IMG/VR virus record: IMGVR_UViG_2526164634_000010
Span: 1 to 31,230 of that record
Reading direction: 5' to 3' (one strand)
DNA: 31,230 nucleotides
Source of the DNA: a virus
Lineage: Duplodnaviria > Heunggongvirae > Uroviricota > Caudoviricetes
Shown: positions 1-31,230 of the stretch, piece by piece
How the letters are laid out: each line of letters starts with the position of its first letter
How positions within the stretch are numbered: the stretch's first letter is position 1
The notes under the pieces: model-generated
What the model was told of the DNA's origin: nothing
The model's input: the letters and a program-made list of their open reading frames with translations, nothing else
Databases searched by the model: none
Position numbers and translations under genes: made by a program

Positions 1-19
1 ACTAGGTAAGGACGGGGTT

Positions 20-110
20 TTACTTTTAACTTTAATTTTGTGCAGCATGCACCCTCAACAACAGCGATTATGGATCAGTGTACTTATCTTTTACAAGCAA
101 CTTGCAATCT
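20..110 (-). ncRNA. ohsC: candidate OhsC antisense sRNA (antitoxin RNA for ShoB); ends approximate
   Basis: The 19-nt block gtgcagcatgcaccctcaa at 40-58 is an exact direct repeat of 288-306 in the shoB leader, so a minus-strand transcript over 40-58 is perfectly complementary to the shoB mRNA; divergent position upstream of shoB fits the known locus. Transcript ends cannot be set by eye. Confidence 0.35.
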
Positions 111-381
111 TTAGCATAAAAACTCGAGCCTTTACGAAGAAAGCAATATTGATGGAAAGATTAACGTGACCGCCAATTCGTAAGTACATTAAAATTGGCT
201 TCGTTATTGAAGATTTTGCTGTGCTTTACACCATGCCACAGAATTCCCCCATTGAAACGAGTGGTGTCGTCAAAGCTCTGGTGTGGAGTGCAGCATGCAC
301 CCTCAATAACTCGCACGTTCAGTTTTGGGGAGATGTAAGGGCTAATCTGAACGGCTGCATTCCTTGTTTAAGGAAAAACGA

Positions 382-462
382 ATGACTGATTGCCGATACC
401 TGATTAAACGGGTCATCAAAATCATCATTGCTGTTTTACAGCTGATCCTTCTGTTCTTATAA
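382..462 (+). CDS. shoB: ShoB small hydrophobic type I toxin peptide (26 aa)
   Basis: ATG at 382, translation MTDCRYLIKRVIKIIIAVLQLILLFL then TAA; recognised as ShoB; too short for the ORF track; convergent with yfhL as in E. coli. Confidence 0.8.
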   Translation: MTDCRYLIKRVIKIIIAVLQLILLFL

Positions 463-482
463 CACAAGGAAACGTACTTAAG

Positions 483-516
483 GTGCGTCCGGTGAACCAA
501 TCGGACGCGCCTTTAA
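483..516 (+). terminator. candidate intrinsic terminator after shoB
   Basis: Stem gcgtccg (485-491) pairs with cggacgc (502-508), followed by a short T-run (ccttt). Confidence 0.35.
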
Positions 517-655
517 TAACTATAAATAAGTGTCTTGGCAGATACTATATAAATTAACTTAGTGAATGATTATGCTAATGTCATCAATTAAATAAATATA
601 ATGGCGTTAAGGCTTCCCAGTAATATAATTAATACTCTACTTCCAGAGTAGAATA

Positions 656-925
<270 letters not shown>

Positions 926-1124
926 TTACCGTTAAATCATTTTAAAATCAGTAAGTTGTATCGAGTTTGTATGCTTTACTGTCATTAACTTACTGTATGT
1001 TGATCCAGTGTATTTAACCTTGATAAACTCAGTCCAGCAACACTAAACCGCAACACATTGCATTTTGTCCCGTAGAAAAGACTTGTATGTGTGAGCTTGT
1101 TTTCTGCGCCTACGCAGATAAGGA

Positions 1125-2528
1125 TTGAGAATGCCGCGCACTGTAACACATAATCCGGATAGCCCCAATAATGACGATGTTTTAGCCGCTTCTGAAAAAT
1201 GGGACGCCTGTAAACCCCCCTATACTAGCGCACACATGAAAATCTGTGTTGCTGCCGCCAAAATCATCCTCGCTGCTTCCGGCGTGGCTCGCCGTTCCAA
1301 ATACGAAAAAGAGAACTATCTCCGTATCGATTTCAGCAAAGCCGGTAAGGTTACATTTTACGCCGAGTTTCCAAAAAAGATGGGCCTCAAAGGTAAAAAG
1401 CTCGGCGAGTGGCCGGAGCTCGCTATCCAGCTGGCGCGCGAAAAAGCGCTAGGTATGGCTGACGGTGGCCTGCGGGCAGAGTCCGTACATGCAGCGCTGG
1501 AAATGTACCGGGATGACCTCAAAGCCAAAGTCGCCCGGCAGAAGCTGAGCCCGGACAGTTTCACAACCTACGGGGTGCGTATCGACCGGATTAAAGCAAC
1601 GTTCGGCGAGCGCGAGGTGTTCAGCGACGTAACATACAATCGGCTGGTGGAAGTGCTGGACGAGTGGATCGCTACTCGCTCGAACAATAACGCCCTGGAG
1701 TTGTTTGCCGAGCTCCGTCGGTTCTGGAAGTTCTGCGCACCTACTCTTTGCAACGGCCGCAATGTTGCCGCCAGTCTGCCAGATGATTATGTTTCCTCCC
1801 GCGTACAGAAACCTACCCCCACACGGCTTTTTACCGATATTGAATCAATCGCCCGACTCTGGCTCAATGTTGCTGCCTGCACCTCTGTACACCAGAAGAA
1901 TGCTGTTCGCTTCATGATCATCACTGGTGTTCGTCCGATTAATGTCCATAACCTGCGCTGGGACTACGTTCACGAGGAGGCTGGTGAAATTGTTTATCCG
2001 GAAGGGGTTATCGGCATGCGAGGGGCTATGAAAACACAAAAGGCTTTCCGCCTGCCGATAACCCCTGAGATCCGGCGGATTATCGACGAGCAGAAAGCCT
2101 GGCGTGATTCAGTTCCTGAGTGCAACAGGGATTATGTATTTTTGCAGCCACGTGATCCAATGCAGCCATTTTCAAAACGATCACTGGATAAGCTGGTGAA
2201 AACATACAGCCCGGACGGGGCTGTAAAAGGAATAAAACATGATGGGACTGTTAAAGGGAAAGACGGTGCATTTAATACGATGTGCCGTAAATTCCTTAAG
2301 AGCAATGTTATTGCCTTGATGAAGGAAAGAGGCTATTCCCGCTCAGACCGAAGGGAAATCAGCCTCCTTTGCCTTCACCACTCCAGCAAGTCAGATGACC
2401 CGATGGCAGAACATTACGACTTTTCTGATGAGATTTTACAGGAAGAGATTGCGTTGAAGCGCGAAGCTTTCGAGGCTCACGAGCGGAGCATACTTGCGCA
2501 GGTGGCATTGCTACGGCGGCGAGGTTAA
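1125..2528 (+). CDS. phage tyrosine-type site-specific recombinase/integrase (divergent family)
   Basis: 467-aa ORF with AAGGA RBS 7 nt upstream; box I-like segment ITGVRPINVHNLRWDYV; box II-like C-terminus MCRKF...LLCLHHSSKSDDPMAEHY with Arg and terminal Tyr retained but the usual His residues substituted; first gene next to the host junction. Confidence 0.65.
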   Translation: MRMPRTVTHNPDSPNNDDVLAASEKWDACKPPYTSAHMKICVAAAKIILAASGVARRSKYEKENYLRIDFSKAGKVTFYAEFPKKMGLKGKKLGEWPELAIQLAREKALGMADGGLRAESVHAALEMYRDDLKAKVARQKLSPDSFTTYGVRIDRIKATFGEREVFSDVTYNRLVEVLDEWIATRSNNNALELFAELRRFWKFCAPTLCNGRNVAASLPDDYVSSRVQKPTPTRLFTDIESIARLWLNVAACTSVHQKNAVRFMIITGVRPINVHNLRWDYVHEEAGEIVYPEGVIGMRGAMKTQKAFRLPITPEIRRIIDEQKAWRDSVPECNRDYVFLQPRDPMQPFSKRSLDKLVKTYSPDGAVKGIKHDGTVKGKDGAFNTMCRKFLKSNVIALMKERGYSRSDRREISLLCLHHSSKSDDPMAEHYDFSDEILQEEIALKREAFEAHERSILAQVALLRRRG

Positions 2529-2725
2529 TACTGGCTGCGACATTTTTGAATAAAAGCGTCGATATTTCGGCGCTCATAACGAACTACTTTTGCACTGAAA
2601 CGAATTGGTGCCAGGATAGCCCGATGACGATGCTTAATATTCCACTCACATAGCGTTTTCTGTGTAATACCTAACTTTTGGCATACTTCATCCGGGGTGA
2701 GTAAATCGTCGGGTTTCTCGCTCAT
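2525..2725 (-). CDS. AlpA/Xis-like small HTH DNA-binding protein (excisionase or regulator)
   Basis: 66-aa ORF; motif LLTPDEVCQKLGITQKTLCEW resembles AlpA/excisionase-type HTH; start overlaps helicase stop, suggesting translational coupling; adjacent to integrase. Confidence 0.6.
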   Translation of the reverse strand: MSEKPDDLLTPDEVCQKLGITQKTLCEWNIKHRHRAILAPIRFSAKVVRYERRNIDAFIQKCRSQY

Positions 2726-4116
2726 GCTATACCTCTCTTTTTCATGGCATCGAGCAGGATGTCCTGCACTGTTCGTTTTGAGTTGCGCCGCTCCATCACC
2801 ATTTCATCCATAGTGTCGGCAGCAATAATGTGGTGAATAAATACCGGACGATTGTGTCCGGCCTGTATCTGCCTGGTGGGGCCGATACGTTCAATAATTT
2901 GCTGATATTGCTCCAGGTCCCACCAGTGTGAGAAAAATACCAGTATATTTCCGCCGTCCTGCATGTTCAGGCCGTGGCCCGCGCTGGCTGGGTGTGCAAA
3001 GAGAACAGGAATCTTTCCGGAATTCCAGTCGCGCAGTGTCTGTGGATCCTGGTCGAGGTGACGACCGCGAGGGAATGCTTTAAGCAAGCGTTCAAGATCG
3101 TGTTTCCAGTGATAAGCAACCAGCACAGGTGCGCCAGCTGCTTCGGTCAGTATGCTGTCCAGCGCCTGTAGTTTGGTGTCATGCAGTTCTGACCAACTTC
3201 CGGTGTCATCTGTGTATACTGCGCCGCTGGCGATTTGCAGACACTTCAGTGTCTTTGCCGCGGCGTTCGGTGCTTCGATGCCTTCGCCATTCAGCTCGAG
3301 GAACATTTCCTTTTCCATTTCACGATACTGCTGACGGGCCTTCGGTGGCATATCCACGCGGATTACGTTATGGATGGGGTCTTTGATATCGAACCAGTCG
3401 GCCGCATCCAGCGAGAGGGTTACATCGGCTAACGCTCGCTGTATTTCACCCTGTGAGTGAGCAAAAGGCTCCAGTTTGGTCCAGCTCTGCCCCGGAAACT
3501 GTATCGAGTTGAACCAGCGTGAGGTAAACGCGCCGTAAGTGCGCCCGAGACGTTGCCCCTGGTCCACAAACCACGATTGTCCCCACAAATCTACCAGGCC
3601 GTTCGGTGCTGGCGTACCGGTGAGATTTATCCAGCGCCGGACATACTTATGCGCCACTTTGCCCAGCGCCGCCGCGCGCTTACCACCACCGCGCAGCCGG
3701 AAGGATTTTAGCCGGGTGCTTTCATCTGGAATGACAGTACCGAACGGCCATCGTTCTCCCAATTCTTCAATCAGCCAGACAAGGTTATCGTAGTTGATGG
3801 TGAACACGCTTGCGTTGCTGTTCGTCAGCGCCATAGAGCGCGCTTTGGCATTACCAATAATTGGCTGCACCTCGATATTGCGCAAATGTCCCCACTTCAG
3901 TGCTTCATCCGGCCATGTGCTGGCAGCCACGCGCAGCGGCGCGAGGACCAGTGCGGGGCATGTTTCTGCCCCTGCCATAAAGAGATCTTCCAGCGCAGTG
4001 AGCGTTGCCACGGTTTTACCCATTCCCATACCCGCCCAGATGTTGCCGCGCAGAATGTTAGTTTGGTGATTGATTATGAGGTTTTGATAAACTCTGGGGT
4101 GGAATATGCTATTCAT
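2722..4116 (-). CDS. SNF2-family DNA helicase / ATPase (phage replication)
   Basis: 464 aa; Walker A AGMGMGKT; DExx-type motif II VIPDESTRL; AGGTG RBS upstream of ATG at 4116. Confidence 0.85.
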   Translation of the reverse strand: MNSIFHPRVYQNLIINHQTNILRGNIWAGMGMGKTVATLTALEDLFMAGAETCPALVLAPLRVAASTWPDEALKWGHLRNIEVQPIIGNAKARSMALTNSNASVFTINYDNLVWLIEELGERWPFGTVIPDESTRLKSFRLRGGGKRAAALGKVAHKYVRRWINLTGTPAPNGLVDLWGQSWFVDQGQRLGRTYGAFTSRWFNSIQFPGQSWTKLEPFAHSQGEIQRALADVTLSLDAADWFDIKDPIHNVIRVDMPPKARQQYREMEKEMFLELNGEGIEAPNAAAKTLKCLQIASGAVYTDDTGSWSELHDTKLQALDSILTEAAGAPVLVAYHWKHDLERLLKAFPRGRHLDQDPQTLRDWNSGKIPVLFAHPASAGHGLNMQDGGNILVFFSHWWDLEQYQQIIERIGPTRQIQAGHNRPVFIHHIIAADTMDEMVMERRNSKRTVQDILLDAMKKRGIA

Positions 4117-4127
4117 TAATACACCTA

Positions 4128-4136
4128 TGGTAGAAT
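4128..4136 (+). promoter_or_regulatory. candidate extended -10 promoter (TGgTAGAAT) for the low-GC gene at 4180
   Basis: tggtagaat at 4128-4136 matches the extended -10 form TGnTATAAT at 5 of 6 hexamer positions; strong RBS ACGGAGG 7 nt before the ATG at 4180. Confidence 0.3.
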
Positions 4137-4179
4137 ATGGTCACTTCTCTCTCTATATATATAACTAACGGAGGCGGGT

Positions 4180-4977
4180 ATGCCCCTGGCGAAAATATTT
4201 ACAAAGCAAGTTTCTTTATTAACTATGTTTTCAGCGTTAGCTTATGCGATGGCATATTCTTTTCAGAAAGGTGTTGCATCGTATTATGGCTATCCAGACC
4301 TTTTTATTAAAATAGACTTAAATACGCTATTGTATTCGGCTGTGTGGCTTTTGTTTTTTAGTTTTTTATTTCTCGGCGCCTTATATGCGGCGTTGATGTT
4401 TGATTTGAAAGGGAAATATTATGTTCCATTTATTGTATTTATAGTTGTTATGCTAATGGCTAATATTTGTATAATAGGATTTCATTGGCCTTTTGGTTAT
4501 TTCTCCGAAACTTCTGTGATGAGTGTTCAGGATATTTTATTATTTGCTATGCTTTTGTTGAATTATCACAATGTGGTGTCCATGCCAATCCATAGTAAGA
4601 GACACGAACATCATATGGAGAGCATTAGAAAATTTGGGAGGCTTGCAGAGTATAAGAACGTATTTTATTATATCGATTTAAAAATCCTAAAGTCAGCTTT
4701 TCCTTTAGGGGTGATAACGTTGTTGATATTGAGCTATACATTCGGGAAGGTTACTGCATTTAAAAATAACGAATATTATATGGTAGATGGTAGTAATACT
4801 AAAGTGTTGCTCAATTCATTTGGTAGTGGTTTTGTTGTTGGTGATTGTGAGTCAAATAGCGCAAAATTTGAATTTGTTAATGATTTAAAAGGGATGAGAT
4901 TCACAATCATGTCCTCTAAAAAGGAAATAGCTAAATTAAAAGGGTGTTTCGAAATACGTGTTAAAAATACGGATTAA
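4180..4977 (+). CDS. low-GC moron: hypothetical multi-pass membrane protein with soluble C-terminal domain
   Basis: 265-aa ORF, markedly AT-rich versus flanks; several hydrophobic segments in the N-terminal half; no family recognised; opposite strand to the surrounding operon; own RBS. Confidence 0.6.
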   Translation: MPLAKIFTKQVSLLTMFSALAYAMAYSFQKGVASYYGYPDLFIKIDLNTLLYSAVWLLFFSFLFLGALYAALMFDLKGKYYVPFIVFIVVMLMANICIIGFHWPFGYFSETSVMSVQDILLFAMLLLNYHNVVSMPIHSKRHEHHMESIRKFGRLAEYKNVFYYIDLKILKSAFPLGVITLLILSYTFGKVTAFKNNEYYMVDGSNTKVLLNSFGSGFVVGDCESNSAKFEFVNDLKGMRFTIMSSKKEIAKLKGCFEIRVKNTD

Positions 4978-4989
4978 AGCATAAGTCTT

Positions 4990-5277
4990 TTATCCTTTAT
5001 TGCGGCTTAAAATAATGGCCTCCAGATTTTTGCTATCCAGCACCACTACGGTAAAGCCCAGCGCGCGCAACCGTCCGTGTTCGCGCAACTGGTCAGGCCG
5101 TGGTGGCTTGCCGGGGGATTTACATTCAACGAAAATGATACGACCGCCGGGTAGCAGAACAATGCGATCTGGTACCGAGCGGCGACCGGGGGATACGAAC
5201 TTAAAGGCAACCCCGCCAGCCTTTTTTACTTCAGCGACGAGGTGCTTTTCGATTAGGTTTTCACGTTCATAGGCCAT
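4990..5277 (-). CDS. VRR-NUC domain nuclease
   Basis: 95 aa; pattern FKFVSPGRRSVPDRIVLLPGGRIIFVECKSPGKPPRPDQLREH fits the VRR-NUC (PD-(D/E)xK-like) signature; start overlaps the upstream small gene. Confidence 0.75.
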   Translation of the reverse strand: MAYERENLIEKHLVAEVKKAGGVAFKFVSPGRRSVPDRIVLLPGGRIIFVECKSPGKPPRPDQLREHGRLRALGFTVVVLDSKNLEAIILSRNKG

Positions 5278-5471
5278 TAGCTTTCGCCTTCCTGCTTTTT
5301 GCGTTTCTTCATGCAGATAGCGCAGTTCTCAGGATGGTCATGCCATTCATCAATCCTGATACCTATGAACATCCATTTTCCGCATAGTGATATGGCTTCC
5401 CCCGAATTAAAGAAATGTGCTTTTTTTGACAGAGCGGGGAACCCCCAACCCTTATTATCGATATTAGACAT
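5277..5471 (-). CDS. small Cys/His-rich (probable Zn-binding) phage protein
   Basis: 64 aa; strong RBS AAGGAGGTG before ATG at 5471; residues C29, H45, H47, C51, C54; translationally coupled to VRR-NUC. Confidence 0.5.
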   Translation of the reverse strand: MSNIDNKGWGFPALSKKAHFFNSGEAISLCGKWMFIGIRIDEWHDHPENCAICMKKRKKQEGES

Positions 5472-5598
5472 CGTCCACCTCCTTACGCTTTTCGCGCATG
5501 TTCTGCATCAGACAAAAATCAAACCGACGTTCGCTTTGGCCCAGACCTGCATCGCCCGGTCGTACCCGCCGGACTGTTCAAGGTGCAAAGCCTCCCGC

Positions 5599-5623
5599 AC
5601 AGTCCGGTAATAAAGCGGACTGT
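5599..5623. promoter_or_regulatory. perfect 8-bp inverted repeat acagtccg-N9-cggactgt (candidate operator or RNA hairpin)
   Basis: Palindrome read from sequence in the 235-bp non-coding gap between the TIR-like gene terminator and the small Zn-protein gene; next to an AT-rich tatttaaat element. Confidence 0.3.
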
Positions 5624-5659
5624 CCCGGTATTTAAATGACATAGGGTTTTTATTCCCAA

Positions 5660-5685
5660 ATAAAAAACCCCGCGATGCAGGGTTG
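5660..5685 (-). terminator. intrinsic terminator after the TIR/SLOG-like gene
   Basis: On the minus-strand RNA: CCCUGC-AUC-GCGGGG hairpin (one G-U pair) followed by UUUUUU; immediately 3' of the ORF ending at 5706. Confidence 0.5.
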
Positions 5686-5705
5686 TAATCAACAATAAGG
5701 GGTAA

Positions 5706-6467
5706 TTACGAGGAAGCGTTAGCTATTTGAGCTTGTGTAAATTCGAAACCAGAATTTTGTAACCGTTGCACTAGACGAGGAACTGTTTCACGTACATGGT
5801 CGTTGAAATTCAGATACAAAATCCCGTTAGCATCAGAAGGCTGTTCTAGGTGCTGTTTCTGAAGGATTGCTACATTGCTGCGCCCTAAGGACGAAAGAAG
5901 CATACCCATCTCGAGTACAACGTTCTGTCTTGCGCGGGGTTGGATTTCTGCTTCACCGGCGCGCTTTGAGTATCCCATATCATCAGGTGTCAAAAGAACA
6001 ATCCCGAAACGGGTAGCAGTTTGTCCTTGCCCAATTTCACGTTCAAGCTCTTCAATAATGGTGAGTCCAGTCCCTCCCGTATTCTGCAAAATGAAATGGT
6101 CTGGTAATCCAAGTTTATGAAGGATTAGCTCAAGTTGCTCCTTTGCAGTATGGTCATGGCCGTGAACAATGAATATCTTTTTGGGGAGCTCAGATGGCTG
6201 TTCTACGGCTAGTGGTGTTGCCGTGGGCGGCGTTCCTAAATGGGTCATTATTGCAGTTTCAACATTGGGACGTTCTTGAGGGTTACCTTGAAACTGAATG
6301 GTCCGGGTGGTGTAAAGGTTAACAATTACGCCATTCGTTAAACGATAGCAGTCACAAGTCTCACGCTGTTCGTGGGAAAAATTGGTGAACCCACACTCCC
6401 TCAAAAAGTCAGGAAAAGTTTCTCTCGGGTATGGATAGGTGATCGGCATTTCAGTTAGTTCCTGCAT
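5706..6467 (-). CDS. two-domain protein: unknown N-terminal domain + C-terminal TIR-like/SLOG-like Rossmannoid nucleotide-processing domain
   Basis: 253 aa; C-terminal half has KKIFIVHGHDH (strand-1 motif of TIR-like COG4271-type proteins), GGTGLTIIEELE (LOG/SLOG-like) and RQNVVLEMGMLLSSLGRSNVAIL (xNVxxExG motif); N-terminal ~95 aa unrecognised; AGGAA RBS; cotranscribed downstream of the DNA polymerase gene. Confidence 0.6.
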   Translation of the reverse strand: MQELTEMPITYPYPRETFPDFLRECGFTNFSHEQRETCDCYRLTNGVIVNLYTTRTIQFQGNPQERPNVETAIMTHLGTPPTATPLAVEQPSELPKKIFIVHGHDHTAKEQLELILHKLGLPDHFILQNTGGTGLTIIEELEREIGQGQTATRFGIVLLTPDDMGYSKRAGEAEIQPRARQNVVLEMGMLLSSLGRSNVAILQKQHLEQPSDANGILYLNFNDHVRETVPRLVQRLQNSGFEFTQAQIANASS

Positions 6468-6531
6468 AAGTATTGTTCCTTTAATTTACTCGAATTCAGC
6501 ATGTCGCCATAGCTCGATAAGGTGAGTTATA

Positions 6532-8595
6532 TCAATCTTTTTTGTAGTGGTACGCCTCAAAACCGCCAGCGTTCAGTGGGATATCGGGCGCCCATTCGGG
6601 GTCAGTGGAGAGAAGCGCGGAAAGCGCTTTATCGTTGAAATCTTCTGTGTCAGGTGCTTCGGTGATCACCTCGTTGTGTACCGTCAGCACAATGCTGTAA
6701 CCGGCATCTTCGATAAGCGGCATGTTTCCGGCCAGAATGTCGCGGGCGGCCGCCTGGGTGATGTTCTCCACCAGCTTTCCGCCGTAGGTTTTGAGTCGTT
6801 GCCATTTACGCGAATAAGAGTTAACCCCCATGTAGGTGATATTCCCTTTTTCGATAACCGGAGACGGGTAGCATACAGCGCGTCCGGATGGTAGCTGTAT
6901 GCGCAGCCACGCGCCATCGCGGCGGATTTTAAGATAACCGCAATACAATGTTTTTTGCGGTGTGGCGATTGCAGTGCGGACGGTGCGCTCCAGTTCGTAC
7001 CAGAAATCACAGGTCGCGGGATGCGCCCGGCGCCAGAGACGTTTAAGTGAGTCGCAGGCGATAAATACCCGTTCAGAAAGCCCGTAGGTTGACTTGCGTT
7101 TAACCGATTCGTCGTACCAGCTTTTCGCCTCGCGGATAACATCGCGGGGAATGTTTGGTAGTGCGGCGTTCGCCAGCTCGTCGAGATCGAGACCGTAAAC
7201 CAGTGCAAAAGTGATGAAGGCCGACACACCACCACCATAACCCAGACCGAGTTCCATGACTTTACCGATCTGACGCATGTGTTTATCAACATCATCTGGT
7301 GCAATATCGAAAGCTTTTGCATACGCCAGTTTATATAAGTCCGGACCCGTTCCGGCGTCGTACTCTCTGAATGCATTCAGTTTCCATTCTTCTCCCGCCA
7401 GCCATGCCAGCATACGGCCTTCAATGTTCGACAAGTCACTTACCACCAGCTTTTTGCCTGTTGGCGCGATAATGCAGCCACGTAACGCTGAACTGGTTAG
7501 TTCCATGATATTGTCAAACAGCAGGTCTGCACATCCGGCTTTCAGTGCTTCGATGCCTTCGTCTATTTGTTCCTGTTTTAGTGAAGGGCGGGGAAGGTTC
7601 TGGGGCTGGAATAGCCGTCCGGCCCAACGACCGGTACGTGACGCCCCGCAGAACTGTAGCGTACCGCGTAAGCGCCCGTCGTGGCTTACGCCTTTCATCA
7701 GTGCCTTGTATTTACTGGTGCTGGTAGTACTGGCCTGCAGGCGGATAGCCAGCAGTTCTTTCACGGCAGATGGTAAATCGGGGTCGGCAATACGACGTTC
7801 CAGAGTACTGCGTTGCATGTCTGGTAGCTCCACACCGTAGGATTCAACAATGTGCTTAATCAACGCGTCTCGTTGTGTGGCTGCCTGCACTTCGCCATCA
7901 GTCATTTCCTGTGTACGCTTTGCCAGGCGCTTTTGTTCCTGGTCTACCGCGTCGATCGCAGCGCGTGCGAGTTCCACGTCCATGCAGACGCCCCGGTCAT
8001 TGATCTGCTGATCACGATGCCAGAGCGCCAGTTCTGTCCCCTGATAATTCCACTTCGGCAGACGTTTATAGACTTCGCGCATTGCCTCGATATCCAGTCC
8101 GGCGTAAGCAACAAAGCGCCGCCATTCTTCCGGGTGGGTTTTGCTGGTGGCCCGGCGCAGTTTGCTGTTTTTCGGGCGTGGCTTACAGAACAGCTGGATC
8201 AGCGCTTTACCTTCTTTGTCCTTCGCTTTGTCTTGCGGGACGCCTAGTACTTCGCAGAGTTCCCCCAGAGACCCCGGGAGACCGTGCGCCAGCGCCTGCA
8301 CCATTGTGTCGCGCCAACGTTCGACTGGCGGTGCCAGGCGCGGCATTGCATAACGCAGAACGGTGCGGTCGAAGTGAGAGTTATGGAAATAAAGCAGGGT
8401 TTCAGGGTCTGCGATTGCTTCGTATAAGCCGTGTGGAATACCACCACCGGCAGTGATATCCCACACGTTTACTGGCCCGTCGTTGATAGCCCATGCGAAA
8501 AGCATCACTTCAACGCCTTCGGCATACGCATGGGTACCGTTCGTAATAGGGATTTCGCAATAGGTTTCCAGGTCGCCCCATAGTATATTGGACAT
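6532..8595 (-). CDS. family A DNA polymerase with N-terminal 3'-5' exonuclease domain
   Basis: 687 aa; exo motif GDLETY; pol motif [16 protein letters not shown] (RxxxKxxxxGxxYG); motif C-like VHNEV. Confidence 0.9.
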
Positions 8596-8641
8596 GTGTT
8601 TACCTTGGTTTTTATTCTATTAACTGATTAAAAGATTAATT

Positions 8642-9271
8642 ATGCATATGATCCAATACTTGATTGACCATACAGAGCATCTGGAGAAAATAGCTGGATA
8701 TATTTTTTCATGTTTGATTGTTATGGGAGTCTGGATAAGAAAGATCATTTTTAATTATAAGTATAAAGAGCCTAAATATGTTAAGAAGTTAATTTTATAT
8801 TTAGTTAAGTATGAACGTTATCTGGATGAGGAGGATAAGAGTGCCATAGAAAAAAGAATAAATGATAAAATTATTCGTGATGCGCTGAAATTGCAATCAT
8901 CTTATAACCGAAGAGATGTTATTTACATTTGCAATAGATTAGAAAAAAGACAGTATATAAATCAGTTGATTAAGCTTCAGAATTATATAGAGAAAGATAA
9001 CGGAGTGTTTTTTATTAATGTTGATTTTTCAGGTTTTTTATTTATTATTAGTCGTCTGTTTTCCTTTCTGTGTTTTGTGCTGTTTACCCTTTTTTCTATT
9101 ATCTGCATTATTTCCATAGGGCAAAATGAAGGCCTTTTAAATTATCTTGTGTATATGGTTATGATAATAGTTTTAGAGACTGTTGGTTTTTGGATGTATG
9201 ATACTTTCCCGTCTAAGAAAAAGATCTGTGAACTAAATAAAGAATTGAGAAAGATTAAGATTCCTGAGTGA
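8642..9271 (+). CDS. low-GC moron: hypothetical membrane protein
   Basis: 209-aa ORF, very AT-rich; hydrophobic N-terminal segment and two C-terminal hydrophobic segments around a Lys/Glu-rich region; opposite strand to flanking replication genes; no family recognised; start uncertain (ATG 8642 or 8648). Confidence 0.5.
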   Translation: MHMIQYLIDHTEHLEKIAGYIFSCLIVMGVWIRKIIFNYKYKEPKYVKKLILYLVKYERYLDEEDKSAIEKRINDKIIRDALKLQSSYNRRDVIYICNRLEKRQYINQLIKLQNYIEKDNGVFFINVDFSGFLFIISRLFSFLCFVLFTLFSIICIISIGQNEGLLNYLVYMVMIIVLETVGFWMYDTFPSKKKICELNKELRKIKIPE

Positions 9272-9274
9272 TTA

Positions 9275-9297
9275 TACGCCTAATCAGTAGCCCGGTG
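9275..9297. other. stem-loop between convergent genes (cccgg-N7-ccggg)
   Basis: Inverted repeat agcccggtgtttaaccgggc read from sequence; no T-run on either side. Confidence 0.3.
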
Positions 9298-9323
9298 TTT
9301 AACCGGGCGTCTATGAAGTAGGG

Positions 9324-9872
9324 TTAAATTAGTGCTTCAGCATCAGCACCTTCGCTGATATCGTCGAAATCGTCAGCGCTTGCCACTCCGCCGCCAGCGA
9401 ATGCATCGCCGTCTCGCAGGAACTGGACTCCGCCGAGTGAGGCATTAATGCGTTTACCGAAATTATTGTCCTGTGCCCAGATATCGATAACGGCGTTTAC
9501 ATAGCACCCTGCATAGGGACGTCCGTCAGCCTGAATAAGTGGCGAACGATCGCGATCAAGAACAGCTGGGCGCGCTTTGTTAGCAGCATTCAGGAAGAAA
9601 TTACCGGGGAAGCCTTCATACTCTGCTTTTTCATCACCATCATGCAGGCACAGATTGAGTTTTTTCTCCAGCTGGTTATAAATGGGCTCCCACTTCTCTC
9701 CCCATTTTTCCTTCGCTACCTGCTTCATAGCTTTACGGATTTCTTCCAGTTGTGGGTGTTTGGGAGACATTAAAAATACTGCGGAGAAACGCGGATCGCC
9801 TTCGCCGTTTACAGTTTTAGCTTCAAACAGAGACGGGAAGGCCAGACGAACATTGTTCAGCTTCAGTTTCAT
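9324..9872 (-). CDS. DUF2815-like phage protein (possible ssDNA-binding role)
   Basis: 182 aa; position next to a DUF2800-like nuclease and family A polymerase matches a recurrent phage replication module; family assignment from memory, not searched. Confidence 0.5.
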   Translation of the reverse strand: MKLKLNNVRLAFPSLFEAKTVNGEGDPRFSAVFLMSPKHPQLEEIRKAMKQVAKEKWGEKWEPIYNQLEKKLNLCLHDGDEKAEYEGFPGNFFLNAANKARPAVLDRDRSPLIQADGRPYAGCYVNAVIDIWAQDNNFGKRINASLGGVQFLRDGDAFAGGGVASADDFDDISEGADAEALI

Positions 9873-9887
9873 GGGTATTTCCTTAAA

Positions 9888-11189
9888 TCAGATGAGGTCT
9901 GCGGTTAGCGTATCGTCGGATACGTCGTCGAAATCATTTACAGGGTTGATATTGAGTGCGGGGCGTGGGTCTGACTCGGGAATGACGGTTGGTTTACCAT
10001 CAGCTCGTGTTATCAGTGCCTCGACTTTTGACCAACGGCGTGGACTGGCCTTTTTGATAAGTTTTTCGGCTTTTGTGGGACTAATAAGTTTAAAGTCGAA
10101 TACTTCTTCAGTTTTGTACCTGAACTGGTCCTTCAGAAGTGCGCGAGCTGCCTCTTCATCACTCCAGGCCCGGTTACCTTGTTTTCCTGTTACCAGTTTA
10201 AACCCCGGTACCGGATGTCCGGCATTGAGTTCATTGTGAACCCGGTCCCGTACTGCCTTTAGCCAGGATTCAATAAAGTCGGCCTGGCTATAGATCTCCG
10301 CAAGCTGCTCAATGGTTAACAGAGGTACACGTGCGCTGGCATTGGTGATTATTTCGCTGACAGGCTTTGTCAGATCTTCAAAATCGCTGGCCGCTGTTTG
10401 TAAATGCTGCATTTTCTGGGCAGTGCAAATAGCTTTTGCTTTACAGAAGCGGCACTGTTTTTCTCCAGGTATGAAGTTTTCCAGCGGTAGTGTCTCAATG
10501 CCTTCGCATTCAGCAATATTGAGAACAAGGATCGCACTGGTTGCGGCCTCCTGTGCCCGTTCACCGAAAGACTGAAGTTCCTGTACGGTTAACGACCATT
10601 CTGAAACGTGGTTGAGCCTTGGCTGGTGAATAAATAATCTTACAGTCTCAAAGTCATACAGCATGCTGAATTGTTCGAGCGCACCCAGAGCATACAGTTG
10701 TAGTTGCTCATTTTGTTCTGCATCAATGCGGACGCCTTTGCCATATTTCAGGTCGTGGATTTGTAATTCGTTACCAGCGATGATTATGCCGTCGGCAGTT
10801 CCGAAAGATTCTTCCACCCCCGTTATATGTGAGAAATCAACACGTTGTTCAACCAATAGTTCATTATTCTGTGCAAGAGTCCAGACCGTATCAACATACC
10901 GGCCAACGGCTTCGACCATTTCATCATCCACCTGTGGGCCAGATGTATCATCAGGATTTTCGCGAAGGGGGTATGAGCCGAGAAACATAGAAACATTGCA
11001 TCCGGCGTAGTGTTCCGGGTGGCTTTGCCTGTTTCGTAGAACTTTTTCAGCAAGCGCGTGCGCTGCAGTGCCCTCGATTGCAAAAGTTGTTTCTTTATCC
11101 GGTTGTGTGGCCTCCAGCGCCAGACTTCCTGGGCAGCGCATCCATCGATGCGCTGATGATGGAGAAAGTTGTGCATGAACGTCTGGCAT
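9888..11189 (-). CDS. DUF2800-like PD-(D/E)xK nuclease with C-terminal Cys cluster (Cas4/RecB-like)
   Basis: 433 aa; N-terminal [15 protein letters not shown] signature; Cys cluster [10 protein letters not shown]. Confidence 0.65.
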
Positions 11190-11191
11190 GA

Positions 11192-12094
11192 TTAACCCTC
11201 CAGTGCTTTTTCAGCCAGGGTGATTACTTCAGCGAGATTTTCATCCGTTACTTCACCAAGTTTCCTGGCTCCCTGTTTTTCCAGAATTGCAATAGCTTCT
11301 GCCCGGTAACCCCCTTTTGCTAACTGGAGGATCAACCCTTCAGCTTGTTTGCGTAGTGCCGCGAAATCAATTGTATGGTCATCTTTGGCGTCATTATTCT
11401 GGCTGGAATTTGCTGCGTCTCTGCGTGCAAATTCTTCCTGCAGCTGAAGGTACTCAACACGGTTGATCTCGATATGGCCTTTTTTAAGCATCTCGTTCAA
11501 CTTGCGTAAGGTGTGGAGTTCACTGGCTGCTGTGCCGGATACATTTTTGACGTAAAACGGCCCCGTGCGTTCTCCATCTTTGTTACTGGCCTTTTTCGGC
11601 TTAACTTCATCACGCCCATCTGCAGGTGCATCAAGTAGTTGCTCGGCAAAAGCACGTCGCTCGCCGATGGTTGGCAGGTCGTCCCAGAACTTAAGAATGT
11701 TACGGGACAGGTCCAGAAGAGCGGGTTTATGCAGTGCCCTGGCTCGTTTGACGCCCTGCAATGCGCTGTCGAGAGGATCAATCTGAACTACTCGTTTATC
11801 GCCTTCAGCATCACGGTAGGCAACAGCACGTTGCAGCATGTCTTCTGTGATAGGGGTGGCTACCGGGTAGAAACCAGCCAGTGCGATAACGTCGCTGAAC
11901 TCCAGATCATCCAGTGTCATTGCCGCTGACATATTTTCAGTTTCAGTTGCTGTATCCCGACATTCCTGCACTCGTGAAATCGTGTCAGGATGCATAACAA
12001 TACCTGATGCCATTGTGCGGATAAGACGTTCAAGCAGCGCATTATGTTGTGCCAGAAGTTGATTATTAAGTTCGAGACTGGTTTCTAAACTCAT
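11192..12094 (-). CDS. hypothetical phage early protein
   Basis: 300-aa ORF in the leftward operon; acidic/Lys-rich central region; no family recognised; start overlaps stop of upstream small ORF. Confidence 0.55.
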
Positions 12095-12240
12095 ACTGTG
12101 GTCCTCGCAACAAGGAGAATGAAAGTGATGATCAGACCGAGCGCAGTGGCAACGGCCAGACCGGTCATCAAATCGAAGTTTTTACGGCGATAACGGAGAA
12201 CATCGCGCCCCGTCAGTCGATAGAGGTGTTCAGGTTTCAT
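12091..12240 (-). CDS. small membrane peptide (49 aa), translationally coupled to the downstream gene
   Basis: Manual read: ATG at 12240 (AAGGA upstream), [52 protein letters not shown] overlapping the next ATG; basic N-terminus plus one C-terminal hydrophobic helix; below the ORF-track cutoff. Confidence 0.4.
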   Translation of the reverse strand: MKPEHLYRLTGRDVLRYRRKNFDLMTGLAVATALGLIITFILLVARTTV

Positions 12241-12299
12241 CGGTTGTATTCCTTTTTTCATATCGGGGAGCGCGCTGTTGCGAGTGCGCTTTCAGACAT

Positions 12300-12326
12300 A
12301 AAAAAGCCCGTCACTTGCGGCGGGCA
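12300..12326 (-). terminator. intrinsic terminator after the first pL-proximal gene
   Basis: Minus-strand RNA GCCCG...CGGGC stem followed by UUUUUU. Confidence 0.5.
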
Positions 12327-12356
12327 AAGACTACACACAGCAATTACATGGATGAT

Positions 12357-12551
12357 TCAGTTGGTATTGTGCGTACGTGGTACCACAAGGTTGAAGCGGA
12401 CACGCCAGTGCGTTGCAATGGTATGCAGGAAAGCACCACATCCAGGGCAGTGCTCATAACATTCGTTGATTTGGTATCGTTTTGGCTTTGGTGTCTGAAG
12501 CTGTGTTTGGCAAGCAGGGCATTCACCTTTGAGCGGTTTATATGTTTTCAC
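12357..12551 (-). CDS. small zinc-ribbon protein, first gene of the leftward early transcript
   Basis: 64 aa with GTG start and GAGGAA RBS; CPAC...CPGC motif; Lys/Arg-rich; followed directly by a terminator. Confidence 0.5.
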   Translation of the reverse strand: MKTYKPLKGECPACQTQLQTPKPKRYQINECYEHCPGCGAFLHTIATHWRVRFNLVVPRTHNTN

Positions 12552-12718
12552 GCCGTTTCCTCATTCAGTTCACTTTGGTGGTTCGGCGGCTTCGACTTGT
12601 ATCAGTAGGCAGTGCTTCGCCGCACCCCAAAGGGAACTTACTGACCCGTATTGCCGACATCCTGTCCCGCCACGGTCCCGACGCATGGTTTAGAGTCGCG
12701 CCGTTCGACTTGTGGCTA

Positions 12719-12747
12719 AAGATACAATTTGAGTTGTATTGTGTAAA
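12719..12747 (-). promoter_or_regulatory. candidate leftward early promoter (pL-like): TTTACA-N17-TATCTT with operator-like GTTGTATT motif
   Basis: -35 (12747-12742) and -10 (12724-12719) read on the minus strand; the GTTGTATT motif at 12733-12740 also occurs twice in the cI-cro intergenic region. Confidence 0.35.
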
Positions 12748-12832
12748 CCGCAAACGTGGTATTTTGTGGGGTGTGAATACTACTTTATTGATATTTAAGT
12801 GAATTTAATTTGTAAGACTTTACAAATGGGGT

Positions 12833-12854
12833 AAGGGAGGCTGTTACGCCTCCC
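12833..12854 (-). terminator. hairpin 3' of the cI-like gene
   Basis: Perfect 7-bp stem gggaggc/gcctccc with 6-nt loop directly after the repressor stop; weak U-rich tail on the minus strand. Confidence 0.35.
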
Positions 12855-12873
12855 GATATTTACGGTGGGAATA

Positions 12874-13497
12874 CTAACGTTTACGGCGGTAAATACGGTG
12901 TTCGATCATTACACCTATGATCTGTAAGTTCATATCTGCACTACGAAAAATAGGGTAATCAGGATTTAGGGGGATTAATTCAAAGTCGTCGATGCCGATT
13001 CCTAATGGACGGTATTTTTTAAATGTAGCTTCGTGACCGTCGTTTTTGGCGACAACAAACTCCCCTGGTGCAGGACATAGATCAGGATCGATGATAACAA
13101 TGTCTCCTTCTTTAAACTCTGGTTGCATGCTGTCGCCATCAATACGTAATGCGAAGCATGTTTCTGGAATGTCAGAGTCTGCCAAAATATATTCAAATTC
13201 CCCTGTCAGATCTGTTATGTCTCTTGCTTCTGTAAGCTCTCCTGCCTGAACGTAACTTAATATAGGTATGCGTCTGGTACTTATCTCCGCGAGAGGCATA
13301 ATATTTTTACCGTTCAGTAGCCAGTCTGGGCTACATTTCAAGGCCTTAGCCAGATCCAGAAGATTGCGTGGCTTTCTGGTTCGTCCACTTTCGATGGATT
13401 CTATGGATTGTTGGCTAACCCCTGCAGAATTCGCTACTTCCACTTGAGTCATTCCTAATTCCAAACGACGTGCTTTAAAACGGGCTGCGAGAGACAT
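12874..13497 (-). CDS. CI-like repressor (N-terminal HTH + C-terminal S24 LexA-like peptidase domain)
   Basis: HTH MTQVEVANSAGVSQQSIESIESG; S24-type C-terminal region (FALRIDGDSMQPEFKEGDIVIIDP); start set at ATG 13497 with AAGGA RBS rather than the longer track ORF. Confidence 0.85.
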   Translation of the reverse strand: MSLAARFKARRLELGMTQVEVANSAGVSQQSIESIESGRTRKPRNLLDLAKALKCSPDWLLNGKNIMPLAEISTRRIPILSYVQAGELTEARDITDLTGEFEYILADSDIPETCFALRIDGDSMQPEFKEGDIVIIDPDLCPAPGEFVVAKNDGHEATFKKYRPLGIGIDDFELIPLNPDYPIFRSADMNLQIIGVMIEHRIYRRKR

Positions 13498-13617
13498 GGG
13501 ATTAGTCCTTCTGGGTTGTATTAATGTGTATACCCACATTAAAAACAATTTTTGTTGTATTTGACAAACCTCATTTGTTGTTGCTAAATACCACTAAAAT
13601 TGTATGAGGTGAAAGCA
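13498..13617. promoter_or_regulatory. divergent immunity promoter/operator region
   Basis: TTGACA at 13561-13566, 17-bp spacer, -10-like ctaaat; repeated GTTGTATT/TTGTTG motifs; lies between divergent repressor and cro-like genes. Confidence 0.5.
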
Positions 13618-13830
13618 ATGACCTTAGCGACCCGAGTAAAAGAACGACGTAAAGAACTCAAAATGACGCAAGTTACGTTGGCTGAGCTCACAGGAGTGAG
13701 CCAGCAGGCAATAAACAGAATTGAAAGTGGTGTTATTGCTCGGCCACGTTATCTTCTTGAAATGTCTATAGCATTGGATTGCGACCCTAATTGGCTGTTG
13801 TATGGCTCACAAAACGATAAAAAGGCTTAA
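13618..13830 (+). CDS. Cro-like HTH regulator
   Basis: 70 aa from ATG 13618 (GAGGTG RBS); HTH MTQVTLAELTGVSQQAINRIESG; divergent from the repressor. Confidence 0.75.
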   Translation: MTLATRVKERRKELKMTQVTLAELTGVSQQAINRIESGVIARPRYLLEMSIALDCDPNWLLYGSQNDKKA

Positions 13831-13833
13831 CCC

Positions 13834-16026
13834 ATGTCCGATAGCAAACCATGGGGAGCTACGCCTGATGAGTGGTTTCATTTCGACCTGGTATTGGGGA
13901 GAACTGATCATCTTCTCCCAGTTGTATGTAACCCCGGTGCGACCATATCCCCTGATAGTAAACTGAAAGCGCTGGGTAAGACGCCAAGTCGCTATAACCG
14001 GGACCGCCAGGTCACCGGTATTGCTCAATGGACCGGGTATGTTGTTACTGAGCATGATTTTGCCCGCTGGTCGAATGAACCGGATTATGGCATCTGCGTG
14101 CGTACAGGCCATGGCTGGCTGGCGCTGGACTGCGATAGCGAAGATGAAGACATTCAGGCAGATATTCGCAAAACGCTTGTGCAACTTCTGGGGGAGTTGC
14201 CGCCGCGACGCTGGCGAGCAAACAGTAATAAGTGTCTGTATCTGCTGGCCGTTGATGGTGATTTCTGTAAGCGTATCCATCGCCTGGCGGGGGATATGGG
14301 CATTATCGAGTTGCTGGCGAACGGGCAGCAGTTCGTTGCCTGTGGTACGCACAGCAGCGGCGCGCGTATTGAATGGGACGGTGGTTTGCCGGATGAACCT
14401 CCGGCTATTACTGGTGAGCAGCTTGAAACGCTGTGGCAGCGCCTGGCTGAACAACTCCCTGTGTCGGTAACCACCGAAGCGGGCAACACGAAGATGCGCG
14501 ACCGATCAGCATTCACGCCCGGCGCGACGGATGATACAGCTGAATATCTTGATGCCAATGGCTGGACGCTGCTGGATGGCGCAAATGGTGAACGATATAT
14601 CCGCTGTCCGTTTGAAGACGGCCACAGTAGCGGGGGCGATCCAACAAGCACAGCTTATTTTCCTGCGGGAACCGCGGGCTTTGAGCAGGGGCATTTTAAA
14701 TGCCTGCATGCCAGTTGTGCGCATCGTGATGACGGAGATTTCCTTAATGCCATCGGGATCCGCAACGACGATTTCGAAGATCTGACCAGCACCGAAGTGG
14801 CGGAACCTTTACCGCTGCCTGCTTTCGAGCGTGATAAATGGGGGCGTATCGAGGCAACCATCAGCAACGCAGCCAAAGCAGTAGTACGCCCTGATTTTGT
14901 GGACATCGATATTCGCTTTGACCAGTTCCGCGACGAAATCATGTTTGCCTCTGCAGGATCCGGACAATGGCGAGCATTCACCGATGCGGATTATGCGCGC
15001 CTGCGCATCACGATGGAAAAGCGGGGATTTAAACCTGTTGGTCGTGAACTTATTCGCGATGTGGTGTTACTTGCAGCCGATGAACAACCATTCGATTCAG
15101 CGATTACCTGGCTGAACGGGCTGGAGTGGGATGGCGTGCCGCGCATCGAATGTTTCTACCATACGCACTTCGGTACAGCCGACACGCCTTATACCCGTGC
15201 GGTGTCTATGTACATGTGGACCGCGTTGGCGGGGCGAGTACTGGAGCCAGGCATCAAAGCGGATATGGTGCCGATCCTCGTTGGTCCGCAGGGCTGCGGT
15301 AAGTCTTCCGGAGTGGAGGCACTGAGCCCTGATCCTGCGTTTTTTACTGAAATCTCTTTTGCCGAAAAAGACGATGATCTCGCTCGAAAAATGCGTGGTC
15401 GGCTGGTGGCAGAGATTGGTGAACTGCGCGGACTTAATACCAAAGAGCTGGAGTCAATCAAAGCGTTTGTGACGCGTACTCACGAAAACTGGATCCCGAA
15501 ATACCGGGAGTTCGCCACCCAGTTTCCTCGTCGCCTGGTGTTCGTTGGTACCACCAATGAGGACGAATTCCTTGCGGACAAGACTGGTAACCGTCGCTGG
15601 CTCCCCGTGGAAGTGTCGAAAGTCGACGTGAAAGCGATAAAAAGAGATCTCCTTTTACTTTGGGCTGAGGCTCGTGAGGTGTTTCAGCGTCTGGGGGGTA
15701 TCCAGTTCCGTGAGGCTGAACAACTGGCAGCGAGTGTCCATGAACAGTACACCATCAAGGATGCTTGGCTTGAAACGGTAGAGAAATGGCTCGACACGCC
15801 AGACCTGATGACTAATGAACTTCCGCGAAATTGCGAATTTTTACGCGCAAGTGATGTTTTGCGTGATGCGATTGGGCTAAATCCTGACCGCATCGGAAAA
15901 CGCGAAGAAATGCGAATTAGTAATGTTTTGCAAAATTGCGGGTATAAGCGTGCCCAAAGGCGAATTGGGGGGAAAATGACTCGAATTTTTGAGGCGGTGT
16001 CCCAACCTGTACCAGCCTCAAAATAG
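13834..16026 (+). CDS. replication protein: primase-polymerase N-terminal domain + P-loop NTPase (VirE/D5-like)
   Basis: 730 aa; Walker A VGPQGCGKS; Cys/His-rich segment CPFEDGHSSGG...HFKCLHASCAH; directly downstream of cro. Confidence 0.8.
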   Translation: MSDSKPWGATPDEWFHFDLVLGRTDHLLPVVCNPGATISPDSKLKALGKTPSRYNRDRQVTGIAQWTGYVVTEHDFARWSNEPDYGICVRTGHGWLALDCDSEDEDIQADIRKTLVQLLGELPPRRWRANSNKCLYLLAVDGDFCKRIHRLAGDMGIIELLANGQQFVACGTHSSGARIEWDGGLPDEPPAITGEQLETLWQRLAEQLPVSVTTEAGNTKMRDRSAFTPGATDDTAEYLDANGWTLLDGANGERYIRCPFEDGHSSGGDPTSTAYFPAGTAGFEQGHFKCLHASCAHRDDGDFLNAIGIRNDDFEDLTSTEVAEPLPLPAFERDKWGRIEATISNAAKAVVRPDFVDIDIRFDQFRDEIMFASAGSGQWRAFTDADYARLRITMEKRGFKPVGRELIRDVVLLAADEQPFDSAITWLNGLEWDGVPRIECFYHTHFGTADTPYTRAVSMYMWTALAGRVLEPGIKADMVPILVGPQGCGKSSGVEALSPDPAFFTEISFAEKDDDLARKMRGRLVAEIGELRGLNTKELESIKAFVTRTHENWIPKYREFATQFPRRLVFVGTTNEDEFLADKTGNRRWLPVEVSKVDVKAIKRDLLLLWAEAREVFQRLGGIQFREAEQLAASVHEQYTIKDAWLETVEKWLDTPDLMTNELPRNCEFLRASDVLRDAIGLNPDRIGKREEMRISNVLQNCGYKRAQRRIGGKMTRIFEAVSQPVPASK

Positions 16027-16027
16027 A

Positions 16028-16182
16028 GGTTGGTACATTTTAACTAATTGAATTTAAAGGTCAGTACCAACTGTACCATCTGTACCAACCTAATTACTAA
16101 GAACCCCATATATATATATAAGTCGCTTGGGGAAAAGGTTTGAAAAGAGCTGGTACAGGTGGGTACAGATTGGTACAGGCCG
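16028..16182. repeat. iteron cluster, candidate phage replication origin
   Basis: GTACCA at 16064, 16073, 16082 (9-bp spacing) and inverted TGGTACAG/GGGTACAG at 16151, 16161, 16171 (10-bp spacing) flank a (TA)7 tract at 16108-16121; a further tggtaca at 16031; immediately downstream of the primase gene. Confidence 0.5.
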
Positions 16183-16307
16183 AACAAGGAATTTTTTGCA
16201 CATAACAGCGTGTAATAAGCGAATCGGAACTGCGTTATCCACACCCACGGATAAACAGACGTGGTTCTCAGAAAATTTTTTCGTAGCAAAACGTAGAGGT
16301 CAGAGCT

Positions 16308-16730
16308 ATGCGTAATATTCAACAGGTTTTAGAGCGCTGGGGTGGCTGGGCAGCGAGTGAAGGTGGTAGCGTCTACTTTCCTCCTGTTGCAGCCGGGTTT
16401 AAGAATCTGCTACCCGCGACGCAGTCTGGAAGGCTGAAATGCAGTGACAATGACGGTCTTATCATCAACTCCGCTATGAGCTGCCTGAAGAAAAAAGATC
16501 CGTATCTGTGCACGCTCCTTGAGTGGCATTACGTCCAGGCCATGCCCGTGCGGGCGATGGGTGAGAAGCTCGGCGTATCTCACACCCACGTTCTGAAGAG
16601 GCTTCAGGCGGCAGAGGGATTTATTGACGGTTGCTTAGCCATGCTGGATGTGGTGCTCGAAATGGATCAGTCGGTTCAGTCAAAGCCTCAGGCTATCAGG
16701 ACTTTGCGTAGGAGCTGCTCGGCGGCATAA
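16308..16730 (+). CDS. Q-type late antiterminator (phage 82/QuuD-like)
   Basis: 140 aa; N-terminus MRNIQQVLERWGGWAA, AAGFK and RLQAAEGFIDG segments resemble remembered Q82-family sequences; located upstream of the lysis cassette. Confidence 0.7.
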   Translation: MRNIQQVLERWGGWAASEGGSVYFPPVAAGFKNLLPATQSGRLKCSDNDGLIINSAMSCLKKKDPYLCTLLEWHYVQAMPVRAMGEKLGVSHTHVLKRLQAAEGFIDGCLAMLDVVLEMDQSVQSKPQAIRTLRRSCSAA

Positions 16731-16761
16731 TATCCAGCAATCAATCACGTAAGGGAACCAG

Positions 16762-17102
16762 ATGGCTCTGATCAGCGTTCGCAACAGATTTGAAAGCTTC
16801 ATGGAACAGAGGTACCCAGACCTGTCGTTGCAGGTCAAAGGTAATATTGGCGCATCAATGAAGGCTCAACTTGGCATCGGATTGAACGAGAATTGTACAG
16901 TGAAGATGTTACTTACTGTGATTCAGCAGTTCAGTTGATGTGGACACTCTTTCAGGCAGGTGTTCTGGCCGAACGAAGAGCTACCAGCGTTACGCTTCCT
17001 GCGCTGAAGGCAAAGCCGGATAGCTTCTACGATGCGGGTTATAACGAAGGTATTCAGGACTGTCGTAAACATCTGACGGCATCAGGCATCAAGGTAAGAT
17101 AA
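16762..17102 (+). pseudogene. two overlapping short ORFs in different frames (possible frameshifted moron)
   Basis: Frame 1 ATG 16762 to TGA 16938 (58 aa); frame 0 open from 16845 to 17102 (track ORF 16893-17102, TTG start; internal ATG at 16937); no family recognised. Confidence 0.25.
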
Positions 17103-17169
17103 AAAATAGTTGTGGAATTCCAAAAAGCCGATTAGCCTGATATCTGTTGAAAACAGTTCATCACGAAGA

Positions 17170-17193
17170 GGCTTCCGCAAGGGGGCCTTTTTT
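17170..17193 (+). terminator. intrinsic terminator (possible tR'-like terminator of the Q-proximal transcript)
   Basis: 7-bp stem GGCUUCC/GGGGGCC (two G-U pairs) with GCAA loop followed by TTTTTT at 17188-17193. Confidence 0.45.
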
Positions 17194-17418
17194 ATTGCCC
17201 CATTCTGGGGAAAAGCTAATAAAACAGGGCTTTCGCTGCGAAAAAACGCTATGCAGTTTTTGCCCTTTTTTATGCACCTTTTATTCACTCGAATTTCGTC
17301 ATTCTGGACCACTTAAGTTGATTAAATAGGCCTTTCATCGCAAATCTATTGCGAGCGGGGATCGTGTGGTTCCTATAACGTACATTATGTTAAATAACTT
17401 CCTTTTTTAACAAATTTA

Positions 17419-17427
17419 ACAAGGTTC
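17419..17427. repeat. target-site duplication, left copy (acaaggttc)
   Basis: Identical 9-mer directly abutting both IS termini; IS66 usually gives 8 bp, so the ninth base may be coincidental. Confidence 0.7.
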
Positions 17428-17457
17428 GTAAGCGGCTCGCCAGAACCGTATTGATAT

Positions 17458-19029
17458 TTACTGAGAGGTCAGATCAACTTTCCAGGGCAACAGATCGCGT
17501 ACCCGGTTTGCCGGCCAATCCTGGATATGCTCAATGACGTAACGCAGCCATTTTTCTGGTTCCACATTGTTCAGACGGCATGTGCCGATCAGCGAGTACA
17601 ACACCGCCGCATGTTCGCCACCGCTGTCGGAACCCGCGAACAGCCAGTTTTTCCGGCCTACGGCCACTCCCCGTAAGGCGTTCTCTGCGATGTTGTTGTC
17701 GATTTCCACCCAGCCATTACTGCAGTACACGTTCAGGCCATCCCACTGTTTCAGCAGGTATGCGAACGCTTTTGCCGTATCCGAGTGACGCGACAGTGTT
17801 TTCATCTGAGTCTGTATCCAGTCATACAGTGACTGCATCAGTGGCGCAGCTCTGGCTTTTCTTGCCGCCAGACGCTGTTCTGCTGTACATCCCCGGACTT
17901 CTGCCTCTATGGCATACAGTTCACCGATACGCTGCAGGGCTTCCGTGGTGATGTCGGTGGGCACTCTTGCATGCACATCGTGGATTTTTCTCCGGGCATG
18001 AGCCATACACGCGGCTTCCGTTATTCTGCCGGATTCGTATAACACCCGGTAACCACCGTAAGCATCGGCCTGAAGCACACCGCTGTAACCGGCCAGATGA
18101 TTTTGTGGATGGATACCTTTCCGGTCCGGTGAGTACGCGAACCAGACCGCCGGGGGCATTTCCGAACCGGCGTTACGGTCATCACGGACGTAGACCCACA
18201 GCCGGGCGGTCCGGGTTTTACCGCTGCCCGGCTCCTGGACCGGGACGGGGATATCATCAGCATGGACTTTACCGGGCATCAGCACATACTGGCGCAGGAC
18301 GTCATACAGCGGCTCCAGCAGTTCAGCAACGGCACCTGTCCAGCGCCCCAGCGTGGCGCGGCTCAGCTCCACGCCCTGGCGACGGTATATTTCTGACTGG
18401 CGGTATAACGGCAGATGGTCTGCATATTTCCCGGTAACAACATGGGCCAGAAGCCCCGCTCCGGCATAACTGCGTGCAATGGGTTTTGAAGGTACTGTTG
18501 CCTGCACGATATGGTCGCACCGACAACAGGCCAGTTTCGGACGTTGTGTTTCGATAACCTTAAAGGCGCTGCTGATAAGCTCCAGTTGCTCTGACACATC
18601 ACACCCCAGAGGACTGAGGTCACCACCACAGGCCGGGCAGCATTCCTCTTCCGGCCGGATGACCCGGGTTTCACGGGGAAGTGAGGCCGGTAACGGTTTA
18701 CGGGCTGAAGACTGGCGCAGGGCGGATGGCAGTACCGGGTCATATTGCTCACCCAGCGTTTCCGCCATTTCTTCCTGAAGTGCGCTGATTCGCTCCTGTG
18801 CTTCCTGTATCTGCCGTTCGGTTTTAGCGCGAAGTTTTTCTGAGCTTTTACCGAACTGCATGCGCTGCAGTTTCGCAACCAGCGCCTTCAGCCGGTTGAT
18901 TTCGGAAGCATAAGCCGCCACCCGCTGTGAGAGCAGGCGGTTGTATTTCGCCATCTGGCGGATGGTGTCCTGTTGCGTCTGCAACAGTGCCCGCAGGCGG
19001 GCATTCTCATGAGCAAGTGAGGTGTCCAT
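17458..19029 (-). CDS. IS66-family transposase TnpC (orf3)
   Basis: 523 aa; N-terminal coiled-coil, Cys motif CPACGG...CCRCDH and catalytic core typical of IS66 TnpC. Confidence 0.8.
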
Positions 19030-19048
19030 ATCCTCACTTTACAACGGG

Positions 19049-19396
19049 TTATATGCGGATGCCAGCGCGTTCCGTTCGTTTCGGGTGCTTCCAGTCGATG
19101 CCTTCGAGAAGCATGGACAACTGAGCCGGAGTAAGGTGAACCTTTCCATCGCGGGTGACCGGCCAGACGAAGCGGCCCCGCTCCAGGCGTTTGGTGAAGA
19201 GGCACAGTCCGTCACTGTCAGCCCACAGCACTTTTATCTGGTCACCCCGGCGTCCGCGGAAGATGAACAGATGCCCGGAGAACGGGTCATCCTTCAGGAC
19301 GTTCTGAACTTTTGAGGCCAGGCCGTTAAAACCATTTCGCATATCGGTGATACCGGCAACCAGCCAGATACGCGAACCGGCAGGGAGAGATATCAT
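19049..19396 (-). CDS. IS66-family TnpB (orf2)
   Basis: 115 aa; MISLPAGSRIWLVAGITDMRNGFNGL matches the remembered IS66 Orf2 family. Confidence 0.8.
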   Translation of the reverse strand: MISLPAGSRIWLVAGITDMRNGFNGLASKVQNVLKDDPFSGHLFIFRGRRGDQIKVLWADSDGLCLFTKRLERGRFVWPVTRDGKVHLTPAQLSMLLEGIDWKHPKRTERAGIRI

Positions 19397-20046
19397 CAGT
19401 GGCTGCTCCCTTTCATTTCGCGGATAAGTGTCTGTAATAACGCCGGTGTCAGTTCACCTTTCAGCCTGAGAGTTCCGGCCGGCAGAACCAGCTCGCAGCA
19501 CAGACTGTCTGGCAGTGTATTTATCTGTTCAGGTATCTGCACTGGTGCCGGGATTTTATTATCCGGCTCCGGAGTTAACGTCACGGGAAGTAGCGATGTT
19601 TCATGTTCGCCGGGCGGTTGCAGGCCACCGTTACGCCAGAGATGCCGCCAGTTAAAGAGCAGGTTATCGTTAATTCCATTCTCTCGAGCTATTTGTGCGA
19701 CACAGGCACCGGGTAAAAGAGTTTGCTGAACCAGTCTCCATTTAAACTCCGGTGAAAATCGGTTCCGGCGGGGTTTCTCTGCTTTCACAGGCTGAGTCAC
19801 GGTCGGGGCTGAAGGGTATCGCCCCGGGAAAAGAGCCCGGGCCAGTTGCCCGCAGGAATATTCACCGGAAAGAGGCCAGTCAGTGAATACCTGGTGAAAT
19901 CGCCTCACCAGAGAAAAAATGGCGGTTTTGCTGACACCAGTCTGCGCAGAAATGCGCGGGTACGACAGTGACTCGTCAAATCTCAGCTGTAGCACACGCA
20001 GGATCAATTCTGGATTATCTGCCAGTACCGCTTTTCGTGCATTCAT
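19396..20046 (-). CDS. IS66-family TnpA (orf1), HTH protein
   Basis: 216 aa; first ORF of the IS66 operon; overlaps orf2 start. Confidence 0.7.
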   Translation of the reverse strand: MNARKAVLADNPELILRVLQLRFDESLSYPRISAQTGVSKTAIFSLVRRFHQVFTDWPLSGEYSCGQLARALFPGRYPSAPTVTQPVKAEKPRRNRFSPEFKWRLVQQTLLPGACVAQIARENGINDNLLFNWRHLWRNGGLQPPGEHETSLLPVTLTPEPDNKIPAPVQIPEQINTLPDSLCCELVLPAGTLRLKGELTPALLQTLIREMKGSSH

Positions 20047-20131
20047 CTTAAATGTCCTTTTACTGCGAAAATGGACATTAGTATCGGAAACAGGAAAGGG
20101 AGGCGAAAGACGGTTTAAATGATGCGCTTAC

Positions 20132-20140
20132 ACAAGGTTC
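20132..20140. repeat. target-site duplication, right copy (acaaggttc)
   Basis: Identical to 17419-17427. Confidence 0.7.
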
Positions 20141-20260
20141 GCTATGGCGAACTTTTTTTGTATTCAGGGCCCACCGAAGGACGGCTCATAACCCAATCCT
20201 ACGGGCGTATACGCAGGGCCCGCCTTTCAACAACACCCCGTAATGGCGGAGGTGGGAAGT

Positions 20261-20602
20261 ATGAAAATGCACAATGCTCCTCATTCCTGGCCTGACTTAC
20301 TGGAACTCTTACAAAGTTGGTGGCGTGGAGATACGCCGTTGGGCGCAGTGGTTATGTCAATTGTTATGGCTGGCTTGCGCATTGCCTATTTTGGCGGTGG
20401 CGGCGGCTGGAAACGAAAAACGCTTGAGATTTTGCTCTGTGGTGCTCTGACGCTGACCTTTGCATCCGCTCTTGAGTATGTTGGATGGCCTAAATCTCTT
20501 TCTGTTGCCATTGGTGGTGGTGTTGGGCTGATCGGTGTCGATGCTATTCGTGGGGCTGCAATGCGAGTAATCGGTAACAAGTTTGGTGGCTCTAAGGAGT
20601 AA
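20261..20602 (+). CDS. class I holin with dual-start motif (lambda S-like organisation)
   Basis: GGAGGTG RBS then ATG-AAA-ATG (MKM) at 20261/20267; hydrophobic segments; an upstream in-frame ATG at 20243 is less likely; directly precedes the endolysin. Confidence 0.75.
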   Translation: MKMHNAPHSWPDLLELLQSWWRGDTPLGAVVMSIVMAGLRIAYFGGGGGWKRKTLEILLCGALTLTFASALEYVGWPKSLSVAIGGGVGLIGVDAIRGAAMRVIGNKFGGSKE

Positions 20603-20605
20603 TTC

Positions 20606-21082
20606 ATGCAGACACTAAATTCCCAACGCAAAGCTTTCCTGGATATGGTGGCATGGTCAGAAGGAACGGATAACGGGCGACAACCGACACGTAATCACGG
20701 TTATGACGTTATCGTCGGAGGTGAGTTGTTCACTGATTACTCCGATCACCCTCGCAAACTTGTCACGCTAAACCCGAAGCTTAAATCAACAGCCGCAGGC
20801 CGGTATCAGCTTCTTTCACGCTGGTGGGATGCCTACCGCAAGCAGCTTGGCCTGAAAGATTTTTCGCCAGAAAGTCAGGACGCTGTGGCGCTGCAGCAGA
20901 TTAAAGAGCGTGGCGCTTTACCGATGATTGACCGTGGCGATATTCGTCAGGCAATCGACCGTTGCAGCAATATCTGGGCGTCGTTACCTGGTGCAGGTTA
21001 CGGTCAGTATGAACATAAAATCGGTGACCTGATTTCCAGGTTTAAAGATGCTGGTGGGGTGGTAAATGAAGCTGACTTATAA
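20606..21082 (+). CDS. R: lambda R-type endolysin (lytic transglycosylase)
   Basis: 158 aa, near-identical over long stretches to remembered lambda R (QRKAFLDM.AWSEGTDNGRQ.TRNHGYDVIVGGELFTDYSDHPRKLVTLNPKLKST); AAGGAG RBS. Confidence 0.9.
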   Translation: MQTLNSQRKAFLDMVAWSEGTDNGRQPTRNHGYDVIVGGELFTDYSDHPRKLVTLNPKLKSTAAGRYQLLSRWWDAYRKQLGLKDFSPESQDAVALQQIKERGALPMIDRGDIRQAIDRCSNIWASLPGAGYGQYEHKIGDLISRFKDAGGVVNEADL

Positions 21083-21590
21083 GATTGTCATCGCGGCATT
21101 TTTCTTCTCTGCCTTTGGGGCGCTCGTCTGGTCTGCAAACCATTACCACAGCAAGTATCAGGCAGAAAAGTTGCGGGCTGATAAAGCGGAAGGTGAAGCT
21201 GAATATCAAGGGAAAGTGATAGCTAATCAGGCATTAAACTTCAATCGTTTTAACCAGATAGCAGAAAACGCAAGCCGATTAAATTCTCTGGTCGACATCG
21301 GTCACGAGAAGACAGTCATCAAATACCGTGAGGTTCTGCTCCGTGAAAAGAACTGTGATTTCCCTGTTCCTGTTGATATTGCTGTCGGGTTGCTCAACTA
21401 CGCGAACCGTTTACGCGCCAGCGCATTGCACGCCGATTCCGGGGACATTGACTCAGCCGGTGATCGTGCCACTACCACCAGAACGTTGACATATTGCCAG
21501 GCTGTTCTGTGGATTAACCCACTGTTGGCAGCCATCGAGAAGGCGAATAACCAGTTGGCTGGTGTCCGACAAATAGAACAGTCCCGGTAA
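21066..21590 (+). CDS. Rz: Rz-like i-spanin
   Basis: 174 aa; N-terminal TM helix then coiled-coil periplasmic domain; overlaps endolysin 3' end; contains embedded +1-frame lipoprotein ORF. Confidence 0.7.
   Translation: MKLTYKIVIAAFFFSAFGALVWSANHYHSKYQAEKLRADKAEGEAEYQGKVIANQALNFNRFNQIAENASRLNSLVDIGHEKTVIKYREVLLREKNCDFPVPVDIAVGLLNYANRLRASALHADSGDIDSAGDRATTTRTLTYCQAVLWINPLLAAIEKANNQLAGVRQIEQSR
21343..21489 (+). CDS. Rz1: Rz1-like o-spanin lipoprotein embedded in Rz (+1 frame)
   Basis: Manual read: GTG 21343, VKRTVISLFLLILLSGCSTTRTVYAPAHCTPIPGTLTQPVIVPLPPER, TGA at 21487-21489; lipobox LLSGC and Pro-rich mature part; alternative in-frame GTG at 21328. Confidence 0.55.
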   Translation: MKRTVISLFLLILLSGCSTTRTVYAPAHCTPIPGTLTQPVIVPLPPER

Positions 21591-21651
21591 TAGCATTACA
21601 GAAGCTCTTCCAGGAGGGGCTTCGATAATGACCTGATAACTGGAAAATAAA

Positions 21652-22224
21652 ATGACTAAGAAGCTGAAAGCAAAACACGAGGTGTTTTGTCGCGAGTTTC
21701 TTGTCGATCTGAATGCTACACAAGCAGCTATTCGCGCAGGCTACGTCTCCAGGCGAGCACATGTTACGGGGGCTGAACTATACGGTAAACCTGAGATACG
21801 CGCCCGTATTAACGAGCTAAAGCAGGAGCGTATTGATCAACTGGGCATTGATGCTAATTATGTGCTGATGCGACTGGTTGAGATCGACAGGCTCGATGTG
21901 GCTGACATCCTGGAGGACGATTTAAGTATTAAGCCTCTGTCTGCGTGGCCGGAATCGTGGCGTCGGTACCTGAGTGGATTTAACCTCGCTGAAATGTTTG
22001 AGGGGCGAGGAGATGACAGAGAAATGGTCGGGATCCTTAAAAAGATTAAGTGGCCTGATAAGGTTAAAAACCTTGAGTTGCTTGGGCGTCATGTTTCTGT
22101 TCAGGCGTTTAAAGACAACGTCAAAAATGAAGTGACTGGCGCTGATGGAGGACCCGTCAGAACAGAAATTACCAACTTAACGCCGGAGCAGGCTGCAGAG
22201 GCGTATAGAAAAATGATGGGCTAA
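21652..22224 (+). CDS. terminase small subunit
   Basis: 190 aa directly upstream of the large terminase; N-terminal HTH-like region ([16 protein letters not shown]) typical of small terminase. Confidence 0.65.
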
Positions 22225-22226
22225 GT

Positions 22227-23849
22227 ATGCCGTTACCATTCCCCTTCGATTTTAAACATCCTGATTACCAGATGGTTTTTGAATGGCGGATGGAACGCCT
22301 ACAGCGCATTCGCCAGAATCCTGAAATATTGCCCGTATTGAAGCAGTTTTACCGAACCAATCCGGCTCAGTTCATCATCGACTGGGGCATGACAACGGAC
22401 CCGCGTAATATTGATTATGGCCTGCCGGTGACCATTCCGTTTTTACTCTTCCCTAAGCAGGAGGAGTGGATCCACTGGATTATGGAACGCTGGGGCAATC
22501 GGGAGAATGGTATTACCGAAAAATCCCGTGAAATGGGGCTCAGTTGGACCGCGATCGGACTGGCCTGCTCGCTTTGTCTCTTCAACAAAGAAATGGTTAT
22601 CGGTTTCGGCTCCCGTAAAGAGGAATACGTCGACAGCACTGGTGACCCGAAAGCATTGTTCTGGAAGGCACGCAAGTTCGTGGAAACGCTACCTGTAGAG
22701 TTTCGCGGTTCGTGGAGCGAGAAGAAGCACGCGCCATATATGCGTGTTGAGTTTCCTGAAACTGGTGCCGTTATCAAAGGCGAGGCTGGCGATAATATTG
22801 GTCGTGGTGACCGTACCACGCTTTATCTGGTTGATGAGGCTGCATTCCTTCAGCGTCCTCTGCTGATTGATGCGGCGTTGTCACAAACGACGCGTTGCCG
22901 TATCGACCTGAGTTCAGTTAACGGCATGGCTAACCCGTTCGCTCAGAAGCGTCATGGCGGGAAGATACCGGTATTCACATTCCACTGGCGGGATGATCCT
23001 CGCAAGGATGAAGAGTGGTATCGCAGGGAATGCGAGAAAATCGATAATCCGGTGGTGGTGGCACAGGAACTTGATCTGAACTACAGCGCATCAGCGGAAG
23101 GCGTTCTGATTCCATCCGAATGGGTACAGGCTGCCGTTGATGCGCATATCAAACTGGGTATCCAGCCAACAGGCAAACGACTTGGCGCGATGGATGTCGC
23201 CGACGAAGGCAGGGACAAAAATGCCTTTTCCACCCGTCATGGCTTCCTCCTGGAAAATGTGCGGGAATGGTCCGGTGTGGGCAGCGACATTTATCAGTCC
23301 GTCGAGAAGGTTTTCGGCTTTTGCGAACAGGACAACCTCGAAGAGTTTCGCTTTGACGAGGACGGGCTGGGCGCTGGCGTTCGCGGCGATGCACGCGCTA
23401 TCAACGAACTGCGTAACGCTGCGCGTCGACCGTCAATACTTGCCACACCGTTTCGAGGTAGTGGCGCGGTATTTGATCCGGATGATGAAGCTGTTCGCGG
23501 GGACAACGGGCAAGCCGCACGTCTGAACAAGGACTTCTTCGCTAACGCCAAAGCCCAGAGCTGGTGGCGGTTACGTAAACTTTTTCAGAATACCTGGCGC
23601 GCCGTGGTTGAAGGTATGGCTTACAACCCGGACGAAATCATCTCAATCAGCAGTAGCATGGCACTCAAAGATAAACTCATCATCGAGCTTTCGCAGCCGA
23701 CCTATTCCATTAATGGTGTGGGAAAAATCGTTATTGATAAACAGCCTGATGGAACCCGATCGCCAAACCTTGCCGACTCGGTGATGATCAACTATGCCCC
23801 AATGAATTCAGCCCTGAACATCTGGGAGCTGCTAGGGAGACAGGCCTGA
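22227..23849 (+). CDS. terminase large subunit
   Basis: 540 aa; position between small terminase and portal; ATPase/nuclease two-domain size; Walker B-like LYLVDEAAF. Confidence 0.75.
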
Positions 23850-25315
23850 TGGCACGAAACAAACAAGCCCTGCGGCGAACTGCGCAGGCCACAGCTGATG
23901 GTTATGAGAATTTTATTGCCCGCGTAGGGATGCAGACACCTAACCAGCACTCAGCATCCACCTACCGGGCTAATTTCACCAGTCGTAACCGCATGCTGGT
24001 GGAATGGTCCTATCGTTCATCCTGGATCATCGGCGAAGCAGTCGATGCTATCCCGGATGATATGACCCGCAAAGGCATTCGCATCACGTCGGAAATTGAT
24101 GCAAAAGATCGTGGCATTCTCGAATCACAACTGGATGAGTTGCAAATCTGGGATGCGCTGAATGACGTGCTGAAATGGTCGCGCCTCTACGGCGGCGCGG
24201 TGGGTTTCATCATGATTGAGGGGCAGGCACCAATGACCCTGCTGCGACCCGAAACCATCGGTAAGGGCAAGTTTAAGGGGATTCTCCCGCTCGACCGCTG
24301 GATGATCGACCCGGTACTGACCCGCCGCATTAAAGATATGGGGCCGGACCTGGGTAAACCTGAGTTTTACGATGTGGTGACCACAGCAACGGGAATTCCT
24401 GCCTGGCGCATTCATCACAGTCGCCTGATTCGCTTTGATGGCGTCACGCTGCCATTTCAGCAGAAGATGACCGAGAACGAATGGGGAATGTCGGTTGTAG
24501 AGCGTATCTGGGATCGTCTTACCGCGTTCGACAGCGCTACTGTCGGCGCGGCGCAGCTGGTCTACAAGGCGCATCTGCGCACCTACAGCGTGGAGAAGCT
24601 ACGCGAGCTTATCGCACTTGGTGGTCCTGCGTATGAAGCGTTGCTGAAGAATATCGACCTGATTCGACAGTTCCAGAGCAATGAAGGTATGACACTCATG
24701 GACTCGCGGGATAAGTTTGAAACGCATCAGTACAGCTTCAGTGGTCTGGATGACATCCTTTCGCAGTTTGCAGAACAGATTAGTGGCGCTGTTGGTATCC
24801 CACTGGTGCGGTTGTTCGGACAGTCCCCGAAAGGATTTCCTACCGGCGATGCAGACCTTGCCAACTATTACGACCGGGTAAGCTCGTTACAGGAGAGGCG
24901 TTTACGTCTTCCGGTGCGGCGGATACTGGACATCATGCATCGTTCGGAGCTTGGCAAGCCGCTGCCGGACGATTTCACGTTTGAGTTTAACCCGCTCTGG
25001 CAAATGTCTGATGTCGATCGCTCAACGGTGGCGTTAAACACTACCAACGCAATCAGTACGGCGCTGGGTGATGGTCTGATGACACTGAAAGCCGCTATGA
25101 CTGATTTGCGCGAAAATTCTGACGTAACCGGCATCGGGGCATCCATTACCGACGAGGACATCGAGAATGCCGAAGATGAAGCGCCGCCCGGCATCGGCGA
25201 ATCTGATGACGAACCGCAGGAACCGTCAGGCGGAAATCCGCTATCGAACCAGCCTACGCAGGATAGCGCGGGCGGTCGGAGACATCGTAAATGGTCGCTA
25301 CGATGGTTCAAATGA
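23849..25315 (+). CDS. portal protein
   Basis: 488 aa; start overlaps terminase stop; acidic C-terminal tail; canonical position. Confidence 0.7.
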   Translation: MARNKQALRRTAQATADGYENFIARVGMQTPNQHSASTYRANFTSRNRMLVEWSYRSSWIIGEAVDAIPDDMTRKGIRITSEIDAKDRGILESQLDELQIWDALNDVLKWSRLYGGAVGFIMIEGQAPMTLLRPETIGKGKFKGILPLDRWMIDPVLTRRIKDMGPDLGKPEFYDVVTTATGIPAWRIHHSRLIRFDGVTLPFQQKMTENEWGMSVVERIWDRLTAFDSATVGAAQLVYKAHLRTYSVEKLRELIALGGPAYEALLKNIDLIRQFQSNEGMTLMDSRDKFETHQYSFSGLDDILSQFAEQISGAVGIPLVRLFGQSPKGFPTGDADLANYYDRVSSLQERRLRLPVRRILDIMHRSELGKPLPDDFTFEFNPLWQMSDVDRSTVALNTTNAISTALGDGLMTLKAAMTDLRENSDVTGIGASITDEDIENAEDEAPPGIGESDDEPQEPSGGNPLSNQPTQDSAGGRRHRKWSLRWFK

Positions 25316-25940
25316 CAGTATCACGGAAATTATTGAGGCGCTGGAACGCTACAGTGAAATCATCACCCCCTGGGCGACAAAGGTCGCGGAAAACTTTACT
25401 GCGGACCTAACCCGGCAGAACGAGAAAGTTTGGCGGCAACACAGCAAGAACATCAGTCGCGAGCTCCGCAATCTTGTGGAAAGCGCTCCTGTGGGCCAGG
25501 TGATGCAATCCATCATCGCCGAACAGGTCAAGTACATCAAATCGCTCCCCCTCGAGGCGGCTGACAGGGTGTACGACATCCAGAATCGGGCGACAGAAGC
25601 TGTTGTGACCGGTGGGAGAGCAGAATATTTTGCTAAAGAAATAGCCGCATCGGGTGATATAGCAAAGTCCAGAGCTGACCTGATTGCCCGTACTGAACTT
25701 GGACGTGCAACCGGCGCGCTGGATCAGGCGCGTGCGCTGTCAATTGGTTCGAATAGTTATATCTGGCGTACAGCCGAAGATGGTGACGTCAGGCATTCTC
25801 ATCGGGAAATGGAAGGTAAATTTGTCGAATGGGGCAAACCTCCAACGCTTGACGGCATGACAGGTCACGCTGGCGAGCTCCCGAATTGTCGCTGTTATAA
25901 AGAAATCGTTTTTCCCACCTCCCAATCTTATCCCGCCTGA
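25167..25940 (+). CDS. head morphogenesis protein (Mu F/SPP1 gp7-like); start uncertain
   Basis: 257 aa; C-terminal WRTAEDGDVRHSHREMEGKFVEW...CRC motif typical of the F-like minor head family; first ATG (25167, GAGGA RBS) gives 149-nt overlap with portal; alternative ATG at 25206. Confidence 0.65.
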   Translation: MPKMKRRPASANLMTNRRNRQAEIRYRTSLRRIARAVGDIVNGRYDGSNDSITEIIEALERYSEIITPWATKVAENFTADLTRQNEKVWRQHSKNISRELRNLVESAPVGQVMQSIIAEQVKYIKSLPLEAADRVYDIQNRATEAVVTGGRAEYFAKEIAASGDIAKSRADLIARTELGRATGALDQARALSIGSNSYIWRTAEDGDVRHSHREMEGKFVEWGKPPTLDGMTGHAGELPNCRCYKEIVFPTSQSYPA

Positions 25941-25954
25941 ATCGCAGGTAACAC

Positions 25955-27175
25955 ATGAAATATTTTTTCAATACCCGGCTGGGGGAAACCCGCTATCAGC
26001 TGGCTGACGGCTCGTTGCTGTGCAGAGACGTGCCGATAGGACGAACAGGTAAGCAGCTCTATGGTGCTGATGACCTGCCAAAACTGAAACCCGATAAGTT
26101 CGGTGAAATAGTCGTCACGCGTTCTCCTGAGCAGGTATTCCATCCGGCCACGCTTGCCTCATTCGAAGGGATGAGCATCACGATTCTGCATCCTGAAGAT
26201 GAAAACGGGAATGTGCGGCTGGTAAATCCCGAGAACTGGAAAGAGCTTGCTGTCGGGCACCTCCAGAATGTCCGGCGCGGGACGGGTGAGCAGTCTGATT
26301 TGATGCTGGCTGACCTTATCGTCAAAGACGAAAACGCCATTCAGCTTATCGAAGATGGCCTGCGCGAAGTGTCGTGCGGCTATGACGCGGAGTACGAGCA
26401 GACCGAGCCAGGTAAAGCTGAGCAGGTCGATATTACCGGAAACCATGTGGCTCTTGTCCCTAAAGGCAGAGCCGGAAATCGTTGTGCAATTGGAGACAGA
26501 GACACAATGGCAAATCAAAAGAAAAACTGGTGGAACCGCATGCGTGCGGCCATCAAGACAGGAGATGCCGACACCATGAACGAACTGGTGGAGTCGGCTC
26601 CCGCATCGGTTACAGGAGATGAGGGGGATTTGCCGCAGGGCGTTAATCTCAATATCAACCTGTCCCCGCAGCAACCACTACCGGACAAAGCACCAGAGAT
26701 GGGGGAAGGCCCAACCGGCGACAGTGATGATGACCTCAAAACATTACTGAAAGCCCTGCTGGCTAAGCTGGAAGGAAATGCCACGGGCGATAACGATAAT
26801 AAGCCTGACGATAATCCGACCGGTGACGGCGAGGACGATGAAGAGGAAACCACGATTACTGGTGACTCAGCCTGGCGTGCCGAAGTTATTGTTCCGGGTA
26901 TCGATCTGAGCCGTAAGATGAAACCGACCGCGTTCAAACGCGAGGTTCTGGCTTCCGCTGACAAAACGCTGGTTCGCCAGATAGTCGGTGATGCGGATAT
27001 CCGCAAATTGCCGAAACAATCGGTCGACATGGCGTTTAATGCCGTGTCTGAGATTGCCAAAGGGCGAAACACCCGCGCCACCACCGGCGATGCACAGCGC
27101 CTAAACATGGGCATGACCAGTATCGCTTCCCTGAACAAACAAAACGCTGAATTCTGGGCAAACCGTAAAGGGTAA
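25955..27175 (+). CDS. scaffolding protein / prohead protease-like (DUF2213-like)
   Basis: 406 aa; acidic low-complexity middle region (GD/ED-rich); between head-morphogenesis and capsid genes. Confidence 0.55.
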   Translation: MKYFFNTRLGETRYQLADGSLLCRDVPIGRTGKQLYGADDLPKLKPDKFGEIVVTRSPEQVFHPATLASFEGMSITILHPEDENGNVRLVNPENWKELAVGHLQNVRRGTGEQSDLMLADLIVKDENAIQLIEDGLREVSCGYDAEYEQTEPGKAEQVDITGNHVALVPKGRAGNRCAIGDRDTMANQKKNWWNRMRAAIKTGDADTMNELVESAPASVTGDEGDLPQGVNLNINLSPQQPLPDKAPEMGEGPTGDSDDDLKTLLKALLAKLEGNATGDNDNKPDDNPTGDGEDDEEETTITGDSAWRAEVIVPGIDLSRKMKPTAFKREVLASADKTLVRQIVGDADIRKLPKQSVDMAFNAVSEIAKGRNTRATTGDAQRLNMGMTSIASLNKQNAEFWANRKG

Positions 27176-27178
27176 AAA

Positions 27179-27685
27179 ATGAATAATGTATTTCTGTACC
27201 GGATGCCTGTTGGTATTGCCGGGGCTGTCTCTCGCCCGCAGGACTTAACCGTCGAACCGGTGGTCCTTAAATCCGATAACGCCTTCGCTGCCTATGGGCT
27301 GGCTGGTAAATACGATGATGACGGTTTTTTCGTGCCGCTGGCAGATGGTGATACCGCAGACAAGGTGAAGGGGATCTACGTGCGCCCTTATCCGACCACG
27401 TCGCAGCCGGACATGGTTCGCCAGGTGGGAACAGGCAAGAACTTCCCGGGCGACGCCATGAAGCGTGGCTACGTGACCGTTAATCTCGGTTCTGATTTTG
27501 ATGCCAGCACTATCAAAAAAGGCGACCCGGTATACGTTGTCGTCTCCACTGATGAATCCATCAAAGTGCCGCTGGGTGGATTCATGTCCACGTCAGTCAG
27601 TGGCAAAAATGTGGTGCTGACCAACGCTGAATTCACAGGTGCCGGTGATGCTAACGGCAATGCAGAAATTTCCTGGAAGATTTAA
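27179..27685 (+). CDS. head structural/decoration protein (DUF2190-like)
   Basis: 168 aa immediately upstream of major capsid gene; good RBS. Confidence 0.5.
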   Translation: MNNVFLYRMPVGIAGAVSRPQDLTVEPVVLKSDNAFAAYGLAGKYDDDGFFVPLADGDTADKVKGIYVRPYPTTSQPDMVRQVGTGKNFPGDAMKRGYVTVNLGSDFDASTIKKGDPVYVVVSTDESIKVPLGGFMSTSVSGKNVVLTNAEFTGAGDANGNAEISWKI

Positions 27686-27696
27686 GGAACAGACGA

Positions 27697-28638
27697 ATGA
27701 TTACTTTTGATCAGGCAACCGTTGACAGCTCTGGTGCCTTTCTCATCGGGGAGCTGGAGCGACTCGACCAGACGCTGAACCTGCCACTGGTGGGGTACAC
27801 CTGGACCCGCGATATTCAGTTGCGTGAAGATGTCTCTATCGCAGATGACATTTCCAGCTGGACGAATACCAGCTTCGCCGCTGCGGGTACTGGTGCAAAT
27901 CCGAATGGCAAAAACTGGGTAGGCAAAGACTCAACCGCTATTGCTGGCGTGAACGTGGATACCGGCAAATCCGGTAACCCGCTGAACCTGTGGGGGATGG
28001 AACTTGGCTGGACGGTCATAGAATTGCAGGCTGCTCAGCAGGTCGGCCGCCCGATTGATACGCAGAAGTATGACGGGATGCAACTGAAATGGCAGATGGA
28101 TAACGATGAACAGGTATATGTTGGCGATTCCGCATTAAACCTGAAAGGCCTTGTTACCCTGGACGGCGTGCCTGTCAACAACGCTGCCAAAACGTGGGCA
28201 ACCTCAACACCGGACGAAATCCGCGCAAGCATTAACCAGGTGCTGTCTGATGCGTGGGCCGCTTCTGGTTACTCTGTGGTCCCGCGTGATTTGCTGATCC
28301 CGCCTGAACAGTTTGCTCTGTTGTCCAGCATCATCGTTTCATCTGCGGGTAACCAGTCCCTGTTGACGTACCTTCAGACCAACACCATCAGCTATCACCA
28401 GAACGGTGTTCCGCTGAATATCCGCGCGGTTAAATGGCTGAAAGGCCGTGGTGTGGGGAATAAGGATCGCATGGTTGCGTACACCAACGATAAAAAATAC
28501 GTCCGCTACCCGCTGGTTCCGCTTCAGAGCGTGCCGGTGCAGTATCGCGGCCTGTATCAGATCGTCACTTACTACGGCAAGCTGGGTGCAGTCGAGCCAG
28601 TGTATAAAGAAACTCTGTCCTATGTGGACGGTATCTGA
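27697..28638 (+). CDS. major capsid protein (DUF2184-like, HK97-fold family)
   Basis: 313 aa; strong RBS AAGGAAC; followed by a strong stem-loop; position after scaffold and decoration genes. Confidence 0.7.
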   Translation: MITFDQATVDSSGAFLIGELERLDQTLNLPLVGYTWTRDIQLREDVSIADDISSWTNTSFAAAGTGANPNGKNWVGKDSTAIAGVNVDTGKSGNPLNLWGMELGWTVIELQAAQQVGRPIDTQKYDGMQLKWQMDNDEQVYVGDSALNLKGLVTLDGVPVNNAAKTWATSTPDEIRASINQVLSDAWAASGYSVVPRDLLIPPEQFALLSSIIVSSAGNQSLLTYLQTNTISYHQNGVPLNIRAVKWLKGRGVGNKDRMVAYTNDKKYVRYPLVPLQSVPVQYRGLYQIVTYYGKLGAVEPVYKETLSYVDGI

Positions 28639-28648
28639 TAACCAGAAT

Positions 28649-28664
28649 GGCCCCGAAAGGGGCC
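28649..28664 (+). other. GC stem-loop ggcccc-gaaa-ggggcc after the capsid gene
   Basis: Perfect 6-bp stem with GAAA tetraloop 10 nt after the capsid stop; no T-run. Confidence 0.4.
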
Positions 28665-28678
28665 TGAAGGAAACTGAA

Positions 28679-29047
28679 ATGGCGAAAGAAAAGCTGGTTA
28701 CCATCCATGTTCACACCCCGTTTACGCTGACGCTCGGCGATCAGTCAAAACAGGAGTTTGGCCGGGGACGGCATAACGTACCGGAAGAGGTCGCGTCGCA
28801 CTGGTTCACCCAGGCGCACTCTGAGCTTTCCGAAAGCGTGATTAGCGACACCGATGATCTGCAACCCATTATCGACGGCCTGCAAGCGCAGATTGCCGAC
28901 AAAGATAAGCTGATTGCCGATCTTAAAGATGCATTGCTCAAACTGCAGGAGCAGAACGACAGCCTGCAGGCGCAGATTACTGCCGCCCGGACTGGCGGTA
29001 ATGGGGCTAAAGATGTCAAAGAATCAAAGTCTGCCAGCGGTAAGTGA
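28679..29047 (+). CDS. hypothetical head-associated protein with coiled-coil C-terminus
   Basis: 122 aa from ATG 28679 (GGAAACTGAA upstream); the track ORF from 28448 overlaps the capsid gene and is rejected as start; heptad-like [33 protein letters not shown]. Confidence 0.5.
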
Positions 29048-29420
29048 TTTTCGCCGCGACTTCCCGCAGTTTGCTGACCCGGCAAAATATCCCGACGCCC
29101 AAATCGGGTTCCGTCTGAATCTGGCCGATGAACTGCTGAGCGAAAATGTCACCGGCAAAAAGTTGTTTCCGTACTTTGCCGGGTTGTTCGTTGCTCACTA
29201 CATGACGCTCTGGGCGGCTGACAGCAGAGCGATGCTGGCTGGTGGTCCGGGCGGTTCAACCAATGGTGTTCAGTCCTCAAAGTCCGTGGATAAGGTAAGC
29301 GTCAGCTATGACACCAGCGCGACGCTGAATCCTGATGCAGGTTTCTGGAATAACACCCGATATGGCGCTGAATTTTATCAGTTGATCACGATGTTCGGTG
29401 CAGGCGGTCGCCAGCTATGA
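29013..29420 (+). CDS. DUF4054-like head-tail connector protein
   Basis: 135 aa from ATG 29013 ([20 protein letters not shown]); family call from memory. Confidence 0.5.
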
Positions 29421-29971
29421 GTTTCAAAAGCGGTGTAACAACGAGGGTGGATAACGCTAAGGCCATTCTGGATGCGCTCAGGTCGTTAACCAAAAAAGAT
29501 GTGCTGGTCGGCATCCCTTCGGAAGACAGCGAACGGGATGATGTTCCGTTTGGTAATGCGGGCATCGGTTACCTCAACGAATACGGCTCACCAGAGCAGA
29601 ACATCCCGCCACGACCTCACCTGGTCCCCGGCGTTAAATCGGCAGAAGAGCAGACGGTGCCGCAGCTTAAAGCCGCGGCGCAGGCTGCACTTGATGGTAA
29701 TGCTGCGGGAGCAGAAAGTGCACTCAACCGTGCCGGAACGCTGGCCGTTAATGGCGTCAGGCGTTACATGACCATTACCGGCTTTACGCCGCTTGCTGAC
29801 AGTACTGTTGAAGCCCGGGCTCGTCGGGGGCGCAAGGGGGCAACACTGGAACTTGCCCGGCGTGTTGCTGGCGAATCTCCCGGAACCGATCTGGCGAAAC
29901 CATTAATTGACACCGGGCAATATCGCAGAGCTATTACCCATGTAGTGAGGGATAAAGATGCCGACTCTTGA
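29417..29971 (+). CDS. hypothetical virion structural protein
   Basis: 184 aa; start overlaps previous stop (ATGA); structural block. Confidence 0.5.
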
Positions 29972-30347
29972 TGTAACAGATGTGCTTTTTGACCCCGATT
30001 TTTGCGACTTCAATTTGTGGGTAACACGCCGTGTGCAAACGGTGGATGAGGACGGAATCGGCAGCGACAGCGAAGTTAAAAAGCAGTTTGCCGGAGTCGT
30101 TACTGTTGATCGCTCTCTGGAAAACCGTCGTATGCAGGCCGGGCAGGTAATCAGTGGTGCAATTCTGATTGTGACGACTGAGCGACTGACGCAGGGACAG
30201 ACTGGCCGTGATGCCGATATCGTGACGTATCAGGGCCGTGATTACCGTGTGACCTTCGTCGACCCGTATACAGCTTATGGGGCCGGATTCGTTCAGGCGC
30301 ATTGTGAGTTGATGCCGTTTGATGGGGGAACTCCGGTTGAGCAATAA
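29958..30347 (+). CDS. hypothetical head-tail joining protein
   Basis: 129 aa; GAGGGATAAAG RBS; structural block. Confidence 0.5.
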   Translation: MPTLDVTDVLFDPDFCDFNLWVTRRVQTVDEDGIGSDSEVKKQFAGVVTVDRSLENRRMQAGQVISGAILIVTTERLTQGQTGRDADIVTYQGRDYRVTFVDPYTAYGAGFVQAHCELMPFDGGTPVEQ

Positions 30348-30885
30348 CACCAGTACAGAGCGCGGATGGTTAATACCAACCAGTGGCGATCCGGATTATG
30401 ACGAAGCGCTCGACAGGCTGTTAAGCCAGTGGATACGTAACGTTTCCGGTCTGTCTGCCGGGATGGTTCGCCCGCGCTGGCAGAAAGAGCAGCCGCCACT
30501 GCTACCGGTTGAAACGAACTGGTGTGCGTTTGGGGTTATCGGATGGTCAGGTGATGACAGTCCGGCATTCACCAGACAGACCGATGATGGCTCTCAGCTC
30601 TGGCGGCATGAAACGATTGAGTGTATGGCTTCGTTTTATGGACCGGCGGGGATGGTGTATGCGTCCCGGTTTCGTGACGGTATATCTGTGCCGCAGAACA
30701 ATGCAGCACTGAATGCGCTGGGGCTGTCTCTTGGCGATTACACAGGTCTGACTCCCTTCCCTGAACTTATTAATCAGCAATGGGTCCGCCGCTACGATAT
30801 GACGGTGCGCCTGCGCCGGAAGGTTGTGCGCGAGTACGGTATTAAATCGCTGGTGGATGCACCAGTCATCTTTTTCGGAGATTAA
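30322..30885 (+). CDS. hypothetical virion structural protein
   Basis: 187 aa from ATG 30322 (track ORF begins at TTG 30319); overlaps previous gene by 26 nt. Confidence 0.45.
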   Translation: MGELRLSNNTSTERGWLIPTSGDPDYDEALDRLLSQWIRNVSGLSAGMVRPRWQKEQPPLLPVETNWCAFGVIGWSGDDSPAFTRQTDDGSQLWRHETIECMASFYGPAGMVYASRFRDGISVPQNNAALNALGLSLGDYTGLTPFPELINQQWVRRYDMTVRLRRKVVREYGIKSLVDAPVIFFGD

Positions 30886-30888
30886 GCT

Positions 30889-31230
30889 ATGGCACAGGGC
30901 TTGCCTGTATCAAACGTTGTTAATGTTGATGTGATCATGTCGCCGCGTGCAGCATCAGGGCGAAATTTTGGTGCATTACTCATTCTCGGCCCGTCCACAA
31001 TCATTCCGGTAAGTGAGCGCATTCGCCGTTATTCTGCCGCGGAAGATATTGGAAAAGATTTTGGCGTGGAATCACCAGAATATAAGGCTGCGCAGGTGTT
31101 TTTCTCTCAATCACCGAAACCTCAGGAGGTTTTTGTTGGTCGTTGGGTGAAAACGAAGGGAGACAGCGAACAGGCCACGCCTGAGACGCTGGAGCAGGCT
31201 GTGAATGCCATGCTTGATTATACTTCATGG
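30889..31230 (+). CDS. structural protein, 5' partial (possibly DUF3383/tail sheath-like); runs off window end
   Basis: ATG 30889, open frame to the end of the window (114 codons, MAQGLPVSNVVNVDVIMSPRAASGRNFGALLILGPS...); absent from the ORF track because no stop lies in the window. Confidence 0.45.
   Translation, partial: MAQGLPVSNVVNVDVIMSPRAASGRNFGALLILGPSTIIPVSERIRRYSAAEDIGKDFGVESPEYKAAQVFFSQSPKPQEVFVGRWVKTKGDSEQATPETLEQAVNAMLDYTSW

What the first reader, a model, noticed from the sequence alone, without database searches (positions are those of the whole stretch)
4120..4985. Low-GC moron with its own promoter, encoding a membrane protein antisense to the early operon (candidate exclusion or abortive-infection gene)
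An ~860-bp block of much lower GC than its flanks is inserted exactly between the VRR-NUC and helicase genes but on the opposite strand. It has an extended -10 element, a strong RBS and a 265-aa product with several N-terminal transmembrane segments and a soluble C-terminal domain of no family I recognise. Compositionally foreign, autonomously expressed membrane genes in prophages are classic superinfection-exclusion or Abi candidates. Its antisense placement also means leftward early transcription must traverse it, creating potential transcriptional interference.
Basis: partly seen in the sequence, partly recalled or inferred. Interest (0 to 1): 0.6.

Follow-up and report, generated by a model that had tools for sequence, protein, structure and literature searches.

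The report
Prophage membrane gene in defence hotspot
A foreign-looking, low-GC gene in an E. coli prophage encodes an uncharacterised five-helix inner-membrane protein, and because it sits in a swappable slot that holds the known anti-phage gene BstA in sister prophages, it is a good but unproven candidate for blocking infection by other phages.

Summary
Window 4180..4977 (+) is an intact 265-aa ORF at 32.7% GC between a 54% GC SNF2 helicase and a 52.8% GC VRR-NUC gene, both on the minus strand. It has an extended -10 (TGGTAGAAT, 4128-4136) and a GGAGG RBS.

Close homologues carry precomputed hits to Pfam PF27470 ('TfpB'), a catalogued family with no established function.

The protein has five TM helices, predicted N-in/C-out, and a roughly 70-aa beta-rich periplasmic domain with a co-conserved Cys pair. 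No solved or viral fold resembles it, and PADLOC, PHROGs and NCBIfam give no significant match.

The context is informative. The helicase|VRR-NUC slot is a cargo hotspot. In sister E. coli prophages it holds BstA (a validated abortive-infection defence gene), a TIR-like protein, DUF6338, or a second TfpB-like allele only 24% identical. A third allele fills the slot in Yersinia. Other family members are low-GC genes, antisense where neighbour strands were read, at other positions in lambdoid prophages, and one survives intact in a decayed remnant. No pilin gene lies nearby.

Best reading: a lysogen-expressed envelope-level phage-exclusion protein (about 0.4), with broader defence more likely than not. 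No function was tested. It is a worthwhile but ordinary candidate.

The parts
4090..5011 (.). Variable cargo cassette, bounded by the homology breakpoints with sister prophages that carry other cargo. It includes the first roughly 9 codons of the helicase and the last roughly 7 codons of VRR-NUC.
   Evidence: blastn breakpoints lie at 4080-4090 and 5011-5030 against L002, L021, L022, L023 and L024. The flanking protein termini co-vary with the cargo. GC is about 0.33. No flanking repeats suggest site-specific insertion.
4128..4136 (+). Extended -10 promoter-like element, TGgTAGAAT.
   Evidence: Read directly from the sequence. It is conserved in orthologue L003. Analogous TGnTAnnnT elements lie upstream of the Yersinia and E. 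hormaechei alleles. Function was not tested.
4171..4175 (+). Shine-Dalgarno sequence GGAGG, 4 nt upstream of the ATG.
   Evidence: Read directly from the sequence.
4180..4977 (+). CDS of a 265-aa TfpB-like (PF27470) inner-membrane protein. Helices are at residues 13-36, 47-73, 81-98, 116-152 and 167-195. Predicted topology is N-in/C-out.
   Evidence: ORF. AF2 model with pLDDT 84 and pTM 0.80. K+R density alternates 0.16/0.03/0.18/0.08/0.20 across the N-terminus and loops 1-4 in 40 homologues. dN/dS is 0.28 against the orthologue in L003. Homologues carry PF27470.
4243..4323 (+). The most conserved motif of the family, residues 22-48: YxxAYxFQxGxAxxYGYPxxFIxIDLN. It covers the end of TM1, a predicted periplasmic-face loop, and the start of TM2.
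   Evidence: Alignment A1 has Y22 invariant and G31 and P39 at 90% or more. A degenerate DNA pattern built from this motif retrieved 24 true family members out of 25 hits, from many phyla.
4765..4974 (+). C-terminal domain of about 70 aa (residues 196-265): a five-strand beta region followed by a helix, with Cys223 and Cys256. It is predicted to be periplasmic.
2722..4116 (-). SNF2-family helicase, the left flank. It lies downstream of the cassette in the leftward operon.
   Evidence: Pfam SNF2-rel_dom E 7.6e-11 and RefSeq annotation.
4990..5277 (-). VRR-NUC / PD-(D/E)XK nuclease, the right flank. Its stop codon is 12 nt from the stop of the cargo gene, and the two genes converge.
   Evidence: Pfam VRR_NUC E 0.0055 and RefSeq annotation.

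Best explanation
The gene is an accessory 'moron' carried in a recombinationally exchangeable cargo slot of an E. coli temperate myovirus-type prophage, integrated next to yfhL. It is probably transcribed from its own extended -10 promoter, against the direction of the repressed leftward early operon, and would therefore be made in the lysogen.

The product is a five-helix inner-membrane protein with its N-terminus in the cytoplasm. A strongly conserved loop motif and a small Cys-pair-containing beta domain face the periplasm.

The most likely function is protection of the lysogen from other phages at the envelope. This would be superinfection exclusion that interferes with the passage of incoming phage DNA or ejection proteins across the inner membrane, in the manner of P22 SieA, T4 Imm or HK97 gp15.

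Shown here: the composition, the ORF, purifying selection, the architecture, family membership (indirect), hotspot behaviour, and co-occupancy of the slot with BstA. Inferred: expression in the lysogen, the topology, the disulfide bond, and the whole functional claim.
For: 1. Hotspot logic. The helicase|VRR-NUC slot of this prophage family carries alternative cargo.
   - BstA on the same (+) strand, PADLOC PDLC02356 E 1.4e-115, in 11 of 5,426 complete E. coli genomes. BstA is an experimentally validated prophage abortive-infection defence (PMC8585504).
   - A TIR-like 305-aa protein, PADLOC TIR effector E 1.1e-6.
   - DUF6338 plus an 86-aa ORF, a 108-aa ORF, and a second TfpB-like allele.
   - The adjacent slot holds the PDC-S35 TIR candidate defence gene, E 6.8e-109.
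2. Allelic diversification within one slot. The window type (17 genomes), type 2 (22 genomes, 24% identity) and a Yersinia allele (about 25% identity) all occupy the same position. P22 sieA shows the same pattern, with three types less than 30% identical (PMC10883804).
3. Independent recurrence as a low-GC (31-35%) single gene in prophages.
   - On the strand opposite its phage neighbours in lambdoid prophages: xis|early-left in E. kobei and P|dinI in E. hormaechei.
   - In the same slot in Raoultella.
   - Beside umuDC-like genes, with tail-fibre genes nearby, in IMG/VR contigs.
4. It is retained intact in a decayed prophage remnant that has lost the helicase and polymerase.
5. Purifying selection, dN/dS 0.28. 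The 90% cluster has 154 sequence variants, in E. coli and Salmonella.
6. It is a stand-alone gene. No partner gene is conserved across 30 loci.
7. The architecture places the conserved surfaces on the periplasmic side, where incoming phage components are met.
Against: - No functional test exists here or in the literature searched. Every database name is 'hypothetical protein'.
- There is no significant hit to any PADLOC, PHROGs or NCBIfam model, including known Sie and Abi families. The best is phrog_35408, E 0.029, of unknown function.
- No homologue was found in 50,697 sequenced phage genomes by tblastn.
- The family, with the same conserved motif, occurs in very distant phyla: Acidobacteriota, Chloroflexota, candidate phyla radiation (CPR) lineages, Bacteroidota and Verrucomicrobiota. 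In the two loci where neighbours were read it is an orphan gene in a non-phage neighbourhood. That breadth is unusual for the narrow, phage-specific Sie proteins known so far and hints at a more general membrane role.
- Other cargo in the slot (DUF6338, the 108-aa ORF) is also of unknown function, so the hotspot is not proven to be purely defensive.
- Type-2 alleles are frameshifted in some strains, so the gene is dispensable.
Confidence: 0.4

Rival explanations
1. Abortive-infection or other post-entry defence. The membrane protein senses infection and kills or arrests the cell, for example by depolarising the membrane, as RexB-type or other membrane Abi effectors do.
For: The same hotspot argument applies: BstA, an Abi protein, occupies the identical slot and orientation, and TIR proteins lie nearby. 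A multi-helix membrane bundle could form a pore.
Against: It is a single gene with no conserved partner or sensor. It has almost no cytoplasmic mass: the largest cytoplasmic loop is about 30 aa. The conserved elements face the periplasm. There are no PADLOC hits.
Confidence: 0.2
2. Lysogenic-conversion factor unrelated to phage defence. It would be a pilin, pseudopilin or other envelope-machinery accessory protein, as the Pfam name TfpB (type-four-pilus region protein) suggests, or a modifier of envelope physiology that benefits the host.
For: Homologues carry Pfam PF27470 'TfpB'. The family is broadly distributed outside prophages and keeps one conserved extracytoplasmic motif, which suits a conserved cellular partner. 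TfpY-like pilin accessory proteins are also small polytopic inner-membrane proteins with periplasmic C-terminal domains (PMC11841053).
Against: No pilin or type IV pilus gene is adjacent in any locus whose called genes were inspected. The architecture differs from TfpY-like proteins, which have 3 TM helices and a two-sheet periplasmic domain according to PMC11841053, against 5 TM helices and one small beta domain here. In Enterobacterales the gene travels with prophages, not with pilus loci.
Confidence: 0.15
3. Immunity or protection protein against a membrane-targeting toxin such as a bacteriocin, colicin or contact-dependent effector, or an addiction-type membrane toxin that stabilises the prophage.
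For: Small polytopic inner-membrane proteins encoded as orphans on mobile elements are typical of bacteriocin immunity (general knowledge). In one distant locus the gene lies upstream of an Rce1/CPBP-like gene, a family often linked to bacteriocin immunity.
Against: No toxin gene is linked in the enterobacterial prophage loci. No partner is conserved across loci. The Rce1 neighbour occurs in a single lineage.
Confidence: 0.1
4. Functionally neutral passenger whose main consequence is regulatory. Convergent transcription across the operon junction would dampen leaky leftward transcription into the helicase, xis-like and int genes in the lysogen.
For: The geometry is real. No terminator separates the convergent genes. 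Several unrelated cargos sit in the same antisense orientation.
Against: The protein is under purifying selection, dN/dS 0.28. Its sequence motifs are conserved across phyla. It is retained intact where the flanking operon has decayed. At least one cargo in the slot (the TIR-like gene, L002) lies in the operon orientation, so antisense placement is not obligatory.
Confidence: 0.05

Closest known systems
Pfam PF27470 'TfpB' family (function unestablished). From my memory only, not verified here, the name comes from the tfpB ORF in the Moraxella pilin-inversion region.
   Same: Close homologues of the window protein (57-85% identical) and distant ones carry precomputed PF27470 hits. They share the length (230-300 aa), the N-terminal motif and the five-helix plus small C-terminal domain layout.
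   Different: The window protein belongs to an enterobacterial, prophage-borne, low-GC subclade with a conserved Cys pair in the C-terminal domain. The broad clade lacks this pair and instead has a VVLRIYGD...IGPL C-terminus. No pilin context was found.
P22 SieA, an inner-membrane superinfection-exclusion protein (PMC10883804).
   Same: Both are prophage-encoded polytopic inner-membrane proteins encoded by a single gene. Both exist as several allelic types less than 30% identical at one locus. SieA is the proposed mechanistic analogue, blocking the DNA-delivery conduit at the inner membrane.
   Different: No sequence similarity is detectable, since PHROGs gives no significant hit. SieA is 162-164 aa with 3-4 TM helices and no C-terminal beta domain. 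The SieA phenotype is demonstrated, whereas nothing is demonstrated for this protein.
BstA, a prophage abortive-infection defence protein (PMC8585504; PADLOC PDLC02356).
   Same: BstA occupies exactly the same slot, on the same strand, in sister prophages in 11 complete E. coli genomes. It is also a single-gene, lysogen-expressed prophage accessory gene.
   Different: BstA is a protein with HTH/KilA-N-like and BstA C-terminal domains that localises to sites of phage DNA replication (PMC8585504). It is unrelated in sequence and architecture. The window protein gives no PADLOC hit.
TfpY/TfpZ/TfpX/FimB-like type IV pilin accessory proteins (PMC11841053).
   Same: Both are small inner-membrane proteins with a cytoplasmic N-terminus, N-terminal TM helices and a periplasmic C-terminal globular domain. 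In both, sequence conservation is concentrated in the membrane part.
   Different: TfpY-like proteins have three TM helices and a two-sheet periplasmic domain. [quoted passage not shown] The window protein has five helices and one small beta domain, with no pilin gene nearby. Sequence homology between the two families was not tested.
Classical phage 'morons': an extra gene with its own promoter and different base composition, lying between genes that are adjacent in relatives.
   Same: It has foreign composition (GC 0.33 against 0.54), its own promoter-like element, the opposite orientation, and presence/absence polymorphism among related prophages.
   Different: No terminator of its own was found. 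The exchanged segment includes the termini of both flanking genes. No sister prophage with an empty slot was seen among those inspected.

Membership tests
Pfam PF27470 (TfpB) | Significant match to the PF27470 profile HMM. | tested here: inconclusive
   The local Pfam copy lacks PF27470, so the window protein returned only noise (TMEM100, E 0.26). The indirect evidence is positive. Precomputed PF27470 hits exist on P0005 (63% identity, unmarked, E <= 1e-5), on P0002 (85%) and P0007 (57%) (marked 'weak'), on P0009 and on P0042. A profile built from the window protein's homologues scores these same proteins at E 1e-21 to 1e-60.
Pfam PF27470 (TfpB) | Shared architecture and the conserved N-terminal motif across members. 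| tested here: met
   Alignment A1 of 40 sequences has Y22 invariant and G31, P39 and G189 at 90% or more. The motif-based DNA pattern retrieved 24 true members among 25 hits.
TfpY/FimB-like pilin accessory proteins | Encoded immediately downstream of the major type IV pilin gene. | tested here: not met
   No pilin gene or pilus Pfam family appears in any locus whose called genes were listed: the window, L004, L007, L010, L013, L017, L019, L020, L068 and L071.
TfpY/FimB-like pilin accessory proteins | Three N-terminal TM helices plus a periplasmic domain made of a mixed three-strand sheet and an antiparallel three-strand sheet (PMC11841053). | tested here: not met
   The AF2 model has five long helices, then a single five-strand beta region and a C-terminal helix.
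TfpY/FimB-like pilin accessory proteins | Detectable sequence homology to TfpY, TfpZ or FimB. | not tested
P22 SieA-type superinfection exclusion | Sequence homology to SieA types A-C. | tested here: not met
   The PHROGs scan gave only phrog_35408 (unknown function) at E 0.029. tblastn against 50,697 phage records, P22-like phages presumably among them, gave no match.
P22 SieA-type superinfection exclusion | Inner-membrane protein expressed from the prophage that blocks DNA injection. | not testable with these tools
   Membrane localisation is predicted. Expression and an injection block require experiments.
BstA | Match to the BstA profile (PADLOC PDLC02356). | tested here: not met
   The window protein gave no PADLOC hit at E <= 1. 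The alternative cargo in L024 matches at E 1.4e-115.
Any catalogued defence system (PADLOC-DB v2.0.0) | Match to any of the 5,027 models. | tested here: not met
   0 families at E <= 1.
Phage moron | Extra gene with a base composition different from its flanks, variably present between genes that are conserved in related phages. | tested here: met
   GC is 0.327 against 0.54 and 0.53. 17 of 157 E. coli genomes with the flanks have this cargo, and the others have five other cargo types.
Phage moron | Own promoter and own terminator. | tested here: inconclusive
   A conserved extended -10 is present, but the promoter-like count does not exceed shuffles. No terminator-like site follows the stop codon.

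The most novel reading that the evidence does not exclude
PF27470/TfpB-like proteins would be a widespread, so far unrecognised family of single-gene, inner-membrane anti-phage (genome-entry exclusion) proteins. Temperate phages of Enterobacterales would swap them as hypervariable alleles through the same hotspot that carries BstA and TIR defences. The conserved periplasm-facing motif would target a component of phage DNA delivery common enough for the family to be useful from E. coli to CPR bacteria.
Probability: 0.3. Interest if true: 0.65.

Novelty: new member of a known kind. Interest (0 to 1): 0.45.

Why it matters
If the protein excludes phages, it would give a function to a Pfam family that has none. 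That family is present in hundreds of E. coli, Salmonella and Klebsiella prophage sequences and in many phyla. It would also add a new envelope-level defence to the catalogue, where membrane-acting single-gene systems are under-represented because homology-based tools miss them.

It would define a compact defence hotspot (helicase|VRR-NUC) in a common E. coli prophage family. That hotspot could be mined for further cargo such as DUF6338 and the 108-aa ORF. In practice, such prophage genes shape the susceptibility of clinical E. coli to therapeutic phages.

If the protein is not a defence gene, the finding is simply one more uncharacterised prophage moron.

Tried and rejected
- **Profile libraries.** Local Pfam, PADLOC, PHROGs and NCBIfam scans of the protein gave nothing significant.
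- **Profile search of the 5.8-billion-protein index with A1.** It returned only 10 hits because the candidate list was saturated, and it added nothing.
- **The search for related loci with alignments A1 and A2.** I replaced it with a hand-made degenerate DNA pattern, which worked.
- **tblastn against sequenced phages.** No match.
- **Literature.** Searches for PF27470, tfpB plus Moraxella, and WP_001127515 found nothing relevant. 'TfpB' in recent papers is an unrelated Acinetobacter PilB-like ATPase or means 'type IVb pili'. The 1990 Moraxella paper is not held.
- **Conserved partner gene.** I looked across 30 loci and found none, apart from tandem paralogues in one soil lineage.
- **Insertion signatures.** I looked for flanking repeats or att-like sites around the cassette and found none. 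Rfam gave no match in the window.
- **Alternative cargo as disguised relatives.** I considered whether DUF6338 or the 209-aa second moron are remote family members and rejected both (E 0.0013 and 0.068 with tiny bit scores).
Full report
**1. What is there**

The window is an E. coli prophage. The stretch 3600-5500 is 100% identical to E. coli FDAARGOS_1059, where the prophage lies next to yfhL and begins with a tyrosine integrase.

The leftward genes (minus strand) form a replication and recombination operon. In order they are DUF2800, DUF2815/SSB-like, DNA polymerase A, a TIR protein, an ANR-family pseudogene, a 64-aa ORF, VRR-NUC, an SNF2 helicase and an HTH_17 protein. They lie downstream of, and on the same strand as, an HTH_3 plus Peptidase_S24 repressor at 12874..13548. 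This operon is therefore expected to be silent in the lysogen. That expectation is an inference from the lambda-like layout.

Between VRR-NUC (4990..5277, -) and the helicase (2722..4116, -) lies ORF 4180..4977 on the plus strand, 265 aa. Its GC is 0.327, against 0.540 and 0.528 for the flanks and 0.502 for the window. GC3 is 0.32 against 0.59 for the helicase.

Upstream are TGgTAGAAT (4128-4136, an extended -10) and GGAGG (4171-4175). The -10 element survives in a 92.6%-identical orthologous locus in which nearby bases have changed. The generic scanner finds no more promoter-like sites here than in shuffled sequence, so the promoter is plausible but not demonstrated. No terminator follows the gene. 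Its stop codon is 12 nt from the convergent VRR-NUC stop. No Rfam family and no flanking repeats are present.

**2. Corrections to the description**

The block is not inserted exactly between the two genes. Homology with sister prophages that carry other cargo ends at about 4080-4090 and resumes at about 5011-5030. The first roughly 6-20 residues of the helicase and the last roughly 5-10 residues of VRR-NUC co-vary with the cargo. The cassette is therefore exchanged by recombination with breakpoints in the flanking gene termini.

The TM helices also occupy most of the protein, residues about 13-195, and not only its N-terminus.

**3. The protein**

AlphaFold2 with a 40-sequence alignment gives a confident model, pLDDT 84 and pTM 0.80. 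It has helices at 13-36, 47-73, 81-98, 116-152 and 167-195, then five short strands and a helix at 247-264.

Across 40 homologues the K+R density alternates: N-terminus 0.164, loop 1 0.025, loop 2 0.178, loop 3 0.081, loop 4 0.199. By the positive-inside rule this gives N-in and C-out.

Cys223 and Cys256 in the C-terminal domain are present together in 30 sequences, absent together in 9, and single in 1 of 40. This fits a periplasmic disulfide bond, which is an inference.

The best-conserved element is YxxAYxFQxGxAxxYGYPxxFIxIDLN (residues 22-48), at the periplasmic end of TM1.

The gene is under purifying selection. dN/dS is 0.28 against the L003 orthologue, compared with 0.06 for the helicase and 0.18 for VRR-NUC.

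**4. Family**

Local Pfam, PADLOC, PHROGs and NCBIfam scans give nothing significant.

Homologues in the large protein collection that are 57-85% identical carry precomputed hits to PF27470, which the context tool names 'TfpB'. This family is newer than the local Pfam copy, so membership is indirect.

An exhaustive phmmer search over 1.84 billion cluster representatives found only 45 at E <= 1e-3. The family is nevertheless wider than that. A degenerate DNA pattern built from the conserved motif hit 25 places in the GTDB species-representative genomes. Of these, 24 are true members (E 1e-12 to 1e-60). They come from Acidobacteriota, Chloroflexota, Bacteroidota, Verrucomicrobiota, Planctomycetota, Armatimonadota and CPR lineages, among others.

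The broad clade lacks the Cys pair and ends in VVLRIYGD...IGPL.

Every database name is 'hypothetical protein', and I found no paper on the family. No gene is a conserved neighbour across 30 loci, apart from tandem paralogues in one soil lineage. It therefore acts as a stand-alone gene.

**5. Context, the most informative evidence**

(a) The helicase|VRR-NUC slot is a cargo hotspot. Of 5,426 complete E. coli genomes, 157 carry the flanks and 17 carry this gene. The cargo types seen are:

| Cargo | Strand | Evidence | Complete E. coli genomes |
|---|---|---|---|
| TfpB-like, window type, 265 aa | + | | 17 |
| BstA, 310 aa | + | PADLOC E 1.4e-115; one RefSeq record calls it 'BstA C-terminal domain-containing protein' | 11 |
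| TfpB-like type 2, 24% identical to the window protein | + | family profile E 2.4e-36 | 22 |
| TIR-like, 305 aa | - | PADLOC TIR effector E 1.1e-6 | not counted |
| DUF6338 three-TM protein plus an 86-aa ORF | + | | 2 with this variant |
| 108-aa ORF | + | | not counted |

BstA is an experimentally validated prophage abortive-infection defence (PMC8585504).

(b) A Yersinia prophage of the same family has a third allele, about 25% identical, in the same slot and orientation. Raoultella has an 85% allele there, beside the same TIR gene.

(c) The neighbouring slot (VRR-NUC|pol) holds the PADLOC candidate defence gene PDC-S35 in the window, E 6.8e-109. In sister prophages it holds other cargo: an HATPase_c protein, YfbU plus a hypothetical ORF, or DUF4406.

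(d) Other family members are low-GC (31-35%) single genes at different positions in unrelated lambdoid prophages. In the first two below, the gene lies on the strand opposite its phage neighbours.
- Between xis and the early-left genes in Enterobacter kobei.
- Between the P replication gene and dinI in E. hormaechei.
- Beside umuDC-like genes, with tail-fibre genes nearby, in IMG/VR contigs; one matches Klebsiella aerogenes proteins.

(e) In one lineage the gene is intact inside a decayed remnant that has lost the helicase and polymerase. In Serratia it is an orphan after proA.

(f) No pilin gene is nearby in any inspected locus.

**6. Mechanism**

Points (a) to (e) argue that the gene is selected for what it does in the lysogen. 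They also show that it shares an ecological niche with known anti-phage genes.

The protein has almost no cytoplasmic mass. Its conserved surfaces face the periplasm, it needs no partner, and it diversifies into alleles less than 30% identical at one locus. P22 SieA shows the same pattern. [quoted passage not shown]

I therefore favour envelope-level superinfection exclusion, at about 0.4. A membrane Abi effector comes next at about 0.2. Non-defence lysogenic conversion, including a pilus or secretion accessory role suggested by the Pfam name, is about 0.15. Toxin immunity or addiction is about 0.1, and a mainly regulatory or neutral role about 0.05.

The main caveat is the very wide phyletic spread of the family, together with non-phage settings in the two distant loci whose neighbours were read. 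That is atypical for known Sie proteins and suggests a conserved cellular or phage partner. The family is also absent from 50,697 sequenced phage genomes.

TfpY-like pilin accessory proteins are the nearest characterised proteins by overall layout. They differ in architecture (3 TM helices and two sheets), are always next to pilin genes, and gave no phage defence when tested (PMC11841053).

**7. Transcriptional interference**

The geometry is correct. Leftward transcripts must cross the cassette antisense to reach the helicase and the HTH_17 gene. Minus-strand promoter-like and terminator-like sites inside the AT-rich cassette are no more frequent than chance.

BstA, DUF6338 and the other TfpB-like alleles sit in the same orientation, while the TIR-like cargo sits in the operon orientation. 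The phage therefore tolerates both arrangements. Interference remains an untested possibility.

**8. Verdict**

The 'candidate exclusion/Abi' interpretation gains real contextual support: the hotspot is shared with BstA and TIR genes, the gene recurs in prophages, and it is retained in a decayed prophage. It remains unproven.

The gene is a new, uncharacterised member of a familiar kind, a prophage moron in a defence hotspot, and it belongs to a catalogued family of unknown function. It is moderately interesting as a concrete and cheap experimental target, and not surprising in kind.

Noticed in passing
window 5706..6467 (-): A 253-aa TIR-domain protein matches the PADLOC candidate defence family PDC-S35 (E 6.8e-109) and Pfam CAP12-PCTIR_TIR (E 2.9e-31). 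It sits in a second variable slot, VRR-NUC|DNA polymerase. Sister prophages there carry an HATPase_c protein with a weak DrmA-like hit (L003), YfbU plus a hypothetical ORF (L022), or DUF4406 (L023, L024).
   Followed up: partly
window 8642..9271 (+): A second antisense low-GC moron (GC 0.289) lies between the DNA polymerase and the DUF2815/SSB-like gene. Its 209-aa product has 3-4 predicted TM segments and matches phrog_10579 (unknown function, E 2.9e-108). PADLOC gives no hit, and it is not related to the TfpB-like family (E 0.068). The Yersinia prophage has a different 229-aa plus-strand gene in the corresponding slot (L010 10806..11495).
   Followed up: partly
window 17458..20046 (-): An IS66-family element lies between the Q antiterminator (16308..16730) and the holin (20243..20602). 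Its TnpC is 523 aa (DDE_Tnp_IS66, E 1.3e-103), its TnpB 115 aa and its TnpA-like protein 216 aa. The otherwise matching prophage of FDAARGOS_1059 lacks this 2.7-kb insertion there and has an IS66 copy in its tail-fibre region instead. The window therefore comes from a different strain, and late-gene expression may be disrupted.
   Followed up: partly
L066 304..1014, compared with L023 2053..2640 and L067 304..891: The type-2 TfpB-like allele in the same slot has an A8 tract just after the first conserved Cys codon. With A8 it is intact, 236 aa (FDAARGOS_144). With A9 it is truncated to 195 aa (M-17 and 97-3250). This could be decay, homopolymer sequencing error, or slippage-based on/off switching.
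   Followed up: partly
L024 2121..3053 (+), E. coli CAU16175 and 10 other complete genomes: BstA (PADLOC E 1.4e-115) occupies the helicase|VRR-NUC slot of this prophage family. RefSeq annotates it as 'hypothetical protein' in most of these records.
   Followed up: yes
L071 5001..5798 (also L072, L073): A 57%-identical TfpB-like gene is intact inside a decayed prophage remnant. Only an 89-aa ORF at the VRR-NUC position and a truncated 114-aa SSB-like gene remain, among GGDEF and other host genes. This suggests the gene was retained for the benefit of the host.
   Followed up: no
L026, L031, L037, L038 (soil MAGs: ANGP1 and Armatimonadota lineages): The family occurs there as tandem paralogues in a syntenic high-GC locus. 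This was the only recurrent 'neighbour' found among 30 loci.
   Followed up: no
L052 13132..13971 (-): This family member carries a long (EK)n low-complexity insertion (KEKEKEKE..., about 35 aa) in the predicted cytoplasmic loop 4. That loop therefore tolerates large insertions.
   Followed up: no
window 5464..5642 (-): RefSeq marks the ANR-family transcriptional regulator gene at the equivalent position in FDAARGOS_1059 and several sister prophages as frameshifted. It is intact in L023 and L024.
   Followed up: no
window 382..462 (+) and 656..916 (-): By coordinate transfer from the FDAARGOS_1059 annotation, the host genes shoB (a type I toxin) and yfhL lie immediately left of the prophage integrase (1131..2528). 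This marks the attachment-site side of the prophage.
   Followed up: no

Follow-up and report, generated by a model that had tools for sequence, protein, structure and literature searches.

A variable cargo gene of a temperate Escherichia coli phage joins a TBP-like domain to a TIR domain and may encode a single-protein abortive-infection NADase

The window, as we call the whole stretch of DNA that was analysed (31,230 nucleotides, positions 1 to 31,230 of IMG/VR record IMGVR_UViG_2526164634_000010, a Caudoviricetes virus), carries a complete gene for a TIR domain protein in the replication gene block of an E. coli prophage (Table 1). Its product is identical to the RefSeq protein WP_001157068.1, an annotation that we took from a genome identical to the window over positions 4900-8700. 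An earlier description made from the letters alone (hereafter, the sequence-only reading) had proposed an open reading frame with an N-terminal domain fused to a C-terminal TIR-like domain. Both the reading frame and this two-domain layout are real, and all the stretches it quoted are present in the 253-residue protein: MQELTEMPITYPYP in the N-terminal part, FIVHGHDH at residues 99-106, GGTG...EELE at residues 131-142, and RQNVVLEMG at residues 180-188. The gene starts 64 nt downstream of a family A DNA polymerase gene (Pfam DNA_pol_A) and lies upstream of a VRR-NUC gene. The sequence-only reading was thus right about the gene block, with the polymerase upstream and VRR-NUC further downstream, but the VRR-NUC gene is not directly adjacent, as a frameshifted pseudogene of an ANR-family regulator and a 64-residue open reading frame intervene. 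It was also right that the TIR gene has its own terminator. The hairpin follows the stop codon on the same strand, with a stem of 8 pairs (5684-5666) followed by TTTTATTT, and is the sole such site in a terminator scan of positions 4900-6700. Scans of the neighbouring unknown open reading frames with PADLOC, Pfam, and PHROG gave nothing informative.

Table 1. Positions of the TIR gene, its parts and its neighbours in the window.
Feature	Coordinates	Strand	Remarks
TIR gene, coding sequence	5706..6467	minus	ATG start, 253 aa, complete; stop codon 5706-5708; from the list of open reading frames
N-terminal TBP-like domain (aa 8-78)	6234..6446	minus	beta-alpha-beta4-alpha; proposed sensor module
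Flexible Pro/Thr/Ala/Gln-rich linker (aa 79-96)	6180..6233	minus	length and sequence vary across the family
TIR domain (aa 97-253), Cap12/Pycsar effector class	5709..6179	minus	predicted NAD+ hydrolase
Glu186 codon (GAG)	5910..5912	minus	candidate catalytic glutamate in NVVLEMG; codon read directly
Shine-Dalgarno-like AAGGA	6477..6481	minus	about 9 nt upstream of the ATG; read from the sequence
Intrinsic-terminator-like hairpin and T-tract	5656..5684	minus	AACCCTGCATCGCGGGGTT; 21 nt after the stop codon; terminator scan
Inserted cargo cassette	5646..6543	minus	about 0.9 kb; homology break relative to a sister prophage lacking the TIR gene
Family A DNA polymerase gene	6532-8595	minus	Pfam DNA_pol_A
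ANR-family regulator pseudogene	~5464-5642		frameshifted
64-aa open reading frame	5277-5471		
VRR-NUC gene	4990-5277	minus	

The TIR gene is variable cargo of a temperate E. coli phage. We compared the locus across 159 E. coli genomes that have the polymerase/VRR-NUC region of the same prophage. Homology to a sister prophage without the gene (E. coli O103:H2 12009) stops at position 5645 of the window and restarts at 6544; the cassette between these points consists of the last 12 nt of the polymerase gene, a 64-nt spacer with the Shine-Dalgarno sequence, the TIR gene, and the terminator. With about 46% GC, it is poorer in G and C than the replication genes on either side (54-57%). The TIR gene is present in approximately 47 of the 159 prophages, 37 with the allele of the window and 10 with a second one. 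The others have in this slot genes for ATP-binding, Bro-N, YfbU, DUF7446, methyltransferase, or Ant proteins, or nothing. Some 70% of prophages that are otherwise nearly identical do without the gene, and unrelated genes are found in its stead. A DUF4406 gene, of what we take to be a nucleoside-deoxyribosyltransferase-like family, is found in the same operon of sister prophages; it was rejected as an occupant of the slot, since it sits downstream of the ANR gene. Neighbouring slots of the replication module of relatives contain SIR2, HEPN-like DUF4145, and TIR genes.

Three features of a moron are therefore present (presence/absence polymorphism between sister phages, deviant composition, and an own terminator). 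The fourth, an own promoter, was not found: scans of the 300 nt upstream of the gene for sigma-70-like sites, with a minimum of 8 of 12 matches, came out empty. Transcription of the gene may hence depend entirely on the early/replication operon of the phage, which would be odd for a gene that protects a lysogen; a weak or non-sigma-70 promoter might nevertheless exist. The sequence-only reading had considered both a single-gene effector of immunity or counter-immunity and an accessory of the replisome, and had named a housekeeping family kept in all relatives as one outcome that would speak against its interpretation. This is not what the synteny survey found; the variable cargo status therefore favours single-gene immunity over a replisome accessory.

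The protein belongs to the PDC-S35 family. It matches the PADLOC candidate model PDLC05003 over its full length (E = 6.8e-109, residues 10-253 against positions 3-245 of 245), and the match to PHROG 16442 is also full-length (E = 2.4e-109). PDC-S35 is a computational defence candidate, for which the library gives neither function, nor mechanism, nor assignment of the N-terminal domain. Hence, the fusion, which the sequence-only reading did not recognise as described, is not new as a sequence family (PADLOC PDC-S35, PHROG 16442, and RefSeq "TIR domain-containing protein"). No paper turned up under the names PDC-S35 and "TBP-TIR", the identifiers of the protein in RefSeq and PHROG, or the name of the phage. 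Broader literature searches on PF10137 and TIR domains, TBP-like domains, RNase HIII, and dCTP deaminase in combination led to general TIR or HEPN papers only, and we found no report of experimental work on the family, of the N-terminal domain assignment, or of the RNase HI linkage described below.

The family is widespread. Around 2,700 database clusters match, some of them by the TIR domain alone. Relatives were confirmed in some 247 species genomes and are also encoded on 152 viral contigs. The distant loci are diverse: an integrative element with TrwC, an integrase, Mrr, and PemK neighbourhood, conjugative elements, a DUF4062/RT/ParDE island, and an integron-like array of Vibrio. Homologues were also found in ICEs, defence islands, type I restriction-modification operons, and toxin-antitoxin-rich islands, and 7-9 of the 80 homologue loci have type I restriction-modification genes clustered next to the TIR gene. 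Clustering of the neighbours in these 80 loci revealed no conserved effector neighbour and no recurrent family of small open reading frames; a search for a conserved small upstream partner gene found none, and the two small open reading frames examined (L005 and L008) are mutually unrelated.

These distributions bear on two readings in which the gene serves the phage. In the first, the protein would be an accessory of replication or nucleotide metabolism, produced together with the polymerase, with a hybrid-binding domain that directs it to primers or R-loops and a TIR domain that processes a nucleotide or an NAD-derived substrate. The gene lies on the same strand as the polymerase gene, 64 nt after it and with no detectable promoter of its own, it is found directly after polA in all 38 close full-length relatives in IMG/VR (TIR domains 64-100% identical) as well as in a Serratia prophage, and a DUF4406 gene occurs in the same operon. 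However, an accessory is hard to reconcile with absence from most near-identical prophages, where unrelated genes are found instead, with deviant GC and a terminator inside the operon, with a family that is common outside phages (ICEs, integron arrays, restriction-modification operons, toxin-antitoxin-rich islands), and with nearest characterised TIR domains that are cell-killing NADases. We regard it as very unlikely. In the second, a counter-defence enzyme would destroy or pre-empt the messengers of Thoeris, CBASS, or Pycsar, or manipulate NAD+ pools, in line with a phage-borne gene that would be expressed early and with a TIR fold that acts on NAD-derived nucleotides. Yet most homologues, rather than coming from lytic phages, belong to chromosomal islands of bacteria or to conjugative elements and have restriction and toxin-antitoxin genes as neighbours, and PADLOC places the family among its defence-candidate models. 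No TIR-type anti-defence protein was found in the literature retrieved, and the known anti-Thoeris and anti-CBASS proteins mentioned there are sponges (PMC12043709). We regard counter-defence as the most improbable of the readings considered here.

The C-terminal domain has a TIR (flavodoxin-like) fold and matches Pfam PF10137 with 108.4 bits against a cut-off of 24.7 (E = 3e-31, positions 1-118 of 119 of the model aligned to residues 97-222), which assigns it to the TIR class of Cap12 and Pycsar effectors. The sequence-only reading had used the label TIR-like/SLOG; the TIR assignment stands, while SLOG was rejected, since no SLOG/LOG-type model of Pfam, NCBIfam, or PADLOC matched at E<=1. The glutamate it had put forward in VLEMG, Glu186, is invariant in 42 aligned homologues and aligns with Glu86 of ElSTING (NVVFEFG), whose replacement by alanine leaves that enzyme catalytically dead (PMC12421889). 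The BB-loop aromatics of ElSTING, W34 and F39, hold the ribose and nicotinamide (PMC12421889); the corresponding region of the window protein (residues 127-142, LQNTGGTGLTIIEELE) is highly conserved, contains neither W nor F, is modelled with low confidence, and has no obvious counterpart of either residue. The TIR part of the predicted structure as a whole is moderately confident (pLDDT of approximately 65-75). From its homology to Cap12 (TIR-STING) and PycTIR, the domain is predicted to hydrolyse NAD+ via Glu186, and this activity should depend on oligomerisation, as predicted from other TIR NADases.

Despite the shared TIR subfamily and R-x-NVV-x-E-x-G catalytic motif, the protein differs from Cap12 (TIR-STING) and PycTIR in having no STING or cyclic-nucleotide-binding domain and no CD-NTase or cyclase gene nearby; no partner enzyme would supply it with a cyclic nucleotide second messenger as input. 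CBASS Cap12 was rejected: the NCBIfam equivalog models give 34.8 and 30.5 bits where 450 would be required, over the TIR part only, and the prophage annotation contains no CD-NTase. Pycsar was rejected because the PADLOC PycTIR model matches residues 132-234 only, i.e. the TIR part, with no cyclase annotated in the prophage. Thoeris ThsB was rejected too, with no match to ThsB_TIR and with a polymerase gene and an ANR pseudogene, not a ThsA-type effector, as neighbours.

The N-terminal domain, which the sequence-only reading had rightly seen as a separate fused domain but could not place, can be placed as a TBP-like domain of the type found in RNase H3 (N-domain) and RnlA (NRD). The helices of its beta-alpha-beta4-alpha fold cover one face of the sheet. 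The sequence-profile matches that point the same way are all below threshold: the best ones are to the LsoA NRD and RNase HIII (E = 0.017-0.4), 9 of 27 homologues of the domain match RnlA_toxin PF15935 (best E = 1.7e-4) and 3 of 27 match DUF3378 PF11858 (best E = 0.005), with other families matched once each. The domain of the window itself scores 15.5 bits against a cut-off of 27 and is not a member of either Pfam family, while one database homologue (P0113) has a precomputed PF15935 match. When the profile of the domain was aligned by hhalign to the single RnlA of E. coli, only the 22-residue hairpin motif of the NRD was recovered, with a probability of 14% that is insufficient by itself, and a Foldseek search against viral predicted structures (BFVD) had no match at E<=0.001. 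The linker to the TIR domain has pLDDT below 50 at residues 80-92, falls in indel-rich alignment columns, and shares 0-30% identity with homologues.

What the domain has in common with RNase H3 and with RnlA/LsoA (RNase LS) is, besides the TBP-like fold, a hairpin motif, Y-x-[ST]-G-[ST]-x-x-x-Q-G, conserved in our family as N50-x-Y52-x-T54-x-T56-x-x-x-Q60-G61. The N-domain of RNase H3 specifically binds RNA/DNA hybrids, and its Tyr43, Ser45, Ser47, and Gly52 touch the DNA sugar, the DNA phosphate, and the RNA 2'-OH (PMC4132731). The equivalent positions in 142 diverse N-terminal domains of our family are kept (aromatic at Y52 in 98%, T/S at T54 in 87% and at T56 in 92%, and G at G61 in 99%), a comparison that leaves out Glu27, His28, and Arg32 of RNase H3, whose equivalents are not reliably alignable. 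The exposed face of the beta4-beta5 hairpin is likewise conserved across phyla, with N50 at 92%, an aromatic residue at 52 at 98%, T56 at 88%, and Q60 and G61 at 99%. The enterobacterial clade of the window protein has lost several residues that the rest of the family conserves (K10, G13, W31, W51, and G55). The motif could be purely structural. The domain is also neutral to slightly acidic (6 K/R vs 8 D/E), unlike most nucleic-acid binders.

A link to RNase HI comes from gene order. In 11 of 80 species-level homologue loci, the next gene on the same strand, 0-10 nt downstream of the TIR gene, is an intact one for RNase HI. The flanking genes of these loci differ. In a rough neighbour-joining tree, the linked proteins are spread over three separate groups, with 8 of the 11 loci in one clade. 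In two Dehalococcoidia loci, the pair lies beside recA/recX, and the RNase HI gene could therefore be the housekeeping rnhA. No such linkage was found in the window nor in the 80 viral loci checked. RnlA, an anti-phage suicide enzyme (anti-T4 toxin), provides a parallel: RNase HI joins its NRD in pull-downs from cell extracts and is needed for RnlA to become active once T4 has infected the cell (PMC5308261). In vitro, this interaction was not reproduced, and the related RnlB-NRD pull-downs of the same study have been criticised for missing controls. The two proteins are otherwise different. The effector is a HEPN RNase in RnlA and an RNase H nuclease in RNase H3, against a predicted TIR NADase here; RnlA and LsoA have two TBP-like copies instead of one; and no gene for an RnlB-like antitoxin is adjacent to the TIR gene.

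The closest precedent in design is SpbK of the B. subtilis element ICEBs1, a single-protein TIR NADase abortive-infection system that becomes active when it clusters on the phage portal, with an N-domain at residues 1-94, an 18-residue linker, and a TIR domain with catalytic E192 (PMC11984713, PMC12847820). [quoted passage not shown] Hence, a sensor-plus-effector layout of this kind, which the sequence-only reading did not recognise as described, has an analogue that was already characterised experimentally. [quoted passage not shown] Homology was rejected on these grounds and because no PADLOC spbK model matched at E<=1; SpbK is an analogue of the window protein, not a homologue.

By this precedent, the N-terminal domain would sense a multimeric phage protein (portal, capsid, or replication protein) that clusters the TIR domains, as the SPbeta portal does for SpbK. 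The pace of evolution of the domain is consistent with such a ligand: its identity is 35%, against 76% for the TIR domain (73-76% across distant phyla), dN between the two E. coli alleles is 0.52 against 0.10, and near-identical alleles, compared over one segment in each of the two domains, have non-synonymous changes in the N-terminal domain only, although these are too few for statistics. Synonymous sites between the two E. coli alleles are saturated, so that dN/dS does not allow positive selection to be assessed. The domain is also not basic. Nevertheless, the hairpin face is highly conserved across phyla, which points to one shared ligand and not to phage proteins that differ by lineage, the domain resembles nucleic-acid-binding TBP-like domains in fold and motif, and the recurrent RNase HI linkage is left unexplained by a phage protein, for which SpbK is moreover a non-homologous precedent. 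A protein ligand in an arms race would account for the fast evolution no less well than a model with hybrids and RNase HI. We consider sensing of a phage protein a serious alternative, but an unlikely one.

The same N-terminal domain is not confined to TIR proteins. It is found in tandem and fused to a dCTP-deaminase defence protein of PADLOC ("dCTPase", E = 7e-173), to a protein with multiple transmembrane segments, to DUF1653, and to other C-terminal regions. In some dCTPase members (P0192, of 617 residues, P0207, P0165, and P0216), the TBP-like domain precedes a body with kinase-like and deaminase parts, and the outcome is depletion of dCTP, in contrast to the predicted depletion of NAD+ by the window protein. 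The contigs of the deaminase and transmembrane fusions are too short for their gene context to be judged.

We propose, with even chances of being right, that the window protein is a single-protein abortive-infection NADase triggered by clustering of its sensor on RNA-DNA hybrids and/or by joint action of the sensor with RNase HI. [quoted passage not shown] Upon infection, several copies would dock next to one another along a polymeric ligand, for which RNA-DNA hybrids or some other duplex of replication or transcription are the most likely candidates, with RNase HI as a partner or gatekeeper. Docking would raise the local concentration of TIR domains and build active sites from their head-to-tail packing, as an oligomer or filament, and the assembled TIR would drain NAD+ and abort the infection. 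The system would serve in abortive infection or in superinfection exclusion. A broader proposal is more doubtful than this, and we make it tentatively: the TBP-like domain could define a hitherto unrecognised class of bacterial innate-immune sensors, to which RNA-DNA hybrids, or else RNase HI by its state or occupancy, would signal phage replication, and that are plugged onto swappable effectors. If true, these would include the TIR NADase, the dCTP deaminase, the membrane protein, DUF1653, and the HEPN RNase of RnlA/LsoA, the long-puzzling requirement of RNase HI for RnlA activation would be explained, and some lineages would supply the system with a built-in RNase HI gatekeeper of its own.

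The triggers of single-protein TIR defences are known for very few cases, of which SpbK, with the phage portal, is the clearest. The placement of the sensor and the link to RNase HI turn a "TIR domain-containing protein" into a concrete and cheaply testable hypothesis, namely that bacteria detect phage replication by RNA-DNA hybrids or RNase HI and answer by destroying NAD+. If confirmed, this would be a new class of trigger in bacterial immunity, would mark the replication module of this prophage lineage as a hotspot of defence genes, and would tie the observations on RnlA and RNase HI to a general mechanism.

The TIR gene is variable cargo and not a fixed part of the replisome. The prophage polymerase/VRR-NUC region is present in 159 of 5,426 complete E. 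coli genomes, and a survey of synteny in these related prophages, which the sequence-only reading had suggested, found the TIR gene in only 37 of them and a second allele in 10 more. In the remaining genomes, the polymerase-proximal slot is either empty or filled by an "ATP-binding protein", Bro-N, YfbU, DUF7446, SAM methyltransferase or Ant gene. Homology with the TIR-less prophage of an O103:H2 strain ends at window position 5645 and restarts at 6544, which delimits a cassette of about 0.9 kb that contains the TIR gene and its terminator. Its GC content is about 46%, against 54-57% in the flanking replication genes. The 38 close full-length relatives in IMG/VR, whose TIR domains are 64-100% identical, all lie directly behind a polymerase that is 74-100% identical, and the gene is placed likewise after the polymerase in a Serratia prophage. 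The sequence-only reading had put the gene between the polymerase and VRR-NUC genes, with its own terminator. The terminator and the polymerase neighbor stand, whereas VRR-NUC is not an immediate neighbor: a frameshifted ANR-family regulator pseudogene and a 64-aa ORF intervene. A scan upstream of the TIR gene found no promoter. The gene is possibly transcribed together with the early operon, and this is the main weakness of the view that it protects the lysogen.

Features of the window around the TIR gene and in the rest of the prophage
Feature	Position	Strand	Remarks
shoB	~382-462		chromosomal DNA at window start
yfhL	656-916	minus	chromosomal
Tyrosine integrase gene	1125-2528		after yfhL
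265-aa hydrophobic ORF	4180-4977	plus	~33% GC; between helicase and VRR-NUC genes, opposite strand
VRR-NUC gene	4990-5277		
ANR-family transcriptional regulator gene	5464-5642	minus	directly downstream of TIR cassette
Terminator-like hairpin	5684-5666	minus	3' of TIR gene, runs into TTTTATTT; single such site in 4900-6700 (terminator scan)
TIR gene	5706-6467	minus	253-aa ORF, ATG start
Family A DNA polymerase gene	6532-8595	minus	Pfam DNA_pol_A; TIR gene 64 nt downstream
209-aa ORF	8642-9271	plus	~29% GC; just upstream of polymerase gene, opposite strand
Antiterminator Q gene	16308-16730		
IS679 (IS66-family) element	~17425-20133	minus	tnpA, tnpB, 523-aa transposase

The prophage is about 40 kb long and integrated beside yfhL, and the window covers its left end. 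Since the window begins with chromosomal DNA (shoB, yfhL) and the integrase gene comes next, the left junction lies within it (1-2528). The element encodes an integrase, an SNF2-type helicase, VRR-NUC, polymerase A, an Enc34-type SSB, DUF2800, a LexA-like repressor, VapE, antiterminator Q, and lysis and morphogenesis genes. Positions 4900-8700 are 100% identical to E. coli FDAARGOS_1059, where the TIR gene product is WP_001157068.1 ("TIR domain-containing protein"), and three deposited E. coli phages (vB_EcoM-611R5 and relatives) have a 98.4% identical gene at the same position. The annotation of the identical RefSeq genome gives the ANR-family gene as frameshifted, a pseudogene; TIR-less sister prophages and the prophage with the second allele have an intact copy. 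This second allele (L015:3502-4263, in E. coli 23CRST009) occupies the slot of the window gene, and its TIR domain is about 89% identical to that of the window protein, against only about 46-47% for the N-domain. The identities of the polymerases (89-98%) do not follow those of the TIR alleles, which suggests that alleles are exchanged between sister prophages.

Other parts of the prophage vary as well. Searches with the 209-aa ORF gave PHROG 10579 (unknown function) and nothing in Pfam or PADLOC; its slot is taken by a SIR2-family gene in E. coli 23CRST009 and by a DUF4145 (HEPN-like) gene in a Serratia prophage (L011). It looks like a second defense or moron slot. The 265-aa ORF, with no match in Pfam, PADLOC or PHROGs, marks a third variable slot of the replication module, which holds a DUF6338 gene in one relative and a different 305-aa gene in phage 611R5. 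The IS679 element lies between the antiterminator Q gene and the holin/lysis genes and is missing from the otherwise matching FDAARGOS_1059 prophage. It may cripple late-gene expression, which would make this copy a defective prophage with its cargo genes retained.

Beyond the phage lineage, members of the family stand alone, on mobile and defense DNA. The whole protein matches the PADLOC phage-defense candidate family PDC-S35 (E 6.8e-109) and PHROG 16442. At E<=1e-3 the family has about 2,700 matching database clusters, part of them through the TIR domain alone, and relatives were confirmed in about 247 species genomes from many phyla. The sampled contexts include, in Vibrio cholerae, an integrative element that carries TrwC and an SMC-like ATPase, an integrase-Mrr-PemK islet, conjugative elements, an island with DUF4062, reverse transcriptase, ParDE and YoeB, and a Vibrio integron-like cassette array. 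When every ORF within 3 kb of the homologue was clustered across 80 loci, only RNase HI and type I restriction-modification (R-M) genes recurred in at least 4 of them. Genes of type I R-M systems (hsdM, hsdS, hsdR), whose operons classically house abortive-infection genes, adjoin the homologues in 7-9 loci (L075, L079, L083, L084, L094, L095, L099; also L028 and L071), on both sides in some; the hosts are several Alphaproteobacteria, Acidobacteriota and Verrucomicrobiota. A role as a replication or nucleotide-metabolism accessory would suit the position of the gene and its missing promoter, but these non-phage contexts and the presence/absence polymorphism contradict it, and we consider it improbable. 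A counter-defense factor, for which we found no positive support, is more improbable still.

The C-terminal domain (aa 97-253) had been labeled TIR-like/SLOG. The TIR assignment holds, with the domain in the Cap12/Pycsar class, and the SLOG one does not: PF10137 matches aa 97-222 with 108 bits (cut-off 24.7), and a 42-sequence profile searched against solved structures has Cap12 (7un8, 9lmq) and PycTIR (8jsj), which are of the same class, among its matches. All the motifs quoted earlier are present in the ORF. The catalytic glutamate proposed in VLEMG corresponds to Glu186, which is invariant in the context R-x-R-Q-N-V-V-L-E-M-G and aligns with E86 of ElSTING (NVVFEFG), whose E86A mutant is catalytically dead (PMC12421889). 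A component of CBASS, Pycsar or Thoeris was rejected, as the NCBIfam Cap12 equivalogs, whose cut-off is 450 bits, score the protein at about 30-35 and the prophage annotation has no cyclase, CD-NTase or ThsA gene near the TIR gene.

The N-terminal domain, which the sequence-only reading could not place, can be placed as a TBP-like domain of the RNase H3-N / RnlA-NRD type (NRD being the RNase HI-associated domain of the anti-T4 toxin RnlA), by lines of evidence that are each weak alone and concordant. Residues 8-78 form a confident beta-alpha-beta4-alpha domain (pLDDT ~90) in both full-length and domain-only models. The top three PDB matches of its profile are the NRD of LsoA, a toxin related to RnlA (E 0.017), RNase HIII 3vn5 (E 0.037) and 4py5 (E 0.41). 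Pfam RnlA_toxin is matched by 9 of 27 family members and DUF3378 (RNase HIII N-domain) by 3, other Pfam families being matched by just one member each. The N-domain, RNase HIII and RnlA/LsoA have in common a beta4-beta5 hairpin, Y-x-[ST]-G-[ST]-x-x-x-Q-G, whose residues contact the nucleic acid in the crystal structure of RNase H3 with a hybrid, with Tyr43 stacked on a deoxyribose, Ser45 and Ser47 bound to a DNA phosphate, and the Gly52 amide bound to an RNA 2'-OH (PMC4132731). RNA/DNA hybrids are the only ligand of the isolated RNase H3 N-domain (PMC4132731). The corresponding positions of the family (52, 54, 56 and 61) are, across 142 diverse N-domains, aromatic in 98%, T/S in 87%, T/S in 92% and G in 99%; N50 (92%), Q60 (99%) and R/K42 (88%) are also conserved. 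Strand alternation predicts that N50, aromatic-52, T56 and Q60 point to the exposed side of the sheet. Outside this motif the N-domain evolves fast, with a mean identity of 35% where the TIR domain has 76%. The N-domain is not basic, and several otherwise conserved residues are replaced in the enterobacterial clade.

The N-domain is also reused elsewhere. When 1.84 billion representative proteins were searched with its profile, 846 matched; besides TIR fusions, they include fusions to a PADLOC dCTP-deaminase defense protein (P0192, E 7e-173; also P0207, P0165, P0216), to DUF1653 (P0254, P0199), to a 350-aa multi-TM region that follows it (P0256), and to other unknown regions. A recurrent C-terminal module of about 60 aa (LLKRVK..L...GL.V..V.DS......EYD.YCSLV..GSEIYIRKL) occurs in proteins of about 160 aa (P0155/P0161/P0196-like). 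Tandem duplications (P0171, P0174) resemble RnlA and TBP itself. This range is the pattern that would be expected of a sensor or adaptor ahead of interchangeable effectors.

Of the 80 species-level loci, 11 have an RNase HI gene downstream of the TIR gene, on its strand and 0-10 nt past its stop codon (L025/L019, L065, L066, L077, L078, L085, L087, L089, L091, L092, L093). The catalytic DEDD and His residues of the L019/L025 enzyme, read by eye, are intact; the other ten share 46-60% identity with the E. coli enzyme over almost its whole length. The 11 loci belong to Verrucomicrobiota (one of them on a conjugative element), Chloroflexota/Dehalococcoidia and Acidobacteriota, and each has different flanking genes. 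In a rough NJ tree, their TIR proteins form three separate groups. For a gene present about once per genome, such a frequency is not chance, but 8 of the 11 loci are in one clade and two of those 8 are beside recA/recX. The RnlA NRD, the TBP-like domain most similar to that of the window protein, offers a parallel: RNase HI associates with it in pull-downs from cell extracts, and without RNase HI RnlA is neither activated after T4 infection nor restrained by RnlB (PMC5308261). [quoted passage not shown] That the N-domain instead senses a phage protein, as in SpbK, would suit its fast evolution and non-basic character but leave unexplained both the conserved exposed hairpin and the RNase HI linkage; we consider it rather unlikely.

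TIR NADases (SfSTING, SARM1, AbTir, SpbK) are inactive until head-to-tail packing creates a composite active site, and in SpbK, the closest analogy, whose N-domain and TIR domain are joined by an 18-residue linker, the N-domains bring this packing about by docking on the dodecameric portal (PMC12847820, PMC11984713). We propose the same clustering logic for the window protein, with a different sensor. The analysis shows the cargo status of the gene, the class of its TIR, the fold of the N-domain with its conserved contact positions, the modular reuse of that domain and the linkage with RNase HI; NADase activity, oligomerization, ligand and phenotype we infer along the lines of SpbK. Multiple TBP-like sensors would bind along the length of RNA-DNA hybrids or of related duplexes, and/or work through RNase HI (from chromosomal rnhA in E. 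coli, from a dedicated copy in some lineages); their clustering would concentrate the TIR domains, which would then deplete NAD+ and abort the infection. That the gene is a defense-type TIR effector cargo with a TBP-like sensor is very probable. The hybrid/RNase HI trigger is a tentative proposal, and we give the whole chain, from such sensing to abortive infection, about an even chance.

The fusion of sensor and effector had seemed undescribed. Yet the family is already in PADLOC (PDC-S35), PHROG and RefSeq, and the sensor-linker-TIR design is known from SpbK, so the finding is not categorically new. What appears new relative to the searchable literature is the placement of the sensor within the RNase H3-N / RnlA-NRD family, the reuse of the N-domain on dCTP-deaminase and other effectors, and the recurrent linkage with RNase HI. 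As a TIR defense gene in a prophage hotspot, the system is ordinary; its more interesting side is a testable lead on what single-protein TIR defenses of such design sense.

What the first reader, a model, noticed from the sequence alone, without database searches (positions are those of the whole stretch)
8596..9323. Second low-GC membrane-protein moron, antisense between the DNA polymerase and DUF2815-like genes
A second, unrelated AT-rich gene (209 aa, N-terminal and C-terminal hydrophobic segments around a Lys/Glu-rich region) is inserted on the opposite strand at another gene junction of the same operon. Two independent low-GC, opposite-strand insertions at gene boundaries suggest this replication module is a hotspot for accessory cargo. 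Only 46 bp separate it from the polymerase start codon, so its promoter must overlap the polymerase 5' end.
Basis: partly seen in the sequence, partly recalled or inferred. Interest (0 to 1): 0.5.

Follow-up and report, generated by a model that had tools for sequence, protein, structure and literature searches.

The report
Prophage cargo gene for membrane protein
This is a real, AT-rich accessory gene for a small three-helix inner-membrane protein of an unstudied family, sitting in a swap-in/swap-out cargo slot of an E. coli prophage where sibling phages carry known anti-phage genes, so it is most likely a new phage-exclusion protein, though nobody has tested it.

Summary
Window 8642..9271 (+) is an intact 209-codon ORF at 29% GC (window 50%). 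It fills the gap between the DNA polymerase start codon (8595) and the DUF2815/Enc34-type SSB stop codon (9324), antisense to the replication operon.

The window is an inducible E. coli prophage beside yfhL. The polA/SSB junction is a true cargo hotspot. Of 159 complete E. coli genomes with the flanks, 67 carry this gene. Siblings carry instead a SIR2 protein (PADLOC PDC-S25), Nmad5, BRO-N, other small proteins, or a 199-aa protein that is a remote homologue (about 18% identity).

The protein belongs to a tiny uncharacterised family (PHROG 10579; 10 hits among 1.84 billion representatives) under purifying selection. Predicted topology is N-out, with a roughly 93-aa cytoplasmic helical domain, a TM2-TM3 hairpin and a conserved cytoplasmic C-terminal helix.

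Relatives are always solitary. They sit in other accessory slots: P2-like and lambdoid prophages, an ICE-like contig, a Septu/RM island, and the Xenorhabdus chromosome.

There is no homology to SieA, SieB, TolQ or PADLOC systems, and no informative fold match.

Best reading: a lysogen-expressed, single-gene anti-phage membrane protein. The function is inferred, not shown. It is not linked to the first moron or to the TIR gene.

The parts
8596..9323 (.). Variable cargo cassette: the whole interval between the polA start codon and the DUF2815/SSB stop codon.
   Evidence: blastn homology with sibling prophages L002 and L004 stops at 8595/8596 and resumes at 9324. With L003 it resumes at 9290. GC is 0.27-0.29, against about 0.55 in the flanks.
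8642..9271 (+). CDS for a 209-aa predicted inner-membrane protein (WP_000551017.1; PHROG 10579).
   Evidence: The N-terminal 27 residues are conserved in homologues, which supports the 8642 start. dN/dS is 0.23-0.37 within E. coli.
8690..8752 (+). Codons for predicted transmembrane helix 1 (aa 17-37).
   Evidence: Hydropathy. AF2 helix 11-37. The short N-terminus is net-negative family-wide, which implies N-out.
8753..9031 (+). Codons for the roughly 93-aa Lys/Arg-rich, predicted cytoplasmic domain: four helices and a beta-hairpin (aa 38-130). It carries most of the conserved residues (for example R90 and I125).
   Evidence: AF2 with 23-sequence alignment, pLDDT 77.6. Charge count is 409 K+R against 248 D+E across the family. 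Conservation.
9032..9205 (+). Codons for the TM2-TM3 helical hairpin (aa 131-160 and 165-188) with a 4-6 residue turn. It holds a conserved basic residue (R138) and, in most clades, an acidic residue (E179).
9215..9250 (+). Codons for the C-terminal cytoplasmic amphipathic helix (aa 192-203), which holds the only family-invariant residues (N199, L202).
   Evidence: muH 0.55.
8589..8618 (+). Candidate sigma-70 promoter for the cargo gene (TGGACA, 18 nt spacer, TATTCT). The -35 overlaps the polA start codon.
   Evidence: This is a weak consensus match, and match frequency here is not above shuffles. It is a candidate only.
8603..8606 (-). Shine-Dalgarno (AAGG on the - strand) for polA, supplied by the cassette.
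   Evidence: Read directly from the sequence. Each alternative cassette brings a different sequence here.
9290..9308 (.). GC-rich 7-bp hairpin between the two convergent stop codons, with no U tract on either strand.
   Evidence: Fold z-scores are -2.9 (+ strand) and -3.5 (- strand). No terminator was called. The SIR2-carrying sibling L003 shares it.
6532..8595 (-). Family A DNA polymerase gene. This is the conserved left flank of the slot.
   Evidence: PF00476.
9324..9872 (-). DUF2815 / Enc34-type ssDNA-binding protein gene. This is the conserved right flank of the slot.
   Evidence: PF10991 Enc34_ssDNA-bd.

Best explanation
**What it is.** A self-contained accessory ('moron') gene occupying a recombinational cargo slot of a temperate polA/SSB/VapE-type E. 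coli myovirus.

**What it encodes.** A roughly 24-kDa inner-membrane protein. Predicted topology: short periplasmic N-terminus, TM1, a roughly 93-aa cytoplasmic helical domain, a TM2-TM3 hairpin, and a cytoplasmic C-terminal helix.

**Proposed function.** The protein is made in the lysogen from its own promoter and protects the cell, and with it the prophage, from other phages by acting at the inner membrane. [quoted passage not shown]

**Proposed self-protection.** On induction, leftward early transcription must run antisense through the gene to reach polA. This would be expected to shut the gene down.

**What is shown and what is inferred.**
- Shown: the gene is real and under purifying selection; it is swappable cargo in a hotspot that also holds defence genes; it is always solitary; the protein is predicted to be membrane-embedded.
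- Inferred: expression in the lysogen, the anti-phage role, the point of action, and the antisense shut-off.

**My probabilities.**

| Claim | Probability |
|---|---|
| Real cargo gene in a hotspot | about 0.95 |
| Anti-phage role of any kind | about 0.55 |
| Entry-block (Sie) type specifically | about 0.35 |
For: 1. **The gene is real.** A 215-codon open stretch compares with a maximum of 146 in 2000 shuffles, and dN/dS is 0.07-0.37 in three clades. Full-length homologues exist at 23-44% identity.

2. **It is cargo in a hotspot.** The flanks occur in 159 complete E. coli genomes and this insert in 67, with breakpoints at the polA start and the SSB stop. The same slot elsewhere holds:
   - SIR2 = PADLOC PDC-S25, E 7e-157;
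   - Nmad5 plus small proteins;
   - BRO-N;
   - a 199-aa remote homologue (hhalign probability 96.6%, E 6.6e-10, 190 columns, 18% identity), also in a Klebsiella aerogenes prophage.

3. **Relatives are solitary and sit in other accessory or defence contexts.**
   - The S-V gap of P2-like prophages.
   - Upstream of Q in a lambdoid prophage, beside GAPS4-type PDDEXK, HD/dGTPase-like, methylase/HNH and PRTase-CE genes.
   - Antisense between PAPS-reductase and RecT genes.
   - An ICE-like contig.
   - A Serratia integrase island beside a PtuA/PtuB-like pair and a type I R-M S subunit.
   - A CP4-like island.

4. **The function is not tied to phage replication.** The gene is conserved at one chromosomal site across the Xenorhabdus genomes examined (dN/dS 0.07). 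It is still intact in ETEC H10407, where the prophage's polA and SNF2 genes are broken.

5. **Topology is consistent across 23 members** and agrees with the AF2 model (pLDDT 77.6).

6. **It parallels P22 SieA.** SieA is a small inner-membrane protein with three predicted TM helices, encoded opposite to the neighbouring operon. Its allelic types are under 30% identical, and it has a conserved cytoplasmic C-terminal motif (PMC10883804; P22 map).

7. **The prophage is a live phage.** Three sequenced virion genomes carry the gene at 98.6% identity.
Against: - There is no experimental or transcript evidence of any kind, and no paper mentions the protein.
- There is no homology to any known Sie, Abi or defence protein: PADLOC has no hit for this protein, and hhalign against P22 SieA and SieB gives probability below 1%.
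- Guilt by association is weak evidence. The same slot also carries non-defence-looking cargo (Nmad5, BRO-N).
- Almost nothing of the protein faces the periplasm (8-19 N-terminal residues and a 4-8 residue turn), and the conserved parts are cytoplasmic. This fits an intracellular sensor/effector (Abi) at least as well as an entry block.
- Long-term vertical retention in Xenorhabdus is unusual for a defence gene.
- The gene is dispensable. It carries a nonsense mutation (E63*) in O55:H7 DEC5B and a frameshift in EPEC C342-62 (P0002).
- Promoter and terminator are not convincingly predicted.
Confidence: 0.4

Rival explanations
1. Abortive-infection membrane effector. The cytoplasmic domain and C-terminal helix sense a phage product or a state of infection. 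The TM2-TM3 hairpin (with R138 and E179) then oligomerises to depolarise or permeabilise the inner membrane, killing the infected cell before phage release.
For: - The conserved residues and the bulk of the protein are cytoplasmic, with minimal periplasmic exposure.
- Polar or charged residues are conserved inside TM2 and TM3.
- It shares its slot with SIR2 and sits near TIR and Septu-like genes, which are Abi-type systems.
- Rousset et al. 2022 note that transmembrane proteins in known systems are believed to be suicide effectors (PMC9122126).
- P22 sieB is similarly embedded antisense in the early-left operon.
Against: - Known membrane Abi effectors usually need a separate sensor (RexA/RexB, CBASS, retrons; own knowledge). 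This gene has no conserved neighbour in any context.
- There is no similarity to SLATT, RexB or other effector models.
- E179 is not conserved in the 199-aa clade.
Confidence: 0.2
2. Lysogenic-conversion or host-fitness membrane factor unrelated to phage defence, for example stress tolerance, envelope modification, colicin or toxin immunity, or niche adaptation.
For: - There is stable vertical retention at one chromosomal site in the Xenorhabdus genomes examined, with strong purifying selection.
- It is retained in a decayed prophage.
- No defence-family homology was found.
- Morons encode varied functions (own knowledge: lambda bor and lom).
Against: - The gene recurs in slots and islands dominated by defence genes.
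- Extreme allelic divergence at the same slot (18% identity) is typical of arms-race genes.
- It is found in only 1.2% of complete E. coli genomes.
Confidence: 0.2
3. A gene that serves the phage's own life cycle, for example a membrane anchor for replication, a lysis-timing regulator, or a lysogeny/induction modulator. Alternatively, its main effect is regulatory, through antisense transcription across the DUF2815-polA junction.
For: - It lies inside the replication operon, 46 bp from polA, and is convergent with the SSB gene, so its transcription could modulate polA expression.
- The cassette supplies the polA ribosome-binding site.
Against: - Sibling phages replace it with unrelated genes or with none of this type.
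- Homologues sit in unrelated phage modules (P2 tail genes, upstream of lambdoid Q) and in non-phage chromosomal sites.
- Protein-level purifying selection rules out a purely RNA-level role.
- It is not in the lysis cassette, and the holin match is insignificant (E 0.37).
Confidence: 0.1
4. Membrane effector partner of the TIR-domain protein encoded at 5706..6467, a split TIR + TM system flanking polA. This would resemble the TIR + TM system of P2-like phage AC1.
For: - The TIR protein (PADLOC PDC-S35, E 7e-109; Pfam CAP12/Pycsar-effector TIR) lies 2.2 kb away in the same prophage.
- A validated TIR + transmembrane system exists in a P2 hotspot (PMC9122126).
Against: - Co-occurrence is not obligate. 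The TIR gene is in 37 genomes and the membrane gene in 67, so at least about 31 genomes have the membrane gene without this TIR. Strain Rb-50 has the TIR with SIR2 instead.
- None of the homologue loci examined shows a TIR neighbour.
Confidence: 0.04
5. Spurious ORF, or a decaying remnant with no function.
For: - It is an AT-rich orphan-like sequence with a weak Shine-Dalgarno.
- It is inactivated in two strains.
Against: - ORF length is far beyond chance, and dN/dS is well below 1 in three independent clades.
- The architecture is conserved across genera.
- It is intact in the 7 other copies translated here, 6 E. coli loci/contigs and phage 611R5, and PGAP annotates a hypothetical protein under the match in 59 of the 60 listed genomes.
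Confidence: 0.01

Closest known systems
P22 SieA (superinfection exclusion A; PMC10883804)
   Same: - It is a small, prophage-encoded, solitary inner-membrane protein with three predicted TM helices.
- It is encoded on the strand opposite to the adjacent operon (P22 map).
- Its allelic types are under 30% identical, and a short conserved motif is predicted on the cytoplasmic side near the C-terminus.
   Different: - There is no detectable homology (hhalign probability 0.3%).
- SieA is 162-164 aa and lacks a roughly 93-aa cytoplasmic domain between TM1 and TM2.
- SieA's FxRYPxEAxxFNK motif is absent here.
- SieA's function is demonstrated; this protein's is not.
P22 / lambda SieB
   Same: It is a lysogen-expressed exclusion gene embedded antisense within the early-left operon, with its own promoter. 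The genomic logic is the same as for this gene.
   Different: - There is no homology (hhalign probability 0.1%; no Pfam SieB hit).
- SieB has a different size and architecture.
- SieB acts as an abortive-infection function with a phage-encoded self-escape (esc). No such partner is seen here.
Phage morons in the sense of Juhala/Hendrix and Cumby et al. (for example HK97 gp15, lambda bor/lom)
   Same: It is an extra gene between two genes that are adjacent or differently filled in relatives. It has deviant base composition and is transcribed independently of the surrounding operon. HK97 gp15 is a membrane Sie protein (own knowledge).
   Different: The promoter and terminator are only weakly predicted here, and there is no sequence relationship to any characterised moron.
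Defence hotspots of P2-like phages and P4 satellites (Rousset et al. 2022, PMC9122126)
   Same: A fixed inter-gene position in a temperate phage family carries mutually exclusive, highly diverse, low-GC cargo, including SIR2 and TIR proteins and transmembrane proteins.
   Different: - The phage family is different (polA/DUF2800/DUF2815/VapE myovirus at yfhL) and so is the slot (inside the replication operon).
- Cargo here is usually one small gene, often antisense.
- None of the cargo at this slot has been tested.
TolQ / ExbB / MotA-type stator proteins (and ZorA)
   Same: The coarse topology matches TolQ/ExbB: N-out, TM1, a large cytoplasmic domain, a TM2-TM3 hairpin with an acidic residue in TM3, and a cytoplasmic tail (own knowledge of TolQ/ExbB).
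   Different: - There is no sequence or profile similarity (hhalign against TolQ probability 0.3%; no PF01618 hit).
- Foldseek matches to ZorA and ExbB are insignificant (E 2-4.5, TM 0.2-0.3).
- There is no TolR/ExbD-like partner gene.

Membership tests
PHROG 10579 (unknown function) | Significant match to the family HMM over its full length. | tested here: met
   E 2.9e-108, profile positions 1-182 of 182 on residues 28-209. 22 of 23 family members match. The profile lacks the first 27 residues, which are nevertheless conserved in homologues.
Phage moron | Gene present between two conserved genes, and absent or replaced in closely related phages. | tested here: met
   Flanks are 97-99% identical in siblings whose insert differs completely.
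Phage moron | Base composition distinct from the surrounding genome. | tested here: met
   GC is 0.289 against 0.50-0.55. Homologues are 28-32% GC (one at 40%), each below its own locus, whose remainder is 41-54% GC.
Phage moron | Own promoter and terminator (autonomous transcription unit). | tested here: inconclusive
   One 9/12 sigma-70-like match lies at 8589-8618, but such matches are not enriched over shuffles, and no intrinsic terminator is called. A stable hairpin without a U tract lies at 9290-9308.
Phage moron | Expressed from the repressed prophage. | not testable with these tools
   Needs RNA-seq or 5' RACE of a lysogen.
P22 SieA family | Sequence homology, including the FxRYPxEAxxFNK motif. 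| tested here: not met
   hhalign of family alignment A3 against P22 SieA gives probability 0.3%. The motif described in PMC10883804 is not in the sequence.
P22 SieA family | Inner-membrane protein that blocks phage DNA injection. | not testable with these tools
   Only a predicted three-TM topology is available.
SieB (Pfam PF14163) | Sequence homology. | tested here: not met
   hhalign against P22 SieB gives probability 0.1%. Pfam gives no hit.
Known or candidate anti-phage systems in PADLOC-DB v2 | Match to any system component HMM. | tested here: not met
   No hit for the window protein at E up to 10. Among 23 relatives, only one (P0010) matches PDC-S47, and weakly (E 4e-4, residues 18-94); one matches a SLATT model at E 0.085. 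These are leads only.
MotA/ExbB/TolQ (PF01618) | Sequence or profile similarity and a TolR/ExbD-type partner. | tested here: not met
   No Pfam hit. hhalign against E. coli TolQ gives probability 0.3%. No partner gene appears in any context.
Holins | Match to a holin family and location in the lysis cassette. | tested here: not met
   The best holin PHROG match is E 0.37. The prophage's lambda-family holin, endolysin and spanin genes lie elsewhere (L001 29149-30478).

The most novel reading that the evidence does not exclude
PHROG 10579 is a previously unrecognised family of stand-alone, single-protein inner-membrane immunity factors that move between cargo slots of unrelated mobile elements: polA-type, P2-like and lambdoid prophages, ICEs and defence islands. 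In this reading, a conserved cytoplasmic domain and C-terminal helix recognise a phage component, and a TM hairpin executes exclusion. The two allelic types at the same prophage slot, under 20% identical, are products of an arms race and have different phage specificities.
Probability: 0.4. Interest if true: 0.55.

Novelty: new member of a known kind. Interest (0 to 1): 0.4.

Why it matters
**A ready candidate.** If the protein is an exclusion or defence factor, it adds a new single-gene membrane family to the anti-phage repertoire. It comes with natural allelic series for specificity mapping: the 209-aa and 199-aa types in the same slot, and homologues in P2-like and lambdoid phages.

**A new hotspot to mine.** It also defines a new defence/cargo hotspot, the polA/SSB junction of a widespread E. 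coli and Klebsiella prophage family. This hotspot could be mined in the way P2/P4 hotspots were. About 3% of complete E. coli genomes carry the slot (159 of 5426). Several other cargo proteins there are uncharacterised (89 aa, 229 aa).

**Clinical strains.** The gene is present in well-studied pathogens (ETEC H10407, O103:H2 12009, O55:H7 CB9615) and could affect their phage susceptibility, which is relevant to phage typing and therapy.

**If it is not defence-related,** it remains an ordinary prophage moron of unknown function.

Tried and rejected
- **Direct family assignment.** Pfam, NCBIfam and PADLOC gave nothing meaningful for the protein or its 22 relatives. Only PHROG 10579, of unknown function, matched.
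- **Structure route.**
  - The single-sequence AF2 model was poor (pLDDT 55). With a 23-sequence alignment it reached pLDDT 77.6.
  - Foldseek against PDB and BFVD gave no hit with E<0.001.
  - The AFDB library was unavailable.
  - A PDB sequence search returned only TM-bias hits at E about 1.
- **Homology to P22 SieA, P22 SieB and E. coli TolQ.** Rejected by hhalign.
- **Cryptic similarity between the two low-GC genes of the window.** Rejected (probability 1%). The first gene is instead related to a 195-aa protein in its own slot in a sibling prophage (30% identity).
- **Functional coupling to the first moron or the TIR gene.** Rejected as obligate by co-occurrence counts.
- **Non-coding features.** No Rfam family in 8300-9600 and no intrinsic terminator.
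- **Literature.** No paper mentions WP_000551017, the vB_EcoM-611R5 phage or PDC-S47. DUF2815/DUF2800 papers concern unrelated phages.
- **The search for related loci with the full family alignment.** It failed because the sequences were too divergent. The 4-sequence subset worked.
Full report
**1. Observation**

The region holds an intact ORF at 8642..9271 on the + strand: 209 aa, ATG start. It lies between the start codon of a family A DNA polymerase gene (6532..8595, - strand) and the stop codon of a DUF2815 gene (9324..9872, - strand). That leaves 46 bp on the polA side and 52 bp on the other.

GC falls from about 0.55 in the flanks to 0.27-0.29. The ORF is 28.9% GC, against 50% for the window and 54% for polA.

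The ORF is far longer than chance allows. The longest open stretch in 8596-9323 is 215 codons. In 2000 shuffles of the same composition the mean was 62 and the maximum 146.

RefSeq annotates the same ORF as the hypothetical protein WP_000551017.1.

**2. Where the window comes from**

The window is 100% identical to a prophage of E. coli FDAARGOS_1059 integrated next to yfhL. Its genes include:
- a tyrosine integrase;
- a leftward early operon: DUF2800, DUF2815, polA, TIR, ANR, VRR-NUC, helicase;
- a LexA-like repressor, a VapE primase and a Q antiterminator;
- a lambda-type lysis cassette and myovirus structural genes.

Pfam now names DUF2815 'Enc34_ssDNA-bd', an SSB. Three sequenced virion genomes (vB_EcoM-689R2, -611R5, -606R2) carry the gene at 98.6% protein identity, so this phage type is inducible.

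**3. The slot is a cargo hotspot**

The polA and DUF2815 flanks occur in 159 of 5426 complete E. coli genomes. The insert occurs in 67, always single-copy and chromosomal.

Homology with siblings ends exactly at the polA start codon (8595/8596) and resumes at the DUF2815 stop (9324), or at 9290 in one case.

| Cargo in the same slot | Strand relative to the window |
|---|---|
| 199-aa protein | + |
| 199-aa protein plus BRO-N | + / - |
| SIR2 protein, matching PADLOC PDC-S25 at E 7e-157 | - |
| 89-aa two-TM protein plus Nmad5 | + / - |
| 229-aa protein plus Nmad5 | + / - |
| BRO-N protein alone | - |

Each cassette replaces the whole intergenic space, including the polA ribosome-binding site.

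The TIR gene just downstream of polA (5706..6467) matches PADLOC PDC-S35 at E 7e-109 and Pfam's CAP12/Pycsar-effector TIR.

**4. The protein and its family**

Pfam, NCBIfam and PADLOC give nothing. PHROGs gives family 10579, function unknown (E 2.9e-108).

A word-indexed search of 5.8 billion clusters found only E. coli copies. An exhaustive HMMER scan of 1.84 billion representatives found 10 proteins with E<1e-3. These are about 210-aa proteins at 25-43% identity, aligned end to end.

A profile search added a Xenorhabdus clade. It also added a 199-aa clade from E. coli, Klebsiella aerogenes and Enterobacter.

The 199-aa protein that occupies the same slot in sibling prophage L002 is a remote homologue. 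hhalign gives probability 96.6% and E 6.6e-10 over 190 columns at 18% identity. So two very diverged alleles of one family alternate at one position.

Conservation in the 23-sequence alignment:
- N199 and L202 are invariant.
- M1 (the start codon), R90, I125, I195 and K204 are nearly invariant.
- A basic residue in TM2 (R138) is kept.
- E179 in TM3 is kept in all but the 199-aa clade and two further members (P0010, P0011).

**5. Selection**

| Clade | dN/dS (Nei-Gojobori) |
|---|---|
| E. coli copies, pairs with dS of 0.025 or more | 0.16-0.41 |
| E. coli copies, closest pairs (2 or fewer synonymous differences, not informative) | 0.47-1.67 |
| P2-like prophage clade | 0.14-0.19 |
| Xenorhabdus (dS saturated) | about 0.07 |

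The gene is inactivated in two strains: E63* in O55:H7 DEC5B and a frameshift in EPEC C342-62 (P0002). It is therefore dispensable.

It is intact in ETEC H10407, whose prophage has a frameshifted polA and an SNF2 gene with an internal stop.

**6. Architecture**

Hydropathy and the alignment-based AF2 model (pLDDT 77.6, pTM 0.55) agree on these elements:
- helix 11-37 (TM1);
- four helices and a beta-hairpin in residues 44-125;
- helices 132-160 and 165-188 (TM2 and TM3), joined by a 4-residue turn;
- a C-terminal helix at 192-202.

Charge counts across all 23 members:

| Segment | K+R | D+E |
|---|---|---|
| N-terminus | 33 | 57 |
| Central domain | 409 | 248 |
| C-terminal tail | 121 | 59 |

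By the positive-inside rule this gives N-out, with the central domain and tail in the cytoplasm. Almost nothing faces the periplasm.

No fold search gave a specific match:
- Foldseek against PDB and BFVD gave no hit with E<0.001.
- The insignificant Foldseek list includes ZorA and ExbB. The coarse topology recalls TolQ/ExbB, but hhalign against TolQ gives probability 0.3%, no PF01618 hit exists, and there is no partner gene.

**7. Contexts of relatives**

All relatives are solitary with no shared neighbour. All are 28-32% GC (one is 40%), lower than the rest of their loci (41-54% GC).

| Context |
|---|
| Between gpS and gpV of P2-like prophages, kept in six related elements |
| Just upstream of Q in a lambdoid prophage, beside GAPS4-type PDDEXK, HD/dGTPase-like, methylase/HNH and PRTase-CE genes |
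| Antisense between PAPS-reductase and RecT genes of a phage early region |
| ICE-like contig with TraG |
| Serratia integrase island beside a PtuA/PtuB-like (Septu) pair and a type I R-M S subunit |
| CP4-like island in Enterobacter |
| Small integrase islet |
| Same polA/SSB slot in a Klebsiella aerogenes prophage |
| Xenorhabdus, near Tn3, HicA and phage remnants |
| One fixed chromosomal site upstream of thrS in the Xenorhabdus genomes examined |

**8. Partners?**

The first low-GC gene (4180..4977) is unrelated (hhalign probability 1%). It is found in only 17 genomes, against 67 for this gene. Phage 611R5 has the second gene without the first.

The TIR gene is in 37 genomes, 31 of them shared. 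At least about 31 genomes have the membrane gene without it, and strain Rb-50 has TIR with SIR2 instead. The gene therefore has no obligate partner.

**9. Transcription signals**

The only sigma-70-like match upstream is TGGACA (8589-8594), an 18-nt spacer, then TATTCT (8613-8618). However, the number of such matches in the region (5) is what shuffles give (4.3 +/- 2.0).

No intrinsic terminator is called. A 7-bp GC hairpin at 9290-9308 is more stable than shuffles (z -2.9 and -3.5) but has no U tract. It is shared with the SIR2-bearing sibling. No Rfam family matches.

The early operon must be transcribed antisense through the gene to reach polA. By inference, prophage induction should suppress the gene.

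**10. Interpretation**

Shown:
- The gene is a real, selected, horizontally mobile, solitary gene for a predicted three-TM inner-membrane protein.
- It sits in a slot where sibling phages carry defence-type cargo.

Inferred: it is a lysogen-expressed anti-phage protein.

The closest functional analogue is P22 SieA. SieA is a 162/164-aa inner-membrane protein with three predicted TM helices. It blocks DNA injection, has allelic types under 30% identical, and has a conserved cytoplasmic C-terminal motif (PMC10883804). It is encoded opposite to the neighbouring operon. There is no homology to SieA or SieB.

An abortive-infection effector is the main rival, because the conserved parts are cytoplasmic. 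A non-defence host-fitness role cannot be excluded, given the stable Xenorhabdus copy.

My estimates:

| Claim | Probability |
|---|---|
| Real cargo gene in a hotspot | about 0.95 |
| Any anti-phage role | about 0.55 |
| Entry-block type | about 0.35 |
| Abi type | about 0.2 |

**11. Novelty and score**

The kind is known: a prophage moron or candidate exclusion gene in a cargo hotspot. The family is uncharacterised and the hotspot is undescribed in the literature searched.

It is a good experimental candidate rather than a surprise. Interest is 0.4.

Noticed in passing
window 5706..6467 (-): A TIR-domain protein is encoded inside the replication operon just downstream of polA. It matches the PADLOC candidate single-gene system PDC-S35 (E 7e-109) and Pfam's CAP12/Pycsar-effector TIR (E 2.9e-31). 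It is present in only 37 complete E. coli genomes, so it is a third variable cargo position in this module.
   Followed up: partly
window 4180..4977 (+): The first low-GC antisense gene encodes a 265-aa multi-TM protein with no Pfam, NCBIfam or PADLOC hit. It is in 17 genomes. It is 30% identical to a 195-aa multi-TM protein occupying the same helicase/VRR-NUC slot in sibling prophages (L005 2640..3227). That slot therefore also holds diverged alleles of one family.
   Followed up: partly
L003 (E. coli Rb-50) 1464..5923: A TIR protein and a SIR2 protein (PDC-S25; also weakly ThsA-like) flank polA in one prophage. The arrangement resembles a split Thoeris-like pair, although each matches a 'single-gene' PADLOC candidate.
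   Followed up: no
window about 8822-8845 (codons 61-68 of the ORF): Amino-acid differences among E. coli alleles cluster at residues 62, 63 and 67 (D62N, E63K, E63*, S67K), in the acidic turn between the first two cytoplasmic helices. This may be a specificity patch.
   Followed up: no
L050 (ETEC H10407) 657..6954: The H10407 copy of the prophage is decaying: the SNF2 gene has an internal stop and polA is frameshifted. The 209-aa ORF remains intact.
   Followed up: partly
window 5464..5642 (-) (= L001 17065..17243): The ANR-family regulator gene downstream of the TIR gene is annotated as frameshifted in this prophage and in Rb-50. It is intact in siblings that lack the TIR gene.
   Followed up: no
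L004 6253..6522 and L005 6258..6947: Two other uncharacterised antisense cargo genes sit next to the polA start in sibling prophages: an 89-aa two-TM protein and a 229-aa soluble protein. The 229-aa protein has no Pfam, NCBIfam or PADLOC hit; the 89-aa protein has no NCBIfam or PADLOC hit and was not scanned against Pfam. Each is paired with a same-strand Nmad5 gene.
   Followed up: no
L007-L009 (Xenorhabdus) about 10001..10639: A 212-aa family member is fixed between an SLT/cupin gene and thrS-infC-rpmI-rplT-pheST in the Xenorhabdus genomes examined (X. cabanillasii, X. innexi). Its GC is 30%, against 41% for the locus. It looks like a domesticated copy under strong purifying selection.
   Followed up: partly
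window 9290..9308: A GC-rich 7-bp hairpin without a U tract lies between the convergent stop codons. The otherwise different SIR2 cassette shares it, so it may be a junction or RNA-stability element of the backbone rather than of the cargo.
   Followed up: partly

Follow-up and report, generated by a model that had tools for sequence, protein, structure and literature searches.

We found that the head of a long leftward operon in an Escherichia coli prophage is an early-left control region that very probably uses RNA antitermination of the kind known from the put sites of phage HK022. The leader of this operon is homologous to HK022 putL, and from these sequence comparisons we conclude that it encodes a functional member of the put family. 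This reading is based on the homology, on covarying structure, on the place of the element just after an operator-controlled promoter, and on the cassette nature of the open reading frame that follows it. Here, the window is the whole stretch of DNA that we analyzed (31,230 nt; IMG/VR record IMGVR_UViG_2526164634_000010).

The window is from an E. coli prophage. It was 100% identical over 2 kb to strain FDAARGOS_1059, and this 2-kb stretch was present, in parts, in 153 of 5,426 complete E. coli genomes. The stretch from cI to ORF300 was found near full length in at least 43 of the 5,426. The region containing the promoter pL and the put element is the head of a leftward operon of ~10 kb that holds most of the replication genes. 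The order in the right operon is cro, primase, an iteron-rich intergenic region, and Q. The genes and the one terminator outside the control region that are used below are as follows.

1125-2528, plus strand: integrase
2722-4116, minus strand: SNF2 helicase
5660-5684, minus strand: second intrinsic terminator, a canonical one, in this leftward operon, between the TIR gene and the SNF2 helicase gene
5706-6467, minus strand: TIR protein
6532-8595, minus strand: DNA polymerase A
9324-9872, minus strand: Enc34-type SSB
9888-11189, minus strand: DUF2800 exonuclease
11192-12094, minus strand: ORF300
12091-12240, minus strand: 49-aa small membrane protein, the first gene past tL (RefSeq annotation, PHROG 11981, Pfam)
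12874-13494, minus strand: cI-like LexA-family repressor (stop TAG at 12876-12874)
13600-13830, plus strand: cro-like HTH protein
13834-16026, plus strand: VapE primase-helicase
16308-16730, plus strand: Q-family antiterminator
3' of the Q-family antiterminator: an IS66 element, then holin and late genes

A hairpin at 16008-16037 was flagged as terminator-like and is more probably a piece of the iteron array. The control region itself contains the following features, given in the leftward direction.

12835-12854, minus strand: GC-rich hairpin, 20 nt past the cI stop codon
12719-12747, minus strand: pL promoter, TTTACA-N17-TATCTT, from a promoter scan and homology to HK022 pL
12722-12739, no strand assigned: probable operator OL, the perfect palindrome ATACAATTTGAGTTGTAT (ATACAA-N6-TTGTAT), over the spacer and -10 of pL
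12643-12710, minus strand: putL-type antiterminator RNA, equivalent to HK022 putL positions 3-72 by blastn and a covariance model
12567-12638, minus strand: long hairpin (72 nt) between put and the ribosome-binding site, with a conserved 19-bp base and a variable top
12557-12562, minus strand: Shine-Dalgarno sequence GAGGAA, common to alternative first ORFs
12357-12551, minus strand: ORF64, a 64-aa CxxC...CxxC ORF with a GTG start and GAGGAA 5 nt upstream, the first gene of the pL operon
12300-12345, minus strand: tL, an intrinsic-terminator-like hairpin and U6 preceded by AAUUGCUGUGUGUAGUCUUU, homologous to the 3' (processed) part of RprA

A sequence-only reading of this DNA had picked out the hairpin after cI, the promoter TTTACA-N17-TATCTT, the 64-aa CxxC...CxxC ORF, and an intrinsic terminator, the hairpin with six U's at 12325-12300, and all of these were where it had placed them. 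The promoter, with its -35 at 12747-12742 and its -10 at 12724-12719, matched 9 of the 12 consensus positions in the promoter scan. The pattern alone was not significant (4 sites in the scan versus 4.3 expected). We accepted the site despite this because of its homology to HK022 pL and because of the palindrome over its spacer and -10. It aligned with the annotated pL of HK022, HK75 and O276, all with an identical -35 (TTTACA). The -10 of the copy in Enterobacter is TAGATT. From the HK022 alignment, transcription would start at about 12713-12711. The predicted untranslated leader, from this start to the GTG codon at 12551, is thus ~160 nt, close to the earlier estimate of about 150 nt.

The palindrome over pL had few relatives in the 31-kb window. 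With up to two mismatches allowed, it occurred elsewhere only at 13543-13560 and 13588-13605, with one mismatch each, and these two copies flank a pR-like TTGACA in the cI-cro intergenic region. All three palindromes are probably repressor operators. The motif GTTGTATT, which the sequence-only reading had seen as shared between pL and the cI-cro operator region, is one half-site of this palindrome, and there are copies of it in both regions. It occurred five times in all (at 12733, 13515, 13554, 12243 and 18940) versus 1.0 expected.

The hairpin on the other side of pL, after cI, is strong. Its arms are GGGAGGC (12854-12848) and GCCUCCC (12841-12835), with a 6-nt loop, and its predicted folding energy is -16.1 kcal/mol (z = -3.9; none of 200 shuffled sequences folded equally well). 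It has no U run. Hairpins were found at the same site in the Enterobacter bugandensis prophage (8 bp, of other sequence), in vB_EcoM-606R2, and in HK022/O276. The hairpin is retained although the cI-distal region and its Enterobacter copy share only 48% identity. The cI transcript probably ends at this hairpin, which would insulate pL and put from transcripts that come from the maintenance promoter.

The leader downstream from pL is homologous to known put elements. It was 79% identical to the annotated putL of HK022 over ~85 nt (blastn, E 2e-9), and promoter and put were collinear with those of HK022 in the alignments. In a sensitive blastn search of 50,697 phage records, the leader matched only putL or putL-like elements. 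These were the elements annotated as 'putL antiterminator RNA' in HK022, HK75 and O276, the one annotated as 'putL-like antiterminator RNA' in HK639, and equivalents in phiEt88 and several Salmonella phages that carry no annotation. The best put matches in these deposited genomes were only 78-84% identical; that is, the exact variant in the window was absent from the deposited phage genomes searched. About 30 of the viral contigs that we scanned carry it. We also found a prophage of the same architecture in Enterobacter bugandensis, independently, through a homologue of ORF64. Its put element was identical to that of the window at 68 of 68 positions, next to an ORF that was 81% identical (dS ~0.6).

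We built a covariance model (R1) from 23 distinct putL-type sequences, taken from the 118 loci that an exact-pattern scan of IMG/VR had yielded. R1 found the element in the window at 12637-12715 on the minus strand with 92.3 bits (E 3e-24). For comparison, putL elements of the HK022 type scored 100-103 bits and putR elements 42-45 bits. Rfam at its gathering thresholds gave no match in the window, and the put element matched nothing in Rfam even at E values up to 10. It appears that Rfam has no put family.

The structure of HK022 put is known from cryo-EM and comprises helices of A3-G7 with C15-U19 and of C10-G14 with C30-G34, and stem II (G36-C72) (PMC9378689). A9, G35, U28 and the -10-like AACCAU at +23 to +28, a NANNAU sequence that includes U28, are functionally important, and these critical residues have been linked to binding of the beta' subunit and to sigma-dependent pausing during folding; deletion of U68 abolishes antitermination (PMC9378689). 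We mapped these helices onto the alignment of the 23 putL-type sequences. Within the helices, 96.5% of the cells of the alignment were paired, and six pairs changed on both sides. The covariation score was 0.201 versus 0.061 in shuffles, and none of 500 shuffles reached 0.201. Controls in which the 3' partner was slid scored 0.062 or less. With 70 distinct putL and putR sequences, 97% of the cells were paired, 10 of 17 pairs changed on both sides, and the score was 0.357 versus 0.111, in an alignment that was fitted to the model and leans toward the structure. Covariation of the leader across relatives had been proposed in the sequence-only reading as a check, and it bore out the put helices, which are kept by compensatory changes.

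The window element has the HK022 helices (3-7 with 15-19, 10-14 with 30-34, and stem II), and it retains A9, G35, U28 and AACCAU at +23 to +28. It differs from HK022 by three compensatory swaps (5-17, A-U to U-A; 38-70, G-C to C-G; 41-66, C-G to U-A). In addition, upper stem II has lost one base pair symmetrically, and the equivalent of the U68 bulge is a G. Natural variants of this kind (G at U68, a shortened stem II) offer compensatory and non-compensatory changes with which the cryo-EM model could be tested. Folding of single sequences missed the put structure (z of +0.51 for put and -0.34 for the whole leader). This is expected for an RNA that is stabilized by non-canonical pairs and by polymerase, but it gives no independent support.

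The sequence-only reading had called the mechanism of terminator read-through uncharacterised and had offered two candidates for it, a leader RNA of the put type and the zinc-ribbon protein. The first of these held up: the leader is a homologue of HK022 putL, for which the mechanism has been solved. HK022 put RNA binds the zinc-binding domain of beta', and for many kilobases pausing is suppressed, as is termination of the intrinsic and the Rho-dependent kind (PMC9378689). The second did not, as described below. A known and structurally solved mechanism can thus be assigned to a control region that had not been annotated.

The events that we propose are as follows. Once cI repressor is released from the palindromic operator, transcription would start at pL, at about 12712. 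The first ~70 nt of the transcript (12710-12643), beginning ~7-9 nt past the -10, would fold into the put structure, in which a short 5' helix joins stem I in a triplex and pseudoknot and a second stem is long. By analogy with HK022, this RNA would stay attached to the polymerase that had just synthesized it, bound to the beta' zinc-binding domain beside the RNA exit channel, and the enzyme would become resistant to both pausing and termination. So modified, RNA polymerase would then transcribe the leader hairpin and an interchangeable first gene, here that of the 64-aa zinc-ribbon protein. We infer that it reads through tL at 12325-12300 and later terminators such as the one at 5684-5660. Read-through would give expression of the ~10 kb of early-left genes, encoding the small membrane protein, ORF300, the DUF2800 exonuclease, SSB, DNA polymerase A, the TIR protein and the SNF2 helicase.

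The first terminator on this path, tL, is a predicted one. Its stem is formed by GCCCG (12325-12321) and CGGGC (12310-12306) around a 10-nt loop and is followed by U6 (12305-12300). These five contiguous G-C pairs make a short stem, with a predicted energy of about -8.2 kcal/mol, which leaves the strength of tL uncertain. A simple terminator scan missed tL because the loop limit of the scan was 8 nt.

We found that tL is related to the small RNA RprA of the host, a homology that the sequence-only reading had missed. In a permissive scan, the tL module matched the Rfam family RF00034 (RprA) with 48.2 bits (E 1.5e-5; gathering score 70), and only the 3' half aligned at high posterior probability. 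Four related phage copies scored 48-56 bits, again below the gathering score. Because every phage copy falls below the Rfam threshold, the module is, judged by its sequence, a partial homologue of RprA and not an rprA gene. By blastn it aligned to the annotated chromosomal rprA in 5421 of 5426 complete E. coli genomes. Full-length copies of the phage-type module were present in ~170 E. coli genomes, about 3% of the complete genomes.

The similarity is concentrated at the 3' end. The sequence AAUUGCUGUGUGUAGUCUUUGCCC is identical to that in E. coli rprA and is followed, in both, by an equivalent G+C stem and U run. Compared to rprA of E. coli C600, the 3' domain UUGCUGUGUGUAGUCUUU was identical at 24 of 24 nt, followed by the stem and U6. 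The window has no similarity to rprA 5' of this 24-mer, which is where ORF64 ends. In other phage variants, AUCCCCUGA(G/A)U, further upstream, is shared with rprA as well, with a linker that is 5 nt shorter. In RprA, this sequence is part of the region that pairs with rpoS. The rprA genes of Citrobacter youngae and Leclercia come closest to the phage in stem and loop (GCCCGCCUCCCA...). The part shared by tL and RprA corresponds to RprAproc, the last 47 nt of RprA. RprAproc is found alongside full-length RprA; it is stable in vivo and active there, with a specific regulatory activity of its own (PMC9262595). The window module differs from RprA in that it is without the 5' stem-loop, a promoter of its own and most of the rpoS-pairing region, and in that it forms the 3' end of an mRNA within a phage operon.

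The module is not tied to put. It was present in 62 viral contigs, of which only ~27 have put upstream, and vB_EcoM-606R2 has the same module and the same downstream genes with no put. Because it is often found without put, we count the module with the 5' edge of the delayed-early genes and not with put. When the E. coli and Enterobacter prophages were compared, the 23 single-stranded nucleotides, the stem and the U run were 100% conserved, whereas the loop was identical at 6 of 10 positions and the flanks were 53-86% identical. We also considered that the RprA-like piece is a remnant of attP, and rejected this: the integrase gene is ~10 kb away.

It is possible, although we think it rather unlikely, that the main role of the tL module is that of an sRNA gene and that it is the phage's version of processed RprA. 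Such a role would be additional to put antitermination and would not exclude it. Transcripts ending at tL might then be the source of an RNA that binds Hfq and either acts on targets in the host or titrates the partners of RprA, an idea that we put forward tentatively. The 24 nt shared with E. coli rprA and followed by an equivalent terminator, the additional AUCCCCUGA(G/A)U in other phage variants, the conservation of the single-stranded part and stem next to a diverged loop and flanks, and the match to a form of RprA that is stable and active in vivo are all consistent with this possibility. However, no phage copy reaches the RF00034 threshold, and both expression of a tL RNA and its binding to Hfq are putative, from sequence. 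Furthermore, a put-modified polymerase should mostly read through tL, limiting the number of 3' ends formed there, and the similarity could be the passenger of an old recombination, kept only for termination. The fullest version of this idea, that tL is a captured RprA 3' domain yielding an Hfq-binding mimic of RprA in amounts set inversely by put antitermination, is likewise doubtful.

The put element alone is of modest interest, in that the leader of the window joins a known family. The unexpected item is the RprA-derived terminator at the first point of read-through. It is possibly a new example of core-genome sRNA sequence, here a part of one, in a phage, and it offers a route to study the poorly understood activity of processed RprA. 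If the mimic were real, a phage copy of a core-genome sRNA would be built into an antitermination switch, where it would compete with RprA or act on host targets. Full-text literature searches gave no paper with the term 'RprA-like', and a phage homologue of RprA was described in none of the titles and abstracts listed, which is weak evidence of novelty.

We considered it improbable that put is an inactive relic and that the early-left genes are expressed through a leaky or weak tL, or from a downstream promoter, with no need for antitermination. The short stem of tL is compatible with such a view, as are vB_EcoM-606R2, which does without put, and weak promoter-like matches at 12089-12041. However, promoter-like matches of this kind occur at the rate expected by chance, and there is a further strong terminator inside the operon. 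In addition, put is fully conserved in the Enterobacter prophage amid diverged neighboring sequence, and compensatory substitutions are found across the put family. These findings argue against a relic.

The first gene after put is probably a real gene. ORF64 has cysteines at C11/C14 and C35/C38, plus C31, and all five are invariant. Compared to the Enterobacter copy, dN/dS was 0.22, and 16 of the 33 differences were at third codon positions. ORF64 is not annotated in RefSeq, and it is frameshifted in one contig. Its homologues formed only 3 clusters among 5.8 billion proteins. Pfam gave zinc-finger matches below threshold only, PHROGs one weak match and PADLOC none, and a sequence search of the PDB returned nothing better than E 0.14. 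The mean pLDDT of an AlphaFold2 model was 62.

ORF64 occupies a slot in which unrelated ORFs are exchanged, while put, the leader hairpin and the terminator module are constant around them in related prophages and contigs. With put of the window type, the slot encodes the 64-aa zinc-ribbon protein, an acidic peptide of 33 aa, a protein of 64-69 aa, or one of 170-174 aa that weakly resembles a beta-clamp domain. The leader hairpin (-28.6 kcal/mol, z -2.6) is present upstream of four different cargo ORFs. Its base is conserved across 13 variants, with one compensatory pair in the consensus fold, and the top ranges between 13 and 47 nt in length. The start codon is 5-7 nt past GAGGAA in the three shorter cassettes; the 170-174-aa ORF has a different ribosome-binding region. 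The stop codon lies within a conserved CTGAAT(C/A)ATCC in the cassettes with ORF64, the 33-aa ORF and the 170-174-aa ORF, and ACTGAAT, which resembles this stop-side sequence, also precedes the Shine-Dalgarno sequence. Thus, the cassette is bracketed by short common sequences.

Because ORFs are swapped between an unchanging put and terminator, we infer that ORF64 is not the read-through factor. That the zinc-ribbon protein is instead an antiterminator resembling N or Q, acting on polymerase or on the leader RNA next to an incidental put-like sequence, is very unlikely: it is the first gene after pL, where lambda has N, and it is under purifying selection with conserved cysteines, but identical put, hairpin, Shine-Dalgarno sequence and terminator flank unrelated ORFs in related prophages, one contig has the ORF frameshifted, its homologues are few, and it scored above threshold for no family. 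In our view, ORF64 is an accessory early gene in the slot where HK022 has nun.

Searches of nine window proteins against Pfam, among them all the ORFs from ORF64 to SSB, and of six against PHROGs gave no match to an N-type family. The 49-aa product past tL has a short basic patch and then a membrane helix and, on reading its sequence, is not N-like. The description of an early-left region without an N-like protein and laid out in parallel to lambda pL-nutL-N-tL1, which came from the sequence-only reading, therefore stands. In both, an operator-controlled pL is followed by an RNA signal and a structured leader, and then a small first gene and a terminator come before the delayed-early genes. 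The leader of lambda N is sensitive to RNase III, and the window hairpin just upstream from the Shine-Dalgarno sequence recalls it. Unlike lambda, the window has no N-like protein, no boxA or boxB was noticed on reading the leader, and, by analogy with HK022, the RNA would act alone on polymerase.

The window is closest in layout to HK022, HK75 and O276. In these phages too, putL begins a few nucleotides past the -10 of a repressor-controlled pL, and in HK022 a first gene and terminators follow put and there is no N protein. The backbones differ. In the window, the VapE primase, DNA polymerase A, DUF2800 and the Enc34-type SSB replace the lambda-like O/P and Red functions, and the first gene is not nun. 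Put-type antitermination would thus also serve a non-lambda replication backbone.

Here put would act as a single, left-operon copy. Unlike in HK022, we found no second element (putR) in the right operon or elsewhere in the window with R1 and the filters off; the same search found putR in 5 of 5 reference phages. One extra R1 match at 3645-3732 (14.9 bits) was rejected as chance: it is inside the SNF2 helicase gene and is without CGAACGG, AGGAUG and CAAU. Among 100 viral loci, nearly all those with HK022-type putL had a putR match and none of the window-type loci did. HK639 is similar to the window in this respect. R1 found its left element only, with nothing of the putR type in its right operon. 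Because HK639 is also without putR, we do not consider putR to be a defining feature of put systems. The right operon of HK639 has an annotated 'M3-like RNA', for which no counterpart was seen in the window. King et al. (2011) reportedly described put-like RNAs in HK639 and in prophages, with seven put-like sequences listed. Like the window, HK639 has its putL-type element after pL (82.6 bits with R1). Its put differs from that of the window in stem II (GUCGGACCAUAGG...), is annotated as 126 nt long, and lies ~70 nt further from the putative pL.

The first terminator of the early-left (pL) operon resembles the host small RNA RprA. We found that 24 nt of this module are identical, with no mismatch, to E. 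coli rprA, and its stem and loop are of the type found in rprA of Citrobacter and Leclercia. The module score did not reach the Rfam threshold for RprA. Beyond the window, RprA-like modules were present at four other loci (L010, L128, L130 and L136) and in 62 viral contigs. Phages that lack put, the HK022-type antiterminator RNA, also carry the module. The features around this terminator are as follows.

12243-12250: extra copy of the operator half-site GTTGTATT
12300-12345, minus strand: RprA-like terminator module, first in the pL operon, a homologue of RprA over its 3' (processed) portion
12350-12362 and 12558-12572, minus strand: cassette bracket sequences, short and shared, at the edges of the first-ORF cassette

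The swappable cassette that holds the first ORF of the operon is bordered by GAACTGAATGAGGAA ahead of it and by AACTGAATCATCC at the stop codon. It is possible that these two sequences are recombination joints for cassette exchange. The extra GTTGTATT copy is 3' of the terminator, directly 5' of the start codon (ATG) of the 49-aa gene. This copy lacks a palindromic partner and may have arisen by chance.

In the window, put is present in the left operon and absent from the right operon. At the right-operon site where HK022 carries putR, HK639 instead has an annotated 'M3-like RNA' (positions 1351-1410 of HK639), and we saw no counterpart of this RNA in the window. Features of the right operon and further genes and elements of the window are listed below.

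13600-16730, plus strand: right operon (cro, primase, Q)
15997-16181: TGTACCA/TGGTACA repeat array, with the VapE primase gene on one side and Q on the other
17458-20046: complete IS66-family element, three ORFs on the minus strand
5706-6467, minus strand: TIR-domain protein gene (PADLOC and Pfam)
8642-9271, plus strand: 209-aa ORF, opposite to the surrounding leftward operon

The array contains ~9 copies in both orientations, often spaced 9-10 nt apart, with copies flanking a ATATATATATA run. We regard it as a candidate origin of replication. The hairpin at 16008-16037 that looked 'terminator-like' probably belongs to this array.

The TIR gene lies within the early-left operon, and a canonical intrinsic terminator follows it (5660-5684, minus strand). 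In PADLOC its product matched PDC-S35, a candidate defence system (E 7e-109), and in Pfam it matched CAP12/Pycsar TIR. The 209-aa ORF had no family match and may be a moron, an insertion with expression of its own. The IS66-family element, inserted between Q and the holin and late genes, may interfere with late transcription of the prophage.

Follow-up and report, generated by a model that had tools for sequence, protein, structure and literature searches.

A cluster of short repeats lies immediately past the primase gene of a temperate E. coli prophage, and the question that it raises is whether these repeats make up the replication origin of the prophage or serve some other function. The DNA analysed here (31,230 bp in all, hereafter the window) is a segment of the E. 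coli chromosome that carries a complete temperate prophage adjoining yfhL. From 13500 to 17400 the window is 100% identical to E. coli strain FDAARGOS_1059, and related copies of the prophage are found in 148 of 5,426 complete E. coli genomes. The prophage encodes an integrase, a DEAD-box helicase, a VRR-NUC protein, a family-A DNA polymerase (6532-8595), a Gp2.5-like single-stranded DNA-binding protein (SSB; 9324-9872) and a PD-(D/E)XK nuclease, and the regulators comprise a LexA-like CI repressor, a Cro-like HTH protein and the antiterminator Q, whose gene (16308-16730) is downstream of the repeat array. Further genes code for a replication protein of 730 aa ('VapE domain'), for lysis and for a complete set of head and tail proteins; the presence of terminase, portal, capsid, tail, lysis and DNA polymerase genes identifies the element as a full prophage and not a PICI satellite. 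Two further features of the element were recorded. A 2.7-kb IS66-family insertion (17429-20127), made up of a transposase gene (17458-19029, minus strand) and two accessory ORFs (19049-19396 and 19396-20046), sits between the Q module and the holin gene, where it probably cuts the late genes off from Q and the late promoter; it is missing from the FDAARGOS_1059 prophage, which is elsewhere ~99.98% identical. The early-left region contains a gene for a TIR-domain protein (5706-6467, minus strand), possibly anti-phage defence cargo.

The repeat array occupies 15998-16177 and consists of eight good 9-bp iterons and one degenerate copy, the consensus unit in this window being TGTACCAAC. The iterons form three groups: one that is palindromic over the primase stop codon, one of three tandem copies at 9-bp spacing and one of three inverted copies at 10-bp spacing. 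As a preliminary description of this DNA had stated, the array lies directly 3′ of the primase gene, an ORF at 13834-16026 that ends in TAG at 16024-16026. The extent given there was too small, however: the feature is real, but further copies at 15998-16006, 16008-16016 and 16029-16037 move its beginning ~30 bp to the left. In the stop-codon group, iteron A1 (TGTACCAGC, 16008-16016, plus strand; 12-mer score 18.8) falls in the last primase codons, where it encodes PVPA of the C-terminal tail, and iteron A2 (TGTACCAAC, 16029-16037, minus strand; score 17.5) falls just past the TAG stop, so that A1 and A2 form a palindrome with 12-bp arms around the stop codon. The degenerate copy (TGTCCCAAC, 15998-16006, plus strand) is within the primase coding sequence and has one mismatch to the class consensus; because its weight-matrix score of 10.1 is inside the background range, its membership in the array is uncertain. 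The last eight residues of the replication protein (SQPVPASK) are encoded by iteron DNA, at 15998-16026.

The other two groups face each other across a spacer. The left set (AGTACCAAC, TGTACCATC and TGTACCAAC; 16063-16089, plus strand) is made of three contiguous 9-bp units that point toward the spacer, and both reading of the sequence and repeat and motif tools bore out the three copies of GTACCA at 9-bp spacing reported earlier, with starts at 16064, 16073 and 16082. The right set (TGTACCAGC, TGTACCCAC and TGTACCAAT; 16149-16177, minus strand) has 10-bp spacing, points back to the spacer and scores 16.0-17.6. Three inverted copies 10 bp apart had been described here and are indeed present, at 16151, 16161 and 16171, but the middle copy carries one mismatch and reads GGGTACAG, not TGGTACAG.

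The clustering of these units is pronounced. All six exact TGTACCA sites in the 31,230-bp window fall inside 170 bp (16008-16177), compared with 2.8 sites expected window-wide, and a given motif would cluster to this degree with a probability of ~3e-11. No 7-mer reached 6 copies per 200 bp in first-order Markov simulations (n = 100), in which the maximum was 5, seen in 2 of the 100. A weight matrix constructed from the eight copies scored those copies at 15.6-20.1 bits and the best other site in the window at 12.5, and a scan of the 31-kb window with this matrix revealed no second iteron cluster, of the crr type, above background. The TGGTACCA palindromes at 12378 and 15546 were considered as a second cluster and rejected, as they do not match the extended iteron.

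The spacer between the left and right sets (16090-16148; 59 bp, 68% A+T) is a candidate DNA-unwinding element. It contains an alternating AT tract, ATATATATATATA at 16108-16120, bordered by CCCCA and TGGGG; what had been called a (TA)7 tract is thus present, but it is 13 nt long and amounts to 6.5 units. When duplex stability was calculated along the window, the 30-bp stretch 16091-16121 ranked 23rd least stable of 31,200 (z 3.3). Other AT-rich stretches of the window, such as 8600-9050, are less stable than the spacer, and because the spacer is not the stability minimum of the window, stability alone cannot call an origin. GC skew, in local and window-wide profiles, gave no signal for an origin.

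To what protein might such an array belong? [quoted passage not shown] Residues 384-657 match SaPI1 Rep (PDB 7pds) by sequence with an E value of 7e-34, and a model of residues 381-730 matches the same entry by Foldseek with an E value of 1e-12; 7pds is a SaPI1 Rep-DNA complex (PMC9371898). The last ~90 residues have no family match. AlphaFold2 predicts that residues 641-723 (15754-16002, plus strand) form a winged helix consisting of H1, H2 and H3 followed by a β-hairpin (strand 704-711, turn G712-G713, strand 714-721), with pLDDT values of 83-88 over most of this C-terminal domain (CTD) in a 350-residue model and a mean of 76 in a CTD-only model. Winged-helix domains were among the matches recognised when the CTD model was searched with Foldseek, although these matches were weak (best E 0.018), and the P4 alpha winged helix (1ka8) was absent from the top 50. 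The N-terminal domain of the primase had been proposed as the part that binds the repeats; the predicted binding module lies instead at the opposite end of the protein, in the C-terminal winged helix (~641-723).

The homology to SaPI1 Rep connects the array to a group of origins that have been studied experimentally. SaPI Rep is a characterised self-loading initiator-helicase with its origin immediately 3′ of its gene; SaPI origins contain 6-12 short iterons in two opposed sets around an AT-rich centre, and Rep binds these iterons via its C-terminal winged helix, both binding and melting being ATP-independent (PMC9371898). A rep-ori fragment from the E. coli PICI EcCICFT073 replicated a temperature-sensitive vector (PMC6092414). 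As in these SaPI/PICI systems (SaPI1 Rep, SaPI5 PriRep5 and EcCICFT073), the candidate origin in the window is directly 3′ of the initiator-helicase gene, and oppositely oriented iteron sets flank an AT-rich centre. The SaPI/PICI helicase is of the SF3 type and self-loading, a property that the window protein would be expected to share by its homology to SaPI1 Rep, and the fusion of primase to helicase has a counterpart in SaPI5 PriRep5 (PMC9371898, PMC6092414). There are also differences: the SaPIs and PICIs are satellites whereas the window holds an entire temperate phage that encodes virion proteins and a DNA polymerase of its own, SaPI iterons are penta- or hexanucleotides whereas those in the window are contiguous 9-bp units, and the palindromic pair of iterons at the stop codon is an addition in the window. 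Because the protein is homologous to SaPI1 Rep and carries a fused Prim-Pol domain, as PriRep5 does, and because the design of the origin matches, we conclude that 15998-16177 very probably serves the prophage as its replication origin. Iteron binding, melting, helicase loading and priming are functions that we infer for it by homology with SaPI Rep and PriRep.

The same layout was found in more than 160 related phage loci, obtained in two overlapping retrievals. From left to right, these loci share a palindromic stop-codon group, ~25 nt of intervening DNA, three tandem iterons, an AT-rich spacer that usually includes a (TA)n tract, and two to four inverted iterons. The first retrieval comprised 80 IMG/VR loci whose replication proteins share 72-100% identity with that of the window, and the layout was retained in every one (80 of 80). 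The second used the conserved spacer as the sole query against genome and viral collections and yielded 86 loci; the primase gene ends ~137 nt upstream of the spacer in 85 of these, the exception being a truncated locus, and no orphan origins (satellites with the spacer but without the primase) were present among the 86. A scan of viral contigs seeded with the primase of Caulobacter phage JessA produced no matches. More distant relatives keep the layout with repeats of their own, including Yersinia phage YeP4 (protein 73% identical; repeat AGACAACCT), APSE-1 (~70% identical over the C-terminal 57%, the sole part that aligns; GTAACAACC), Caulobacter phage JessA (46% identical; TGTAACCAC), Acidovorax phage ACF1 (TGTTCCTAC), E. 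coli phage vB_EcoM-683R1, in which the helicase half differs (AGGTGACGG), and eight more metagenomic relatives.

Several local variations on this layout were observed. In the TGTAACCAC, TGTTACCAC and TGTATCCAC classes of iteron (defined below), the first iteron supplies a TAA stop codon, resulting in a 722-aa protein, and variants of the overlap between stop codon and iteron were seen at L031, L032, L038 and L084. Locus L080, and that locus alone, has an extra tandem triple (CCCTCGCAG x3) ~16-42 nt past the primase stop, after the stop-codon group and ahead of the left set; it is unrelated to the iterons. To the right of the last iteron, a conserved block at 16179-16215 (columns ~255-290 of alignment A3) reads CGAACATGTAATTT(A/T)TTGC..GTAGCGATATGCAA in most classes and contains an inverted TTGCA/TGCAA; it may be one more element of the origin or a site that regulates Q. 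The hypothetical gene P4 of APSE-1 (L002; 3361-3582) overlies the (TA)n spacer and the right set of the predicted origin there and is probably not a gene but origin DNA.

Comparison of the loci revealed that the iterons fall into at least 11 sequence classes and that each five-residue wing motif after the GK turn of the protein corresponds to a single iteron class, both in the ~80 loci initially compared and again in the 86 spacer-retrieved loci. In the window this segment is M715-T716-R717-I718-F719 (15976-15990, plus strand), in the second strand of the wing, and the motif MTRIF is paired with class TGTACCAAC. The motif KMRIF is found with TGTCCCAAC, KQRIW with TGTCCCCAC, K[CSR]K[VLI]W with TGGAACCAC, LMKVW with TGTTACCAC, VQRVW or VSKVW with TGTAACCAC, VLKVW with TGTATCCAC, VCRVW (APSE-1) with CGTAACAAC, QQR[VI]F (YeP4 included) with CTAGACAAC and QIRVW with CTAGACCAC; the spacer-based retrieval added MTKAW with TGAAGCCAC. 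Automated iteron calling took the wrong register in 7 of 77 loci, and in these the classes were set from the sequences and k-mer counts.

This association is not a matter of overall protein similarity. A single-linkage cluster of 33 loci, in which the first 690 residues are at least 97% identical, spans 8 classes, and loci of the same class have protein identities as low as 70%; for example, L008 is 98.5% identical to the window protein and belongs to a different class, whereas L074 is 77% identical and shares the class of the window. Iteron class shows no coupling to Q, Cro, CI or CTD residues 641-711, and residues 715-719 are the sole segment of any neighbouring protein that co-varies with it. 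On the DNA side, the copies on both sides of the spacer change in concert, mostly in the five 5′ bases, with the 3′ C(A/C)AC kept and the spacer itself near-invariant across iteron classes (alignment A3, 8 classes). Concerted change at the iterons alone, around a conserved spacer, is a prediction of co-evolution between a protein and its sites, and the pairing of wing motifs with iteron classes lends indirect support to iteron binding by the winged helix. In 10 of 11 classes, F or W at the fifth wing position goes with CAAC or CCAC, respectively.

From these alignments, the iteron sequence and the five-residue segment are read as having been exchanged jointly, about a dozen times, between phages that are nearly identical. 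The wing codons are 20-200 bp from the iterons, and therefore linkage within the swapped cassette contributes to the association. With about even confidence, we propose that residues 715-719 are the main determinant of iteron specificity and that they form, with the adjoining ~200-bp origin, a compact cassette that recombination has passed between replication genes at least 97% identical elsewhere and that exists as about a dozen mutually orthogonal pairs. One genome (IMG taxon 2837389702) contains two prophages of the family with different classes, L055 (CTAGACCAC) and L062 (TGGAACCAC), on contigs 000004 and 000003, respectively; this co-residence is consistent with compatibility of different classes.

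Of the explanations that would dispense with an origin, the one that survives best is that the array is mainly regulatory, with the primase binding the 3′ end of its own gene and the repeats past it so as to autoregulate its expression or to modulate a terminator that gates read-through from the early operon into Q. On the plus strand, the A1/A2 palindrome followed by TTTT (16008-16041) looks like an intrinsic terminator closing the primase gene: it was flagged as a terminator-like match with a 12-pair stem and a 6-nt loop, and the predicted RNA hairpin is strong (-23.5 kcal/mol, z -6.2). Furthermore, a search of the plus strand of 15800-16500 revealed no sigma-70-like promoter for Q, which suggests that Q is probably transcribed by read-through of the array region, and the stop-codon palindrome is conserved in every iteron class. 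The hairpin is kept in all classes because both of its arms are iterons. The T-run, however, is only 4 T in the window and is missing in several classes (L008, L039 and L068). A purely regulatory array also leaves unexplained why three iterons on each side converge on a conserved AT-rich spacer, a geometry that matches the experimentally proven SaPI/PICI origins of the homologous protein (PMC9371898, PMC6092414). We thus regard regulation as an unlikely main function of the array. At the stop-codon group, a regulatory role may exist alongside origin function, and the iteron pair there could be a conserved accessory site acting as an anchor, an autoregulatory site or a partial terminator.

We also considered whether the repeats are sites for a protein other than the primase, namely Q, the Cro-like HTH protein, CI or a host factor such as DnaA, and found this very unlikely. 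Q is encoded directly downstream of the repeats, and binding by Q was the alternative named in the preliminary description. This possibility is contradicted by 10 loci in which Q is at least 97% identical, 3 of them with the iteron class of the window and 7 with another; conversely, the window's class includes 10 loci where Q either falls below 90% identity or is undetectable. The uncoupling of Cro and CI from iteron class argues in the same way against those regulators, and the weight-matrix scan found no iteron-like site in the cI-cro operator region or elsewhere in the window. In favour of DnaA, the sole perfect DnaA box in the window (TTATCCACA, 16235-16243) lies 58 bp to the right of the last iteron, as part of an inverted TTATCC-N8-GGATAA. 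The box is retained in some variants (L008) but absent from L032, L036 and the alternative downstream type, and because it is not conserved we did not count it as a component of the origin. Nor could any host factor account for the presence of about a dozen iteron classes in a single host range.

That the array arose by chance or reflects low complexity or a small coding gene, for which one could cite two candidate ORFs (92 aa at 16044-16322, minus strand; 62 aa at 16127-16315, plus strand), long stop-free minus-strand runs across the region in many loci and the annotated ORF P4 at the equivalent place in APSE-1, is extremely improbable, since the clustering far exceeds chance, the small ORFs have TTG starts and no Pfam match, their open length varies from 42 to 100 aa within and between classes, class changes rewrite the putative peptide, and Rfam gave no match in the repeat array that would point to an RNA (the lone match in 15800-16500, sub-threshold at E 0.2, is inside the Q gene).

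The observed repeat anatomy, its conservation, the protein domains and their homology, and the co-variation agree, on computational grounds, with the original suggestion of an iteron origin with an unwinding element that is served by the adjoining primase/NTPase. How might such an origin fire? Upon induction, transcription from pR would lead to synthesis of the 730-aa replication protein, and its C-terminal winged-helix domains are predicted to bind each 9-bp iteron in two parts: contacts with the conserved 3′ half, C(A/C)AC, are probably made by the portion of the CTD that does not vary, and contacts with the 5′ half, which differs between classes, probably by residues 715-719 of the β-wing. 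Two hexamers would be placed head to head by the convergent sets of three iterons, with the 59-bp spacer between them. The AT-rich spacer would melt, the helicase rings would load themselves without a separate loader, and the Prim-Pol domain would lay down the first primers, which the prophage DNA polymerase and the Gp2.5-like SSB would extend bidirectionally.

Origins of this kind are already known, and the example from this prophage family and the series of swaps add to that knowledge. Iteron plasmids (pSC101, RK2, R6K, F and P1) likewise place repeated initiator sites beside an AT-rich unwinding element, and their iterons are 17-22 bp long, in direct orientation, and used together with conserved DnaA boxes and host DnaB/DnaC. 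In contrast, the units in the window are 9 bp long and in convergent sets, no DnaA box is conserved, and the initiator doubles as a helicase. In lambdoid phages, the specificity of the initiator O and the iteron sequence co-vary between related phages, and an AT-rich region adjoins the iterons of ori-lambda, which is within the pR operon and hence crossed by transcription; co-variation of initiator and iterons, an adjacent AT-rich region and a place in the pR operon are features that the candidate origin in the window shares. The lambda iterons are ~19 bp long, are inside the O gene and are read by the N-terminal domain of O, a protein that is neither helicase nor primase and recruits host DnaB through P, whereas the window protein has a predicted C-terminal determinant and is itself both helicase and primase. 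In phage P4, the winged helix of alpha binds short repeated 'type I' octamers in the origin, and replication needs two separated cis elements, ori and crr. The window, by comparison, has a single iteron cluster in 31 kb, and its protein has a Prim-Pol domain (PF09250) where that of P4 has a DnaG-like primase domain.

With respect to protein architecture, P4 alpha combines a primase, an SF3 helicase and a C-terminal winged helix in one polypeptide (PMC2777425; PDB 1ka8), as does the window protein, in which the winged helix is predicted. ORF904 of archaeal pRN1 has the same domain order as the window protein (Prim-Pol, SF3 helicase and a predicted C-terminal winged helix), and an essential cis region of pRN1 is 3′ of the replication gene (PMC2777425, PMC4234260); no iterons are identifiable in pRN1 (PMC2777425), whereas those in the window are conspicuous. 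The initiators of iteron plasmids, too, use winged-helix DNA-binding domains (PMC4980987). The 'Eru10' Stx phages have a cI / Prim-Pol protein / Q arrangement that matches the window (PMC8951638). No report of an iteron origin came up in our literature searches, whether for APSE, for this family of enterobacterial prophages or for the 'Eru10' Stx phages.

These results place the origin of a widespread enterobacterial prophage family whose relatives include APSE, the defensive phage of the aphid symbiont Hamiltonella. The organisation of PICI origins has been described as unique to PICI satellites (PMC6092414); the occurrence of this organisation in complete phages as well bears on the source of satellite replicons. 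As judged from sequence comparison, specificity appears to sit in a very small, swappable cassette of wing plus origin, of which about a dozen natural versions exist, and the series of classes provides a testable hypothesis on how the β-hairpin of a winged helix sets DNA specificity. If the proposal that residues 715-719 form orthogonal pairs with their origins is correct, then the classes would be a rare natural series from which to read the code of wing-to-DNA recognition, and they would supply an orthogonal origin set for engineering, including candidate orthogonal replicons for E. coli. For the prophages themselves it would mean that related members of the family could coexist without cross-firing of their origins.

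Follow-up and report, generated by a model that had tools for sequence, protein, structure and literature searches.

Stx2a phage PA4 (PST1-1; KP682372) carries an antisense copy of IS629 between its Q/stx2 region and the holin gene, and its genome was sequenced from DNase-protected DNA of induced culture supernatants (PMC4587872). Within phage types, the copy number and position of IS elements were the main source of variation (PMC4587872). The Q proteins described by PF06530 form the Q21 family (PMC9388147), and a gene of this kind is present in the prophage analysed here. Its window, the whole stretch of 31,230 nucleotides that was studied (positions 1 to 31,230 of IMG/VR record IMGVR_UViG_2526164634_000010), contains a complete copy of the IS66-family element IS679 between the Q gene and the late genes, with the tnp genes on the minus strand (Table 1). 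We regard the identity of the element, the recency of its arrival and its placement relative to the Q-loading site as well supported, and the argument below turns on what such an insertion would mean for late transcription.

Table 1. Features around the IS679 insertion, in window coordinates
Feature	Position	Strand	Basis
Q antiterminator gene, 140 aa, Q21/Q933W family	16308..16730	+	PF06530 full length, 5e-42
Two small ORFs, 58 aa and 54 aa, from Q to the late promoter	16762..17102	+	ORF list; RefSeq annotation of FDAARGOS_1059 (L001)
Predicted Q-dependent late promoter pR'	17110..17138	+	Q relatives of 50-70% identity; collinear with 933W pR', qut and terminator
GATATCTG, candidate sigma-dependent pause element	17139..17146	+	Positional counterpart of GATAAGAG after the -10 in relatives and 933W
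Terminator T1, tR' equivalent: 12-bp stem, GCAA loop, U6	17165..17198	+	Fold -17.1 kcal/mol
Terminator-like T2: GGGC...GCCC then U6, A-tract upstream	17219..17275	+	Fold -19.5 kcal/mol, z = -3.05
Spacer between T2 and T3, ~145 bp	17276..17418		Identical in 611R5 (L002), ~80% conserved in L022
Left target-site duplication copy, ACAAGGTTC	17419..17427		Adjoins left end of IS
IS679	17428..20131	-	Terminal inverted repeats 17428-17453 and 20106-20131; 100% to IS679 copies; many-copy boundary comparison
tnpC, DDE transposase, 523 aa	17458..19029	-	DDE_Tnp_IS66 (PF03050) 1.3e-103; zf-IS66, LZ_Tnp_IS66 and IS66_C domains
tnpB, IS66 accessory protein, 115 aa	19049..19396	-	PF05717 2.8e-40; NF033819 above cutoff
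tnpA, accessory protein, 216 aa	19396..20046	-	HTH_Tnp_1 7.5e-17; NF038385 6.3e-85, above cutoff
Right target-site duplication copy, ACAAGGTTC	20132..20140		Adjoins right end of IS
Terminator T3, AAGGTTCGC-TATG-GCGAACTTT then T-run	20134..20162	+	Terminator scan; fold -12.5 kcal/mol, z = -5.3
Lambda-family holin, dual start (ATG AAA ATG)	20261..20602	+	PF05106 1.2e-27; annotation of L001 (FDAARGOS_1059) and L002 (611R5)

The inserted element and its target site

IS679 was reportedly first described by Han et al. in 2001 from the EPEC plasmid pB171. The copy in our window shares with the reference the length of 2704 bp, the GTAAGCG termini and the tnpA-tnpB-tnpC order, without differences; over its full length, it is 100% identical to copies in FDAARGOS_1059 and in O111:H2 strain 12A, and copies annotated as IS679 by RefSeq in NZ_CP066032, NZ_CP066034 and NZ_CP077479 match it at 100% over 2703-2704 bp. 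The termini read GTAAGCGG...GCGCTTAC, and the inverted repeats, which begin with GTAA, are imperfect (GTAAGCGGCTCG... vs. GTAAGCGCATCA..., with agreement at 17 of 26 positions). Since the matches of other copies begin within a few bases of 17428 and stop within a few bases of 20131, the boundaries of the element are fixed. The three genes lie on a single strand, tnpA and tnpB sharing one base, and TnpC matches NF033517 at 2.7e-142 (474 bits against a cutoff of 180). All three reading frames are intact and have the same sequence as in other IS679 copies, and the present copy is presumably active; the fresh target duplication, for its part, implies that some IS679 copy has been active recently. 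The preliminary description had recognised an IS66-type element of 2704 bp with minus-strand transposase genes, and both the IS66 protein models and the perfect match to IS679 bear this out. The element itself is ordinary and already known, and its novelty is low.

The intact duplication given in the preliminary description is likewise exact on both sides of the element, and the chance of a 9-bp repeat abutting both IS ends exactly is ~4e-6. Its length is atypical: the duplication is 9 bp here but 8 bp at eight other simple IS679 insertions. Duplication length is a property of the insertion event and not of the element, for which 8 bp is typical, and the difference leaves the identification as IS679 untouched. 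Comparison with IS-free alleles in related genomes, suggested at the outset, placed ACAAGGTTC once at the empty site of both the FDAARGOS_1059 prophage and the phage record vB_EcoM-611R5, and 18 prophage loci in IMG/VR likewise have the 9-mer once, with the site empty. With the element removed, the window differs from the FDAARGOS_1059 prophage by three substitutions and one to five one-base indels over 28.5 kb. The occupied allele, on the other hand, was absent from the 5,426 complete E. coli genomes searched, from among 35 IS679 ends in IMG/VR, and from GTDB species genomes and JGI metagenomes, and an exact-product look-up of the junction-spanning ORF was negative. The existence of the empty allele in a near-identical prophage, together with the lack of the occupied allele in every other sequence searched, indicates that the insertion is real, recent and private to the strain, and the early suggestion of a recent event thus holds.

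FDAARGOS_1059 contains ~16 copies of IS679 that match at 100%, a sign that IS elements are active in its lineage. Its prophage, empty at the IS679 site, carries a different IS66-family element, ISCro1-like, in the tail-fibre assembly gene, outside the region covered by our window; the prophage may therefore already have been impaired before the IS679 event. FDAARGOS_1059 also has a frameshifted invertase, and if the IS679-bearing genome shares both lesions, its prophage was probably defective for infectivity beforehand, irrespective of what IS679 does. In another strain (L014), IS26 has inserted independently into the intergenic region that IS679 occupies here. With IS679 here, IS26 in the same spacer and ISCro1 in the tail-fibre assembly gene, the prophage family is under ongoing IS-driven change. 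A preference of IS679 for hairpins or terminators was considered and rejected: the seven other target sites that could be reconstructed have no consistent structure, and a hairpin lies nearby in one only. Our literature search found no paper on vB_EcoM-611R5 phages, and relatives of the L079 type had no near match among deposited phages.

The Q region, the predicted late promoter and three terminators

The Q protein is 42% identical to the Q of 933W, and likewise to that of PA4; a PDB sequence search returned a marginal Q21 match alone (E = 0.13). The two small ORFs that follow match phrog_37465 and phrog_15831; they are accessory and deleted in phage 611R5. Alignment of relatives places the predicted pR' immediately behind them, with a -35 of TTGTGG (17110-17115), a 17-nt spacing, a -10 of TAGCCT (17133-17138) and a start near 17145. 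The palindrome TGGAATTCCA (17113-17122) overlaps the -35 and is a candidate Q-binding element; across the aligned relatives and 933W, the candidate palindromes (TGGAATTCCA, GCGTAATTAC, TTACGATCGTAA and GTGCGGCCCGCA) vary along with the divergence of Q. The same alignment suggests the GATA(A/T) element after the -10 as a candidate pause element. A consensus promoter scan found no plus-strand promoter-like site in 16000-20700 at the scan threshold. A looser scan proposed TTGCGT-16-CATAAT over the Q stop codon (16704-16731) and an extended -10 at 17319-17327; both were rejected as the comparative alignment and the 933W annotation agree on 17110-17138.

Downstream of the predicted promoter, the preliminary description had placed the element between Q with one terminator and the holin gene. 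The position is correct, but there are three terminators and the element sits within the stem of the third. Nearly all aligned relatives, and 933W too, have a terminator as far from the promoter as T1 is here (in L075 it is not evident). T1 and T2 remain on the Q side of IS679, whose left end lies ~283 nt downstream of the predicted pR' start. The insertion point falls in the 5' arm of the T3 hairpin and precedes the holin start codon by ~120 bp; alignment with the empty site shows that the duplication rebuilds the whole of T3 on the holin side; T3 predates the insertion. T3 and the 115-nt leader are specific to this phage lineage, and no Rfam family matches the leader, the search giving weak terminator-like matches alone. 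The spacer between T2 and T3 has a promoter-like site on the minus strand (TTGTTA-18-CATAAT, 17413 to 17384). That T3 could serve as tR' for a promoter located in this spacer is unsupported, with relatives placing the promoter upstream of T1. Within IS679 itself, the terminator scan finds only weak terminator-like sites on the plus strand.

The holin gene is the first of the late genes and is followed by those for the endolysin (20606-21082) and Rz (21066-21590); all these, as well as the terminase and portal genes, lie downstream of IS679 on the plus strand, as Q does. The PHROG matches of the terminase are generic and give no pointer to a packaging strategy. The prophage sits beside yfhL and is ~44 kb long in the empty-allele relative, including another IS.

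Probable late transcription through the element

We suggest that IS679 entered the late operon's untranslated leader only very recently, in the lineage of this strain itself. A polymerase starting at pR' would pass the putative Q-loading region, which comparison places at 17110-17146, and then meet T1 and T2; with the promoter at its predicted location, Q would join RNA polymerase upstream of IS679. In the lysogen, the insertion would be silent because transcripts from pR' should stop at T1 and T2, the element has no outward promoter-like site on the plus strand and T3 shields the holin gene. On induction, the Q-loaded polymerase would have to traverse 2.7 kb of IS DNA, in which it runs antisense to tnpA, tnpB and tnpC, followed by T3. 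We think it somewhat more likely than not that such read-through would be enough for late-gene expression, provided that the rest of the prophage works. Read-through appears likelier than a polar block because Q is predicted to load upstream, the polymerase is processive once loaded with Q, and the inducible phage PA4, whose Q is of the same family, has an antisense IS629 at the corresponding place. Q-loaded complexes are known to ignore terminators (10.1101/651190). What speaks against it is the length of IS679, double that of IS629, and the C-richness of the first ~600 nt of its antisense RNA, which would favour Rho loading on any unmodified polymerase. The added 2.7 kb (~6%) and, if shared, the tail-fibre IS of the relative may matter more for virion production than polarity does, and the insertion is an ordinary event that, on its own, probably does not shut the phage down.

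The most serious competitor is strong polarity; the preliminary description considered a polar effect likely, with lysis and virion production perhaps inactivated or attenuated. Late transcripts would then end within the antisense element or at the regenerated T3, leaving the holin, endolysin and virion genes unexpressed. The prophage would thereby be locked in, which would be the opening step of its domestication. The placement of the element, between pR'/T1/T2 and all the late genes, is what this would require; the RNA across it would be untranslated as well as C-rich at its start, an intact terminator follows, and the IS26 and ISCro1-like insertions in relatives can be read as accumulating IS lesions. 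Yet Q is predicted to load before the polymerase reaches the element, polymerase modified by Q is resistant to intrinsic termination and suppresses polarity, the scan reveals no strong plus-strand intrinsic terminator inside IS679, and PA4-type Stx2a phages of the same topology are induced and encapsidated; on this balance, we consider strong polarity possible but unlikely. A slightly bolder form of the claim seems to us doubtful: IS679 would break the link between Q and the genes for lysis and virions, so that a prophage just three substitutions away from its intact allele is caught while changing from lytic-competent to locked-in. Were it true, cargo of the early region, such as the TIR-domain protein, would stay with the prophage, and there would be no cost to the lysogen because the duplication rebuilds the terminator stem at the landing site.

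Two further readings fare worse. The insertion could have been selected, either as an insulator of the lysis genes or as a coupling of IS679 activity and spread to induction, with the element riding in virions and late transcription passing through it; T3 is indeed regenerated on the holin side and the element lies within DNA that would be packaged, and beyond this the idea has no more than plausibility in its favour. But the allele is private to one genome and so gives no evidence of having spread or been selected, other IS679 targets lack any preference for terminators or hairpins and T3 was there before the insertion, making selection very improbable. That a repeat-collapsed or chimeric join misplaced an IS679 copy here, the many identical copies in the lineage being a classic source of misassembly, has next to no chance of being right, as the two junctions coincide exactly with the canonical IS ends, the flanks are otherwise collinear with the empty allele, and the perfect direct duplication, single-copy in that allele, would not arise from a chimeric join.

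IS insertions in prophages are commonplace, and the significance of this one on its own is small. Of modest use is that the occupied and empty alleles, three substitutions and a few one-base indels apart, form a clean natural pair for studying how far antitermination by a Q21-family complex carries transcription through a 2.7-kb antisense IS. The comparison also predicts a late promoter, a candidate Q-binding palindrome and terminators for a Q subfamily that occurs widely in E. coli prophages and is so far uncharacterised.

Comparison with Q21, 933W and PA4

Within the Q21 family, Q21 itself has a direct repeat as its binding element, whereas the candidate here is a palindrome. The predicted cassette is laid out like that of 933W: an A-rich tract, then a -35 that overlaps a palindrome, then a -10 and a GATAAG-type element; a terminator lies ~50-80 nt downstream, and further terminators precede the late genes. 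The two differ in the palindrome (TTACGATCGTAA in 933W, TGGAATTCCA here), in the -10 (TATCAT vs. TAGCCT here) and in the initial transcribed sequence; the present prophage has no tRNA or stx genes and, unlike 933W, has two small ORFs between Q and the promoter.

For the insertion, the counterpart is PA4. Its IS629, a 1.3-kb element of the IS3 family, interrupts an ORF, whereas the element here is 2.7 kb and has landed in a non-coding leader, in a terminator stem; for PA4, induction and encapsidation are established. What the two have in common is the arrangement itself: an IS in antisense orientation to late transcription, with a Q gene of the Q21/Q933W family, pR' and terminators on one side and the holin gene on the other.

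Identity, boundaries and recency of the insertion

The element spans 2704 bp at positions 17428–20131, with termini GTAAGCGG...GCGCTTAC, imperfect terminal inverted repeats (17 of 26 positions matching) and ACAAGGTTC at both flanks (17419–17427 and 20132–20140), which agrees with the preliminary description of an IS66-type element with an intact duplication at 17419–20140. The minus-strand transposase genes reported there are likewise present as three ORFs (see table) whose scores against IS66 accessory and DDE transposase models far exceed the curated cutoffs. In a megablast search of 5,426 complete Escherichia coli genomes, full-length, 100% identical copies were found in FDAARGOS_1059 (chromosome and plasmid) and O111:H2 strain 12A, all of them annotated as IS679, and the boundaries are fixed by many independent copies whose matches run from 17428 to 20131 to within a few chance bases. 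The inserted DNA is the known element IS679, and it arrived by standard transposition.

With the IS and one 9-mer removed, the rejoined site is uninterrupted and 100% identical in the prophage of FDAARGOS_1059. The phage record vB_EcoM-611R5 and 18 prophage loci of IMG/VR also have it without an insertion; ACAAGGTTC is single-copy in every one of these alleles, as had been predicted. Over 28.5 kb, the IS-free window and the FDAARGOS_1059 prophage differ by three substitutions and one internal one-base indel, and a further four one-base indels within the first 25 bases may be alignment-edge effects. The occupied allele had no carrier among the 5,426 complete genomes, the flank of the window insertion was absent from all 35 left ends of IS679 in IMG/VR, and the exact junction was found in neither GTDB species genomes nor JGI metagenomes. 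Given a near-identical empty allele and no occupied allele elsewhere in these collections, the insertion is real, private to the source strain and, as first read from the intact duplication, recent. The chromosome of FDAARGOS_1059, the empty-allele relative, holds about 16 identical IS679 copies.

Other simple IS679 insertions have 8-bp duplications in eight of eight cases (seven in complete genomes and one in IMG/VR; L088, L119–L125), and an 8-bp model for the window insertion would need an extra base in the IS. As the IS ends are invariant, the 9-mer is single at the empty site and no 8-bp model fits, the staggered cut here is 9 bp, a minor oddity that is irrelevant to the element's identity. 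In a further locus (L118; NZ_CP066032.1 706900–725100), a pair of IS679 copies in inverse orientation, separated by about 12 kb, has swapped target-duplication halves (AGATTAAC, GATTATTC), which indicates an IS-mediated inversion of the segment with the Ag43 autotransporter gene.

Prophage context and the predicted late promoter

The prophage is integrated beside yfhL, and the window covers its left two-thirds. The annotation of the FDAARGOS_1059 copy runs from integrase, helicase, TIR-domain protein, DNA polymerase, DUF2800, DUF2815 and a LexA-like repressor through a VapE-type primase, Q, two small ORFs, holin, endolysin and Rz to terminase, portal, head and myovirus tail genes. The Pfam family matched by Q is the Q21 family (PMC9388147). 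The two small ORFs (58 and 54 aa; about 16766–17050), between Q and the late promoter, are absent from vB_EcoM-611R5 and 606R2, which retain a few codons of them in fused form; the difference amounts to a moron-like indel immediately 5' of pR'. The early TIR-domain gene (5706–6467, minus strand), named from the RefSeq annotation of an identical gene, may be anti-phage defence cargo; its product weakly resembles the NAD+ hydrolase Cap12 of CBASS (1e-8, well short of the cutoff). The DUF2213 head gene is intact in the window (406 aa, 25955–27175) and "frameshifted" in FDAARGOS_1059 by a one-base difference at 26706; since this position lies in a G-run, the frameshift may be a sequencing error of that assembly. 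Embedded in Rz (21066–21590), a +1-frame ORF (21328–21489, plus strand) with a lipoprotein-like signal, …LLSGCSTT…, is consistent with a nested Rz1 spanin gene.

Consensus promoter scanning was unhelpful for locating the late promoter, and we located it by comparing the DNA 3' of Q among IMG/VR loci encoding Q relatives. Relatives with a Q only 50–70% identical have a common architecture: an A-rich tract, a -35 (TTGTGG, TTGCGT or TTAGTG) overlapping a short palindrome, CAAAA, a -10 (TAnnnT) 17 bp from the -35, a GATAAGAGTGG-type element and, in nearly all (none is evident in L075), an intrinsic terminator some 50–80 nt further on. The annotated pR', qut and first terminator of 933W (Q 42% identical) are arranged in the same way, and even the upstream AAAAAATAGTT is identical. 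The predicted pR' and terminators T1–T3 were placed in the window by aligning these architectures; several terminators between pR' and the late genes are found in 933W, too. The -35 palindrome (17110–17123; L023–L029, L046, L075–L079) varies with Q divergence (TGGAATTCCA, TGTAATTACA, GCGTAATTAC, GTGCGGCCCGCA; TTACGATCGTAA in 933W, L126 1167–1194) and is, from sequence comparison, a candidate Q-binding element or specificity determinant for this Q subfamily. The T2–T3 spacer (17276–17418, about 145 bp) is identical in 611R5; L022 conserves it at roughly 80% and has a coding gene after it in place of T3. In the window, the minus strand of the spacer has a promoter-like site, TTGTTA-18-CATAAT (17413 to 17384).

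Features of the prophage around the insertion (window coordinates unless stated)
Feature	Position	Strand	Details
att core	869–886		18 bp
Q	16308–16730		Pfam PF06530, full-length match
pR' (predicted)	17110–17138		TTGTGG-N17-TAGCCT, start near 17145; comparison with Q relatives and 933W
T1 (predicted)	17165–17198		-17.1 kcal/mol
T2 (predicted)	17219–17275		-19.5 kcal/mol
tnpC	17458–19029	minus	523 aa
tnpB	19049–19396	minus	115 aa
tnpA	19396–20046	minus	216 aa
T3 (predicted)	20134–20162		AAGGTTCGC-TATG-GCGAACTTT then T-run; -12.5 kcal/mol, z = -5.3
ISCro1-like element	L127 4384–7081 = NZ_CP066032.1 about 2623383–2626080		beyond right end of window

The target terminator and late transcription

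IS679 entered T3 in its 5' arm, at a site some 283 nt 3' of the predicted start and roughly 120 bp ahead of the holin dual-start codon (20261). Seven of the nine T3 stem bases fall within the duplicated 9-mer, so its right copy and the downstream DNA rebuild a complete T3; folding of the left junction gave no significant structure. Q and its downstream terminator had been described as cut off from the holin; this holds for T1 and T2, but the target itself is a terminator, T3, and it survives on the holin side. Since other IS679 target sites show no hairpin preference, the hit on a terminator looks coincidental.

In the lysogen, the insertion should be silent, as pR' transcripts would end at T1 and T2, a scan found no plus-strand promoter-like site in the IS or at its edge, and the retained T3 would still guard the holin. 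On induction, Q would join the polymerase at the pause near the promoter, before the IS is reached, and Q-loaded polymerase disregards pauses and terminators (10.1101/651190). The Stx2a phage PA4 (KP682372), with a Q 42% identical to that of the window phage, is a close precedent: its IS629 sits between Q/stx2 and holin in antisense orientation to late transcription, and the genome sequence comes from DNase-protected DNA in supernatants of ciprofloxacin-induced cultures (PMC4587872). Upstream loading, terminator resistance and the PA4 precedent lead us to lean towards Q-dependent read-through across IS679. The same points make the polar block of late transcription that was initially proposed the less likely outcome. 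The plus strand of the IS has only weak terminator-like sites; it is C-rich across its first 600 nt or so, which would favour Rho action on unmodified polymerase.

Other IS lesions and known systems

Another strain's copy of the prophage (L014; IMGVR_UViG_2529292837_000017) has an IS6-family element (3541–4171) in the Q–holin spacer, just after window-equivalent 17346 and some 80 bp 5' of where IS679 inserted. The element has the end GGCACTGTTGCAAA and a transposase fragment matching NF033587 at 2.4e-51; here an IS struck this region independently. In the FDAARGOS_1059 copy, about 44.4 kb between att cores, an ISCro1-like element of the IS66 family splits a tail-fibre assembly gene (8-bp duplication, TATAAAGC), and an invertase-like recombinase is frameshifted. 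If the source genome shares these lesions, infectivity was probably compromised before IS679 arrived, and IS679 would bring the prophage to about 47 kb, compared with about 42.7 kb for 611R5, which is free of IS elements.

Overall, the original observation is correct and the finding ordinary, its main use being a natural test case for Q read-through, with a predicted late promoter for this Q subfamily as a by-product. The regulatory context is a Q21/Q933W-type late cassette, and an antisense IS between Q and holin is already documented in Stx phages.
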